From: Escherichia coli
Lineage (GTDB): Bacteria; Pseudomonadota; Gammaproteobacteria; Enterobacterales; Enterobacteriaceae
DNA: 64,000 nucleotides
Assembly: GCF_048403405.1 (NCBI RefSeq)
Contig: NZ_CP183129.1
Reading direction: 5' to 3' (one strand)
Made by a program: the position numbers and the translations under genes. Below, in pieces: positions 1 through 64,000 of this stretch (positions within the stretch are counted from its first letter, which is position 1; each line of letters begins with the position of its first letter). The notes beneath the pieces are model-generated. The model ran no database searches, had not been told where the DNA came from, and worked only from the letters and a program-made list of their open reading frames with translations.

Positions 1-158
1 GGTGATAGAAATAACTCACCATCCAGAGTTGAGAATCTCGGGGTGGCGAGACGTACAGGGTTCTCAACACCGGAGAGCAAAGAATCCGGCCCGACCGAAG
101 TCGGCCCCGTACGCCCCGCCATAATTCTGACGCGAAAAAGACGTGGCAATACAGTACG

Positions 159-286
159 CACAAAAAAACCGCTTGCGCGGTTATGCGCTTTGCTCTGTAT
201 CGGGTTGAGAATCCCGGCACCCGTTTTATGAGGTGCAGCGGAAATGTAACCTGACCGATTGAGGCATGGCAAGCGGTTTTTTTGTG
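159..286. repeat. 18-bp perfect inverted repeat pair (CACAAAAAAACCGCTTGC at 159-176, GCAAGCGGTTTTTTTGTG at 269-286) flanking 92 bp
   Basis: Read directly from the sequence; the two arms are exact reverse complements. Confidence 0.7.
160..183 (-). terminator. Terminator-like hairpin on the minus strand (AACCGC-GCAA-GCGGTT followed by T7)
   Basis: 6-bp stem, GCAA loop and a run of 7 T on the minus strand, about 120 nt downstream of the 305..604 ORF. It lies inside an open minus-strand frame, so its function is uncertain. Confidence 0.35.
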
Positions 287-304
287 TGTGCATGTTCTGG
301 TTTC

Positions 305-604
305 TTACTGGTTCAGAAAAAAATCAAAAACGTTATCGATGCGTTGCAGCAGCTCTTGCTGCATTGCTTCCGGCGTTTCCGGTTCGCCAGGTGCCCCCAG
401 CGTTGCGCAGAAATCAGCGATTTCATGATGGAGCGTGAGGCGAATGGCAGGAGCCGTGGTTCTGGCGTGCTCCAGCTGATCCAGCAGTGCCAGCACAGCA
501 GACGGCGAGAGCATTGCGCGAAATGCCAGTAATTTTTGAGGCGTTGCCATTCGTTGCAGGGCAAATGCCAGTTCGCGTAGCTTCTGGTGGTTGATGGTGC
601 TCAT
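305..604 (-). CDS. hypothetical prophage early-operon protein (99 aa)
   Basis: ORF in the early operon; start overlaps the upstream ORF stop by 4 nt (coupled). No recognisable family. Confidence 0.55.
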   Translation of the reverse strand: MSTINHQKLRELAFALQRMATPQKLLAFRAMLSPSAVLALLDQLEHARTTAPAIRLTLHHEIADFCATLGAPGEPETPEAMQQELLQRIDNVFDFFLNQ

Positions 605-846
605 GCTCTGGCTTCCTTCAGTAGCTGGTTAAACATGTTGGTAAGTGGATTGCCGCACCCGAACGGCATCGGGTTTATCTGGTAAGAAAAGCGACCGCCT
701 GTTTTGCGCTCTTTTCTTATGACTGAACCGCTGCGCCAGAGTCGGCGTAACTCCGCATTAATGGCTGTGGTTGGGGTATTCAGTGCTGCGGCGATTTCTC
801 CACCGCTACACCCCGGATTGGCAGCGATATAATCCAGAATGGTCAT
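601..846 (-). CDS. hypothetical prophage early protein (81 aa), possible small DNA-binding protein
   Basis: ORF coupled by 4-nt overlaps on both sides; basic, helix-rich composition. DNA-binding function is a guess. Confidence 0.5.
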   Translation of the reverse strand: MTILDYIAANPGCSGGEIAAALNTPTTAINAELRRLWRSGSVIRKERKTGGRFSYQINPMPFGCGNPLTNMFNQLLKEARA

Positions 847-1046
847 CTGCGTGACTCCTGTACCTGTCGGATAAGGTTCACCTGCACCACATTCGTGGCG
901 CAGAAGTAAGTGCCGTCAGTGAGATAGATGTGATGTGCATCCTTTTCTGAACGGTGTTTGTCGATTGTGGTAATCAGGCGTTCGTCGACTTCGTATTCAC
1001 GTCCTCTGGAGGTAAAACGAACGACAGGAAAATGCTTAATTGCCAT
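843..1046 (-). CDS. hypothetical prophage early protein (67 aa)
   Basis: ORF preceded by a strong Shine-Dalgarno (AAGGAGG) on the minus strand at about 1052-1058. Confidence 0.55.
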   Translation of the reverse strand: MAIKHFPVVRFTSRGREYEVDERLITTIDKHRSEKDAHHIYLTDGTYFCATNVVQVNLIRQVQESRR

Positions 1047-1132
1047 TACGCCTCCTTGGCGTATGCGAATACCTCCGCGAATGCGGATTGTTTTTACATT
1101 TTCTTATTTAACCTGTGGTTTTATTTGCTCTG

Positions 1133-1246
1133 TTATTCGCCAGTGAAAAAGCGTTCAATCTTTTTTACTGAATGAATAATTCGCATAATCCCAATGGCGC
1201 AGGCCACAGAAATAATCAGAACAAGCCATGAGATAAATATACTCAT
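1133..1246 (-). CDS. small hydrophobic peptide (37 aa, MSIFISWLVLIISVACAIGIMRIIHSVKKIERFFTGE), single predicted transmembrane helix
   Basis: Not in the ORF track (<60 aa). Its ATG overlaps the TGA of the upstream 80-aa ORF as ATGA; hydrophobic N-terminal helix then a basic tail. Translated manually from the reverse complement. Confidence 0.45.
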   Translation of the reverse strand: MSIFISWLVLIISVACAIGIMRIIHSVKKIERFFTGE

Positions 1247-1485
1247 GCGATATTCCCCAGCTTATACGGTTCAATATGTTCCCCGCATTCTGCGGCACAG
1301 ATTAGCTCGGAAAGTTCGTTAAGTGCATCCAGATCATCAGCGTAAAAAGCCACGTCATACAGACTCCGGATTGCCCTGGTCAATGAGTCACGGGCTGCAC
1401 GTTCAGCATGAGAGCCTGATGCACTTAAGCGAAAATAAAAACGCTCAAGTGCTTTGTTGATGAGTGTTTTATATTCTTTGCCCAT
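1243..1485 (-). CDS. hypothetical prophage early protein (80 aa)
   Basis: ORF with an AGGGTG Shine-Dalgarno 5 nt upstream; 11-nt gap to the upstream gene. Confidence 0.5.
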   Translation of the reverse strand: MGKEYKTLINKALERFYFRLSASGSHAERAARDSLTRAIRSLYDVAFYADDLDALNELSELICAAECGEHIEPYKLGNIA

Positions 1486-1496
1486 TGCAACACCCT

Positions 1497-1784
1497 TTAA
1501 TCTGCTTTCTGAATTTCAGCTTCTGAATCCATGCAAATAATTTCGATATAGGGTTCATTGCCATTAGCCTGGCGCGCTTTTTCAGCTTTGCTAATGATTT
1601 CTCGTACGGTCTGGTACGGAAGTTCCACAAGCAGTCGCGTGCCGTTCAGATAAACGTAAGTGGCTTCGTCGGCTCCGTTTTTACCCGCCGGAGCCACTCC
1701 ATCAATAGCGGATGCGCGTAATAACAGTTCACCGCGAAAATCAATAAAACGGATAAATACACCTTGTGCATGGTCTTTGGTCAT
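1497..1784 (-). CDS. hypothetical prophage early protein (95 aa; track ORF 1497..1844 trimmed to the internal ATG)
   Basis: The ATG at 1784 has an AGGTG Shine-Dalgarno and avoids a 50-nt overlap with the upstream ORF. The longer start at 1844 is less likely. Confidence 0.5.
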   Translation of the reverse strand: MTKDHAQGVFIRFIDFRGELLLRASAIDGVAPAGKNGADEATYVYLNGTRLLVELPYQTVREIISKAEKARQANGNEPYIEIICMDSEAEIQKAD

Positions 1785-1794
1785 AAAGCACCTG

Positions 1795-2136
1795 TTATAA
1801 ATCAGCCTGTTTAATAAAACTTTGTCCGCGAAGCAGACGATCAACCGTGCGTAGTGCTTCGTATAATGTGAAATCCTGCCCGAACTGATTTTCGCCGCTG
1901 CTTAGAGCAAAAATGCGGTTTCCAGTAAACGGGTTGCGTGGGCATTTGTGGACCACGATTCCAGCTTTCTCAATCAGCCAGGCATGCTCGCCGATTTGTT
2001 TTACTGGGTAGCCATCCGGCGTTGCGTGTGTATCACTCAGGCTGTAGCGGATGTTGCTGCGTGATGCACTGGTAGCGAAACGATTAGCGTGACGTTCAGC
2101 ACCATTACGAAAGCGTGAATTACGTTGCTGTTTCAT
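1795..2136 (-). CDS. hypothetical prophage early protein (113 aa)
   Basis: ORF whose ATG sits 1 nt after the stop of the preceding small ORF (TAAcATG). Confidence 0.55.
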   Translation of the reverse strand: MKQQRNSRFRNGAERHANRFATSASRSNIRYSLSDTHATPDGYPVKQIGEHAWLIEKAGIVVHKCPRNPFTGNRIFALSSGENQFGQDFTLYEALRTVDRLLRGQSFIKQADL

Positions 2137-2137
2137 G

Positions 2138-2245
2138 TTAAAGACTCTGTACAGATTTAATTATTCCGGCATAGCGGCCGAACTCAAAATATTTGCGATT
2201 AAATCGCATCGCATTGTTTTCACGTTGTGCGGACTGCTGGTTCAT
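2138..2245 (-). CDS. small basic peptide (35 aa, MNQQSAQRENNAMRFNRKYFEFGRYAGIIKSVQSL)
   Basis: Not in the ORF track. Its ATG overlaps the TGA of the upstream hydrophobic peptide as ATGA, and its stop is 1 nt before the next gene's ATG. Confidence 0.4.
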   Translation of the reverse strand: MNQQSAQRENNAMRFNRKYFEFGRYAGIIKSVQSL

Positions 2246-2349
2246 TTTCGTTTGCCTCCGCACATGAGAATTACGCCGCTTAAGAGGTAACCGAAGTTAA
2301 TTGATAGTATTACAATTAACATAAGGTCCAATTTGTCCATGCCACACAT
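2242..2349 (-). CDS. small hydrophobic membrane peptide (35 aa, MCGMDKLDLMLIVILSINFGYLLSGVILMCGGKRK)
   Basis: Not in the ORF track. A GAGGG Shine-Dalgarno sits 6 nt upstream of the ATG at 2349 (alternative in-frame ATG at 2361 and 2340). One hydrophobic helix followed by a basic KRK tail. Confidence 0.45.
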   Translation of the reverse strand: MCGMDKLDLMLIVILSINFGYLLSGVILMCGGKRK

Positions 2350-2388
2350 AATTACCCTCATTGCAGTAGTTGTGGTTTATCAGGTTTC

Positions 2389-2595
2389 TCACCCGATAAA
2401 CCAGATAACAAACGCTATAAACATCGCCCCAATAGCTGCCGGGAAAAGCCCTTTGGTATAAGCGGCGATATATTCAATGCTGAGTTCAATAAAGCGTTCT
2501 TCATGTCCCGTTAACTTACGAAACAAATAGATCGCTATTACGCCTATCTCAATAAAAACAAGGGTCAGAATGGCGCTGATGATATGGCTGGTCAT
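2389..2595 (-). CDS. small predicted two-helix membrane protein (68 aa) immediately downstream of cox
   Basis: ORF starting 6 nt after the Cox stop; two hydrophobic segments separated by a charged loop. Confidence 0.55.
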   Translation of the reverse strand: MTSHIISAILTLVFIEIGVIAIYLFRKLTGHEERFIELSIEYIAAYTKGLFPAAIGAMFIAFVIWFIG

Positions 2596-2601
2596 TTATG
2601 A

Positions 2602-2889
2602 CTAAAGCCCCAGCCACAACAACCATGCATCGCGGCGTTCTTTCGGTTGCTCAAAAAACGCTTTGCGCATGCCTTCGTTAAATGCTGGCAGATATACCCA
2701 GTTTTCTGATGCACGCGTCTTTACTGAACCTGGTTTCACAAAGTCAATTGTCGGTAGCTTTGCTGCGTCAATCATGGTTCTGACTGTGGATTCCTTGCGG
2801 CCGATCATCTTGGCGAATAGTTGATATGGCACCGCTTCAAGTGGATATGGTGCTACCTGAATGAAGCCCCCAAGCTCTGATTCGCTCAT
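2602..2889 (-). CDS. P2 Cox-like protein (excisionase / early-promoter repressor), 95 aa
   Basis: Recognisable similarity to phage P2 Cox (e.g. WVYLPA and WL.WLGL motifs) and divergent position next to the C-like repressor. Confidence 0.8.
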   Translation of the reverse strand: MSESELGGFIQVAPYPLEAVPYQLFAKMIGRKESTVRTMIDAAKLPTIDFVKPGSVKTRASENWVYLPAFNEGMRKAFFEQPKERRDAWLLWLGL

Positions 2890-2911
2890 TGTGGTAATCT
2901 CCCTAATTCGT

Positions 2912-2947
2912 TCGAATGGCTCAAAATGGCTTATATCGGCTTATTTG
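2912..2947. promoter_or_regulatory. three 10-bp-phased direct repeats (GGCTCAAAAT, GGCTTATATC, GGCTTATTTG) in the C/cox intergenic region: candidate operators
   Basis: GGCT recurs at 2918, 2928 and 2938. P2-type C repressors are known to bind direct repeats, so these are plausible operators; this is not demonstrated. Confidence 0.4.
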
Positions 2948-3002
2948 AGTGTTTTTATGTTTGTGCCCGATGTGGCATGTTGCGATGGAGGATATGCCCG
3001 AT

Positions 3003-3323
3003 ATGGCATCTTTGTCAAGCATGGGTGAAAAATTTCGCCTGATTCGTGAAGCAGAAGGTATGACCCGCCAGGAGTTTGCGGATTGTGTTGGGCTGCCTTA
3101 TGGGACGGTAACTAACTATGAGGTGAGGGGGAAGCAAGTAACAGAGGGTGCCTTACTTAAGGTTACGAAACACCCTAAATTTAAGAAATATGCTTATTGG
3201 TTATCAACAGATGAAACGATGCCGGAGGTTGGGCAAATTTCTCCGGCTCTCTCTCTTGATGGTTCCTGCAATTCGGAGGGAGATCGTGTTTCAACCGAAA
3301 CAATCCAAAAATTATCCCGCTGA
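3003..3323 (+). CDS. P2 C-like immunity repressor (HTH), about 106 aa
   Basis: Track ORF 2949..3323 trimmed to the ATG at 3003 (GGAGGA Shine-Dalgarno upstream). HTH region and C-terminal tail resemble P2 C (GLPYGT.., KYAYWL.., GQISPAL). Confidence 0.8.
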   Translation: MASLSSMGEKFRLIREAEGMTRQEFADCVGLPYGTVTNYEVRGKQVTEGALLKVTKHPKFKKYAYWLSTDETMPEVGQISPALSLDGSCNSEGDRVSTETIQKLSR

Positions 3324-3419
3324 GGCCAGAAAACTGGTTAGACCTGCTTTTTGTCTGGTCTGATTATTGCTGGAAAGAGGCTGGAGAAATTGTAGAGCGG
3401 TTCATTGGAGGGCTTCGCA

Positions 3420-4424
3420 ATGTCGATTAAGAAGCTCGAAGATGGTCGTTATTTGCTGGACATCAGGCCGAACGGACGCAAGGGAAAGCGCGTGCGTAAG
3501 GTATTTGACAAAAAATCGGTAGCGGTGGCCACTGAACGCTACATCATGGCGAACGCTGAAAAGCGGGAATATATACAGGGCTACCGTGATCGTCGAACGC
3601 TAAATGATTTGCTTGAGTTGTGGTGGATGTATCACGGCCAGCACAGGCGTAAGGCAGAAGAAGACCGAAAACAACTGCGCAACATAATCAATGAGCTTGG
3701 CGCTGATATGCAGGCTGTGGATCTTGATAAGCTAAAAATTATCGCGTGGCGTTCTCAAAAGATAGCTGATGGATTGAAACCGTCATCTGCTAACAGATAC
3801 ATGAATCGGTTATCCGGAATGTTTACCGTACTGAAGAAAATAGGCCTCTGGGATGCAGAACATCCGGTAAGGGGAATTTCTATTCTTTATGTATCTCCAC
3901 GAGAAATGGCTTTCCTGTCCCAGAAGGAAGTGGCGTTATTGCTCGATACACTGGAGGGCGATTACTGGCGTGTTGCGCTTTTGTGTTTAAGCACGGGGGC
4001 GCGCTGGAGTGAAGCCTGTAAGCTTCGTGGTGAACAGATAGTTCATAACCGTGTAACGTTTCTTGAAACCAAAAATGGCCGAAAGAGAACAGTGCCAATT
4101 TCGCAGGCAGTTTGTGAGGCGATCAAAACCAGAGAAACAGGCGGCTTGTTTGAGGTGAAGTACCGGGAATTCTGCTTGGCGCTGAAAAGAGTTAAGCCCG
4201 ATTTGCCAAAAGGCCAGGCTGCACATGTGCTGCGGCATACGTTCGCCAGCCATTTTGTGATGAACGGAGGAAACATTATTGCGCTTCAGAAGATTCTTGG
4301 CCACGCAACCATTCAGCAAACAATGGCATATGCACATTTTGCACCGGATTACCTGCAGGATGCGGTGGCCCTTAATCCGCTGAAAGGTGGCGTGAGTGTC
4401 CACGCAGTGTCCACGGGGGATTAA
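3420..4424 (+). CDS. int: P2-family tyrosine integrase (334 aa)
   Basis: Strong similarity to P2 Int across its length (MSIKKLEDGRY.., LCLSTGARWSEA, IVHNRVTF, HVLRHTFASHF, YAHFAPDYLQDA). Start taken at the ATG at 3420, 7 nt after GGAGGG. Confidence 0.9.
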   Translation: MSIKKLEDGRYLLDIRPNGRKGKRVRKVFDKKSVAVATERYIMANAEKREYIQGYRDRRTLNDLLELWWMYHGQHRRKAEEDRKQLRNIINELGADMQAVDLDKLKIIAWRSQKIADGLKPSSANRYMNRLSGMFTVLKKIGLWDAEHPVRGISILYVSPREMAFLSQKEVALLLDTLEGDYWRVALLCLSTGARWSEACKLRGEQIVHNRVTFLETKNGRKRTVPISQAVCEAIKTRETGGLFEVKYREFCLALKRVKPDLPKGQAAHVLRHTFASHFVMNGGNIIALQKILGHATIQQTMAYAHFAPDYLQDAVALNPLKGGVSVHAVSTGD

Positions 4425-4451
4425 TTTTATATAGCCTGAAACGGCTTAAAG

Positions 4452-4486
4452 GGCGATACTGAATAACAATTTTTCAGTATTGCCCG
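4452..4486. repeat. imperfect 13-bp inverted repeat (GGGCGATACTGAA ... TTCAGTATTGCCC) in the int-pdxB junction
   Basis: Read from the sequence; one mismatch. Could be an int terminator or an att-associated site. Confidence 0.4.
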
Positions 4487-4582
4487 TCTAAATGGTTATG
4501 TTGTTATCTGTATGATTATGAATGTTTTTTCAGATTAAACAGCAGTTTGCAAATGGGCGTTTGTTAATAAAGGAGCCTTAGA

Positions 4583-5740
4583 TTGTCAGAGACTGAAAAA
4601 TGGTTAAAAATCCTTGTTGATGAAAATATGCCTTATGCCCGCGACTTATTTAGCCGTTTGGGTGAGGTGACCGCGGTTCCCGGGCGTCCAATTCCCGTGG
4701 CTCAACTGGCAGACGCGGATGCGATGATGGTGCGTTCGGTCACGAAAGTGAATGAATCTTTGCTGGCAGGAAAACCCATTAAATTTGTTGGCACTGCCAC
4801 CGCGGGGACCGACCATGTCGATGAAGCGTGGTTAAAGCAGGCGGGAATTGGTTTTTCCGCGGCACCTGGCTGTAATGCGATTGCGGTGGTGGAATATGTT
4901 TTCTCCTCACTGCTGATGCTTGCCGAACGCGATGGATTTTCACTGCACGAGCGTACCGTGGGGATCGTGGGCGTTGGTAACGTTGGTCGCCGTTTACAGG
5001 CGCGACTGGAAGCGTTAGGGATTACAACCTTGCTTTGCGATCCGCCCCGCGCCGACCGTGGGGATGAGGGGGATTTCCGCTCGCTGGATGAATTAGTTCA
5101 GCATGCGGATATTCTGACTTTCCATACGCCACTCTTTAAAGATGGTCCGTACAAAACGCTGCATCTGGCGGATGAAAAACTGATCCGCAGCCTGAAGCCG
5201 GGAGCGATTCTGATTAACGCCTGCCGTGGCGCAGTTGTCGATAATACCGCCCTGCTGACCTGCCTGAACGAAGGCCAGAAGTTAAGCGTAGTGCTGGATG
5301 TCTGGGAAGGCGAACCGGAACTTAACGTGGAATTGCTGAAAAAAGTGGATATCGGCACGCCGCATATCGCAGGCTATACCCTGGAAGGTAAAGCACGCGG
5401 TACTACGCAAGTGTTTGAAGCTTATAGCAAGTTTATTGGGCATGAACAGCACGTTGCGCTGGATACATTACTGCCCGCGCCAGAGTTTGGTCGCATTACG
5501 CTGCATGGCCCGCTCGATCAGCCAACGCTGAAAAGGCTGGTGCATTTGGTGTATGATGTGCGCCGCGATGACGCACCGCTGCGTAAAGTCGCCGGGATAC
5601 CGGGTGAGTTCGATAAACTGCGCAAAAACTATCTTGAGCGCCGTGAATGGTCATCTCTGTATGTGATTTGTGATGACGCCAGCGCGGCATCATTGCTGTG
5701 TAAACTGGGTTTTAACGCCGTTCATCATCCGGCACGTTAA
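4583..5740 (+). CDS. pdxB: erythronate-4-phosphate dehydrogenase
   Basis: Translation matches E. coli PdxB. The TTG at 4583 is 7 nt after an AGGAG Shine-Dalgarno; the exact start is uncertain. Confidence 0.93.
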
Positions 5741-5805
5741 TCTCTTCTTCATGCTCTCTGCTGTAATATTGGCAGGGAGCTTTGCTATTTCTGGAGTAAA
5801 CCACC

Positions 5806-6819
5806 ATGTCTGAAGGCTGGAACATTGCCGTCCTGGGCGCAACTGGCGCTGTGGGCGAAGCCCTGCTTGAAACGCTGGCTGAACGTCAGTTCCCGGTTGG
5901 GGAAATTTATGCACTGGCACGTAACGAAAGCGCAGGCGAACAACTGCGCTTTGGTGGTAAGACAATCACCGTGCAGGATGCTGCTGAATTCGACTGGACG
6001 CAGGCGCAGCTGGCGTTTTTTGTCGCAGGCAAAGAAGCTACCGCTGCCTGGGTTGAAGAAGCGACCAACTCAGGTTGTCTGGTGATCGACAGCAGCGGAT
6101 TGTTTGCTCTCGAACCTGACGTACCGCTGGTGGTGCCGGAAGTAAACCCGTTTGTACTGACCGATTACCGCAACCGGAATGTCATCGCCGTACCGGACAG
6201 TCTGACCAGCCAACTGCTGGCGGCACTGAAACCGTTAATCGATCAGGGCGGTTTGTCGCGTATCAGCGTTACCAGCCTGATTTCAGCCTCCGCCCAGGGC
6301 AAAAAAGCGGTCGATGCGTTAGCGGGGCAGAGTGCGAAATTACTCAATGGCATTCCGATTGACGAAGAAGATTTCTTCGGGCGTCAGCTGGCGTTCAACA
6401 TGCTGCCGTTACTGCCGGATAGCGAAGGTAGCGTGCGTGAAGAACGTCGTATCGTTGACGAAGTACGCAAAATCCTGCAGGACGAAGGGCTGATGATTTC
6501 GGCAAGCGTCGTCCAGGCACCGGTATTCTACGGTCATGCCCAGATGGTCAACTTTGAAGCACTGCGTCCGCTGGCAGCAGAAGAAGCGCGTGATGCGTTT
6601 GCTCAGGGCGAAGATATTGTGCTCTCTGAAGAGAACGAATTCCCGACTCAGGTGGGGGATGCTTCTGGTACGCCGCATCTTTCCGTTGGCTGCGTACGTA
6701 ATGACTACGGTATGCCGGAGCAAGTTCAGTTCTGGTCGGTGGCCGATAACGTTCGCTTTGGCGGCGCGCTGATGGCAGTAAAAATCGCCGAGAAACTGGT
6801 GCAGGAGTATCTGTACTAA
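5806..6819 (+). CDS. usg: USG-1 protein (aspartate-semialdehyde dehydrogenase homolog)
   Basis: 337-aa ORF, conserved pdxB-usg-truA order. Confidence 0.92.
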
Positions 6820-7631
6820 TGTCCGACCAGCAACAACCGCCAGTTTATAAAATTGCGCTGGGCATTGAGTACGACGGCAGTAAGTATTACGGCTGGCAAC
6901 GGCAGAACGAAGTCCGCAGTGTGCAGGAGAAGCTGGAAAAGGCGCTCTCCCAGGTGGCGAACGAACCGATCACCGTCTTCTGCGCCGGGCGTACTGACGC
7001 AGGTGTACACGGCACCGGGCAGGTTGTGCATTTCGAAACGACCGCGCAGCGCAAAGACGCTGCGTGGACGTTGGGCGTAAATGCGAATTTACCTGGTGAC
7101 ATCGCCGTGCGTTGGGTTAAAGCTGTACCTGATGATTTTCATGCCCGATTTAGCGCCACGGCTCGCCGTTATCGCTACATCATCTACAATCATCGGCTGC
7201 GCCCGGCGGTATTGAGTAAAGGGGTAACCCATTTTTACGAACCGCTGGACGCTGAACGGATGCATCGGGCCGCGCAATGCTTGCTGGGCGAGAATGATTT
7301 CACCTCGTTCCGTGCGGTGCAGTGCCAGTCCCGAACCCCGTGGCGCAACGTTATGCATATTAATGTCACGCGTCACGGTCCTTATGTGGTGGTAGATATC
7401 AAAGCGAATGCCTTTGTACATCATATGGTCAGGAATATTGTCGGCAGCCTGATGGAAGTCGGTGCCCACAACCAGCCGGAGAGCTGGATAGCAGAGTTGC
7501 TGGCGGCAAAGGACAGAACGCTGGCGGCAGCAACGGCAAAAGCGGAAGGGCTGTATCTGGTCGCGGTGGATTACCCTGACCGGTATGATCTTCCAAAACC
7601 GCCAATGGGCCCGCTATTTCTGGCGGACTAA
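6819..7631 (+). CDS. truA: tRNA pseudouridine(38-40) synthase
   Basis: 270-aa ORF overlapping the usg stop; matches TruA. Confidence 0.93.
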
Positions 7632-7713
7632 CAAGAATAATGCTCGGAACATTTCAGGCTGTAGCCAACGTAGTTACAGCCTGAAAGATGACGAGTACAA
7701 GGCATAGGCTAAT

Positions 7714-8373
7714 ATGGACCTGATTTATTTCCTCATCGATTTTATCCTGCACATTGACGTGCATCTGGCAGAACTGGTCGCGGAGTATGGCGTCTGGGTT
7801 TATGCCATTTTGTTCTTAATTTTGTTCTGTGAAACCGGTCTGGTGGTAACGCCGTTTTTACCGGGTGATTCATTGCTGTTTGTTGCCGGTGCGTTGGCAT
7901 CACTGGAAACCAACGATCTCAACGTCCATATGATGGTGGTGCTGATGCTGATCGCCGCGATTGTGGGTGACGCGGTGAACTACACCATTGGACGGTTATT
8001 TGGTGACAAACTGTTCAGTAATCCGGATTCGAAAATCTTTCGTCGCAGTTATCTTGATAAGACTCATCAGTTTTACGAGAAACATGGCGGCAAAACGATT
8101 ATTCTCGCCCGTTTTGTGCCGATCGTCAGAACGTTCGCGCCGTTCGTTGCGGGAATGGGCCACATGTCGTATCGTCATTTCGCCGCTTTTAACGTCATCG
8201 GCGCGTTGCTATGGGTACTGATTTTTACCTACGCGGGTTATTTCTTCGGAACGCTCCCCTTCATTCAGAGCAACCTTAAACTGATGATTGTTGGCATTAT
8301 TTTTGTTTCAATATTGCCAGGTGTTTTCGAATTTATTCGCCACAAACGCGCTGCGGCACGCGCCGCAAAATAA
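7714..8373 (+). CDS. dedA: DedA-family inner membrane protein
   Basis: 219-aa hydrophobic ORF in the conserved position. Confidence 0.92.
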
Positions 8374-8528
8374 AAAGTAACTCCGCGGTTCGACCACTTT
8401 TTTATCCAAAGTTTCGGGCTGTTATGTTTTAATGTGCAACATTCATGGTCTGTTGGGGGCAAAAATGGCATTATGCGTCCCCAAAGATAAAACTGGCATC
8501 GAACCAGGTTCAGACAGAAAGGTCCCTA

Positions 8529-9443
8529 ATGAGCTGGATTGAACGAATTAAAAGCAACATTACTCCCACCCGCAAGGCGAGCATTCCTGAAGGGGTGTGG
8601 ACTAAGTGTGATAGCTGCGGTCAGGTTTTATACCGCGCTGAGCTGGAACGTAATCTTGAGGTCTGTCCGAAGTGTGACCATCACATGCGTATGACAGCGC
8701 GTAATCGCCTGCATAGCCTGTTAGATGAAGGAAGCCTTGTGGAGCTGGGTAGCGAGCTTGAGCCGAAAGATGTGCTGAAGTTTCGTGACTCCAAGAAGTA
8801 TAAAGACCGTCTGGCATCTGCGCAGAAAGAAACCGGCGAAAAAGATGCGCTGGTGGTGATGAAAGGCACCCTGTATGGAATGCCGGTTGTCGCTGCGGCA
8901 TTCGAGTTTGCCTTTATGGGCGGTTCCATGGGGTCTGTGGTAGGTGCACGTTTCGTGCGTGCCGTTGAGCAGGCGCTGGAAGATAACTGCCCACTGATCT
9001 GCTTCTCCGCCTCTGGTGGCGCACGTATGCAGGAAGCACTGATGTCGCTGATGCAGATGGCGAAAACCTCTGCGGCGCTGGCAAAAATGCAGGAGCGCGG
9101 CTTGCCGTACATCTCCGTGCTGACCGACCCGACCATGGGTGGTGTTTCTGCAAGTTTCGCCATGCTGGGCGATCTCAACATCGCTGAACCGAAAGCGTTA
9201 ATCGGCTTTGCCGGTCCGCGTGTTATCGAACAGACCGTTCGCGAAAAACTGCCGCCAGGATTCCAGCGCAGTGAATTCCTGATCGAGAAAGGCGCGATCG
9301 ACATGATCGTCCGTCGTCCGGAAATGCGCCTGAAACTGGCGAGCATTCTGGCGAAGTTGATGAATCTGCCAGCGCCGAATCCTGAAGCGCCGCGTGAAGG
9401 CGTAGTGGTGCCACCGGTACCAGATCAGGAACCTGAGGCCTGA
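8529..9443 (+). CDS. accD: acetyl-CoA carboxylase carboxyltransferase beta subunit
   Basis: 304 aa from MSWIERIK..; Cys-x2-Cys zinc finger and carboxyltransferase motifs. The track start at 8445 is an N-terminal over-extension. Confidence 0.94.
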
Positions 9444-9512
9444 TAACTGATAAGGGCAGGGCCACTGGCTCTGCCCTTTTGCTATTCTCACCGTAACGAA
9501 TCAGCGGATACC

Positions 9513-10781
9513 ATGATTATCAAACGCACTCCTCAAGCCGCGTCGCCTCTGGCTTCGTGGCTTTCTTATCTGGAAAACCTGCACAGTAAAACTATCGATC
9601 TCGGCCTTGAGCGCGTGAGCCAGGTCGCGGCGCGTCTTGGCGTCCTGAAACCTGCGCCATTTGTGTTTACCGTTGCGGGTACGAATGGCAAAGGCACCAC
9701 TTGCCGTACGCTGGAGTCGATTCTGATGGCGGCAGGGTACAAAGTGGGCGTCTACAGTTCGCCGCATCTGGTGCGTTATACCGAGCGCGTACGTGTGCAG
9801 GGCCAGGAATTGCCGGAATCGGCCCACACCGCCTCTTTTGCGGAGATTGAATCGGCACGCGGTGATATTTCCCTGACCTATTTCGAGTACGGTACGCTGT
9901 CGGCGTTGTGGCTGTTCAAGCAGGCACAACTTGACGTGGTGATTCTGGAAGTAGGGCTGGGCGGTCGTCTGGACGCAACCAATATTGTCGATGCCGATGT
10001 CGCGGTAGTAACCAGTATTGCGCTGGATCATACCGACTGGCTGGGGCCAGATCGCGAAAGTATTGGTCGCGAGAAAGCAGGTATCTTTCGCAGCGAAAAA
10101 CCGGCAATTGTCGGTGAGCCGGAAATGCCTTCTACCATTGCTGATGTGGCGCAGGAAAAAAGTGCACTGTTACAACGTCGGGGCGTTGAGTGGAACTATT
10201 CCGTCACCGATCATGACTGGGCGTTTAGCGATGCTCACGGCACGCTGGAAAATCTGCCGTTGCCGCTTGTCCCGCAACCGAATGCCGCAACGGCGCTGGC
10301 GGCACTGCGTGCCAGCGGGCTGGAGGTCAGTGAAAATGCCATTCGCGACGGGATTGCCAGCGCAATTTTGCCGGGACGTTTCCAGATTGTGAGCGAGTCG
10401 CCACGTGTTATTTTTGATGTCGCGCATAATCCACATGCGGCGGAATATCTCACCGGGCGTATGAAAGCGCTACCGAAAAACGGGCGCGTGCTGGCGGTTA
10501 TCGGTATGCTACATGATAAAGATATTGCCGGAACTCTGGCCTGGTTGAAAAGCGTGGTTGATGACTGGTATTGTGCGCCACTGGAAGGGCCGCGCGGTGC
10601 CACGGCAGAACAACTGCTTGAGCATTTGGGTAACGGCAAATCATTTGATAGCGTGGCGCAGGCATGGGATGCCGCAATGGCGGACGCTAAAGCGGAAGAT
10701 ACCGTGCTGGTGTGTGGTTCGTTCCACACGGTCGCACATGTCATGGAAGTGATTGACGCGAGGAGAAGCGGTGGCAAGTAA
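9513..10781 (+). CDS. folC: dihydrofolate synthase / folylpolyglutamate synthase
   Basis: 422-aa ORF matching FolC. Confidence 0.94.
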   Translation: MIIKRTPQAASPLASWLSYLENLHSKTIDLGLERVSQVAARLGVLKPAPFVFTVAGTNGKGTTCRTLESILMAAGYKVGVYSSPHLVRYTERVRVQGQELPESAHTASFAEIESARGDISLTYFEYGTLSALWLFKQAQLDVVILEVGLGGRLDATNIVDADVAVVTSIALDHTDWLGPDRESIGREKAGIFRSEKPAIVGEPEMPSTIADVAQEKSALLQRRGVEWNYSVTDHDWAFSDAHGTLENLPLPLVPQPNAATALAALRASGLEVSENAIRDGIASAILPGRFQIVSESPRVIFDVAHNPHAAEYLTGRMKALPKNGRVLAVIGMLHDKDIAGTLAWLKSVVDDWYCAPLEGPRGATAEQLLEHLGNGKSFDSVAQAWDAAMADAKAEDTVLVCGSFHTVAHVMEVIDARRSGGK

Positions 10782-11421
10782 GTTTCAGAATCGGTTAGTG
10801 GGCACGATCGTGCTGGTGGCGCTGGGGGTGATTGTACTTCCAGGGCTGCTGGACGGGCAGAAAAAACATTATCAGGATGAGTTCGCGGCTATCCCGCTGG
10901 TGCCGAAAGCGGGCGATCGCGATGAGCCTGATATGATGCCAGCCGCCACCCAGGCGTTGCCGACGCAGCCGCCGGAAGGCGCAGCGGAAGAGGTGCGGGC
11001 AGGTGATGCCGCAGCACCGTCGCTCGATCCGGCCACTATTGCAGCCAATAACACCGAGTTTGAACCGGAACCTGCACCGGTCGTCCCACCGAAGCCGAAA
11101 CCGGTGGAGCCGCCTAAGCCGAAGGTTGAAGCACCACCTGCGCCGAAGCCGGTCGTGGAAGAAAAAGCAGCGCCAACGGGTAAAGCCTATGTTGTACAAC
11201 TGGGCGCACTGAAAAATGCCGATAAAGTGAATGAGATTGTCGGTAAGCTGCGCGGTGCCGGTTATCGGGTTTATACGTCGCCATCCACGCCAGTGCAGGG
11301 TAAAATTACCCGTATTCTGGTTGGGCCAGATGCCTCGAAAGATAAGCTGAAAGGTTCGCTGGGTGAGTTGAAGCAACTTTCTGGCTTAAGTGGCGTGGTA
11401 ATGGGCTATACGCCGAATTAA
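10771..11421 (+). CDS. dedD: cell-division protein DedD (SPOR domain)
   Basis: GTG start giving ..ASKFQNRLVGTIVLV; proline-rich linker and C-terminal SPOR domain. Overlaps the folC stop. Confidence 0.9.
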   Translation: MASKFQNRLVGTIVLVALGVIVLPGLLDGQKKHYQDEFAAIPLVPKAGDRDEPDMMPAATQALPTQPPEGAAEEVRAGDAAAPSLDPATIAANNTEFEPEPAPVVPPKPKPVEPPKPKVEAPPAPKPVVEEKAAPTGKAYVVQLGALKNADKVNEIVGKLRGAGYRVYTSPSTPVQGKITRILVGPDASKDKLKGSLGELKQLSGLSGVVMGYTPN

Positions 11422-11424
11422 TAC

Positions 11425-11625
11425 GGTCTTGCCTGATGCGACGCTGGCGCGTCTTATCAGTCCTACGCAGGAGTAGAACCGTAGGTCGAATAAGGCGTTC
11501 ACGCCGCATCCGACAGCCGTTGCCTGATGCGACGCTGGCGCGTCTTATCAGGCCTGCGCAGGGGTAGAACCGTAGGTCGAATAAGGCGTTCACGCCGCAT
11601 CCGACACGCATTGCCCGATGCCGCA
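11425..11625. repeat. tandemly duplicated REP/BIME unit (~90 bp, two copies)
   Basis: GCCTGATGCGACGCTGGCGCGTCTTATCAG...CGTAGGTCGAATAAGGCGTTCACGCCGCATCCGACA occurs twice with a few substitutions. Confidence 0.85.
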
Positions 11626-11770
11626 AAGGCATAAAAAGTCGATGGCGTTGAATATTTTTTCAGCGCCATTTTTATTGATGCGTGGGAAGGAAATCCCTAC
11701 GCAAACGTTTTCTTTTTCTGTTAGAATGCGCCCCGAACAGGATGACAGGGCGTAAAATCGTGGAACACAT

Positions 11771-12259
11771 ATGGTCTGGATTGATTACGCCATAATCGCG
11801 GTGATTGCTTTTTCCTCTCTGGTTAGCCTGATCCGCGGCTTTGTTCGTGAAGCGTTATCGCTGGTGACATGGGGTTGTGCTTTCTTTGTTGCCAGTCATT
11901 ACTACACTTACCTGTCAGTCTGGTTTACGGGCTTTGAAGACGAACTGGTTCGAAATGGGATTGCCATCGCGGTACTGTTTATCGCTACCCTGATTGTTGG
12001 TGCTATCGTGAACTTCGTGATAGGCCAGTTGGTGGAGAAAACGGGGTTGTCAGGCACCGATCGGGTGCTGGGCGTCTGTTTCGGTGCGTTGCGCGGTGTG
12101 TTGATTGTTGCCGCCATTCTCTTCTTTCTCGACTCCTTTACCGGGGTGTCGAAAAGCGAAGACTGGAGCAAATCACAGCTGATCCCGCAGTTCAGTTTTA
12201 TCATCAGATGGTTTTTTGATTATCTGCAAAGCTCGTCAAGTTTCTTGCCCAGAGCGTAA
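11771..12259 (+). CDS. cvpA: colicin V production membrane protein
   Basis: 162-aa membrane ORF upstream of purF. Confidence 0.92.
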   Translation: MVWIDYAIIAVIAFSSLVSLIRGFVREALSLVTWGCAFFVASHYYTYLSVWFTGFEDELVRNGIAIAVLFIATLIVGAIVNFVIGQLVEKTGLSGTDRVLGVCFGALRGVLIVAAILFFLDSFTGVSKSEDWSKSQLIPQFSFIIRWFFDYLQSSSSFLPRA

Positions 12260-12295
12260 GTGCTCTGAGATGTGGCTTAACGAGGAAAAAGACGT

Positions 12296-13813
12296 ATGTG
12301 CGGTATTGTCGGTATCGCCGGTGTTATGCCGGTTAACCAGTCGATTTATGATGCCTTAACGGTGCTTCAGCATCGCGGTCAGGATGCCGCCGGCATCATC
12401 ACCATAGATGCCAATAACTGCTTCCGTTTGCGTAAAGCGAACGGGCTGGTGAGCGATGTATTTGAAGCTCGCCATATGCAGCGTTTGCAGGGCAATATGG
12501 GCATTGGTCATGTGCGTTACCCTACGGCTGGCAGCTCCAGCGCCTCTGAAGCGCAGCCGTTTTACGTTAACTCTCCGTATGGCATTACGCTTGCCCACAA
12601 CGGCAATCTGACCAACGCTCACGAGTTGCGTAAAAAACTGTTTGAAGAAAAACGCCGCCACATCAACACCACTTCCGACTCGGAAATTCTGCTTAATATC
12701 TTCGCCAGCGAGCTGGACAACTTCCGCCACTACCCGCTGGAAGCCGACAATATTTTCGCTGCCATTGCTGCCACAAACCGCTTAATCCGCGGCGCGTATG
12801 CCTGCGTGGCGATGATTATCGGCCATGGTATGGTTGCTTTCCGCGATCCTAACGGGATTCGTCCGCTCGTACTGGGAAAACGTGATATTGACGAGAACCG
12901 CACAGAATATATGGTCGCTTCCGAAAGCGTTGCGCTCGATACACTAGGCTTTGATTTCCTGCGTGACGTCGCGCCGGGCGAAGCGATTTACATCACTGAA
13001 GAAGGGCAGTTGTTTACCCGTCAATGTGCTGACAATCCGGTCAGCAATCCGTGCCTGTTTGAGTATGTATACTTTGCTCGCCCGGACTCGTTCATCGACA
13101 AAATTTCCGTTTACAGCGCGCGTGTGAATATGGGCACGAAGCTGGGCGAGAAAATTGCCCGCGAATGGGAAGATCTGGATATCGACGTGGTGATCCCGAT
13201 CCCGGAAACCTCGTGTGATATCGCGCTGGAAATTGCTCGTATTCTGGGCAAACCGTACCGTCAGGGCTTCGTTAAAAACCGCTATGTAGGCCGTACCTTC
13301 ATCATGCCGGGTCAGCAACTGCGTCGTAAGTCCGTGCGCCGTAAACTGAACGCCAACCGCGCCGAGTTCCGCGATAAAAACGTCCTGCTGGTCGACGACT
13401 CCATCGTCCGTGGCACCACTTCTGAGCAGATTATCGAGATGGCACGCGAAGCCGGAGCGAAGAAAGTGTACCTCGCTTCTGCGGCACCGGAGATTCGCTT
13501 CCCGAACGTTTATGGTATTGATATGCCGAGCGCCACGGAACTGATTGCTCACGGTCGCGAAGTAGATGAAATTCGCCAGATCATCGGTGCTGACGGGTTG
13601 ATTTTCCAGGATCTGAACGATCTGATCGAAGCCGTTCGCGCTGAAAACCCGGATATTCAGCAGTTTGAGTGTTCGGTGTTCAACGGCGTCTACGTCACCA
13701 AGGATGTTGATCAGGGCTACCTCGATTTCCTCGATACGTTACGTAATGACGACGCCAAAGCAGTGCAACGTCAGAACGAAGTGGAAAATCTCGAAATGCA
13801 TAACGAAGGATGA
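12296..13813 (+). CDS. purF: amidophosphoribosyltransferase
   Basis: 505 aa, N-terminal MCGIVGI (Ntn Cys1). Confidence 0.95.
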
Positions 13814-13907
13814 TGCCTTCGCTCAGGGTGCCGGTCTGGCACCCTGACTTGCAACTCCCGCCGAAATCCTGCAAAGTCTGCCTGCAAGTCTGACAGGGCA
13901 ACTATTT

Positions 13908-14477
13908 ATGAAACGACTTATTGTGGGCATCAGCGGTGCCAGCGGCGCGATTTATGGCGTGCGCTTATTACAGGTTCTGCGCGATGTCGCAGATGTTGAA
14001 ACGCATCTGGTAATGAGCCAGGCCGCGCGCCAGACCTTATCTCTTGAAACGGATTTTTCCCTGCGCGAAGTGCAGGCATTAGCCGATGTGACGCACGATG
14101 CGCGCGATATTGCTGCCAGCATTTCTTCCGGTTCTTTCCAGACACTGGGGATGGTGATTTTACCCTGTTCAATCAAAACCCTGTCCGGCATTGTCCATAG
14201 CTATACTGATGGCTTACTGACCCGTGCGGCAGATGTGGTGCTGAAAGAGCGTCGCCCGTTGGTGCTCTGCGTACGTGAAACACCATTGCACTTAGGCCAT
14301 CTGCGTTTAATGACTCAGGCAGCAGAAATCGGTGCGGTGATTATGCCTCCCGTTCCGGCGTTTTATCATCGCCCGCAATCCCTTGATGATGTGATAAATC
14401 AGACGGTTAACCGTGTACTCGATCAATTCGCCATAACGCTTCCTGAAGATCTCTTTGCCCGCTGGCAGGGCGCATAA
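13908..14477 (+). CDS. ubiX: flavin prenyltransferase UbiX
   Basis: 189 aa, MKRLIVGISGASGAIYG.. Confidence 0.93.
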   Translation: MKRLIVGISGASGAIYGVRLLQVLRDVADVETHLVMSQAARQTLSLETDFSLREVQALADVTHDARDIAASISSGSFQTLGMVILPCSIKTLSGIVHSYTDGLLTRAADVVLKERRPLVLCVRETPLHLGHLRLMTQAAEIGAVIMPPVPAFYHRPQSLDDVINQTVNRVLDQFAITLPEDLFARWQGA

Positions 14478-14742
14478 CTCCGCTGTTGCCCTGTTTCAGG
14501 GCAATTTTGCAACCGCGATCAAATCCTCGACATTTTGTTCCTTTCGATGAATCGAAACGCTGCGATTCAACCGCCATACCTGCTATCTTCAACTTCAGGA
14601 CAATAATGCAACGTCTTATTAACATATTTAACGTTGAATGTTACTGCTGTCGTAAAGATGGCATAAGACCTGCATGAAAGAGCCTGCAAACACACAACAC
14701 AATACACAACATAAAAAAGCCATTTTCACTTGAGGGTTATGT

Positions 14743-15525
14743 ATGAAGAAGTCGATTCTCGCTCTGTCTTTGTTAGTCGGTCTCTCCGCAGCGGCTTCCA
14801 GCTATGCGGCGCTACCGGAGACGGTACGTATCGGAACTGATACCACCTATGCGCCGTTCTCATCGAAAGATGCCAAAGGTGACTTTGTTGGCTTTGATAT
14901 CGATCTCGGTAACGAGATGTGCAAACGGATGCAGGTGAAATGTACCTGGGTTGCCAGTGACTTTGACGCGCTGATCCCCTCACTGAAAGCGAAAAAAATC
15001 GACGCCATTATTTCGTCGCTTTCCATTACCGATAAACGTCAGCAGGAGATTGCTTTCTCCGACAAGCTGTACGCCGCAGATTCTCGTTTGATTGCCGCCA
15101 AAGGTTCGCCGATTCAGCCAACGCTGGATTCACTGAAAGGTAAACATGTGGGTGTGCTGCAGGGATCAACCCAGGAAGCTTACGCTAACGAGACCTGGCG
15201 TAGCAAAGGCGTGGATGTGGTGGCCTATGCCAACCAGGATTTGGTCTATTCCGATCTGGCTGCAGGACGTCTGGATGCCGCACTGCAGGATGAAGTGGCG
15301 GCCAGCGAAGGTTTCCTCAAGCAACCAGCCGGTAAAGAGTTCGCTTTTGCTGGCTCATCAGTGAAAGACAAAAAATACTTCGGTGACGGTACCGGTGTAG
15401 GGCTACGTAAAGATGATGCCGAACTGACGGCTGCCTTCAATAAGGCGCTTGGCGAGCTGCGTCAGGACGGCACCTACGACAAGATGGCGAAAAAGTATTT
15501 TGACTTTAATGTCTACGGTGACTGA
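14743..15525 (+). CDS. argT: lysine/arginine/ornithine periplasmic binding protein
   Basis: 260 aa with signal peptide; paralog of the downstream hisJ. Confidence 0.93.
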
Positions 15526-15745
15526 TACGTCGCAGGGAAGCTGTACCTGATGGAATGATCATCATGGTGCACGCCAGGTTTGTTGCACTATCGTGGTGCA
15601 TTGAAATGCATACTTAAGCATTTTTAATGAAAAATAATACGTCTAACGGGGCGGGATATTTTGCCTTGATGGTCAATTTTATGGCACGATAAGTGTAACA
15701 AACCTGTAAATATTCCCTATAAAAAGACTGTCAGTTGAGGACATT

Positions 15746-16528
15746 ATGAAAAAACTGGTGCTATCGCTCTCTCTGGTTCTGGCCTTCTCCAGCGCAACTG
15801 CGGCATTTGCTGCGATTCCGCAAAACATCCGCATCGGTACCGACCCGACCTATGCGCCATTTGAATCAAAAAATTCACAAGGCGAACTGGTTGGCTTCGA
15901 TATCGATCTGGCGAAGGAGTTGTGCAAGCGCATCAATACGCAATGTACGTTTGTCGAAAACCCACTGGATGCGTTAATCCCGTCCTTAAAAGCGAAGAAG
16001 ATTGACGCCATCATGTCATCGCTTTCCATTACGGAAAAACGTCAGCAAGAAATAGCCTTCACCGACAAACTGTACGCTGCCGATTCTCGTCTGGTGGTGG
16101 CGAAAAATTCCGACATTCAGCCGACAGTCGAGTCGCTGAAAGGCAAACGGGTAGGCGTATTGCAGGGCACCACCCAGGAGACGTTCGGTAACGAACACTG
16201 GGCACCAAAAGGCATTGAAATCGTCTCTTATCAGGGGCAGGACAACATTTATTCTGACCTGACTGCCGGACGTATTGATGCCGCGTTCCAGGATGAGGTC
16301 GCTGCCAGCGAAGGTTTCCTCAAACAACCCGTCGGTAAAGATTACAAATTCGGTGGCCCGTCTGTTAAAGATGAAAAACTGTTTGGCGTAGGGACCGGCA
16401 TGGGCCTGCGTAAAGAAGATAACGAACTGCGCGAGGCTCTGAACAAAGCCTTTGCCGAAATGCGCGCTGACGGTACTTACGAGAAATTAGCGAAAAAGTA
16501 CTTCGATTTTGATGTTTATGGTGGTTAA
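15746..16528 (+). CDS. hisJ: histidine periplasmic binding protein
   Basis: 260 aa; conserved argT-hisJQMP order. Confidence 0.93.
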
Positions 16529-16552
16529 TCGCCATCGGTGAAAGAAAGTCCG

Positions 16553-16578
16553 CTCCCTTCGGGTAACCGGAGGGAGAC
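16553..16578 (+). other. intercistronic stem-loop between hisJ and hisQ (9-bp stem, GTAA loop)
   Basis: CTCCCTTCGGGTAACCGGAGGGAG read from the sequence; no T-tract follows. Confidence 0.5.
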
Positions 16579-16617
16579 AAGAGGCGGTAATTCACCACAC
16601 ACGACAGGACAGGCAGC

Positions 16618-17304
16618 ATGTTGTATGGGTTTTCAGGTGTTATTTTACAGGGGGCGCTCGTCACGCTGGAGCTGGCTATCAGCTCTGTAGTGCTCGCTGT
16701 AATCATCGGTTTAATTGGCGCTGGCGGTAAGCTCTCGCAAAATCGGCTTTCGGGGCTGATTTTCGAAGGGTACACCACGCTGATTCGAGGCGTGCCGGAC
16801 TTGGTGTTGATGCTGCTAATTTTCTACGGTTTGCAGATTGCACTAAACACGGTGACGGAGGCGATGGGCGTCGGGCAGATTGATATTGATCCGATGGTCG
16901 CAGGTATTATCACTCTCGGTTTTATCTACGGTGCTTACTTTACCGAAACGTTCCGTGGCGCGTTTATGGCTGTGCCGAAAGGGCATATAGAGGCGGCGAC
17001 GGCGTTCGGTTTTACTCGTGGGCAAGTGTTTCGGCGGATCATGTTTCCGGCGATGATGCGTTACGCCCTGCCAGGCATTGGCAACAACTGGCAGGTGATC
17101 CTCAAATCTACCGCTCTGGTTTCGTTACTTGGCCTGGAAGATGTGGTCAAAGCCACGCAGCTGGCAGGCAAAAGTACCTGGGAACCGTTCTATTTCGCCA
17201 TCGTCTGTGGCGTGATTTACCTGGTTTTCACCACTGTTTCCAATGGTGTGCTGCTGTTCCTTGAGCGCCGCTACTCCGTGGGTGTGAAGAGGGCTGACCT
17301 GTGA
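16618..17304 (+). CDS. hisQ: histidine ABC transporter permease
   Basis: 228-aa membrane ORF. Confidence 0.93.
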   Translation: MLYGFSGVILQGALVTLELAISSVVLAVIIGLIGAGGKLSQNRLSGLIFEGYTTLIRGVPDLVLMLLIFYGLQIALNTVTEAMGVGQIDIDPMVAGIITLGFIYGAYFTETFRGAFMAVPKGHIEAATAFGFTRGQVFRRIMFPAMMRYALPGIGNNWQVILKSTALVSLLGLEDVVKATQLAGKSTWEPFYFAIVCGVIYLVFTTVSNGVLLFLERRYSVGVKRADL

Positions 17305-18017
17305 TCGAAATCTTACATGAATACTGGAAACCGTTGTTGTGGACCGACGGTTATCGCTTTACTGGCGTGGCGATCACTCTGTGGCTGCTTATTTTGTCGG
17401 TAGTGATAGGCGGAGTTCTGGCGCTGTTTCTGGCGATTGGTCGCGTCTCAAGTAATAAATACATCCAGTTTCCAATCTGGTTATTTACCTATATTTTTCG
17501 CGGTACGCCGCTGTATGTTCAGTTGCTGGTGTTCTATTCTGGCATGTATACGCTGGAGATTGTTAAGGGGACCGAGTTCCTTAACGCCTTTTTTCGCAGT
17601 GGCCTGAACTGTACCGTGCTGGCGCTGACGCTTAACACCTGTGCTTACACCACCGAGATTTTTGCCGGAGCGATCCGTTCAGTGCCGCATGGGGAAATCG
17701 AAGCCGCCAGAGCCTATGGCTTCTCGACCTTTAAAATGTATCGCTGCATTATTTTGCCTTCTGCGCTGCGTATTGCGTTACCGGCATACAGCAACGAAGT
17801 GATCCTGATGCTGCACTCTACTGCGTTGGCATTTACTGCCACGGTGCCGGATCTGCTGAAAATAGCCCGCGATATTAACGCCGCCACGTATCAACCTTTT
17901 ACCGCCTTCGGCATTGCCGCGGTGCTCTATTTAATCATCTCTTATGTCCTGATCAGCCTCTTTCGCAGAGCGGAAAAACGCTGGTTGCAGCATGTGAAAC
18001 CTTCTTCAACGCACTGA
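17301..18017 (+). CDS. hisM: histidine ABC transporter permease
   Basis: 238-aa membrane ORF overlapping the hisQ stop. Confidence 0.93.
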
Positions 18018-18024
18018 GAATACG

Positions 18025-18798
18025 ATGTCCGAGAATAAATTAAACGTTATCGATTTGCACAAACGCTACGGCGAACACGAAGTGCTGAAAGGGGTTTCAC
18101 TGCAAGCGAATGCCGGAGATGTAATTAGCATCATCGGATCGTCGGGATCGGGGAAAAGTACCTTTCTGCGCTGCATTAACTTCCTCGAAAAACCGAGCGA
18201 AGGATCGATCGTGGTCAATGGCCAGACGATCAATCTGGTGCGCGACAAAGATGGTCAACTCAAAGTCGCCGATAAAAATCAGCTGCGCTTACTGCGCACA
18301 CGCCTGACGATGGTATTCCAGCACTTCAATCTCTGGAGCCATATGACGGTGCTGGAAAACGTCATGGAAGCGCCGATTCAGGTGTTGGGCCTGAGCAAGC
18401 AGGAAGCGCGCGAGCGGGCGGTGAAGTATCTGGCAAAAGTCGGGATAGACGAGCGTGCGCAGGGGAAATATCCGGTGCATCTTTCCGGCGGTCAGCAACA
18501 GCGTGTTTCCATCGCAAGGGCGCTGGCAATGGAACCGGAAGTTTTACTATTTGATGAACCTACCTCGGCGCTCGATCCTGAACTGGTAGGCGAAGTGTTA
18601 CGTATTATGCAGCAACTGGCAGAAGAGGGGAAAACCATGGTGGTAGTGACTCACGAAATGGGCTTTGCTCGCCATGTTTCTACTCACGTCATTTTCCTCC
18701 ATCAGGGGAAAATAGAAGAAGAGGGCGCGCCAGAACAGTTATTCGGTAACCCGCAAAGTCCTCGTCTGCAACAGTTCCTTAAAGGTTCGCTGAAATAA
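18025..18798 (+). CDS. hisP: histidine ABC transporter ATP-binding protein
   Basis: 257 aa with Walker [10 protein letters not shown] and LSGGQQQR signature. Confidence 0.95.
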
Positions 18799-18993
18799 TT
18801 TCCTCTCCGGTGGCTAACGCTGCCGGAGTATTTCATGGGGAATTTGCGAGTCCGCTTCCGCTGAAATGTAAAAGTTGCAGTCCGCTAAAAATAGTTCTGA
18901 ATTCGCTGTCCAAAGATAAAAACTGCCTGCTGCATTGGGTGTAAATCGTGGTTATTGTCGCGTCATCTTAAATTTGAGGGGTGACGGAACGCC

Positions 18994-19884
18994 ATGACAA
19001 TATCGACAACTTCCACGCCGCATGATGCGGTATTTAAATCTTTTTTACGCCATCCAGACACCGCGCGGGATTTTATTGATATTCATCTTCCCGCGCCGCT
19101 GCGCAAACTGTGTGATTTAACAACACTTAAACTGGAACCAAACAGTTTTATTGATGAAGACCTGCGGCAATATTATTCCGACCTCTTGTGGTCTGTGAAA
19201 ACGCAGGAGGGAGCGGGTTATATTTATGTGGTGATAGAGCACCAAAGTAAGCCAGAGGAATTAATGGCTTTTCGCATGATGCGCTATTCCATTGCGGCGA
19301 TGCAAAACCATCTTGATGCGGGCTATAAAGAGCTTCCATTAGTGATCCCGATGCTGTTTTATCATGGTTGCAGAAGCCCTTATCCATATTCACTCTGCTG
19401 GCTTGATGAATTTGCCGAGCCTGCGATTGCCCGCCAAATTTATTCATCGGCTTTTCCGCTGGTGGATATTACCGTGGTGCCGGATGACGAGATTATGCAA
19501 CATCGCAAAATGGCGCTGTTGGAGTTAATTCAGAAACATATTCGTCAGCGCGATCTGTTGGGATTAGTCGACCAAATTGTTTCGCTGCTAGTTACAGGGA
19601 ACACTAATGACAGACAGCTAAAAGCCCTGTTTAATTACGTATTACAAACGGGGGATGCCCAGCGTTTCCGTGCATTTATTGGTGAGATAGCGGAACGCGC
19701 ACCACAAGAAAAGGAGAAACTGATGACTATTGCTGACAGATTACGTGAAGAAGGCGCAATGCAGGGCAAACACGAAGAAGCCCTGCGTATTGCTCAGGAG
19801 ATGCTGGAAAAAGGATTTGACTACGAAGTCATCCTGACGCTGACCCGACTTTCGCCAGACGATCTTATCGCGCAAAACCACTAA
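18994..19884 (+). CDS. rpnB: Rpn-family recombination-promoting nuclease (YhgA-like, PD-(D/E)xK)
   Basis: 296 aa matching E. coli YfcI/RpnB between hisP and yfcH. Confidence 0.88.
19723..19884 (+). CDS. candidate in-frame internal product of rpnB (C-terminal 53 aa, RpnS-like)
   Basis: In-frame ATG at 19723 preceded by AAGGAG 6 nt upstream inside rpnB. Published work on Rpn proteins describes internally encoded small C-terminal proteins. Confidence 0.4.
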
Positions 19885-19931
19885 TCCTGTAACACCGGGA
19901 ATTAACTGGCGGATGTTTGCAGTAGACCACA

Positions 19932-20825
19932 TCAGCGAACAACATCCGCCAGCGCCTCTTCTAAATCGTACCAGCGAAACGCAAAACCCGCTTCTTCCAA
20001 CCGTTTAGGCAAGGCGCGTTGACCGCCTAATACCAGTACTGAAGATTCGCCCATTAACAGTCGAATAGCGGTCGCGGGGACGCGCAAAATGGCCGGGCGA
20101 TGCAGCGCATGACCGAGCGCATGGGCAAATTGTTCATTGCGTACCGGGTAGGGCGAAACCATATTAAATGGCCCGCGCAGCTCGTTATCGAGCAGCCAGA
20201 GAATGCCGTTGACCATATCATCAATATGAATCCAGGCCAGATACTGCCGACCGGAACCAATCGGCCCGCCCAGGCCAAGACGAAACGGCGGCAGCATTTT
20301 ACCGAGAATACCGCCATCCGGTGCCAGCACTACGCCGGTACGCAGCAGGCACACTCGCGTTTTGTCACTTTGTGCCCGACAGGCAATTTCTTCCCAGCGG
20401 GCGCAGAGTTTATGAGTAAATTCGTTATGCGGCGGTTCCTCTTCGGTAACCACCACTTCACCTAAGTCGCCATAATAGCCCGTTGCCGAGCCGGAAATGA
20501 GTACCGACGGCGGCGTGTCGCTGGCATTAATCAAATCGACCAGTTTTTGCGTGATATTCCAGCGGCTTTGGCAGAGACGCTCTTTTTGCTCGTGAGTCCA
20601 GCGTTTATCAGCAATCGGTTCTCCGGCCAGGTTGATTACCGCATCAACGCCGTTGAGGTTACTTTGATCGGCAAGCCCTTGCCATAGTGTCACCCGAGGG
20701 CCGAGAACGGAACTGGCTTTCTGCGGGTTACGCGTCACTACCGTGATTTGATGGCCCAGATCCAGCAAACGCGGAATCAAATGGCGACCAATTAATCCCG
20801 TCCCTCCGGTGATCACTATCTTCAT
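19932..20825 (-). CDS. yfcH: epimerase-family (NAD-dependent SDR-like) protein
   Basis: 297 aa, N-terminal GGTGLIG Rossmann motif. Confidence 0.9.
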
Positions 20826-20845
20826 GCAGCCTCCCGATATGGCGG

Positions 20846-21208
20846 TTAACGCTGCCAGCTTAAGGTCATGGATACCGAATCGGCGTAGCGCAGCGCGTGC
20901 AGTTTATCGATCTCCACTTCAGCATACGTCACCCAGTGATGTTCACGTGCGATATCGAGCACATTCTGAGTTAATTTTTCCAGCAAAGAGAAACGGTTAT
21001 TCTCTACATGCTGAATAATGTTTTTCGTTACGGTGCGATAATTCAGCGCATCGTTGATATCTTCGCTAGTGCGCGCTTTATCGGCGGGGTAGTGGATCGT
21101 CACATTGATAACAATATCCTGACGGTTGTTAATTTCTTCTTCCTTAATTCCGATAAACGTACGTAAACGAAGGTTCTTTATACGAATAATAGCGGCAGGT
21201 TGTGCCAT
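20846..21208 (-). CDS. folX: dihydroneopterin triphosphate 2'-epimerase
   Basis: 120 aa matching FolX. Confidence 0.92.
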
Positions 21209-21264
21209 TGCAGGTTCTCCGTTGTTTTACTTAGAATGAAATAATACACGAGAACCTGTTTCTG

Positions 21265-22741
<1,477 letters not shown>

Positions 22742-22744
22742 TGA

Positions 22745-23299
22745 GTGATGAAACTGATGTTTGCATCGGACATTCATGGGTCGTTACCGGCGACGGAACG
22801 TGTTCTGGAGTTGTTTGCCCAAAGCGGTGCCCAGTGGCTGGTGATCCTTGGCGACGTGTTGAATCACGGCCCGCGTAATGCTTTACCGGAGGGTTACGCG
22901 CCAGCCAAAGTCGCTGAACGGCTTAATGAAGTGGCACATAAGGTTATCGCTGTGCGCGGCAACTGCGACAGCGAAGTGGATCAAATGCTGCTGCATTTCC
23001 CGATAACCGCGCCGTGGCAACAGGTATTACTGGAAAAACAACGTCTGTTTTTGACGCATGGTCATCTTTTTGGCCCGGAAAACCTACCTGCTTTAAACCA
23101 GAACGATGTGCTGGTGTACGGTCATACCCATCTGCCAGTGGCAGAACAGCGGGGGGAGATTTTCCACTTCAACCCCGGCTCGGTGAGTATTCCGAAAGGC
23201 GGTAATCCGGCGAGTTATGGCATGCTGGATAATGACGTACTTAGTGTAATCGCACTCAATGATCAAAGTATCATTGCGCAGGTCGCGATTAATCCGTAA
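22745..23299 (+). CDS. yfcE: metallophosphoesterase (phosphodiesterase YfcE)
   Basis: 184 aa, MMKLMFASDIHGS.. calcineurin-like motifs. Confidence 0.9.
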   Translation: MMKLMFASDIHGSLPATERVLELFAQSGAQWLVILGDVLNHGPRNALPEGYAPAKVAERLNEVAHKVIAVRGNCDSEVDQMLLHFPITAPWQQVLLEKQRLFLTHGHLFGPENLPALNQNDVLVYGHTHLPVAEQRGEIFHFNPGSVSIPKGGNPASYGMLDNDVLSVIALNDQSIIAQVAINP

Positions 23300-23356
23300 T
23301 TTACCCACAACTCAAAATGCGCCGTAAGAGCGCCAGAAAAAGAAGGTTTCCTGATA

Positions 23357-23899
23357 ATGGAACAGCGTCGTTTGGCAAGTACTGAATGGGTGGATATTGT
23401 CAATGAAGAGAACGAAGTCATTGCACAAGCCAGCCGGGAACAAATGCGGGCACAGTGTCTGCGTCATCGTGCAACTTACATCGTCGTGCATGATGGCATG
23501 GGCAAAATTCTGGTCCAGCGTCGTACCGAGACAAAAGACTTTTTACCCGGCATGTTAGATGCGACCGCAGGCGGTGTGGTCCAGGCCGATGAGCAACTGC
23601 TGGAATCCGCGCGTCGCGAAGCGGAAGAAGAGTTGGGCATTGCCGGTGTCCCCTTTGCCGAGCACGGGCAGTTCTATTTCGAAGATAAAAATTGCCGTGT
23701 CTGGGGCGCGTTGTTCAGTTGCGTCTCTCACGGTCCCTTCGCCCTACAGGAAGATGAAGTCAGTGAAGTTTGCTGGTTGACGCCGGAAGAAATCACCGCA
23801 CGCTGCGATGAGTTCACTCCAGACTCGCTGAAAGCGCTGGCGTTGTGGATGAAGCGCAATGCCAAAAATGAAGCCGTAGAGACTGAAACGGCAGAATGA
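23357..23899 (+). CDS. yfcD: Nudix hydrolase
   Basis: 180 aa with a Nudix box (REAEEELG). Confidence 0.9.
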
Positions 23900-23931
23900 A
23901 AAAAGAGCCGCAATTGCGGCTCTTAACATTT

Positions 23932-25452
23932 TTAGTGGTAGCCCATCAACTGAGCGCCGATCACTACGACGCTGGACATAATAAACAGCAGTCCAAGCAG
24001 GGTCGCGCCCACCTTCAGCCAGTTACGGAAGTCCACCCGGCACACACCGAGCGTCGCCATTAACGAAGCTGAGGTTGGGTAAATGATGTGGCTGAAGCCA
24101 TCACCAAACTGGAACGCCAGCACGGTAACCTGACGGTTAACACCGACCAGATCGCCAAGCGGTGCCAGTAACGGCATGGTTAACGCCGCCTGACCAGAAC
24201 CGGACGTCACGAAGAAATTAAATACTGCCTGGAAGAGCAACATAAACCAGGCCGCGACCGCATTGTCCAGACCGCTAATGGCATTGGCAATGCTGTTGAG
24301 GATGGTATTTAACACGCTGGCATCACCCGCTTCACCATTACCGACCAGCAGCAAAATCCCTTTGGCGAAACCCACCAGCAGGGCAGGGGCGATCATCATT
24401 CGCGCCCCTTCGGTAAAGGATGAAGCCATGGTATTAACCGTCATGCCGTTAAGGCGGAAAACAACGCCGATGATGCCAATCACCAGACCCATGGTGAAGA
24501 ACTGGCTGGCAATTTCTGGAATAAACCAGGCATTAACGATCACGCCCCAAATCACCCAGACCATTACGGCGGTCAGGACAATCAATACCAGCCAGTCACC
24601 AAAGGTAAACGGACGTTGTTCAACATCCGCCTGCTTTTCACGAAAGAAGCGGTCGGACTCATGCACGCGTGACAGAAGAGGATTCTTTTTCACTCGTGAG
24701 GCGTACACCATGGTAAAGATCAGGCCAATCAGAGTGGCGATAACCCACACCACGATGCGCAACCCGGAGCCAGAAAGCACCGGAACGCCGGCAATCCCCT
24801 GAGCAACAACCACACAAAACGGGTTCATCCACGAACTGGCAAAACCGATTTGCGTGGCGATATAGGTCACCAGGACGGTGGTAATACTGTCATAGCCTAG
24901 CCGGACCATTAGCGGTGCGATGATAATGGCAAAGGCGACGGCCTCTTCTCCCATACCAAATACCGCGCCGCCAAGTGAAAACAGAATAAAGAGCGCAGGA
25001 ATAAAGAGAATTTCATTTCCGCGGGTATGGCGAATAAGCGCCAGGATACCGTTATCAATGGTTCCTGTACGCATCACAATGCCAAACGCGCCGCCAATCA
25101 CCAGCATAAACATGATGATGCCAACGGCTGTCCCGTATTTCGATCCTGAGGTTAACCCTTCAAACGGGAAGTTCATCAGACCCGGGCGTTCATCGCCCGT
25201 CGTGAACAGCTGTACGCGGTGATACTCAGGTTCGCCTGCTTCGTTAGTCAGAATGCGAAAAGAGTGTGGATCTACGACTTTGCGAGTTTTTGTTTGACCA
25301 TCAACCTGATACTGCACTTCCTGACTGTCAAACATCCCCACCGGAACTACCCAGGTGGCAAGGCTGGTTAAAATAGCAACAAAAAAGATAATCACCAACG
25401 TATCGGGCATTGCCCATCTTCTTGTTGGTTTAGATTCAGTGATTGCGGACAT
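23932..25452 (-). CDS. yfcC: inner-membrane transporter family protein YfcC
   Basis: 506 aa from MSAITESKPTRR..; polytopic membrane protein. Track start at 25473 is an over-extension. Confidence 0.88.
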   Translation of the reverse strand: MSAITESKPTRRWAMPDTLVIIFFVAILTSLATWVVPVGMFDSQEVQYQVDGQTKTRKVVDPHSFRILTNEAGEPEYHRVQLFTTGDERPGLMNFPFEGLTSGSKYGTAVGIIMFMLVIGGAFGIVMRTGTIDNGILALIRHTRGNEILFIPALFILFSLGGAVFGMGEEAVAFAIIIAPLMVRLGYDSITTVLVTYIATQIGFASSWMNPFCVVVAQGIAGVPVLSGSGLRIVVWVIATLIGLIFTMVYASRVKKNPLLSRVHESDRFFREKQADVEQRPFTFGDWLVLIVLTAVMVWVIWGVIVNAWFIPEIASQFFTMGLVIGIIGVVFRLNGMTVNTMASSFTEGARMMIAPALLVGFAKGILLLVGNGEAGDASVLNTILNSIANAISGLDNAVAAWFMLLFQAVFNFFVTSGSGQAALTMPLLAPLGDLVGVNRQVTVLAFQFGDGFSHIIYPTSASLMATLGVCRVDFRNWLKVGATLLGLLFIMSSVVVIGAQLMGYH

Positions 25453-25572
25453 AGCGCAAATATTCCCTTGCACAAAACAAAGTGGTAAGTATGCAAAGTG
25501 AGATGGCGCAATTCATTGATGCAGCGCAGCTAAGCAAGATAATCAGAAAGGATTAATGCAAATTAAGAGAAT

Positions 25573-25606
25573 AAAAAACCGGAAATAGTGACTATTTCCG
25601 GTTCAG
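25573..25606 (-). terminator. rho-independent terminator downstream of pta
   Basis: On the minus strand, CCGGAAATAG-TCAC-CTATTTCCGG followed by a T-run, about 40 nt after the pta stop. Confidence 0.7.
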
Positions 25607-25641
25607 ATATCCGCAGCGCAAAGCTGCGGATGATGACGAGA

Positions 25642-27786
25642 TTACTGCTGCTGTGCAGACTGAATCGCAGTCAGCGCGATGGTGTAGACGATATCGTCAA
25701 CCAGTGCGCCACGGGACAGGTCGTTAACCGGTTTGCGCATACCTTGCAGCATCGGCCCGATGGAGATCAGGTCGGCAGAACGCTGTACCGCTTTGTAGGT
25801 GGTGTTACCGGTGTTCAGATCCGGGAAGATGAACACGGTAGCGCGACCTGCAACCGGAGAGTTCGGCGCTTTGGATTTCGCAACGTCAGCCATTACCGCA
25901 GCGTCGTACTGCAGCGGACCGTCGATCATCAGGTCAGGACGTTTTTCCTGCGCCAGACGAGTTGCTTCGCGAACTTTTTCTACGTCGCTACCAGCACCAG
26001 AAGTCCCGGTGGAGTAGGAGAGCATAGCAACGCGCGGTTCGATACCGAAGGCCGCAGCGGAATCAGCGGACTGAATCGCGATTTCTGCCAGCTGTTCTGC
26101 GGTCGGATCCGGGTTGATCGCACAGTCACCGTAAACGTAAACCTGTTCCGGCAGCAGCATGAAGAACACGGAAGATACCAGGGAGCTGCCCGGTGCAGTT
26201 TTGATCAGCTGCAGCGGCGGACGGATGGTGTTTGCGGTGGTGTGAACAGCACCGGAAACCAGACCATCAACTTCATCCTGTTCCAGCATCAGCGTACCGA
26301 GAACCACGTTGTCTTCCAGCTGTTCGCGGGCAACGGTTTCGGTCATGCCTTTGTTCTTACGCAGTTCGACCAGACGACCAACATAGCTTTCGCGAACCAC
26401 TTCTGGATCAACGATTTCAATGCCTGCACCCAGTTCTACACCCTGAGACGCTGCAACACGGTTGATCTCTGCCGGATTACCCAGCAGTACGCAAGTTGCG
26501 ATACCACGTTCAGCACAGATAGCGGCTGCTTTAACGGTACGCGGTTCGTCACCTTCCGGCAGAACGATACGTTTGCCCGCTTTGCGCGCAAGTTCAGTCA
26601 GCTGATAACGGAACGCTGGCGGAGACAGACGACGGCTGCGCTCAGAAGTGGCAGTCAGAGAATCGATCCAGTCAGCGTTGATGTAGTTAGCAACGTATTC
26701 CTGAACTTTCTCGATACGCTCGTGATCGTCAACCGGAACTTCCAGGTTGAAGCTCTGCAGGCTCAGAGAAGTCTGCCAGGTGTTGGTGTTCACCATAAAT
26801 ACCGGCAGGCCGGTAGCGAAAGCACGTTCGCACAGTTTAGAAATGCGCGCGTCCATTTCGTAGCCGCCAGTCAGCAGCAGGGCACCGATTTCTACGCCGT
26901 TCATGGCAGCCAGGCAAGCGGCAACCAGCACGTCAGGACGGTCTGCGGAAGTCACCAGCAGAGAACCGGCACGGAAGTGCTCCAGCATGTGCGGAATGCT
27001 GCGTGCGCAGAAAGTGACGGATTTAACGCGGCGAGTATTGATGTCGCCTTCGTTGATGATGGTCGCATTCAGGTGGCGAGCCATATCGATCGCACGAGTC
27101 GCGATCAGGTCAAAGCTCCACGGAACCGCGCCGAGAACCGGCAGCGGGCTGGATTCTTGCAGCTTCGCCGGATCAACATTGTTTACTTTAGCTTTGGAAG
27201 AGTCGTCGAAAATCTCGGACAGATCCGGGCGAGTACGACCCTGTTCATCAACCGGTGCGTTCAGTTTGTTAACGATAACGCCGGTGATGTTGGTGTTTTT
27301 GGCACCGCCGAAGCTGTTGCGGGTCAGTTCGATACGCTCTTTCAGCTGTTCCGGGGTGTCAGTGCCCTGAGACATAACGAAGACGATTTCCGCATTCAGC
27401 GTTTTAGCGATTTCGTAGTTCAGAGACTGGGCAAACTGGTGCTTACGTGTCGGGACCAGACCTTCAACCAGAACGACTTCAGCGTCTTTGGTGTTAGCGT
27501 GGTAGTTTGCGACGATCTCTTCCATCAGCACATCTTTCTGATTGCTGGAAAGCAGACCTTCAACGTAGCTCATTTTCAGCGGTTCAGCGGCCGTCGTGGT
27601 GGAAGAGTTCGCACGCACGATAGTGGTAGTCTGATCGGGCGCATCGCCACCGGTACGCGGCTGAGCGATAGGTTTGAAAACGCTCAGACGAACGCCTTTG
27701 CGTTCCATTGCACGGATCACGCCAAGGCTGACGCTGGTCAGACCGACGCTGGTTCCGGTAGGGATCAGCATAATAATACGGGACAC
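25642..27786 (-). CDS. pta: phosphate acetyltransferase
   Basis: 714 aa, [22 protein letters not shown].. Confidence 0.96.
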
Positions 27787-27860
27787 GGTTTATCCTCTTT
27801 CGTTACCGCCGATTTGGCGGGTTACAAAACAGCACCGCCAGCTGAGCTGGCGGTGTGAAA

Positions 27861-29063
27861 TCAGGCAGTCAGGCGGCTCGCGTCTTGCGCGATAACCAGT
27901 TCTTCGTTGGTTGGGATAACCACCGCAGGACGGGTACCTTCTTTGTTGATGAAACCAGATTTGCCGAAACGTGCAGCCAGGTTGCGTTCATGATCAACTT
28001 CAAAGCCCAGCACGCCCAGTTTGCCCAGAGACAGCTCACGAACCATCGCGGCATTTTCACCGATACCACCGGTGAATACAACAGCGTCCAGACGACCATC
28101 CATCAGCGCAGTGTAGGCACCGATGTATTTCGCCAGGCGGTGGCAGTAAACGTCCATTGCGCGCTTCGCGTCTTCTTTCGTCGCGTAGTTGTCTTCAACA
28201 TAGCGGCAGTCGCTGGTCACTTCGGTCAGACCCAGCAGGCCAGACTCTTTGGTCAGCAGTTTGTTGATTGCGTCAACGCTCATGCCCAGGGTGTCGTGCA
28301 GGTGGAAGATGATCGCCGGATCGATATCACCAGAACGGGTACCCATGACCAGACCTTCCAGCGGGGTCAGGCCCATAGAGGTGTCAACGCATTTACCGTT
28401 GCGGATAGCAGAAACGGAACCACCGTTGCCCAGGTGGCAGGTGATGATGTTCAGTTCTTCTACCGGTTTGTTCAGCATTTTTGCCGCTTCCTGGGTTACA
28501 TAGAAGTGGCTGGTGCCGTGCGCGCCGTAACGACGGATGCCGTGCTCTTTGTACAGGTTGTACGGCAGGGCGTAGAGGTAAGACTCTTCCGGCATAGTCT
28601 GGTGGAACGCGGTGTCAAATACAGCAACGTTTTTGTCTTTCAGCTGTGGGAAAGATTTCAGAGCTTCTTCGATACCGATCAGGTGAGCCGGGTTGTGCAG
28701 CGGTGCAAAAGAAGCTGCATCTTTGATACCCTGAATAACAGACTCATCGATCACTACGGAGCTGGTATACTTTTCGCCGCCGTGTACGATACGGTGACCG
28801 ATAGCAGTCAGCTGCGCAGACAGTTCTGGTTTTTGTGCCAGAATAGTATTAACGATAAAGTTGAGCGCTTCGCTGTGAGCGGCGCCTGCACCTAAAGCCG
28901 CTTCCTGTTTATTGCCGTCCATTTTCCATTTGATACGTGCTTCGGGCAGGTGGAAACATTCGGCTAAACCAGAAAGGTACTCTTCACCATTTACTGCATC
29001 GATGATGGCAAATTTCAGTGAAGAACTACCGCAGTTCAGAACCAGTACTAACTTACTCGACAT
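27861..29063 (-). CDS. ackA: acetate kinase
   Basis: 400 aa, [20 protein letters not shown].. Confidence 0.96.
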
Positions 29064-29400
29064 GGAAGTACCTATAATTGATACGTGGCTAAAAAAACGT
29101 CAGGGAGCCATAGAGCGTAGCGCATGATGACACCGACATTTATGATTAACATCATGCACTGCAAATTTTTTTTGCATGATGGAAGAAATATCTTGAGTCT
29201 ATGCCATTTTGCGTAATTTTCAGCCAATGGCATAATGTATATGAATTTGACGACTCAATGAATATGTACTACTTAGGCCTTCAGGCTGCTAAAGGATACC
29301 TGATAGTGGGTATGGAAGACAAAATGTTTTGAACGTTGTCCCGCTGAGTTGTGAATTTGCACAAATTTTTGAATCTTTATATGTGAAGTTGAGGTGAAGC

Positions 29401-29856
29401 ATGTCAACGCCGGATAATCGTTCTGTTAATTTTTTTAGCTTGTTTCGCCGGGGACAGCATTACTCAAAGACGTGGCCGATGGAAAAACGCCTTGCCCCGG
29501 TCTTTGTCGAAAATCGCGTTATCAAGATGACGCGTTATGCGATCCGTTTTATGCCGCCGATCGCCGTATTTACTCTCTGCTGGCAGATTGCCCTGGGCGG
29601 TCAGCTTGGGCCGGCAGTTGCCACTGCGCTGTTCGCTTTAAGTTTACCCATGCAGGGATTGTGGTGGCTGGGCAAACGTTCTGTAACGCCATTACCCCCT
29701 GCAATCCTTAACTGGTTTTATGAAGTTCGCGGTAAATTGCAGGAGTCTGGACAGGTGTTGGCACCCGTTGAAGGCAAGCCTGATTACCAGGCATTAGCTG
29801 ACACGCTTAAGCGCGCATTCAAACAACTGGATAAAACTTTCCTTGATGATTTGTAA
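29401..29856 (+). CDS. yfbV: UPF0208 inner membrane protein
   Basis: 151-aa ORF divergent from ackA. Confidence 0.88.
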
Positions 29857-29860
29857 TTGA

Positions 29861-30433
<573 letters not shown>

Positions 30434-30443
30434 GGAGGCCCGC

Positions 30444-31094
30444 GTGCGGTGCAAAGGTTTTCTGTTTGATCTTGATGGAACGCTGGTGGATTCCCTGCCT
30501 GCAGTAGAACGGGCGTGGAGCAACTGGGCCAGACGTCATGGGTTAGCGCCGGAAGAGGTGCTGGCTTTTATTCACGGTAAACAGGCGATCACCTCTCTGC
30601 GCCATTTTATGGCGGGCAAATCCGAGGCTGATATTGCCGCCGAGTTTACGCGTCTGGAGCAAATCGAGGCCACGGAAACCGAGGGTATTACCGCGCTTCC
30701 GGGGGCAATCGCCTTACTCAATCATTTGAATAAAGCAGGTATTCCGTGGGCCATTGTGACTTCTGGCTCCATGCCGGTAGCGCGAGCGCGCCATAAAGTA
30801 GCTGGGCTTCCCGCACCAGAGGTGTTTGTAACCGCTGAGCGAGTGAAGCGCGGAAAACCAGAACCTGATGCGTATCTGTTAGGCGCGCAGCTGCTTGGGC
30901 TTGCGCCGCAGGAGTGTGTGGTGGTGGAAGATGCTCCCGCTGGCGTGCTTTCTGGCCTGGCGGCGGGTTGTCATGTCATTGCGGTTAACGCTCCGGCAGA
31001 TACCCCGCGCCTGAATGAGGTCGATTTGGTCCTCCACAGTCTGGAGCAAATTACTGTGACCAAACAGCCAAATGGCGATGTTATTATTCAGTGA
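30444..31094 (+). CDS. hxpA: HAD-family hexitol/sugar phosphatase
   Basis: 216 aa, GTG start, DxDGTLVDS HAD motif; conserved position (yfbT). Confidence 0.88.
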   Translation: MRCKGFLFDLDGTLVDSLPAVERAWSNWARRHGLAPEEVLAFIHGKQAITSLRHFMAGKSEADIAAEFTRLEQIEATETEGITALPGAIALLNHLNKAGIPWAIVTSGSMPVARARHKVAGLPAPEVFVTAERVKRGKPEPDAYLLGAQLLGLAPQECVVVEDAPAGVLSGLAAGCHVIAVNAPADTPRLNEVDLVLHSLEQITVTKQPNGDVIIQ

Positions 31095-31180
31095 AACACC
31101 TGATCATGATTTAGCCCCGTCTCGTCGGGGCTTTTTTATGGCAGAATCAAGTCATCCCCCTCAATTAACAAGGATAAGTT

Positions 31181-33013
31181 GTGAACGGTGAATTGATTTG
31201 GGTTCTTTCATTACTGGCCGTTGCCATCGTCTTGTTTGCGACGGGCAGAGTGCGTATGGATGCGGTCGCTTTGTTTGTTATTGTCGCGTTTGCATTAAGC
31301 GGAACGCTGACGGTCCCCGAAGTATTTTCCGGCTTTTCCGATCCTAACGTTGTCCTGATTGCCGCCTTGTTCATTATTGGCGATGGTTTGGTCCGTACCG
31401 GTGTTGCCACTGTAATGGGGACATGGCTGGTCAAAGTGGCGGGCAACAGTGAAATCAAAATGTTGGTTTTGTTGATGCTGACCGTCGCGGGGCTTGGCGC
31501 GTTTATGAGTTCAACCGGCGTTGTCGCTATCTTTATTCCTGTGGTGTTAAGCGTTGCCATGCGTATGCAAACGTCGCCGTCGCGCCTGATGATGCCGTTA
31601 AGTTTTGCCGGGCTGATAAGCGGCATGATGACGCTGGTGGCGACGCCGCCGAACCTGGTAGTCAACAGTGAATTGCTGCGTGAAGGCTATCATGGTTTTA
31701 GTTTCTTTAGCGTAACACCTATTGGCCTGGTCGTGCTGGTGCTGGGTATTTTGTATATGTTAGTGATGCGTTTCATGCTGAAAGGGGATACCCAGACCCC
31801 GCAGCGCGAAGGCTGGACGCGTCGAACCTTTCGCGATCTTATCCGTGAATATCGACTGACCGGGCGTGCGCGTCGTCTGGCTATTCGCCCCGGTTCGCCA
31901 ATGATTGGTCAACGGCTGGACGATCTCAAACTACGTGAGCGTTATGGCGCTAACGTCATCGGTGTTGAACGCTGGCGGCGTTTTCGTCGCGTTATCGTGA
32001 ATGTTAACGGGGTTTCTGAATTTCGCGCGCGTGACGTTTTGCTTATTGATATGTCTGCGGCTGATGTCGATCTCCGGCAATTTTGTAGTGAGCAGTTGCT
32101 GGAGCCGATGGTACTACGCGGCGAGTATTTTTCTGACCAGGCCCTTGATGTGGGCATGGCAGAGATTTCATTAATTCCTGAGTCAGAACTGATTGGTAAA
32201 TCGGTGCGCGAAATTGGTTTTCGTACCCGCTACGGACTGAATGTGGTGGGGCTAAAGCGCAATGGCGTGGCGCTGGAAGGTTCGCTGGCGGATGAGCCTC
32301 TGCTGCTGGGCGATATCATCCTGGTTGTTGGTAACTGGAAACTGATCGGTATGCTGGCCAAACAGGGCCGCGACTTCGTAGCGCTGAACTTACCGGAAGA
32401 GGTGAGTGAAGCATCGCCCGCGCACAGCCAGGCACCCCATGCGATTTTCTGTCTGGTGCTAATGGTGGCGTTAATGCTGACCGATGAAATTCCTAATCCT
32501 GTTGCCGCTATCATCGCCTGCCTGCTGATGGGGAAATTCCGCTGTATCGATGCTGAAAGCGCCTATAAATCCATTCACTGGCCGAGCATTATTTTGATCG
32601 TTGGGATGATGCCGTTTGCTGTGGCATTACAGAAAACGGGAGGTGTCGCGCTGGCGGTGAAAGGGCTGATGGACATTGGCGGCGGTTACGGGCCACATAT
32701 GATGCTGGGTTGTTTGTTTGTCTTGTCGGCGGTTATTGGGCTATTTATCTCTAATACCGCAACGGCGGTGTTGATGGCTCCGATTGCGCTGGCTGCTGCC
32801 AAAACGATGGGTGTGTCGCCTTATCCATTTGCGATGGTCGTGGCGATGGCAGCATCCGCCGCCTTTATGACGCCGGTTTCTTCACCTGTTAACACACTGG
32901 TTTTAGGTCCGGGAAATTACAGCTTCAGTGACTTTGTGAAGTTGGGGGTACCGTTCACCATTATCGTGATGGCGGTTTGTGTGGTGATGATCCCGATGCT
33001 GTTTCCGTTTTGA
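31181..33013 (+). CDS. yfbS: putative transporter with paired TrkA-C (RCK_C) domains
   Basis: 610-aa membrane protein. Confidence 0.88.
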
Positions 33014-33016
33014 CAA

Positions 33017-33085
33017 GAGCCTGATGTCGCATCCGGCGCTTATTGCCTGATGTCGCATCCGGCGCTTATTGCCTGATGCGACGCA
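33017..33085. repeat. REP elements (GCCTGATGTCGCATCCGGCGCTTATT, two copies, plus a partial third)
   Basis: Direct repeat read from the sequence between convergent yfbS and yfbR. Confidence 0.85.
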
Positions 33086-33097
33086 GACTCCGGCTGC

Positions 33098-33697
33098 TTA
33101 CAGCGGTGAATCCTGGCTAATCTCATCGAGCGAAAGATGGAAGCTGGGAACAAAGACTTCCATGAAGTAGTCCATCTCCTGGCTGCGGCGCGCTTCAAGC
33201 GTCGCTTCCAGTCGCGTTTTTGCCAGCAAGAATTCATTATTTCCCGCCGCGAGTTCTTCCAGACATTTCAGATATGCACACAGTGCATCTGCCTGTTTCA
33301 CCAGCGATTTCTCTTCATCGCTATATGCATGCTCGTCAATTAACGGCGCAAAAATATCCTGCAGCTCTTCCGGAACCATATCGACCAGTTTTTGCTGAGC
33401 GATTTTTTCAATCGCCTTGTATTCCTGAGCGATTTGCGAATTGAAGTATTTCACCGGAGTAGGGAGATCGCCGGTGAGCACTTCTGAGGCATCGTGGTAC
33501 ATCGCCAGTAAAGCGATACGTTCGGCGTTGACATTACCGCCAAATTTCCGATTTTTGATAGCTGCCAGCGCATGGGCGACCATCGCTACCTGCAAACTGT
33601 GTTCGGACACATTTTCCGTCCGCACGTTGCGCATCAGCGGCCAGCGGTTAATGAGTTTCAGGCGGGAGAGATGGGCAAAAAAATGGCTCTGTTTCAT
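33098..33697 (-). CDS. yfbR: HD-domain 5'-deoxynucleotidase
   Basis: 199-aa HD-domain ORF. Confidence 0.9.
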
Positions 33698-33780
33698 AGT
33701 GACCTTACGTATGATGACATCATCAGGTCATTGTGGCGGGATAACACTGCCGGATGCAATCTCCGGCAGTGAAATTAAGA

Positions 33781-34998
33781 TTACAGCTGATGATAACCAG
33801 AAAGGAAACGCGCGAACTTACTCAAAGACAGCTCGATATCATCGACACGCGGTAGCGTGACAATGCGGAAGTGATCCGGCCACGGCCAGTTGAATGCCGT
33901 CCCTTGCACCAACAGAACTTTTTCCTGCAACAGGAAATCCAGCACCATTTTCTGATCGTCGTGAATATTAAAGCGTTTGGCGTCGATTTTCGGGAACATG
34001 TACAGCGCACCGCGCGGTTTCACGCAGGAAACGCCCGGAATATCGTTGATCAATTCCCACGCGCGGTTACGCTGCTCATAAAGACGCCCGCCGGGAGTAA
34101 TAAATTCACTGATGCTCTGATAACCGCCTAGTGCAGTCTGAATGGCGTGTTGCGCAGGAACGTTAGCACACAGGCGCATTGAGGCCAGCATTTCCAGACC
34201 TTCGATGTAACCTTTGGCGTGTTTTTTCGGCCCGTTCAACACCATCCACCCCTGACGGAAGCCAGCAACGCGGTACGTTTTCGACAGTCCGTTAAAGGTA
34301 ATGGTCAGCAGATCAGGTGCCAGCGGCGCAATTGAGTGATGCTCAGCGTCGTCGTAGAGAATTTTGTCATAAATTTCATCGGCGAAGATAATGAGATTAT
34401 GCTGGCGTGCAATCTCCACTATCTCCATTAAAAGCTCTTTGGAATATACCGCGCCAGTTGGGTTATTTGGGTTGATAATAACGATCCCACGCGTACGAGG
34501 CGTAATTTTAGCGCGAATATCATCAAGGTCCGGGAACCAGTCAGAGGATTCATCGCAAAGATAATGCACCGCTTTACCGCTGGAGAGCGAAACCGCCGCG
34601 GTCCATAGTGGGTAATCAGGTGCAGGAACCAACATTTCGTCGCCGCTGTTCAGCAATGCCTGCATTGCCTGAACGATAAGCTCCGATACACCATTGCCGA
34701 TGTAAATATCTTCCACGGTAACATCACGCATGCCACGAGCCTGGTAGTGCTGCATGATGGCTTTACGCGCGGAGTAAAGCCCTTTGGAATCGCAATACCC
34801 TTGAGCGGTAGGCAGGTTGCGAATCACGTCAACGAGGATTTCATCTGGCGCGTCAAAACCGAACGGGGCAGGGTTGCCGATGTTCAGTTTCAGTACCTTG
34901 TTACCTTCTTCTTCCAGGCGTTTTGCTTCTTTCAGCACCGGACCACGGATGTCGTAACAGACATTCTCTAATTTGCTGGATTTTTCAATGGGGGACAT
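33781..34998 (-). CDS. alaA: glutamate-pyruvate aminotransferase
   Basis: 405-aa class I aminotransferase matching AlaA/YfbQ. Confidence 0.93.
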   Translation of the reverse strand: MSPIEKSSKLENVCYDIRGPVLKEAKRLEEEGNKVLKLNIGNPAPFGFDAPDEILVDVIRNLPTAQGYCDSKGLYSARKAIMQHYQARGMRDVTVEDIYIGNGVSELIVQAMQALLNSGDEMLVPAPDYPLWTAAVSLSSGKAVHYLCDESSDWFPDLDDIRAKITPRTRGIVIINPNNPTGAVYSKELLMEIVEIARQHNLIIFADEIYDKILYDDAEHHSIAPLAPDLLTITFNGLSKTYRVAGFRQGWMVLNGPKKHAKGYIEGLEMLASMRLCANVPAQHAIQTALGGYQSISEFITPGGRLYEQRNRAWELINDIPGVSCVKPRGALYMFPKIDAKRFNIHDDQKMVLDFLLQEKVLLVQGTAFNWPWPDHFRIVTLPRVDDIELSLSKFARFLSGYHQL

Positions 34999-35914
34999 GA
35001 ATCTTGACCTTTTTTGCTGTTATCGCCACTCCCTGCCGTGGAAGTCAGCTTAGAACAATGTACTCCCCCAGGACGGCGTTTTGAAGGTCTGCAGAATAAG
35101 ATTTTGCCAGAGGGGAAGACTCGATTGTGCTGTTAATAACTTAATAATGGCAAAATAATGAGGTGTATATGCTTAGTAATTAATGTTATGTAGTGAATTG
35201 TTCTGATTCTTAATTGTGAGCGTGGTTTTTTTATCTGTAAGATAATTGTTTGAAAATGCCTCGTTTAAGAATTCACTAATGAATCGTGATGATGATATTT
35301 CCGCATTACGGAGAGTTTAACAGCGTGATGATTTCCGAGGTGTCGTAATGGGTGCAAGGTGTGAAACTATTGTTAAGCGGGATTAATGTATGAGGATGAT
35401 GCTAATTAATTATTATTTAATATTCAAAAAGGTTTTGTTGTGCTTATTAATAATAGAAGATTACTTTGCCTAACATAACATAACTTTGCATCAGATAATT
35501 CGCAATGACCCTTATAAATAAAAGGTTTTTGGGGTAAAATGCTCGCATAAATGACGGATCCCTGCTCTTGATGCCGCCTCACCATTGCTGTTTGTACGTG
35601 TTCGCGTATGACCAGCGATGCTGCACGAGAGTGGAACAAGGACTCACATTTACATTTATACAAACACGCGCATGTCATAAATACAAAAGAGTGAGTAACT
35701 TAATAGATATGCGATTCCTGAAGATATATTCTGTGATCTACTTCAGGCATTATAACGGAACAATGTGAGTCGCTTTTTTAGTGCAACTCATATGCATTTT
35801 TACTTTCGTCCGGGTTCCGGATGAAACTGCCAGGGAGGCACATTACAAATGGAATTGCTTGTTTGTGTGTGCACAGCATTAACCAGCTCAGTATGAGCCG
35901 CCAGTAAGTGATAA

Positions 35915-36856
<942 letters not shown>

Positions 36857-36898
36857 TCGACGGACCATAGATAATTTCTGAGACAATAGTGTAAAAAC

Positions 36899-36938
36899 GA
36901 GCCGCTGGGGGTGTTTTAAACCCCAGCGGCTTTTTTTA
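36899..36938 (+). terminator. rho-independent terminator after lrhA
   Basis: GCCGCTGGGG-GTGTTTTAAA-CCCCAGCGGC followed by TTTTTTT. Confidence 0.85.
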
Positions 36939-37484
36939 GTAAAAAGCCTTCCTCGTATCGTGCAGAACGTACAAAACTGTTCATTTTTCAATCACCAGAG
37001 ATTCACGTCCCGAACGCACAAATAATCGCCTGAAAAAAATCACCTGCTACAATGATGTTAAAAAATACGTAAATTTGTTGCTGCGTTTTTGTTATGGAAT
37101 GACAAAAGCGTGTCACAGATCAAGAAAATACTCTCTTTTGGGGGGAGGAATCGACACAAATTCCTGTCAAAATAGACCCGTATTTTTTCCATTGCTTCAC
37201 AACGGACACGATTCAACAACATCTAATTATCCTGGAGTCGTCAAGGATCTGGGGTGAAAGGGCATTAAATGCTAATGGTGTTGATATTATGTAAACTAAT
37301 GTGAAGAAGCTTTTGTTAAAGTTGACAAAAGGTTATAGAAAGGAGTAAAAGACCACATCAATTAGCTGTATAAAAGAGTTTCTACAGTGATTGTAAGGTT
37401 TTTTTTATTCCTCCCCATGAATCGATGTGGCGTCCATCTGCCGTGAAGAGCAGTGAATCTGGCGCTACTTTTGATGAGTAAGCA

Positions 37485-37928
37485 ATGAGTATGTCAACAT
37501 CCACTGAAGTCATCGCTCATCACTGGGCATTCGCTATCTTTCTTATCGTTGCCATTGGCCTGTGTTGCCTGATGCTGGTAGGCGGTTGGTTTTTAGGCGG
37601 TCGCGCACGCGCAAGGTCGAAAAACGTTCCGTTTGAATCCGGTATCGACTCGGTCGGCTCCGCCCGCTTACGCCTGTCCGCCAAGTTTTATCTGGTGGCC
37701 ATGTTCTTCGTTATCTTCGACGTTGAAGCGCTGTATCTGTTCGCATGGTCAACCTCTATCCGCGAAAGCGGCTGGGTAGGCTTTGTGGAAGCTGCAATTT
37801 TTATTTTTGTGTTACTGGCAGGTCTGGTTTATCTGGTGCGTATTGGCGCGCTGGACTGGACGCCCGCGCGTTCACGCCGCGAGCGTATGAACCCGGAAAC
37901 GAACAGTATCGCTAATCGTCAACGCTAA
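37485..37928 (+). CDS. nuoA: NADH-quinone oxidoreductase subunit A
   Basis: 147 aa. Confidence 0.95.
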
Positions 37929-37943
37929 CCGCGAGGCATTAAG

Positions 37944-38606
37944 ATGGATTATACGCTCACCCGCATAGATCCCAACGGTGAGAACGACCGTTACCCCCTG
38001 CAAAAGCAGGAGATCGTAACCGACCCTCTGGAGCAAGAAGTTAATAAAAACGTGTTTATGGGCAAGCTCAATGACATGGTTAACTGGGGTCGTAAAAACT
38101 CAATTTGGCCGTATAACTTCGGTCTTTCCTGCTGTTACGTTGAGATGGTGACTTCGTTTACCGCGGTGCATGACGTGGCGCGTTTTGGCGCAGAAGTATT
38201 GCGAGCTTCGCCGCGTCAGGCTGACCTGATGGTCGTTGCAGGAACCTGCTTTACAAAAATGGCACCGGTTATTCAGCGTCTGTATGACCAGATGCTGGAA
38301 CCAAAATGGGTTATCTCAATGGGTGCCTGTGCCAACTCCGGCGGTATGTACGATATTTATTCCGTTGTGCAGGGCGTCGATAAATTCATCCCGGTTGATG
38401 TGTATATCCCGGGCTGCCCTCCGCGTCCTGAAGCGTACATGCAGGCACTGATGCTGTTGCAGGAATCTATCGGTAAAGAACGTCGTCCGCTCTCCTGGGT
38501 GGTTGGCGATCAGGGCGTTTATCGCGCCAATATGCAATCAGAGCGCGAACGCAAGCGCGGTGAACGCATTGCCGTAACCAACCTGCGTACACCTGACGAG
38601 ATTTAA
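37944..38606 (+). CDS. nuoB: NADH-quinone oxidoreductase subunit B
   Basis: 220 aa with CCxxE and GCPP Fe-S motifs. Confidence 0.95.
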
Positions 38607-38711
38607 TTTGCGCCTGTCGGCAAAGGAATTTTTCTTCGCTTATTCCTAAATCTATTTCGCGAAGCTTACTGCGCCGACAGTCACCACGGACCATTTGCAA
38701 TGGTGAACAAT

Positions 38712-40502
38712 ATGACCGACTTAACCGCGCAAGAACCCGCCTGGCAGACCCGCGATCATCTTGATGATCCGGTGATTGGCGAACTGCGCAACCGTTTTGG
38801 GCCGGATGCCTTTACTGTTCAGGCGACTCGCACCGGGGTTCCCGTTGTGTGGATCAAGCGTGAACAATTACTGGAAGTTGGCGATTTCTTAAAGAAACTG
38901 CCGAAACCTTACGTCATGCTGTTTGACTTACACGGCATGGACGAACGTCTGCGCACACACCGCGAAGGGTTACCTGCCGCGGATTTTTCCGTTTTCTACC
39001 ATCTGATTTCTATCGATCGTAACCGCGACATCATGTTGAAGGTAGCGCTGGCAGAAAACGACCTGCACGTACCGACCTTTACCAAACTGTTCCCGAACGC
39101 TAACTGGTATGAGCGTGAGACCTGGGATCTGTTTGGTATTACTTTCGACGGTCACCCGAACCTGCGCCGCATCATGATGCCGCAAACCTGGAAAGGTCAC
39201 CCGCTGCGTAAAGATTACCCGGCGCGCGCTACCGAATTCTCGCCGTTTGAGCTGACCAAAGCCAAACAGGATCTGGAGATGGAAGCCCTGACCTTCAAAC
39301 CGGAAGAGTGGGGGATGAAGCGCGGCACCGAAAACGAGGACTTCATGTTCCTCAACCTCGGTCCGAACCACCCGTCGGCGCACGGTGCTTTCCGTATCGT
39401 TTTGCAGCTCGATGGCGAAGAGATTGTCGACTGCGTACCAGACATCGGCTACCACCACCGTGGCGCGGAGAAAATGGGCGAGCGCCAGTCCTGGCATAGC
39501 TACATTCCGTACACCGACCGTATCGAATACCTCGGCGGCTGCGTTAACGAAATGCCTTACGTGCTGGCGGTAGAGAAACTGGCCGGGATCACCGTGCCGG
39601 ATCGCGTTAACGTCATTCGCGTAATGCTTTCTGAGCTGTTCCGCATCAACAGCCACCTGCTGTACATCTCGACCTTTATTCAGGACGTCGGCGCAATGAC
39701 GCCAGTGTTCTTCGCCTTTACCGATCGTCAGAAAATTTACGATCTGGTGGAAGCAATCACTGGTTTCCGTATGCACCCGGCGTGGTTCCGTATTGGCGGC
39801 GTAGCGCACGACCTGCCGCGTGGCTGGGATCGCCTGCTGCGTGAGTTCCTCGACTGGATGCCGAAACGTCTGGCGTCTTACGAGAAAGCGGCGCTGCAAA
39901 ACACTATTCTGAAAGGTCGTTCCCAGGGCGTTGCCGCCTATGGCGCGAAAGAGGCGCTGGAGTGGGGCACCACTGGCGCGGGCCTGCGCGCCACCGGGAT
40001 CGACTTCGACGTGCGTAAGGCGCGTCCGTATTCTGGCTATGAAAACTTCGACTTTGAAATCCCGGTTGGTGGTGGTGTTTCTGATTGCTACACCCGCGTA
40101 ATGCTGAAAGTGGAAGAGCTGCGCCAGAGTCTGCGCATTCTTGAGCAGTGCCTCAACAACATGCCGGAAGGCCCGTTCAAAGCGGATCACCCGCTGACCA
40201 CGCCGCCGCCGAAAGAGCGCACGTTGCAACATATCGAAACCCTGATCACCCACTTCCTGCAAGTGTCGTGGGGTCCGGTGATGCCAGCCAATGAATCTTT
40301 CCAGATGATTGAGGCGACCAAGGGGATCAACAGTTACTACCTGACCAGCGACGGTAGCACCATGAGTTATCGCACCCGTATCCGTACGCCGAGTTATGCG
40401 CATTTGCAGCAAATTCCGGCGGCGATCCGCGGCAGCCTGGTGTCTGACCTGATTGTTTATCTGGGCAGTATCGATTTTGTTATGTCAGATGTGGACCGCT
40501 AA
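38712..40502 (+). CDS. nuoC: NADH-quinone oxidoreductase fused subunit C/D
   Basis: 596 aa from [11 protein letters not shown]..; fused NuoCD typical of E. coli. Confidence 0.95.
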
Positions 40503-40504
40503 TT

Positions 40505-41005
40505 ATGCACGAGAATCAACAACCACAAACCGAGGCTTTTGAGCTGAGTGCGGCAGAGCGTGAAGCGATTGAGCACGAGATGCACCACTACGAAGACCCG
40601 CGTGCGGCGTCCATTGAAGCGCTGAAAATCGTTCAGAAGCAGCGTGGCTGGGTGCCGGATGGCGCGATCCACGCGATCGCCGATGTGCTGGGTATTCCGG
40701 CGAGCGACGTCGAAGGTGTGGCAACGTTTTATAGCCAGATCTTCCGCCAGCCGGTTGGTCGCCATGTGATCCGTTATTGCGACAGCGTGGTCTGTCATAT
40801 CAACGGTTATCAGGGTATTCAGGCGGCGCTCGAGAAAAAGCTGAACATCAAACCAGGGCAAACGACATTTGACGGTCGCTTTACGCTGCTGCCAACTTGC
40901 TGCCTGGGGAACTGTGATAAAGGGCCAAACATGATGATCGATGAGGATACTCACGCACATCTGACCCCGGAAGCGATCCCTGAACTGCTGGAGCGGTATA
41001 AATGA
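40505..41005 (+). CDS. nuoE: NADH-quinone oxidoreductase subunit E
   Basis: 166 aa. Confidence 0.95.
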
Positions 41006-42339
41006 AAAACATTATCCGTACTCCCGAAACGCATCCGCTGACCTGGCGTCTGCGCGATGACAAACAGCCAGTGTGGCTGGACGAATATCGCAGCAAAAAC
41101 GGTTACGAAGGCGCGCGTAAGGCGCTGACCGGGCTGTCTCCGGACGAAATCGTTAATCAGGTAAAAGACGCTGGTCTGAAAGGGCGCGGCGGCGCGGGCT
41201 TTTCGACTGGTCTGAAGTGGAGCCTGATGCCGAAAGACGAATCCATGAACATCCGTTACCTGCTGTGTAACGCCGATGAAATGGAACCGGGCACCTATAA
41301 AGACCGCCTGTTGATGGAGCAACTGCCGCACCTGCTGGTGGAAGGTATGCTTATCTCCGCGTTTGCGCTGAAAGCTTACCGTGGCTACATCTTCCTGCGT
41401 GGCGAATATATTGAAGCGGCAGTGAATCTGCGCCGCGCCATTGCCGAAGCGACTGAAGCGGGCTTGCTTGGCAAAAACATTATGGGAACAGGTTTCGACT
41501 TCGAACTGTTCGTCCATACCGGTGCAGGGCGCTACATCTGCGGGGAAGAAACAGCGTTAATCAACTCCCTGGAAGGGCGTCGTGCTAACCCACGCTCGAA
41601 ACCCCCCTTCCCGGCAACCTCCGGCGTATGGGGCAAACCGACCTGTGTCAATAACGTCGAAACCCTGTGTAACGTTCCGGCGATCCTTGCTAACGGCGTG
41701 GAGTGGTATCAGAACATCTCGAAAAGTAAAGATGCTGGCACCAAGCTGATGGGCTTCTCCGGTCGGGTGAAAAATCCGGGCCTGTGGGAACTGCCGTTCG
41801 GCACCACCGCTCGCGAGATCCTCGAAGATTACGCCGGTGGTATGCGTGACGGTCTGAAATTCAAAGCCTGGCAGCCAGGCGGTGCGGGTACTGACTTCCT
41901 GACTGAAGCGCACCTTGACCTGCCGATGGAATTCGAAAGTATCGGTAAAGCGGGAAGCCGTCTGGGTACGGCGCTGGCGATGGCGGTTGACCATGAGATC
42001 AACATGGTGTCGCTGGTGCGTAACCTGGAAGAGTTTTTCGCCCGTGAGTCCTGTGGCTGGTGTACGCCGTGCCGCGACGGTCTGCCGTGGAGCGTGAAAA
42101 TTCTGCGCGCGCTGGAGCGTGGCGAAGGTCAGCCGGGCGATATCGAAACACTTGAGCAACTGTGTCGATTCTTAGGCCCGGGTAAAACTTTCTGTGCCCA
42201 CGCACCTGGTGCAGTGGAGCCGTTACAGAGCGCCATCAAATATTTCCGCGAAGAATTTGAGGCGGGAATCAAACAGCCGTTCAGCAATACCCATTTGATT
42301 AATGGGATTCAGCCGAACCTGCTGAAAGAGCGCTGGTAA
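41002..42339 (+). CDS. nuoF: NADH-quinone oxidoreductase subunit F
   Basis: 445 aa. Confidence 0.95.
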
Positions 42340-42391
42340 CCGAATTTCGATTAACGCTCAGTCTCTGACTGAGAAAACTGGAAGCATGCTA

Positions 42392-45118
42392 ATGGCTACA
42401 ATTCATGTAGACGGCAAAGAATACGAGGTCAACGGAGCGGACAACTTGCTGGAAGCTTGTCTGTCTCTGGGCCTTGATATTCCTTACTTTTGCTGGCATC
42501 CGGCGCTGGGAAGCGTCGGTGCTTGCCGCCAGTGTGCGGTGAAGCAATACCAAAACGCGGAAGACACGCGTGGTCGCCTGGTGATGTCCTGTATGACACC
42601 GGCTTCCGATGGCACCTTTATTTCCATTGACGATGAAGAAGCGAAACAGTTCCGTGAAAGTGTGGTCGAGTGGTTAATGACCAACCACCCGCACGATTGT
42701 CCGGTATGTGAAGAAGGCGGTAACTGCCATCTTCAGGATATGACCGTGATGACCGGACACAGCTTCCGTCGCTACCGTTTCACCAAACGTACCCACCGTA
42801 ATCAGGATTTGGGGCCATTCATCTCTCACGAAATGAACCGCTGCATCGCCTGCTACCGCTGCGTGCGTTACTACAAAGATTACGCTGACGGCACGGACCT
42901 GGGCGTTTACGGTGCACACGACAACGTCTACTTCGGTCGCCCGGAAGACGGCACGCTGGAAAGCGAATTTTCCGGTAACCTGGTCGAAATTTGCCCGACC
43001 GGCGTATTTACCGACAAAACGCACTCCGAGCGTTACAACCGTAAATGGGATATGCAGTTTGCGCCGAGCATCTGCCAGCAATGTTCCATCGGCTGTAACA
43101 TCAGCCCCGGCGAGCGTTATGGCGAACTGCGTCGAATCGAAAACCGTTACAACGGTACAGTAAACCACTACTTCCTCTGCGACCGTGGTCGTTTCGGTTA
43201 CGGTTACGTCAACCTGAAAGATCGTCCGCGTCAGCCAGTACAGCGTCGTGGCGATGATTTCATTACCCTCAATGCCGAACAGGCAATGCAGGGCGCAGCA
43301 GATATTCTGCGTCAGTCGAAGAAAGTGATCGGCATCGGTTCTCCGCGTGCCAGCGTGGAAAGCAACTTTGCGCTGCGTGAGCTGGTGGGCGAAGAAAACT
43401 TCTACACCGGTATCGCTCACGGTGAGCAGGAACGTCTGCAACTGGCGCTGAAAGTGCTGCGTGAAGGCGGCATTTATACGCCGGCACTGCGCGAAATCGA
43501 ATCTTACGATGCGGTACTGGTGCTGGGCGAAGACGTTACCCAGACCGGTGCGCGCGTCGCGCTGGCAGTGCGTCAGGCGGTGAAAGGTAAAGCGCGCGAA
43601 ATGGCGGCAGCACAGAAAGTGGCTGACTGGCAGATTGCGGCAATCCTCAACATCGGTCAACGTGCGAAGCATCCGCTGTTTGTTACCAACGTTGATGATA
43701 CCCGTCTGGATGATATCGCGGCGTGGACTTACCGCGCACCGGTTGAAGATCAGGCGCGTTTAGGTTTTGCCATCGCCCATGCGCTGGATAACTCCGCGCC
43801 AGCGGTTGACGGAATCGAATCTGAGCTGCAAAGCAAAATCGACGTCATCGTGCAGGCTCTGGCGGGTGCGAAGAAACCGTTGATTATCTCCGGGACGAAC
43901 GCTGGTAGCGCTGAAGTGATTCAGGCTGCGGCTAACGTGGCGAAAGCCCTGAAAGGTCGCGGCGCTGACGTCGGTATCACCATGATTGCTCGCTCTGTAA
44001 ACAGTATGGGGCTGGGCATTATGGGCGGTGGATCACTTGAAGAAGCGTTAACCGAACTGGAAACCGGACGCGCCGACGCGGTGGTGGTGCTGGAAAACGA
44101 TCTGCATCGTCACGCTTCCGCTACCCGCGTGAATGCTGCGCTGGCGAAAGCGCCGCTGGTGATGGTGGTTGACCATCAACGCACGGCGATTATGGAAAAC
44201 GCCCATCTGGTGCTTTCTGCTGCCAGCTTTGCTGAAAGCGACGGTACGGTGATCAACAACGAAGGCCGCGCCCAACGTTTCTTCCAGGTTTACGATCCGG
44301 CCTATTACGACAGCAAAACTGTCATGCTGGAAAGCTGGCGCTGGTTACACTCGCTGCACAGCACCCTGCTGAGCCGTGAAGTGGACTGGACGCAGCTCGA
44401 CCATGTGATTGACGCTGTTGTGGCGAAAATCCCGGAGCTGGCAGGTATCAAAGATGCTGCGCCGGATGCGACATTCCGTATCCGTGGACAGAAACTGGCC
44501 CGTGAACCGCACCGTTACAGCGGTCGTACCGCCATGCGCGCCAATATCAGCGTTCATGAGCCGCGTCAGCCGCAGGATATTGACACCATGTTCACCTTCT
44601 CGATGGAAGGTAACAACCAGCCGACCGCGCACCGTTCGCAAGTGCCGTTTGCCTGGGCGCCAGGCTGGAACTCCCCGCAGGCGTGGAACAAATTCCAGGA
44701 CGAAGTTGGCGGCAAACTGCGCTTTGGCGATCCGGGCGTGCGTCTGTTTGAAACCAGCGAAAACGGTCTGGATTACTTCACCAGCGTACCGGCACGCTTC
44801 CAGCCACAGGACGGGAAATGGCGTATCGCGCCGTACTACCACCTGTTTGGCAGCGATGAATTGTCACAGCGAGCTCCGGTCTTCCAGAGCCGTATGCCAC
44901 AGCCATACATCAAACTTAACCCGGCGGATGCCGCGAAGTTGGGTGTGAACGCGGGCACTCGCGTCTCCTTTAGTTACGATGGCAACACGGTCACGCTGCC
45001 GGTTGAAATCGCCGAAGGGCTGACGGCAGGGCAGGTGGGCTTGCCGATGGGTATGTCCGGCATTGCTCCGGTGCTGGCTGGCGCGCATCTTGAGGATCTC
45101 AAGGAGGCACAACAATGA
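42392..45118 (+). CDS. nuoG: NADH-quinone oxidoreductase subunit G
   Basis: 908 aa from [13 protein letters not shown].. Confidence 0.95.
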
Positions 45119-46092
45119 GTTGGATATCACCGGAACTGATTGAGATCCTGCTGACCATCCTCAAAGCGGTGGTGATCCTGCTGGTGGTTGTCACCTGTGG
45201 GGCATTCATGAGCTTTGGCGAACGTCGCCTGCTGGGTCTGTTCCAGAACCGTTACGGACCTAACCGTGTTGGCTGGGGCGGTTCGCTCCAGCTGGTCGCG
45301 GACATGATCAAGATGTTCTTCAAAGAAGACTGGATCCCGAAATTCTCGGATCGCGTCATCTTTACCCTGGCACCGATGATTGCCTTTACCTCGCTGCTGC
45401 TGGCCTTTGCGATTGTGCCAGTCAGCCCAGGTTGGGTGGTTGCCGACCTGAACATCGGGATTTTGTTCTTCCTGATGATGGCCGGTCTGGCGGTCTACGC
45501 GGTGCTGTTTGCGGGCTGGTCAAGTAACAACAAATACTCGCTGCTGGGGGCGATGCGTGCTTCTGCGCAGACTCTGAGCTACGAAGTGTTCCTCGGGCTT
45601 TCCCTGATGGGCGTGGTGGCGCAGGCCGGTTCATTCAACATGACCGACATCGTTAACAGCCAGGCGCATGTGTGGAACGTCATCCCGCAATTCTTTGGTT
45701 TTATTACCTTTGCCATCGCGGGCGTGGCGGTGTGTCACCGTCACCCATTTGACCAGCCGGAAGCCGAGCAGGAACTGGCGGATGGTTACCACATTGAATA
45801 TTCCGGCATGAAGTTCGGTCTGTTCTTCGTGGGCGAATACATCGGGATTGTGACCATCTCTGCACTGATGGTGACGCTGTTCTTCGGTGGCTGGCAAGGC
45901 CCGTTGTTACCGCCATTCATCTGGTTCGCGCTGAAAACCGCGTTCTTTATGATGATGTTCATTTTGATTCGTGCGTCGTTACCGCGTCCGCGTTATGACC
46001 AGGTAATGTCCTTCGGCTGGAAAATCTGCCTGCCGCTGACGCTGATCAACTTGCTGGTAACGGCGGCTGTCATTCTCTGGCAGGCGCAATAA
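45115..46092 (+). CDS. nuoH: NADH-quinone oxidoreductase subunit H
   Basis: 325-aa membrane subunit. Confidence 0.95.
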
Positions 46093-46106
46093 GGGGCAAT
46101 AAGACC

Positions 46107-46649
46107 ATGACCTTAAAAGAATTGTTAGTAGGTTTCGGCACCCAGGTTCGTAGTATCTGGATGATCGGCCTGCACGCGTTCGCCAAACGCGAAACGCGAA
46201 TGTACCCGGAAGAGCCGGTCTATCTGCCGCCCCGTTATCGTGGTCGTATCGTTCTGACCCGCGATCCGGACGGCGAAGAGCGTTGCGTAGCCTGTAACCT
46301 CTGCGCGGTAGCCTGCCCGGTCGGCTGTATCTCGCTGCAAAAAGCAGAAACCAAAGACGGTCGCTGGTATCCGGAATTTTTCCGCATCAACTTCTCACGC
46401 TGCATTTTCTGTGGTCTGTGCGAAGAAGCCTGTCCGACCACTGCGATTCAGTTAACCCCGGATTTCGAAATGGGGGAATACAAGCGCCAGGATCTGGTTT
46501 ACGAGAAAGAGGATCTGCTGATCTCCGGTCCGGGCAAATACCCGGAATATAACTTCTACCGGATGGCAGGTATGGCAATCGACGGCAAAGATAAGGGCGA
46601 AGCAGAGAACGAAGCCAAGCCTATCGACGTCAAGAGCCTGTTACCGTAA
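46107..46649 (+). CDS. nuoI: NADH-quinone oxidoreductase subunit I
   Basis: 180 aa with two 4Fe-4S ferredoxin motifs. Confidence 0.95.
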
Positions 46650-46660
46650 GGAGAGGGGCA

Positions 46661-47215
46661 ATGGAGTTCGCTTTTTATATCTGTGGCCTGATAGCCATAC
46701 TTGCGACCTTGCGAGTGATCACTCATACCAATCCGGTACACGCACTGCTGTACCTGATTATTTCGCTGCTGGCGATTTCTGGGGTGTTCTTCTCGCTAGG
46801 CGCTTACTTTGCCGGTGCGCTGGAAATTATCGTCTACGCGGGTGCCATTATGGTGCTGTTCGTGTTCGTGGTGATGATGCTCAACCTGGGCGGTTCAGAA
46901 ATCGAACAGGAACGCCAGTGGCTGAAACCGCAGGTGTGGATTGGTCCGGCAATTTTGTCAGCCATCATGCTGGTGGTGATTGTTTACGCCATTCTCGGTG
47001 TTAACGATCAAGGTATCGACGGTACGCCAATCAGTGCTAAAGCAGTGGGTATTACGCTGTTCGGACCTTACGTACTGGCGGTGGAACTGGCTTCTATGCT
47101 GCTGCTCGCGGGTCTGGTTGTGGCCTTCCACGTCGGTCGTGAAGAGCGTGCGGGTGAAGTGCTGAGCAATCGTAAAGACGACAGCGCGAAAAGAAAAACG
47201 GAGGAGCACGCATGA
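46661..47215 (+). CDS. nuoJ: NADH-quinone oxidoreductase subunit J
   Basis: 184 aa. Confidence 0.95.
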
Positions 47216-47514
47216 TCCCCTTACAACATGGACTGATCCTCGCGGCAATCTTATTCGTTCTTGGCTTAACCGGTCTGGTTATCCGTCGCAATCTGCTGTT
47301 TATGCTGATTGGTCTGGAAATCATGATTAACGCCTCCGCGCTGGCCTTTGTGGTCGCCGGAAGCTACTGGGGTCAGACCGACGGTCAGGTGATGTACATT
47401 CTCGCCATCAGCCTCGCGGCGGCAGAAGCGAGTATCGGCCTTGCGCTGCTGCTGCAACTTCACCGTCGTCGCCAGAACCTGAACATCGATTCAGTAAGTG
47501 AGATGCGCGGATGA
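47212..47514 (+). CDS. nuoK: NADH-quinone oxidoreductase subunit K
   Basis: 100 aa. Confidence 0.95.

Positions 47515-64000: not shown

Follow-up and report, generated by a model that had tools for sequence, protein, structure and literature searches.

The prophage end and the attachment core

The window, that is, the whole stretch of Escherichia coli DNA analysed here (64,000 nt), carries pdxB, the gene for 4-phosphoerythronate dehydrogenase, at 4583-5740 (+). This open reading frame matches the PdxB profile, and its product is deposited as WP_418512228.1. A TAA at 4568-4570 precedes the frame, which is open from 4571 and, from TTG 4583, comprises 385 codons, ending with the usual pdxB stop at 5740. 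From 4583 it reads TTG TCA GAG ACT GAA AAA TGG TTA AAA ATC CTT GTT GAT GAA AAT ATG CCT TAT. Upstream of residue 17, the only in-frame ATG, GTG or TTG codons are TTG 4583 and ATG 4628.

The genes to the left of pdxB are those of a phage. A Cox-like excisionase/repressor gene (2602-2889, -), an open reading frame whose counterpart in other records is annotated as a Cox family DNA-binding protein, diverges from a gene for a C-type helix-turn-helix immunity repressor (3003-3323, +), an open reading frame upstream of int on the same strand. The counterpart of the C gene is annotated as a helix-turn-helix protein in the carrier SWHEFF_68 (L001 1579-1899, offset 1424) and as "C protein" in phage PhiSM. 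The P2-type tyrosine integrase gene, int (3420-4424, +; 334 aa from ATG 3420), reads toward the junction with pdxB and is annotated as an integrase in genomes and phages. In SWHEFF_68, flk and pdxB are separated by a P2-like prophage of about 37 kb, which contains head, tail, lysis and replication genes of the P2 type; the window contains just the terminal 4.6 kb of the prophage.

We compared the int-to-core stretch (3405-4626) with free phages and found 92-99% identity to five records, namely Xuanwuvirus P88_4B11 (two records), PhiR44_2, Chuche and Citrobacter phage Shae_phiSM. The order int, arm, core and its sequence are shared with the free phages P88_4B11, Chuche, PhiR44_2 and PhiSM, and the integrase protein is 98-100% identical in many IMG/VR prophages. 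With near certainty, a P2-like prophage of the P88/PhiSM type (genus Xuanwuvirus) has its right junction, attR, at 4583-4626.

The attachment core is a 20-bp block, AAAATCCTTGTTGATGAAAA (4607-4626, +), which corresponds to pdxB codons 2-8 (K I L V D E N, minus the last base). In an alignment of the four kinds of site, the core AAAATCCTTGTTGATGAAAA was identical in attR, attL, attB and the attP of phage Chuche, and the attP of P88_4B11 has one mismatch within the 20 bp. Between the int stop and the core lies the phage-derived attR arm (4425-4606, +), which has no counterpart in prophage-free E. coli and is continuous with the attP of free phages. When the segment 4425-4900 was used as the query, the match in the prophage-free genomes listed started at query base 183, that is, at window position 4607.

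Two direct TGTCCAC repeats (complement GTGGACA), a P2-type Int arm-binding motif, lie at 4397-4414 (+) inside the 3' end of int. The consensus of P2-type arm sites is tgTGGaCa (PMC3448106). A similar pair, TGTCCAC and TGACCAC, is found in the other arm (attL, attP), and by their sequence the arm-type motifs appear to flank the core on both sides.

The opposite prophage end was read in SWHEFF_68, where attL consists of the native pdxB leader, GTG and AAAATCCTTGTTGATGAAAA, followed by phage DNA. At this end (L003 5867-5911) the native pdxB promoter, leader and GTG head a frame of 14 codons (MKILVDEKNDDLIY, then a stop), which extends into the phage cargo region, antisense to a TagO-like gene. 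A strong hairpin (ACACAAAGCCCG...CGGGCTTTGTGT) lies about 60 nt downstream of this frame. The cargo adjoining attL differs by phage, with TagO-like and zinc-ribbon genes in one and a DNA methyltransferase and Com in another. Among the IMG/VR attL junctions (L006-L047), the phage sequence directly right of the core takes at least six forms, among them AAATGATGAC, AGATGTTGAT, AAACAAAGAT, AGATGATTGG and ATGAAAATTA; in contrast to this variable side, the int-side arm is nearly invariant.

Two RNA families scored above the Rfam gathering score in the prophage early region, a C4 antisense RNA (39-126, -; 78.5 bits) and, beside it, an isrK Hfq-binding RNA (162-236, -; 63.1 bits). C4 antisense RNA and isrK belong to antirepressor control modules of the P1/P7 type. 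The pair may therefore mark an acquired immunity or anti-repressor cassette in this P2-like genome.

The phage-borne leader and its carriers

The native pdxB start in a K-12-like genome is GTG rather than ATG, and the sequence there is acaaacGTGaaaatccttgttgatgaaaatatg (annotated CDS from L002 2998). Everything left of 4607 in the window is unrelated to the K-12 leader. The original prediction, made from the letters of the window, held that a TTA leucine codon stands where K-12 PdxB has its initial Met, and this is what we find: TTA 4604-4606 lies immediately 5' of native codon 2 (AAA) and occupies the place of the native GTG. The start peptide that it gave for K-12 PdxB was right, and the codon was not, being GTG instead of ATG (it still encodes Met). 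The same prediction would have been undone by an identical K-12 nucleotide sequence; in K-12-type genomes the whole sequence left of 4607 is different. It had also offered a choice between a non-canonical start and a 5' end altered by a prophage junction. Both hold, as a single event, with attR lying inside pdxB codons 2-8.

A phage-encoded Shine-Dalgarno sequence, AAGGAG, is located at 4570-4575 (+) with a spacer of 7 nt to the TTG, as the prediction had described for AGGAG, and was invariant in all 10 of the 10 aligned attR/attP sequences. It is followed by the phage-encoded TTG start and seven further codons (4583-4606, +; M-S-E-T-E-K-W-L), which are present in the free phages P88_4B11, Chuche and PhiSM. 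These eight codons (MSETEKWL) replace the native Met1, so the chimeric protein has 385 aa against 378 aa for native PdxB, a net gain of the 7 N-terminal residues that had been predicted. The free phages already contain AAGGAGCCTTAGATTGTCAGAGACTGAAAAA(T/G)GGTTA directly before the core. Since they carry the Shine-Dalgarno sequence, the TTG and the seven codons, these elements belong to attP and were not made by the insertion.

Base 4601 is the sole variable position in 4583-4606 among the aligned attR/attP sequences, being T (Trp) or G (Gly). The T creates an out-of-frame ATG at 4600-4602, which opens a frame of six codons (ATG GTT AAA AAT CCT TGT TGA) between TTG 4583 and the core. Most carriers, and the free phages, have G at this base (GGG, Gly) and lack this ATG.

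We then counted the carriers among complete E. coli genomes. With the query 4425-4900, pdxB was found in 5425 of 5426 genomes, and the entire stretch was matched in only 302 of the 5425. The phage arm 4425-4606 was present in 303 of the 5426 genomes (5.6%), always on the chromosome, with an identity of 95.6-100% across the arm; the carriers include O111, O145 and O55:H7 strains. The arm occurs at 306 places in the 303 genomes, and three genomes, such as NZ_CP120549.1 (H54), have two copies, which could result from tandem lysogeny or a secondary site.

IMG/VR was also searched. The core search returned mostly attL junctions and added three leader copies only. Integrases of 80-82% identity are followed by unrelated sequence downstream of int. 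No independent phage lineage at the same pdxB site was found among the IMG/VR integrase relatives, a search limited by the fact that most of the prophage contigs end at the int stop codon.

The annotation of the gene is divided. The query 4425-4606 stops before the core, and hence a pdxB feature under the match indicates annotation from the TTG. Among 40 carriers sampled at even spacing, RefSeq annotates the TTG start in 17 and not in the other 23. Of six carriers that were inspected, the CDS begins at the TTG (1158 nt) in CRE1540 and at ATG 4628 (1113 nt) in the other five; the pdxB CDS of SWHEFF_68 is likewise 1113 nt from ATG 4628. The gene is annotated as intact in all carrier genomes inspected, and the exact 385-aa and the exact 370-aa proteins both exist in NCBI under the same name. 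RefSeq thus gives one gene two starts, TTG (385 aa) or the internal ATG (370 aa), and a "truncated PdxB" in protein clusters or pan-genome counts of these strains is probably an annotation artefact.

Start codon and the PdxB protein

Pairing with the 3' end of 16S rRNA was calculated for each candidate start. The value for TTG 4583 was the most favourable (-7.9 kcal/mol), compared with -3.8 kcal/mol for the native GTG, -2.2 kcal/mol for ATC 4610 and +0.4 kcal/mol for ATG 4628. TTG is a weak initiator codon. When the 182-nt arm was shuffled (n = 20000), 45% of the shuffles yielded some in-frame start without a stop before the core, and only 1.2% yielded an in-frame start with pairing of -7.5 kcal/mol or lower. 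The leader has 1 variable column in 37 against 16 in 146 upstream, a difference that is not significant (Fisher p = 0.20); the carriers are 95-100% identical, and because they are so closely related, the near-invariance of the leader is not separable from recent common descent. ATC 4610 was rejected as a start, being a rare initiator with weak pairing.

Judged from its sequence context, TTG 4583 is probably the functional start of PdxB. The arrangement is explained as follows. The adjacent P2-type integrase recombined site-specifically within the 20-bp core that coincides with pdxB codons 2-8. This left the promoter, leader and GTG of the native gene behind at the far prophage end (attL), and the phage arm that now abuts pdxB carries AAGGAG, the 7-nt spacer, the TTG and, in frame with the core, seven further codons. 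The AAA (Lys2) codon is regenerated by the phage, and a PdxB translated from TTG 4583 would keep the conserved KILVDEN strand. We put the probability of this whole account, namely an attR insertion in pdxB, a phage-supplied TTG start and a 385-aa PdxB, at about 0.8.

The original prediction regarded TTG 4583 as the only plausible start. It is the best candidate, and the prediction overlooked ATG 4628 (4628-4630, +), the Met9 codon of native PdxB, which many RefSeq annotations use as an alternative start. Translation from this internal ATG would give a 370-aa PdxB lacking the first eight residues, and the open frame from the TTG would in that case be a coincidence. No initiator codon is stronger than ATG, and the NCBI pipeline chose ATG 4628 in SWHEFF_68, in five of the six further carriers inspected and in 23 of the 40 sampled. 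However, Shine-Dalgarno pairing is absent at this codon, and the same ATG in an identical context is not the annotated start in prophage-free cells.

The protein comparisons bear on the same choice. Against the NCBIfam equivalog NF011966 (cut-off 687 bits), the 385-aa form scored 853.7 bits, with residues 8-385 on profile positions 1-378. The 370-aa form, for which database entries exist, still scored 835.6 bits, above the cut-off, and covered profile positions 9-378. The chimeric protein matches the three-domain layout of PdxB, with a catalytic domain (PF00389), an NAD-binding domain (PF02826) and a C-terminal dimerisation domain (PF11890, DUF3410), and it is 88% identical to the solved Salmonella enzyme 3OET. 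The Pfam 2-Hacid_dh match begins at profile position 3 in the 385-aa form and at position 34 in the 370-aa form, so that a start at ATG 4628 shortens the catalytic-domain match by about 30 profile positions.

A start at ATG 4628 would also remove KILVDEN, which is conserved from E. coli to Pseudomonas. The motif M(K/R)IL-DEN-P stands at the extreme N-terminus of the solved PdxB chains of Salmonella, Vibrio and Pseudomonas, and I10, L11, D13, E14, N15 and P17 were invariant in an alignment of six sequences. In an AlphaFold model built from this six-sequence alignment (pLDDT 75.6), residues 8-13 (LKILVD) form the first strand and residues 1-7 are coil, and by this model a start at ATG 4628 would mean the loss of the first beta-strand. 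A single-sequence AlphaFold run was discarded for its low pLDDT (41) and meaningless all-helix N-terminus. The chains of 3OET and 5DT9 have 3 and 6 extra N-terminal residues, respectively, so a short N-terminal extension is compatible with folding. Together with the absent pairing, these features make initiation at ATG 4628 unlikely.

Another explanation is that pdxB is silent in the lysogen, cut off from its promoter and start, so that pyridoxal phosphate (PLP) would come from a bypass or from uptake and the TTG would be of no consequence. The native promoter and GTG are indeed about 37 kb away at attL, and no convincing promoter was found in the arm (see below). In E. coli, pdxB deletions are known to be suppressed by multicopy genes acting through promiscuous pathways, which counts for this explanation. 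However, the frame is intact in the window, and an insertion found in 5.6% of complete E. coli genomes shows no sign of pdxB decay. The growth of K-12 lysogens of PhiSM also stands against silence: in M9 glucose MG1655(PhiSM) matches the growth of the wild type, and pdxB mutants, which are auxotrophs, do not (PMC6456863). A silent gene is thus slightly less probable still than initiation at ATG 4628. For the 385-aa form translated from TTG 4583, this growth is by analogy an indirect indication of 4-phosphoerythronate dehydrogenase activity.

That a point mutation or a sequencing error produced the TTA in an ordinary pdxB start codon has nothing in its favour beyond the view of this single codon and is highly improbable, as no part of the sequence left of 4607 is related to the K-12 leader and the same sequence occurs in 303 genomes and in free phages.

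Transcription of pdxB in lysogens

Scans of the region from int to the Shine-Dalgarno sequence (4425-4582) gave no convincing sigma-70 promoter. The sole hit of the promoter tool, TTGTCA at 4583 with AAAAAT ending at 4611, was at chance level and lies downstream of the TTG start. A looser scan gave weak candidates only, such as TTGCCC and TGTTAT separated by 16 nt at 4480-4507. The promoter proposed in the PhiSM paper (PMC6456863), TTGCAA/TAAAGG (-10 at 4568-4573), was also rejected: its spacer is 15 nt, its -10 box has 3 of 6 matches, and it overlaps the Shine-Dalgarno sequence. Judging by its position, a transcript from TAAAGG would begin about 2-3 nt before the TTG and would lack AAGGAG, so that this promoter and the ribosome-binding site would be mutually exclusive.

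No terminator-like site was found between int and pdxB. Just past the int stop there is a 13-bp hairpin (GGGCGATACTGAA / TTCAGTATTGCCC; 4451-4485, +), which has no T-run and was not called as a terminator. The int-pdxB spacer (4425-4600) folds far better than shuffled sequence (z = -4.29). Possible roles of this hairpin are RNA stabilisation, partial termination or protein binding in attP, and it could reduce read-through into pdxB.

In P2, the lysogenic C-int transcript starts at Pc. We infer, with less support than for the start codon, that pdxB is probably transcribed by read-through of the phage C-int lysogenic operon. The stronger claim, that the pdxB of lysogens has no promoter of its own and is the third gene of a Pc-C-int-pdxB lysogenic operon, is tentative and rather doubtful. 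If it were true, about 5% of E. coli strains would have their vitamin B6 synthesis tied to the regulatory state of a prophage. The expression of pdxB would then drop when Cox shuts off Pc at induction, and the native growth-rate-dependent control of pdxB would be lost.

Comparison with known integration systems

Magaziner et al. (2019, J Bacteriol 201:e00638-18; PMC6456863) have mapped PhiSM, a P2-like phage of Citrobacter rodentium, to the 5' end of pdxB in K-12, and noted for it an in-frame TTG with AAGGAG at -7. They reported that the K-12 lysogens remain prototrophic for vitamin B6, and that in C. rodentium PhiSM integrates at this core within a traF-like gene (PMC6456863). The replacement of the pdxB start by a phage-borne one has therefore been known for this phage family since 2019.

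PhiSM belongs to the same genus, Xuanwuvirus, and has the same integrase as the prophage of the window, with 96.9% identity from int to the core. It uses the same site at the pdxB 5' end, its AAGGAG/TTG leader is identical to that of the window save base 4601, and the proposed consequence is the same, a phage-supplied start and a prototrophic lysogen. However, PhiSM in K-12 is a laboratory lysogen, whereas the window comes from a natural E. coli lysogen. Our reading also departs from the PhiSM paper (PMC6456863) in three details: the site is given there as 17 bp, compared with the 20-bp identity block here; the native start is given as ATG, compared with GTG here; and the AAA codon is described as lost, whereas here it is regenerated by the phage. 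The locus clearly illustrates how a phage can enter a biosynthetic gene at its 5' end and, by bringing a spare translation start, not destroy it.

The prophage resembles phage P2 in the order Cox, divergent C, int and attP, in its short core and in its arm repeats of the TGTCCAC type. It differs from P2, which integrates between genes and at other sites. Phages e14 and 21 integrate in the 3' end of icd, and other phages in the 3' ends of tRNA genes or ssrA. As in these gene-end integrators, the core here lies in functional sequence and the arm rebuilds a working gene. Unlike e14 and phage 21, which replace a 3' end, this prophage replaces a 5' end, and the product is not the native one. The phage therefore has to provide translation initiation as well as transcription, and not just a few terminal codons. 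Integration at ssrA and tRNA genes is mentioned in PMC3448106 and PMC6456863.

A search for tRNA genes in the 64,000-nt window gave none. Rfam did place two further RNA elements in it, naRNA4, a REP-derived nucleoid-associated RNA (11484-11554, +; 75.1 bits), and the nuoG RNA motif (42342-42384, +; 50.3 bits), both of which are ordinary features of the E. coli chromosome.

Follow-up and report, generated by a model that had tools for sequence, protein, structure and literature searches.

A two-unit BIME-2 array between dedD and cvpA of Escherichia coli and its copy-number variation across strains

In E. coli, BIME-2 elements consist of a z2 and a y REP with a short (S) linker between them and occur in multiple tandem copies, and the mark of BIME-1 elements is a long (L) linker with an IHF site (Ton-Hoang et al., PMC3333891). 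The number of tandem BIME-2 at a locus varies between strains (PMC3333891). RAYT (TnpA-REP) binds REPs through their conserved GTAG, which is needed for binding, cleaves iREP sites including TGCC^TGAT, a site found in z-type but not in y-type iREPs, and catalyzes strand exchange and BIME recombination in vitro, which the authors offer as an explanation of BIME copy-number variation (PMC3333891). The closest described array is REP325, a BIME-2 of six units between yjdM and yjdN, one z2-l-y unit of which defines naRNA4 (PMC4550694). REP325 acts as a dual stabilizer and attenuator, since yjdM mRNA is stabilized and the downstream yjdN is lowered ~8-10-fold, with a Rho dependence that is partial and seen for the full array only, and with effects that depend strongly on context (Harris et al. 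2026 preprint). More generally, hairpins formed by REPs hinder 3'-to-5' decay and can cause attenuation of transcription (REP literature; Harris et al. 2026). As a rule, mRNA half-lives are not extended by terminal REPs, and two to four hairpins are insufficient for Rho-dependent termination (Harris et al. 2026). According to Liang et al. (2015), as cited in PMC12306157, REPs lying <16 nt from a stop codon lower translation. REPs also serve as insertion sites: ATCAGGCCT^AC with a CT core is a published natural target of IS621, an IS110-family bridge-RNA recombinase (PMC11208160).

We have analysed a 64,000-nt stretch of E. coli DNA (hereafter, the window) in which an array of this kind lies in the gene order folC-dedD-cvpA-purF, as read from the list of open reading frames (ORFs). 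The gene names dedD and cvpA agree with those given by RefSeq at an identical locus of strain TUM14771, and the window DedD shows 98% identity to K-12 DedD, with a 4-aa indel. An initial annotation had placed near-identical tandem REP-containing units within 11425-11625, inside a dedD-cvpA gap of ~350 bp. Our measurements agree with it on each of these points. The gap is 349 nt, the array is correctly bracketed by these coordinates, and Tandem Repeats Finder reports a repeat of period 91 at 11429-11621 (2.1 copies, 93% matches, score 337), which a repeat search resolves into two in-register 91-nt copies with 93% identity, corresponding to six differences. The features of the locus are listed in Table 1. 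The array is neither a chance pattern nor an assembly artefact, because the z2-REP pattern is found in the 64-kb window at exactly the two array sites, with 0.00 matches expected from shuffles, and because the two-unit sequence recurs with 100% identity over 601 nt in six independent complete genomes. The K-12 RefSeq annotation lists no repeat feature in the dedD-cvpA gap, a literature search on this locus specifically returned nothing relevant, and in the supplement of Harris et al. (2026) dedD and cvpA appear solely as rows of a differential-expression table.

Table 1. Features of the dedD-cvpA region, in window coordinates.
Feature	Position	Strand	Basis and remarks
dedD CDS, 216 aa	10771..11421	+	ORF list; RefSeq annotation of the identical TUM14771 locus; stop TAA 11419-11421
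7-nt spacer TACGGTC, dedD stop to array	11422..11428	+	Allele dissection
BIME-2 unit 1, 91 nt	11429..11519	+	Repeat search and allele dissection; internal-type junction CAGCCG at end
Unit 1 z2 REP, iREP orientation	11431..11467	+	36/37 to published z2; RNA hairpin predicted; CTAC 11463-11466
Unit 1 short (S-type) linker between palindromes	11468..11480	+	Allele dissection; definition in PMC3333891
Unit 1 y REP	11481..11515	+	31/35 to published y; GTAG 11481-11484
naRNA4-like two-hairpin segment	11484..11554	+	Rfam RF02564, 75.1 bits against a gathering score of 59.5
BIME-2 unit 2, 91 nt	11520..11610	+	Repeat search and allele dissection; terminal-type junction CACGCA at end
Unit 2 z2 REP	11522..11558	+	36/37 to z2; CTAC mutated to CTGC at 11554-11557
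Unit 2 y REP	11572..11606	+	31/35 to y; GTAG 11572-11575
Ancestral flank TTGCCCGATGCCGCAAAGGCAT	11611..11632	+	Unchanged in the zero-unit allele; related TGCCCGA..GGCATAAAA in Citrobacter
Intrinsic-terminator-like hairpin and T-run	11641..11677	+	12-pair stem 11641-11670, then TTTTATT
PurR-operator-like box ACGCAAACGTTTTCTT	11699..11714	+	Exact 14-mer conserved with cvpA start; cvpA-purF promoter region
cvpA CDS	11771..12259	+	ORF list; RefSeq annotation of TUM14771; ATG at 11771

As for the identity of the units, which had been described as REP-containing BIMEs, they are formally BIME-2 with z2 and y REPs. Typing against the y, z1 and z2 reference sequences quoted in PMC11208160 gives clear assignments, the first palindromes matching y at 26-27 of 35 positions only, and the second palindromes (as reverse complement) matching z2 at 24 of 37, in comparison with the scores for their own types in Table 1. 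Within each unit the two palindromes stand tail-to-tail (CTAC ... GTAG) across a 13-nt linker, and a linker of 4-6 nt joins one unit to the next. No IHF core consensus is present on either strand between 11422 and 11640. The composition (z2 and y), the inverse orientation with an S linker and a tandem number that varies between strains thus all agree with the BIME-2 definition, and nothing essential separates the array from the BIME-2 family of E. coli, with which it shares alternating z2 and y, a short linker, tandem repetition, absence of the IHF-type L linker and strain-variable number. The array is a canonical BIME-2, made of tandem REP doublets.

The differences from the family consensus are local. 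The y REP of the window is a variant that reads GGTCGG...CCGACA for GGCCGG...CCGGCA, a compensated stem pair, and it additionally carries a lineage-specific G>A that produces an A.C mismatch in both y copies, flagged for unit 1 in the Rfam alignment. In the z2 REP of unit 1, a G>T at 11461 breaks one stem pair and the IS621 target. The palindrome-plus-GTAG signature of REPs is present, as GTAG or CTAC, in three of the four palindromes and absent from the z2 REP of unit 2, which has lost the conserved GTAG on the other strand because its CTAC has become CTGC. The z-type RAYT cleavage sequence TGCC^TGAT is present in the window units, where it coincides exactly with the unit boundary. Across strains, the z2 CTAC of the dedD-cvpA array reads CTGC or CTGT in many copies, and the y-REP GTAG is invariant in the 21 of 21 units compared.

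Two other elements of the region can be set aside. The tail TTGCCCGATGC (11611-11621), responsible for the "2.1 copies" of Tandem Repeats Finder, was considered as a third, truncated unit and rejected: it is ancestral flank, which the zero-unit allele also has and of which Citrobacter has a related version. Similarly, small ORFs across the array (e.g., 11436-11567, 43 aa, Arg-rich) were rejected as coding sequences, since they correspond to the usual translation of REP palindromes; these ORFs cannot be conserved because copy number varies. Upstream, the Pro/Lys-rich linker of dedD itself holds a 24-nt imperfect tandem repeat (window 11076-11123). The window DedD (216 aa) is without four residues, PKPE, that are found in K-12 DedD (220 aa), and dedD is annotated with 651 nt in some strains and 663 nt in others, so this coding repeat varies in length as well.

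The initial annotation had stated that copy number at such loci differs between strains and had proposed a comparison among E. coli genomes. This comparison, which we ran, uncovers 0 to 5 units, partial deletions and an IS621 insertion. The 601-nt locus query matched 5,425 of 5,426 complete genomes, with spans that vary by 91-nt steps. We measured copy number, n, from queries with the unique flanks, taking the span between them in each record as the array, and we derived frequencies from 120 sampled rows (two evenly spaced sets of 60, rather than all genomes). The one-unit state prevails, with 64% of rows, and is exemplified by K-12 MG1655, whose gap is 258 nt. It is followed by n=3 (12.5%; e.g., Ecol_542), n=4 (10.8%; e.g., O157:H7 EC4115 and DETEC-S589) and n=0 (3.3%; e.g., C1). 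The two-unit state, represented by the window and by strain 48, is rare at this locus, accounting for about 1-2.5% of rows, the value of 2.5% counting the window's own match twice. Off-register alleles make up 5% of the rows, and one strain carries a large insertion. The longest array, n=5, was found in E. coli 042, with a gap of 622 nt.

A single frame fits all examined E. coli alleles: 7 nt are followed by n units of 91 nt and these by a near-invariant tail of 160 nt, which is 161 nt in one strain. Every E. coli allele examined has the 7-nt spacer TACGGTC, in some cases with one base changed. Internal deletions also occur, since AJ5 has a 68-nt unit and LWY24 has units of 91 and 71 nt. O157:H7 strains are not uniform, with n=4 or n=3, mostly n=4, which shows that copy number changes within clones. 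The pair of units in strain 48 is unlike that of the window and is similar instead to the first and the last unit of the four-unit array of O157. Two-unit alleles have thus arisen more than once.

How the two-unit allele of the window came about can be approached through its relatives. The exact allele is found in 6 of the 5,426 genomes, and its nearest relatives, which show 0-2 flank differences in ~420 nt, have one unit that is identical to unit 2. All multi-unit alleles, together with the two-unit array of E. albertii, have the internal junction CAG(C/T)CG. By comparison, the last unit ends in CACGCA in every dissected E. coli allele but one, a one-unit strain with CACTCA, and most one-unit alleles also end in CACGCA. 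Units are slightly more alike within an array than between arrays (4.1 vs 5.3 differences). Strain 042 has an array-specific T in all of its internal linkers, and array-specific variants such as this one indicate concerted evolution. In the window, a lineage-specific G>A at unit position 61 is present in both units and in the single unit of the relatives. This shared A points to some exchange between the window units, by gene conversion or duplication.

These observations bear on whether the array is a recent, strain-specific tandem duplication of a K-12-like single unit, produced when the unit start slipped against the similar-looking flank TTGCCCGATGC. The flanking direct repeat, identical at 10 of 11 nt, could support such slippage, the allele is rare (6 of 5,426 genomes), and the lineage-specific A at position 61 is in both units, all of which would be expected. 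However, a recent duplication predicts identical units joined by CACGCA, and the window has six differences and the junction CAGCCG, the same as in arrays of three, four and five units and in E. albertii. Moreover, six substitutions in 91 nt are implausible next to 0-2 flank differences in ~420 nt. We consequently judge this particular scenario very improbable, and on sequence grounds a new duplication of any kind looks unlikely. The term "tandem duplication" used in the initial annotation holds as a description of the copy-number state, but not as a recent event, given that the relatives' single unit corresponds to unit 2 and that the CAGCCG junction is old.

The two-unit allele is instead most likely what is left of an older multi-unit array, through retention or contraction. 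Its history would not be that of a pure old remnant, since the position-61 A in both units points to recent exchange. In the simplest history, the lineage would have had at least two units, most members would have lost unit 1, and six genomes would have kept it. Loss of unit 1 in the relatives would take one crossover within the 32 identical leading bases. More broadly, recombination or slippage between near-identical units would add or remove exactly 91 nt at a time, and RAYT-catalyzed strand exchange might contribute. The bracketing 10/11-nt direct repeat TTGCCYGATGC could also allow loss of a whole array. Since E. albertii and almost all E. coli carry the array, a precise secondary loss between these TTGCCYGATGC repeats best accounts for the zero-unit allele, an ancestral empty site being the less likely alternative.

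Downstream of the array, the sequence is near-invariant in E. coli. The first 11 nt of the flank TTGCCCGATGCCGCAAAGGCAT mimic the unit start (10/11), and a small hairpin is predicted at 11618-11632. TGCCCGA...GGCATAAAA stands directly before the terminator in both E. coli and Citrobacter, which is why the apparent partial third copy is assigned to the ancestral flank. The element at 11641-11677 has the G+C hairpin and T-run of an intrinsic terminator, the REPs themselves being without a T-run, and is presumed from its sequence to be the end of the folC-dedD transcript. Further downstream, ACGCAAACGTTTTCTT is a box that we take to be a PUR box from the known pur regulon. It is not part of the repeat and marks the downstream edge of the variable zone. 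A sigma-70 promoter scan of 11300-11850 yielded no site. The 14-mer of the PUR box and the cvpA start form a pattern that we found in at least 120 Enterobacterales genomes. Among the matches listed, the 14-mer and the first cvpA codons are exactly kept from Escherichia to Yersinia, Photorhabdus, Proteus and Providencia.

What lies between the dedD stop and the terminator differs from one genus to another. With the end of dedD in outgroups located by tblastn using the DedD C-terminus, the terminator motif is present in 61 of 66 Enterobacteriaceae-like orthologous gaps among the matches listed, and the spacer between dedD stop and terminator ranges, among the same listed matches, from 26 to 493 nt. 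In Citrobacter this spacer has its own single y-like REP or a z+y pair, in Enterobacter cloacae it has an unrelated 60-nt palindrome of the CCCTAACCC type, and in Trabulsiella there is almost nothing. Read from these sequences, the stretch from dedD stop to terminator is a recurrent landing pad for repeats, apparently colonized independently in different genera, with the terminator and the PUR box fixed.

In E. coli B25FEP, an IS621 is inserted in the dedD-cvpA BIME (positions 1624-3160 of the B25FEP locus), exactly at ATCAGGCCT^AC of a z2 REP. In this respect the locus is like the REP sites known to be targeted by IS621. The 11-nt IS621 target ATCAGGCCTAC with its CT core occurs in K-12 and in B25FEP. 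The z2 copies of the window deviate from it by one base each, its two sites (11456-11466 and 11547-11557) reading ATCAGTCCTAC and ATCAGGCCTGC, and no IS element is present at the window array.

As for RNA, the REP hairpins are predicted to form in the transcript, with z = -4.85 in comparison with shuffles. Rfam additionally reports a naRNA4-like segment, which is composed of the y REP of unit 1, the junction linker and the z2 REP of unit 2 and which exists only because at least two units are present. The match exceeds the gathering score on the dedD-sense strand, the antisense strand scoring 51.5 bits, below it. Both hairpins of naRNA4 are aligned, and the linker has a 6-nt deletion with respect to the RF02564 model. 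The number of matches per allele is n-1, the one-unit allele of K-12 having none. The likeness to REP325 goes further, as the window array has the same blocks, lies in a 3' UTR between co-directional genes and is in sense to the upstream gene. It departs from REP325 in having two units rather than six, a y-to-z2 linker that is 6 nt short of the model's "l" linker, and a conserved intrinsic terminator after it.

One might therefore ask whether the unit junction encodes a functional naRNA4-type RNA, which would bind HU and condense DNA, so that strains with at least two units would gain a noncoding RNA gene. This would fit with the score of 75.1 bits against 59.5 on the dedD-sense strand only, with the n-1 relationship that leaves one-unit K-12 with no match, and with naRNA4 being by definition the z2-linker-y unit of a BIME-2 array (PMC4550694). 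However, the match restates the BIME-2 junction, and any BIME-2 with at least two units would score. The linker is shorter than in RF02564, and 64% of the sampled genomes have n=1 and hence no junction. Moreover, the HU/nucleoid function of naRNA4 is itself disputed by later authors, the original senior author among them (Harris et al. 2026 preprint), in whose study no ternary HU-naRNA4-cruciform complex was found, deletion and overexpression caused no change in the nucleoid, and the RNA was present at ~1-2 copies per cell. We regard a functional naRNA4 at this junction as very improbable. The label of sRNA gene was rejected for 11484-11554, the RF02564 match being a BIME-2 junction and the HU/nucleoid function being contradicted by later work. 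A practical implication is that Rfam naRNA4 matches count BIME-2 unit junctions and should not be turned into sRNA-gene annotations without further evidence.

We favor a more local role. Lying after the dedD stop codon and before a conserved terminator of the same strand, the array should form part of the transcribed 3' UTR of dedD, and we infer that the folC-dedD transcript runs through it. An influence of such units on mRNA stability, also raised in the initial annotation, is described in the literature for REPs in general. The first hairpin starts 9-11 nt after the dedD stop, which ends at 11421, with the consensus stem at 11431 and the predicted stem at 11433. The first z2 REP consequently falls within the positional rule of Liang et al. 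2015 (stem <=15 nt after the stop), as does the first REP of all alleles with n>=1. As the stop-proximal REPs of Liang, Rudd and Deutscher (2015) are presented in PMC12306157, the likeness of the first z2 hairpin to them is one of position only. Once transcribed, the hairpins would slow 3'-to-5' decay of dedD mRNA and would add some attenuation ahead of the terminator, and the stop-proximal first hairpin may reduce DedD translation. Going from one to two copies, these effects would probably change only slightly. The conserved terminator hairpin may already protect the 3' end, making the REPs redundant.

Whether selection uses this variation is a separate matter. In an adaptive scenario, each lineage would owe its n to selection, either for a suitable DedD level or for protection of the PurR-controlled cvpA-purF promoter against read-through from folC-dedD. 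A characteristic n per lineage (n=1 in K-12 derivatives, mostly n=4 in O157:H7), the constant placement of the first REP within 15 nt of the stop in n>=1 alleles, and the ~8-10-fold attenuation of downstream transcription by REP325, with full arrays being partly Rho-dependent, are all consistent with it. However, neutral inheritance also predicts a lineage-specific n, and a conserved intrinsic terminator already parts the two operons across genera, with or without REPs. Natural isolates include zero-unit, partly deleted and IS621-disrupted alleles. As drift predicts, GTAG is missing from some z2 copies, and stems show uncompensated mismatches. Together, these alleles and the lost GTAG and stem pairs argue against strong constraint, and we consider such adaptive tuning unlikely.

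Another possibility is that the array works chiefly as DNA, by offering DNA gyrase a strong binding and cleavage site, in which case gyrase loading between the co-directional operons would rise with the number of units. An association of gyrase with BIME-2 was reportedly described by Espeli and Boccard in 1997. The BIME-2 architecture of the array would suit this role, and gyrase is listed among the proposed REP functions (PMC4550694), but zero-unit strains are viable. We think a primarily gyrase-directed role improbable.

We instead favor, as the most likely role, that of semi-selfish repeat DNA: recombination would let the copy number drift, and any effect on dedD mRNA or protein would be local and no more than modest. 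Taken as a whole, the interpretation of the locus as a BIME-2 array in the dedD 3' UTR that behaves like a minisatellite, with a two-unit allele that is likely an old remnant and with REP-type effects that are local, appears to us very likely to be correct. BIME-2, REP polymorphism, REP effects in 3' UTRs and the targeting of REPs by IS621 are all already known biology. The significance of the locus beyond annotation is thus little, and it is a clean example of a known phenomenon, a minisatellite of 91-nt steps with 0-5 copies. It is nevertheless usable as a strain-typing marker, and the natural allelic series from n=0 to n=5 with near-identical flanks could test the model in which REPs are local 3'-UTR dials.

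A bolder version of that model would be that strains with at least two units make an extra structured 3'-UTR module, the y-linker-z2 double hairpin with naRNA4 architecture, and that n is a heritable, reversible and stepwise dial. We find this doubtful, a proposal with a low probability. If it were true, n could set dedD decay intermediates, DedD output or read-through toward cvpA-purF, and the expression of a cell-division gene and of a purine-synthesis operon would vary naturally with no change in promoter or coding sequence.

Elsewhere in the window, Rfam returned three other matches at gathering level. A C4 antisense RNA (78.5 bits, window 39-126, minus strand) and the Hfq-binding RNA isrK (63.1 bits, window 162-236, minus strand) form a pair at the window edge, which suggests a prophage remnant of P1/P7 or P4 type. 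A nuoG RNA motif (50.3 bits, window 42342-42384, plus strand) fits with the nuo operon present in the window.

Follow-up and report, generated by a model that had tools for sequence, protein, structure and literature searches.

The rpnB gene (yfcI) carried by the 64,000-nucleotide stretch of Escherichia coli DNA analysed here (the window) is very probably a gene within a gene (we put the probability of this reading at about 0.93), encoding a toxin and its antitoxin in one reading frame: the long product, RpnB-L, would be the toxin, and the short product, RpnB-S, made from the ATG at 19723, would be the antitoxin that keeps the nuclease inactive. The nested gene, rpnB-S (19723-19884, + strand), lies in the frame of rpnB and encodes a 53-aa protein that is the C-terminal domain of RpnB-L, of the HTH_Rpn_C type (PF27070; structure 7TH0). 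An intragenic antitoxin of this kind is already known; it was established between 2019 and 2023, including for RpnB itself.

The rpnB open reading frame (18994-19884, + strand, 296 aa) is supported by the list of open reading frames and by matches to Pfam, NCBIfam and RefSeq, and its neighbours are hisP (18025-18798, + strand) and yfcH (19932-20825, - strand). The Pfam family PF04754 (Transposase_31, YhgA-like) matches RpnB amino acids 8-209 (E = 1.8e-91), the NCBIfam model of the Rpn family (TIGR01784) scores 189 bits (cutoff 52), and identical DNA in E. coli TUM14771 is annotated as rpnB in RefSeq. All the residues described as catalytic or important in RpnA (D11, D63, E82, Q84, R94, D165; PMC5350276) are present in the RpnB of the window, as is the PDDEI motif, and these functional residues are invariant or nearly so among 32 homologues of RpnB. 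Judged by its sequence, RpnB-L is most likely a toxic PD-(D/E)XK DNA endonuclease. Downstream, between the convergent rpnB and yfcH, there is an inverted repeat of 10 bp at 19908-19950 (GGCGGATGTT ... AACATCCGCC; loop of 23 nt), which overlaps the yfcH stop codon and may be a terminator-like element common to both genes.

The preliminary description had placed an AAGGAG 6 nt before an ATG in the frame of rpnB and had given the product as 53 aa long, and both statements are exact. The Shine-Dalgarno (SD) sequence of rpnB-S, AAGGAG (19711-19716, + strand), is formed by the codons of K240 and E241 and is conserved in nine homologous sequences; it is followed by the spacer AAACTG and by the ATG at 19723-19725, which is Met244 in the frame of rpnB ((19723-18994)/3 = 243), and the stop codon at 19882-19884 gives 53 residues from this start. 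The predicted anti-SD duplex of AAGGAG has an energy of -8.7 kcal/mol, and the 61 nt centred on 19723 are the most weakly folded of all the 61-nt windows in rpnB (dG = -1.9 kcal/mol; mean across the gene -12.3 kcal/mol, sd 4.0). Both codons of the SD are minor ones in the 64 kb (AAG, 23%; GAG, 30%; expected joint frequency 0.069), AAA and GAA being the preferred codons for Lys and Glu. The strongest predicted anti-SD duplex of the gene (-10.8 kcal/mol) belongs to another sequence, AGGAGG at 19205-19210 (coding for Q-E-G). It was considered as a start site and rejected, since the nearest ATG, at 15 nt, is out of frame and an in-frame GTG comes no nearer than 17 nt; apparently it resembles an SD only incidentally.

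The preliminary description had also proposed that RpnB contains an internal small C-terminal antitoxin, and this turned out to have been published already for the K-12 protein (PMC10400941). In rpnA-E, Ribo-RET has been reported to give peaks at internal starts that lie in the reading frame (Meydan 2019, bioRxiv 10.1101/520783), and in K-12 rpnB ribosome profiling with Onc112 and with retapamulin gave peaks inside the gene (Zhong et al., PNAS 2023, PMC10400941). In the latter work SPA-tagged RpnB-S was detected by immunoblot; RpnB whose internal ribosome-binding site (RBS) and start had been mutated was more toxic and inhibited growth more strongly; RpnB-dependent SOS induction (dinD-lacZ) was suppressed by RpnB-S, not by RpnA-S; and a stop codon at 'D29' of RpnB-S abolished this suppression (PMC10400941). 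When the K-12 allele is counted from Met244 there is an Asp at position 29 (...EMLD29RG), and the published 'D29' fits only with this start. The RpnA residues K240, E241 and M244, at which RBS and start mutations abolish RpnA-S (PMC10400941), occupy positions homologous to the SD and start of RpnB. Since the D29 numbering and the homology to RpnA agree, the published RpnB-S start is the codon at 19723.

The combination of an SD and an internal ATG is, by itself, not beyond chance in 64 kb; it is a lead, not evidence. In the window, 78 ORFs have a length of 150 aa or more; their internal in-frame ATGs were scanned for an SD hexamer (AAGGAG, AGGAGG or GGAGGT) within a 12-nt segment whose end lies 3 nt before the ATG (spacing 4-10 nt). 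Exactly one internal ATG with a strong SD was found, the rpnB site. When codons were shuffled within the same ORFs, such sites numbered 1.08 on average (P = 0.65); chance would place at least one of them in rpnB itself with a probability of 0.027. What raises the rpnB-S site above chance is its conservation at the DNA level, the rarity of the AAG-GAG pair and the local lack of mRNA structure.

Conservation was analysed in a protein comparison of 32 full-length homologues with identities as low as 66% (E. coli RpnA, Salmonella, Citrobacter, Kluyvera) and in a codon alignment of nine sequences, comprising the rpnB of the window and eight diverged homologues with 66-71% protein identity to it. 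K240, E241, M244 and T245 were invariant in 32/32 homologues, and the linker around them was variable. At the nucleotide level, the AAGGAG-6nt-ATG arrangement was kept in 9/9 aligned sequences, rpnA included, and the three longest invariant runs of rpnB among these nine were TGTTTAATTA (19628-19637), AAGGAG (19711-19716) and ATGAC (19723-19727). In 126 columns of the alignment the amino acid is invariant and has synonymous codons, and only 10 of these columns use the same codon in all nine sequences; six of the ten fall within amino acids 204-243, a segment with 13 such columns out of 126 (hypergeometric P = 6e-5). Within the species, the 141 nt from 19600 to 19740 have at least 95% identity in all 4755 E. 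coli genomes carrying rpnB.

The longest invariant run in rpnB, the 10-nt block TGTTTAATTA, contains a -10-like TTTAAT (19630-19635), separated by a 17-nt spacer from a -35-like ATGACA (19607-19612) that is kept in 8/9 homologues. This ATGACA-17-TTTAAT / TGTTTAATTA element (19607-19637, + strand), picked out by its conservation, is a likely candidate for the internal promoter of a short rpnB-S transcript, at a position that we infer from the sequence; the predicted transcription start would be near 19642, with a leader of about 80 nt. A strict sigma-70 scan of 18800-20000 returned no promoter near the internal start; this candidate was missed because its -10 has T, not A, at position 2. Start sites inside all rpn genes have been described by dRNA-seq (PMC10400941).

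That AAGGAG represents coincidental Lys-Glu codons before a Met, with no separate protein or with functionless traces of one, is extremely improbable. Codon shuffles do produce about one such site per 64 kb, and the AGGAGG at 19205-19210 is an SD-like sequence of the same gene with no usable start; however, the AAG-GAG pair is kept in nine diverged homologues despite the preference for AAA and GAA, the spacing and the ATG are invariant in the same sequences, the start lies in the least structured mRNA region of rpnB, and a small functional protein has been detected in K-12 (PMC10400941). A small C-terminal species could instead arise mainly by proteolysis of full-length RpnB, the SD-like element serving as a translational pause site only, and we regard this as hardly credible. 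Ribosome pausing at internal SD-like sequences has been proposed, and the boundary does fall within a linker that joins the conserved nuclease domain to the variable tail. Against proteolysis, initiation-inhibitor profiling gives peaks at the internal starts of all rpn genes (PMC10400941, 10.1101/520783), the RBS and start mutations that abolish RpnA-S were also the approach used to abolish RpnB-S, and the RpnS proteins are more abundant than the RpnL proteins and have their own transcription start site (PMC10400941).

A further alternative accepts that RpnB-S is translated but gives it, as a main or an added role, that of an HTH-like DNA-binding autoregulator or of a sensor of a phage factor. 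It draws on the Pfam name HTH_Rpn_C, on the HHpred similarity to HTH motifs and on the fact that the authors of the K-12 work left the mechanism of RpnL release open (PMC10400941), as well as on the strongest allelic divergence (see below), which is located in the turn and helix 2, away from helix 1, the dimer interface of RpnA-S (PMC10400941). Nevertheless, we consider it quite unlikely: RpnB-S specifically blocks the SOS induction and growth inhibition caused by RpnB-L, and RpnA-S, which has a crystal structure, binds RpnA-L directly, forming an L2S2 complex and inhibiting DNA cleavage in vitro (PMC10400941). An HTH role would, moreover, supplement the antitoxin role and not replace it.

The fold of RpnB-S was analysed in an AlphaFold2 model built on an alignment of 22 S-domains (pLDDT 81), which has three helices, at residues 3-29, 34-41 and 45-52. 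The top and only confident match of the model in the Foldseek search of the PDB was 7TH0, the structure of RpnA-S (probability 1.00, TM-score 0.69/0.78, rmsd 2.4 A, 45% identity); the 7TH0 chain (49 aa) aligns from its residue 1 to RpnB 244-294, and the phmmer comparison with 7th0_A gave E = 7.4e-5. As modelled, RpnB-S folds as a three-helix bundle like that of RpnA-S / HTH_Rpn_C (PF27070). PF27070 was not reported by the local Pfam search of the window protein but is present in the precomputed annotation of its close homologues. A kinship with pentatricopeptide-repeat proteins (window 19756-19845, residues 12-41) was considered and discarded: phmmer whole-sequence E-values against designer pentatricopeptide-repeat proteins went down to 2e-30 through the summing of weak matches between a single helical hairpin and each of some ten repeats, and no single stretch was significant (per-domain i-Evalues 29-260).

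With RpnB-L as toxin and RpnB-S as its nested antitoxin, the following mechanism is proposed. An unrestrained RpnB-L nuclease would damage DNA, induce SOS and inhibit growth. RpnB-S would be translated in excess over RpnB-L, from 19723 via the AAGGAG at 19711-19716, its mRNA being probably a short transcript from the internal promoter about 80 nt upstream, near TGTTTAATTA. The long first helix of RpnB-S would then bind the same domain of RpnB-L to give an inactive L2S2-type complex, the binding mode and stoichiometry proposed for RpnB being carried over from RpnA by homology. Since toxin and antitoxin share the coding DNA of this domain, a change in it would alter both at once, allowing rapid, self-matched diversification by four-residue repeats and substituted patches.

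RpnB-L/RpnB-S of K-12 is the same gene in another strain, sharing with the window the hisP-yfcH locus and the 296-aa and 53-aa products; the SD, spacer and start codon of RpnB-S are identical and the DNA upstream is essentially identical, whereas the S domain differs at 10/53 residues. The RpnA-L/RpnA-S pair has in common with RpnB the SD on K240-E241, the start at M244 and the PD-(D/E)XK N-terminal domain, and the full-length proteins are 66% identical, with matching three-helix S folds; RpnA is, however, a paralogue at another locus, next to feoC, and RpnA-S does not cross-neutralise RpnB-L. The stand-alone RpnS genes (ypaA/rpnE-Ss, rpnC-Ss; DUF4351) encode the same small C-terminal-domain protein acting on an Rpn nuclease, but each is a gene of its own that follows rpnE or rpnC, whereas RpnB-S is encoded only inside rpnB. 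Cas10d/Cas11d and the ArcB iTIS likewise yield two proteins per ORF via an internal RBS and start near the 3' end; their short products cooperate with or act independently of the long form, whereas RpnB-S antagonises RpnB-L. Type II toxin-antitoxin systems likewise have an excess of a protein antitoxin that binds a protein toxin, and many of these antitoxins are helical or HTH-like; the type II antitoxin is a separate gene, whereas RpnB-S is read from within the toxin gene and is identical to the C-terminal domain of its toxin, hence their obligatory co-evolution.

No separate rpnB-S coding sequence is present in the RefSeq records with an intact rpnB, MG1655 included, and because RefSeq annotates the long CDS only, RpnB-S is invisible to annotation-based analyses. 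The 53-aa query did return apparently free-standing RpnB-S genes, in two E. coli assemblies (L013 2501-2662 and L014 2501-2662), where the ORF is called as a 'hypothetical protein'; hisP, rpnB and yfcH are all fragmented there, and these calls are probably sequencing or assembly frameshifts, not true separate genes. As to anti-phage defence, no PADLOC v2.0.0 model matches rpnB, and there is no defence island around it, hisP, yfcH and folX being housekeeping genes; the plasmid-encoded RpnP2 protects against T-even phages, and phage protection has been demonstrated for RpnP2 only (PMC10400941).

Elsewhere in the window, Rfam matched a C4 antisense RNA (39-126, - strand, 78.5 bits) and an isrK Hfq-binding RNA (162-236, - strand, 63.1 bits); both exceed the Rfam gathering score and adjoin each other, which suggests a prophage or satellite-phage remnant at the window start. 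Rfam also matched naRNA4, a REP-derived nucleoid-associated RNA (11484-11554, + strand, 75.1 bits), and the nuoG RNA motif (42342-42384, + strand, 50.3 bits).

Compared over 1 kb, the window DNA has 96.3% identity to K-12 and matches strain TUM14771 completely (100%), and the regulatory DNA of rpnB-S is essentially that of K-12. The N-terminal 729 nt of rpnB differ from K-12 at 20 nt (17 synonymous and 3 non-synonymous codons), and the S region differs at 18/159 nt (4 synonymous and 10 non-synonymous codons). Nine of the ten residues that distinguish the window RpnB-S (53 residues) from the tested K-12 protein are in residues 29-40, which read DRGLDRELVMMV in K-12 and differ in the window. This hyper-divergent patch (19809-19840, + strand), in which 16 of 32 nt (50%) differ from K-12, extends from the end of helix 1 across the turn and helix 2. 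It holds 16 of the 18 nucleotide differences of the S region, in a gene that is otherwise roughly 97% identical to that of K-12. We infer from K-12 that the RpnB-S allele of the window has antitoxin activity.

Window-type S regions (at least 95% identity) were found in about 890 of the 4755 genomes (~19%), including O157:H7, O55:H7 and strain 042, and K-12-type S regions (80-90% identity to the window) in 3786 (~80%). The RpnB-S of O157:H7 and O55:H7 differs from that of the window at 2 residues. Of the two types, that of K-12 lies nearer to the family consensus, so the window type looks derived. Gene conversion from a paralogue was rejected as the source of the patch, both megablast (77 nt) and blastn (162 nt) matching one place per genome, always rpnB; no donor of the patch was found in E. 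coli (5426 genomes searched).

Another variable site of the S region is a hotspot of four-aa repeats and indels in helix 1 (E253-G258, EGAMQG; 19750-19767, + strand), where other alleles are 12 nt longer: E. coli 961 and BEC1 have REEGRNDGLILGK in place of the REEGAMQGK of the window (+4 aa after REEG). The S-domains of the homologues are 53, 57, 61, 65, 69, 73 or 77 aa long, that is, in steps of 4, with (GxQx)n-type repeats. This four-residue repeat variation of the RpnB S-domain agrees with the published description, and in RpnC the number of four-residue repeats sets specificity (PMC10400941). Beside these repeats, the patch at 19809-19840 might form a second axis of RpnB diversification, arising by micro-recombination or persisting as an old balanced polymorphism, with pairs that would fail to cross-neutralise or would be set off by different phage triggers; we offer this tentatively and think it on balance unlikely.

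The rpnB case illustrates that a genuine gene within a gene can be recovered from sequence alone by a reader without tools, and the location of its candidate promoter follows from the nucleotide-level conservation pattern in rpnB. The RpnB-S allele of the window, with its divergent helix-2 patch, is a natural experiment on toxin-antitoxin specificity in the Rpn family.
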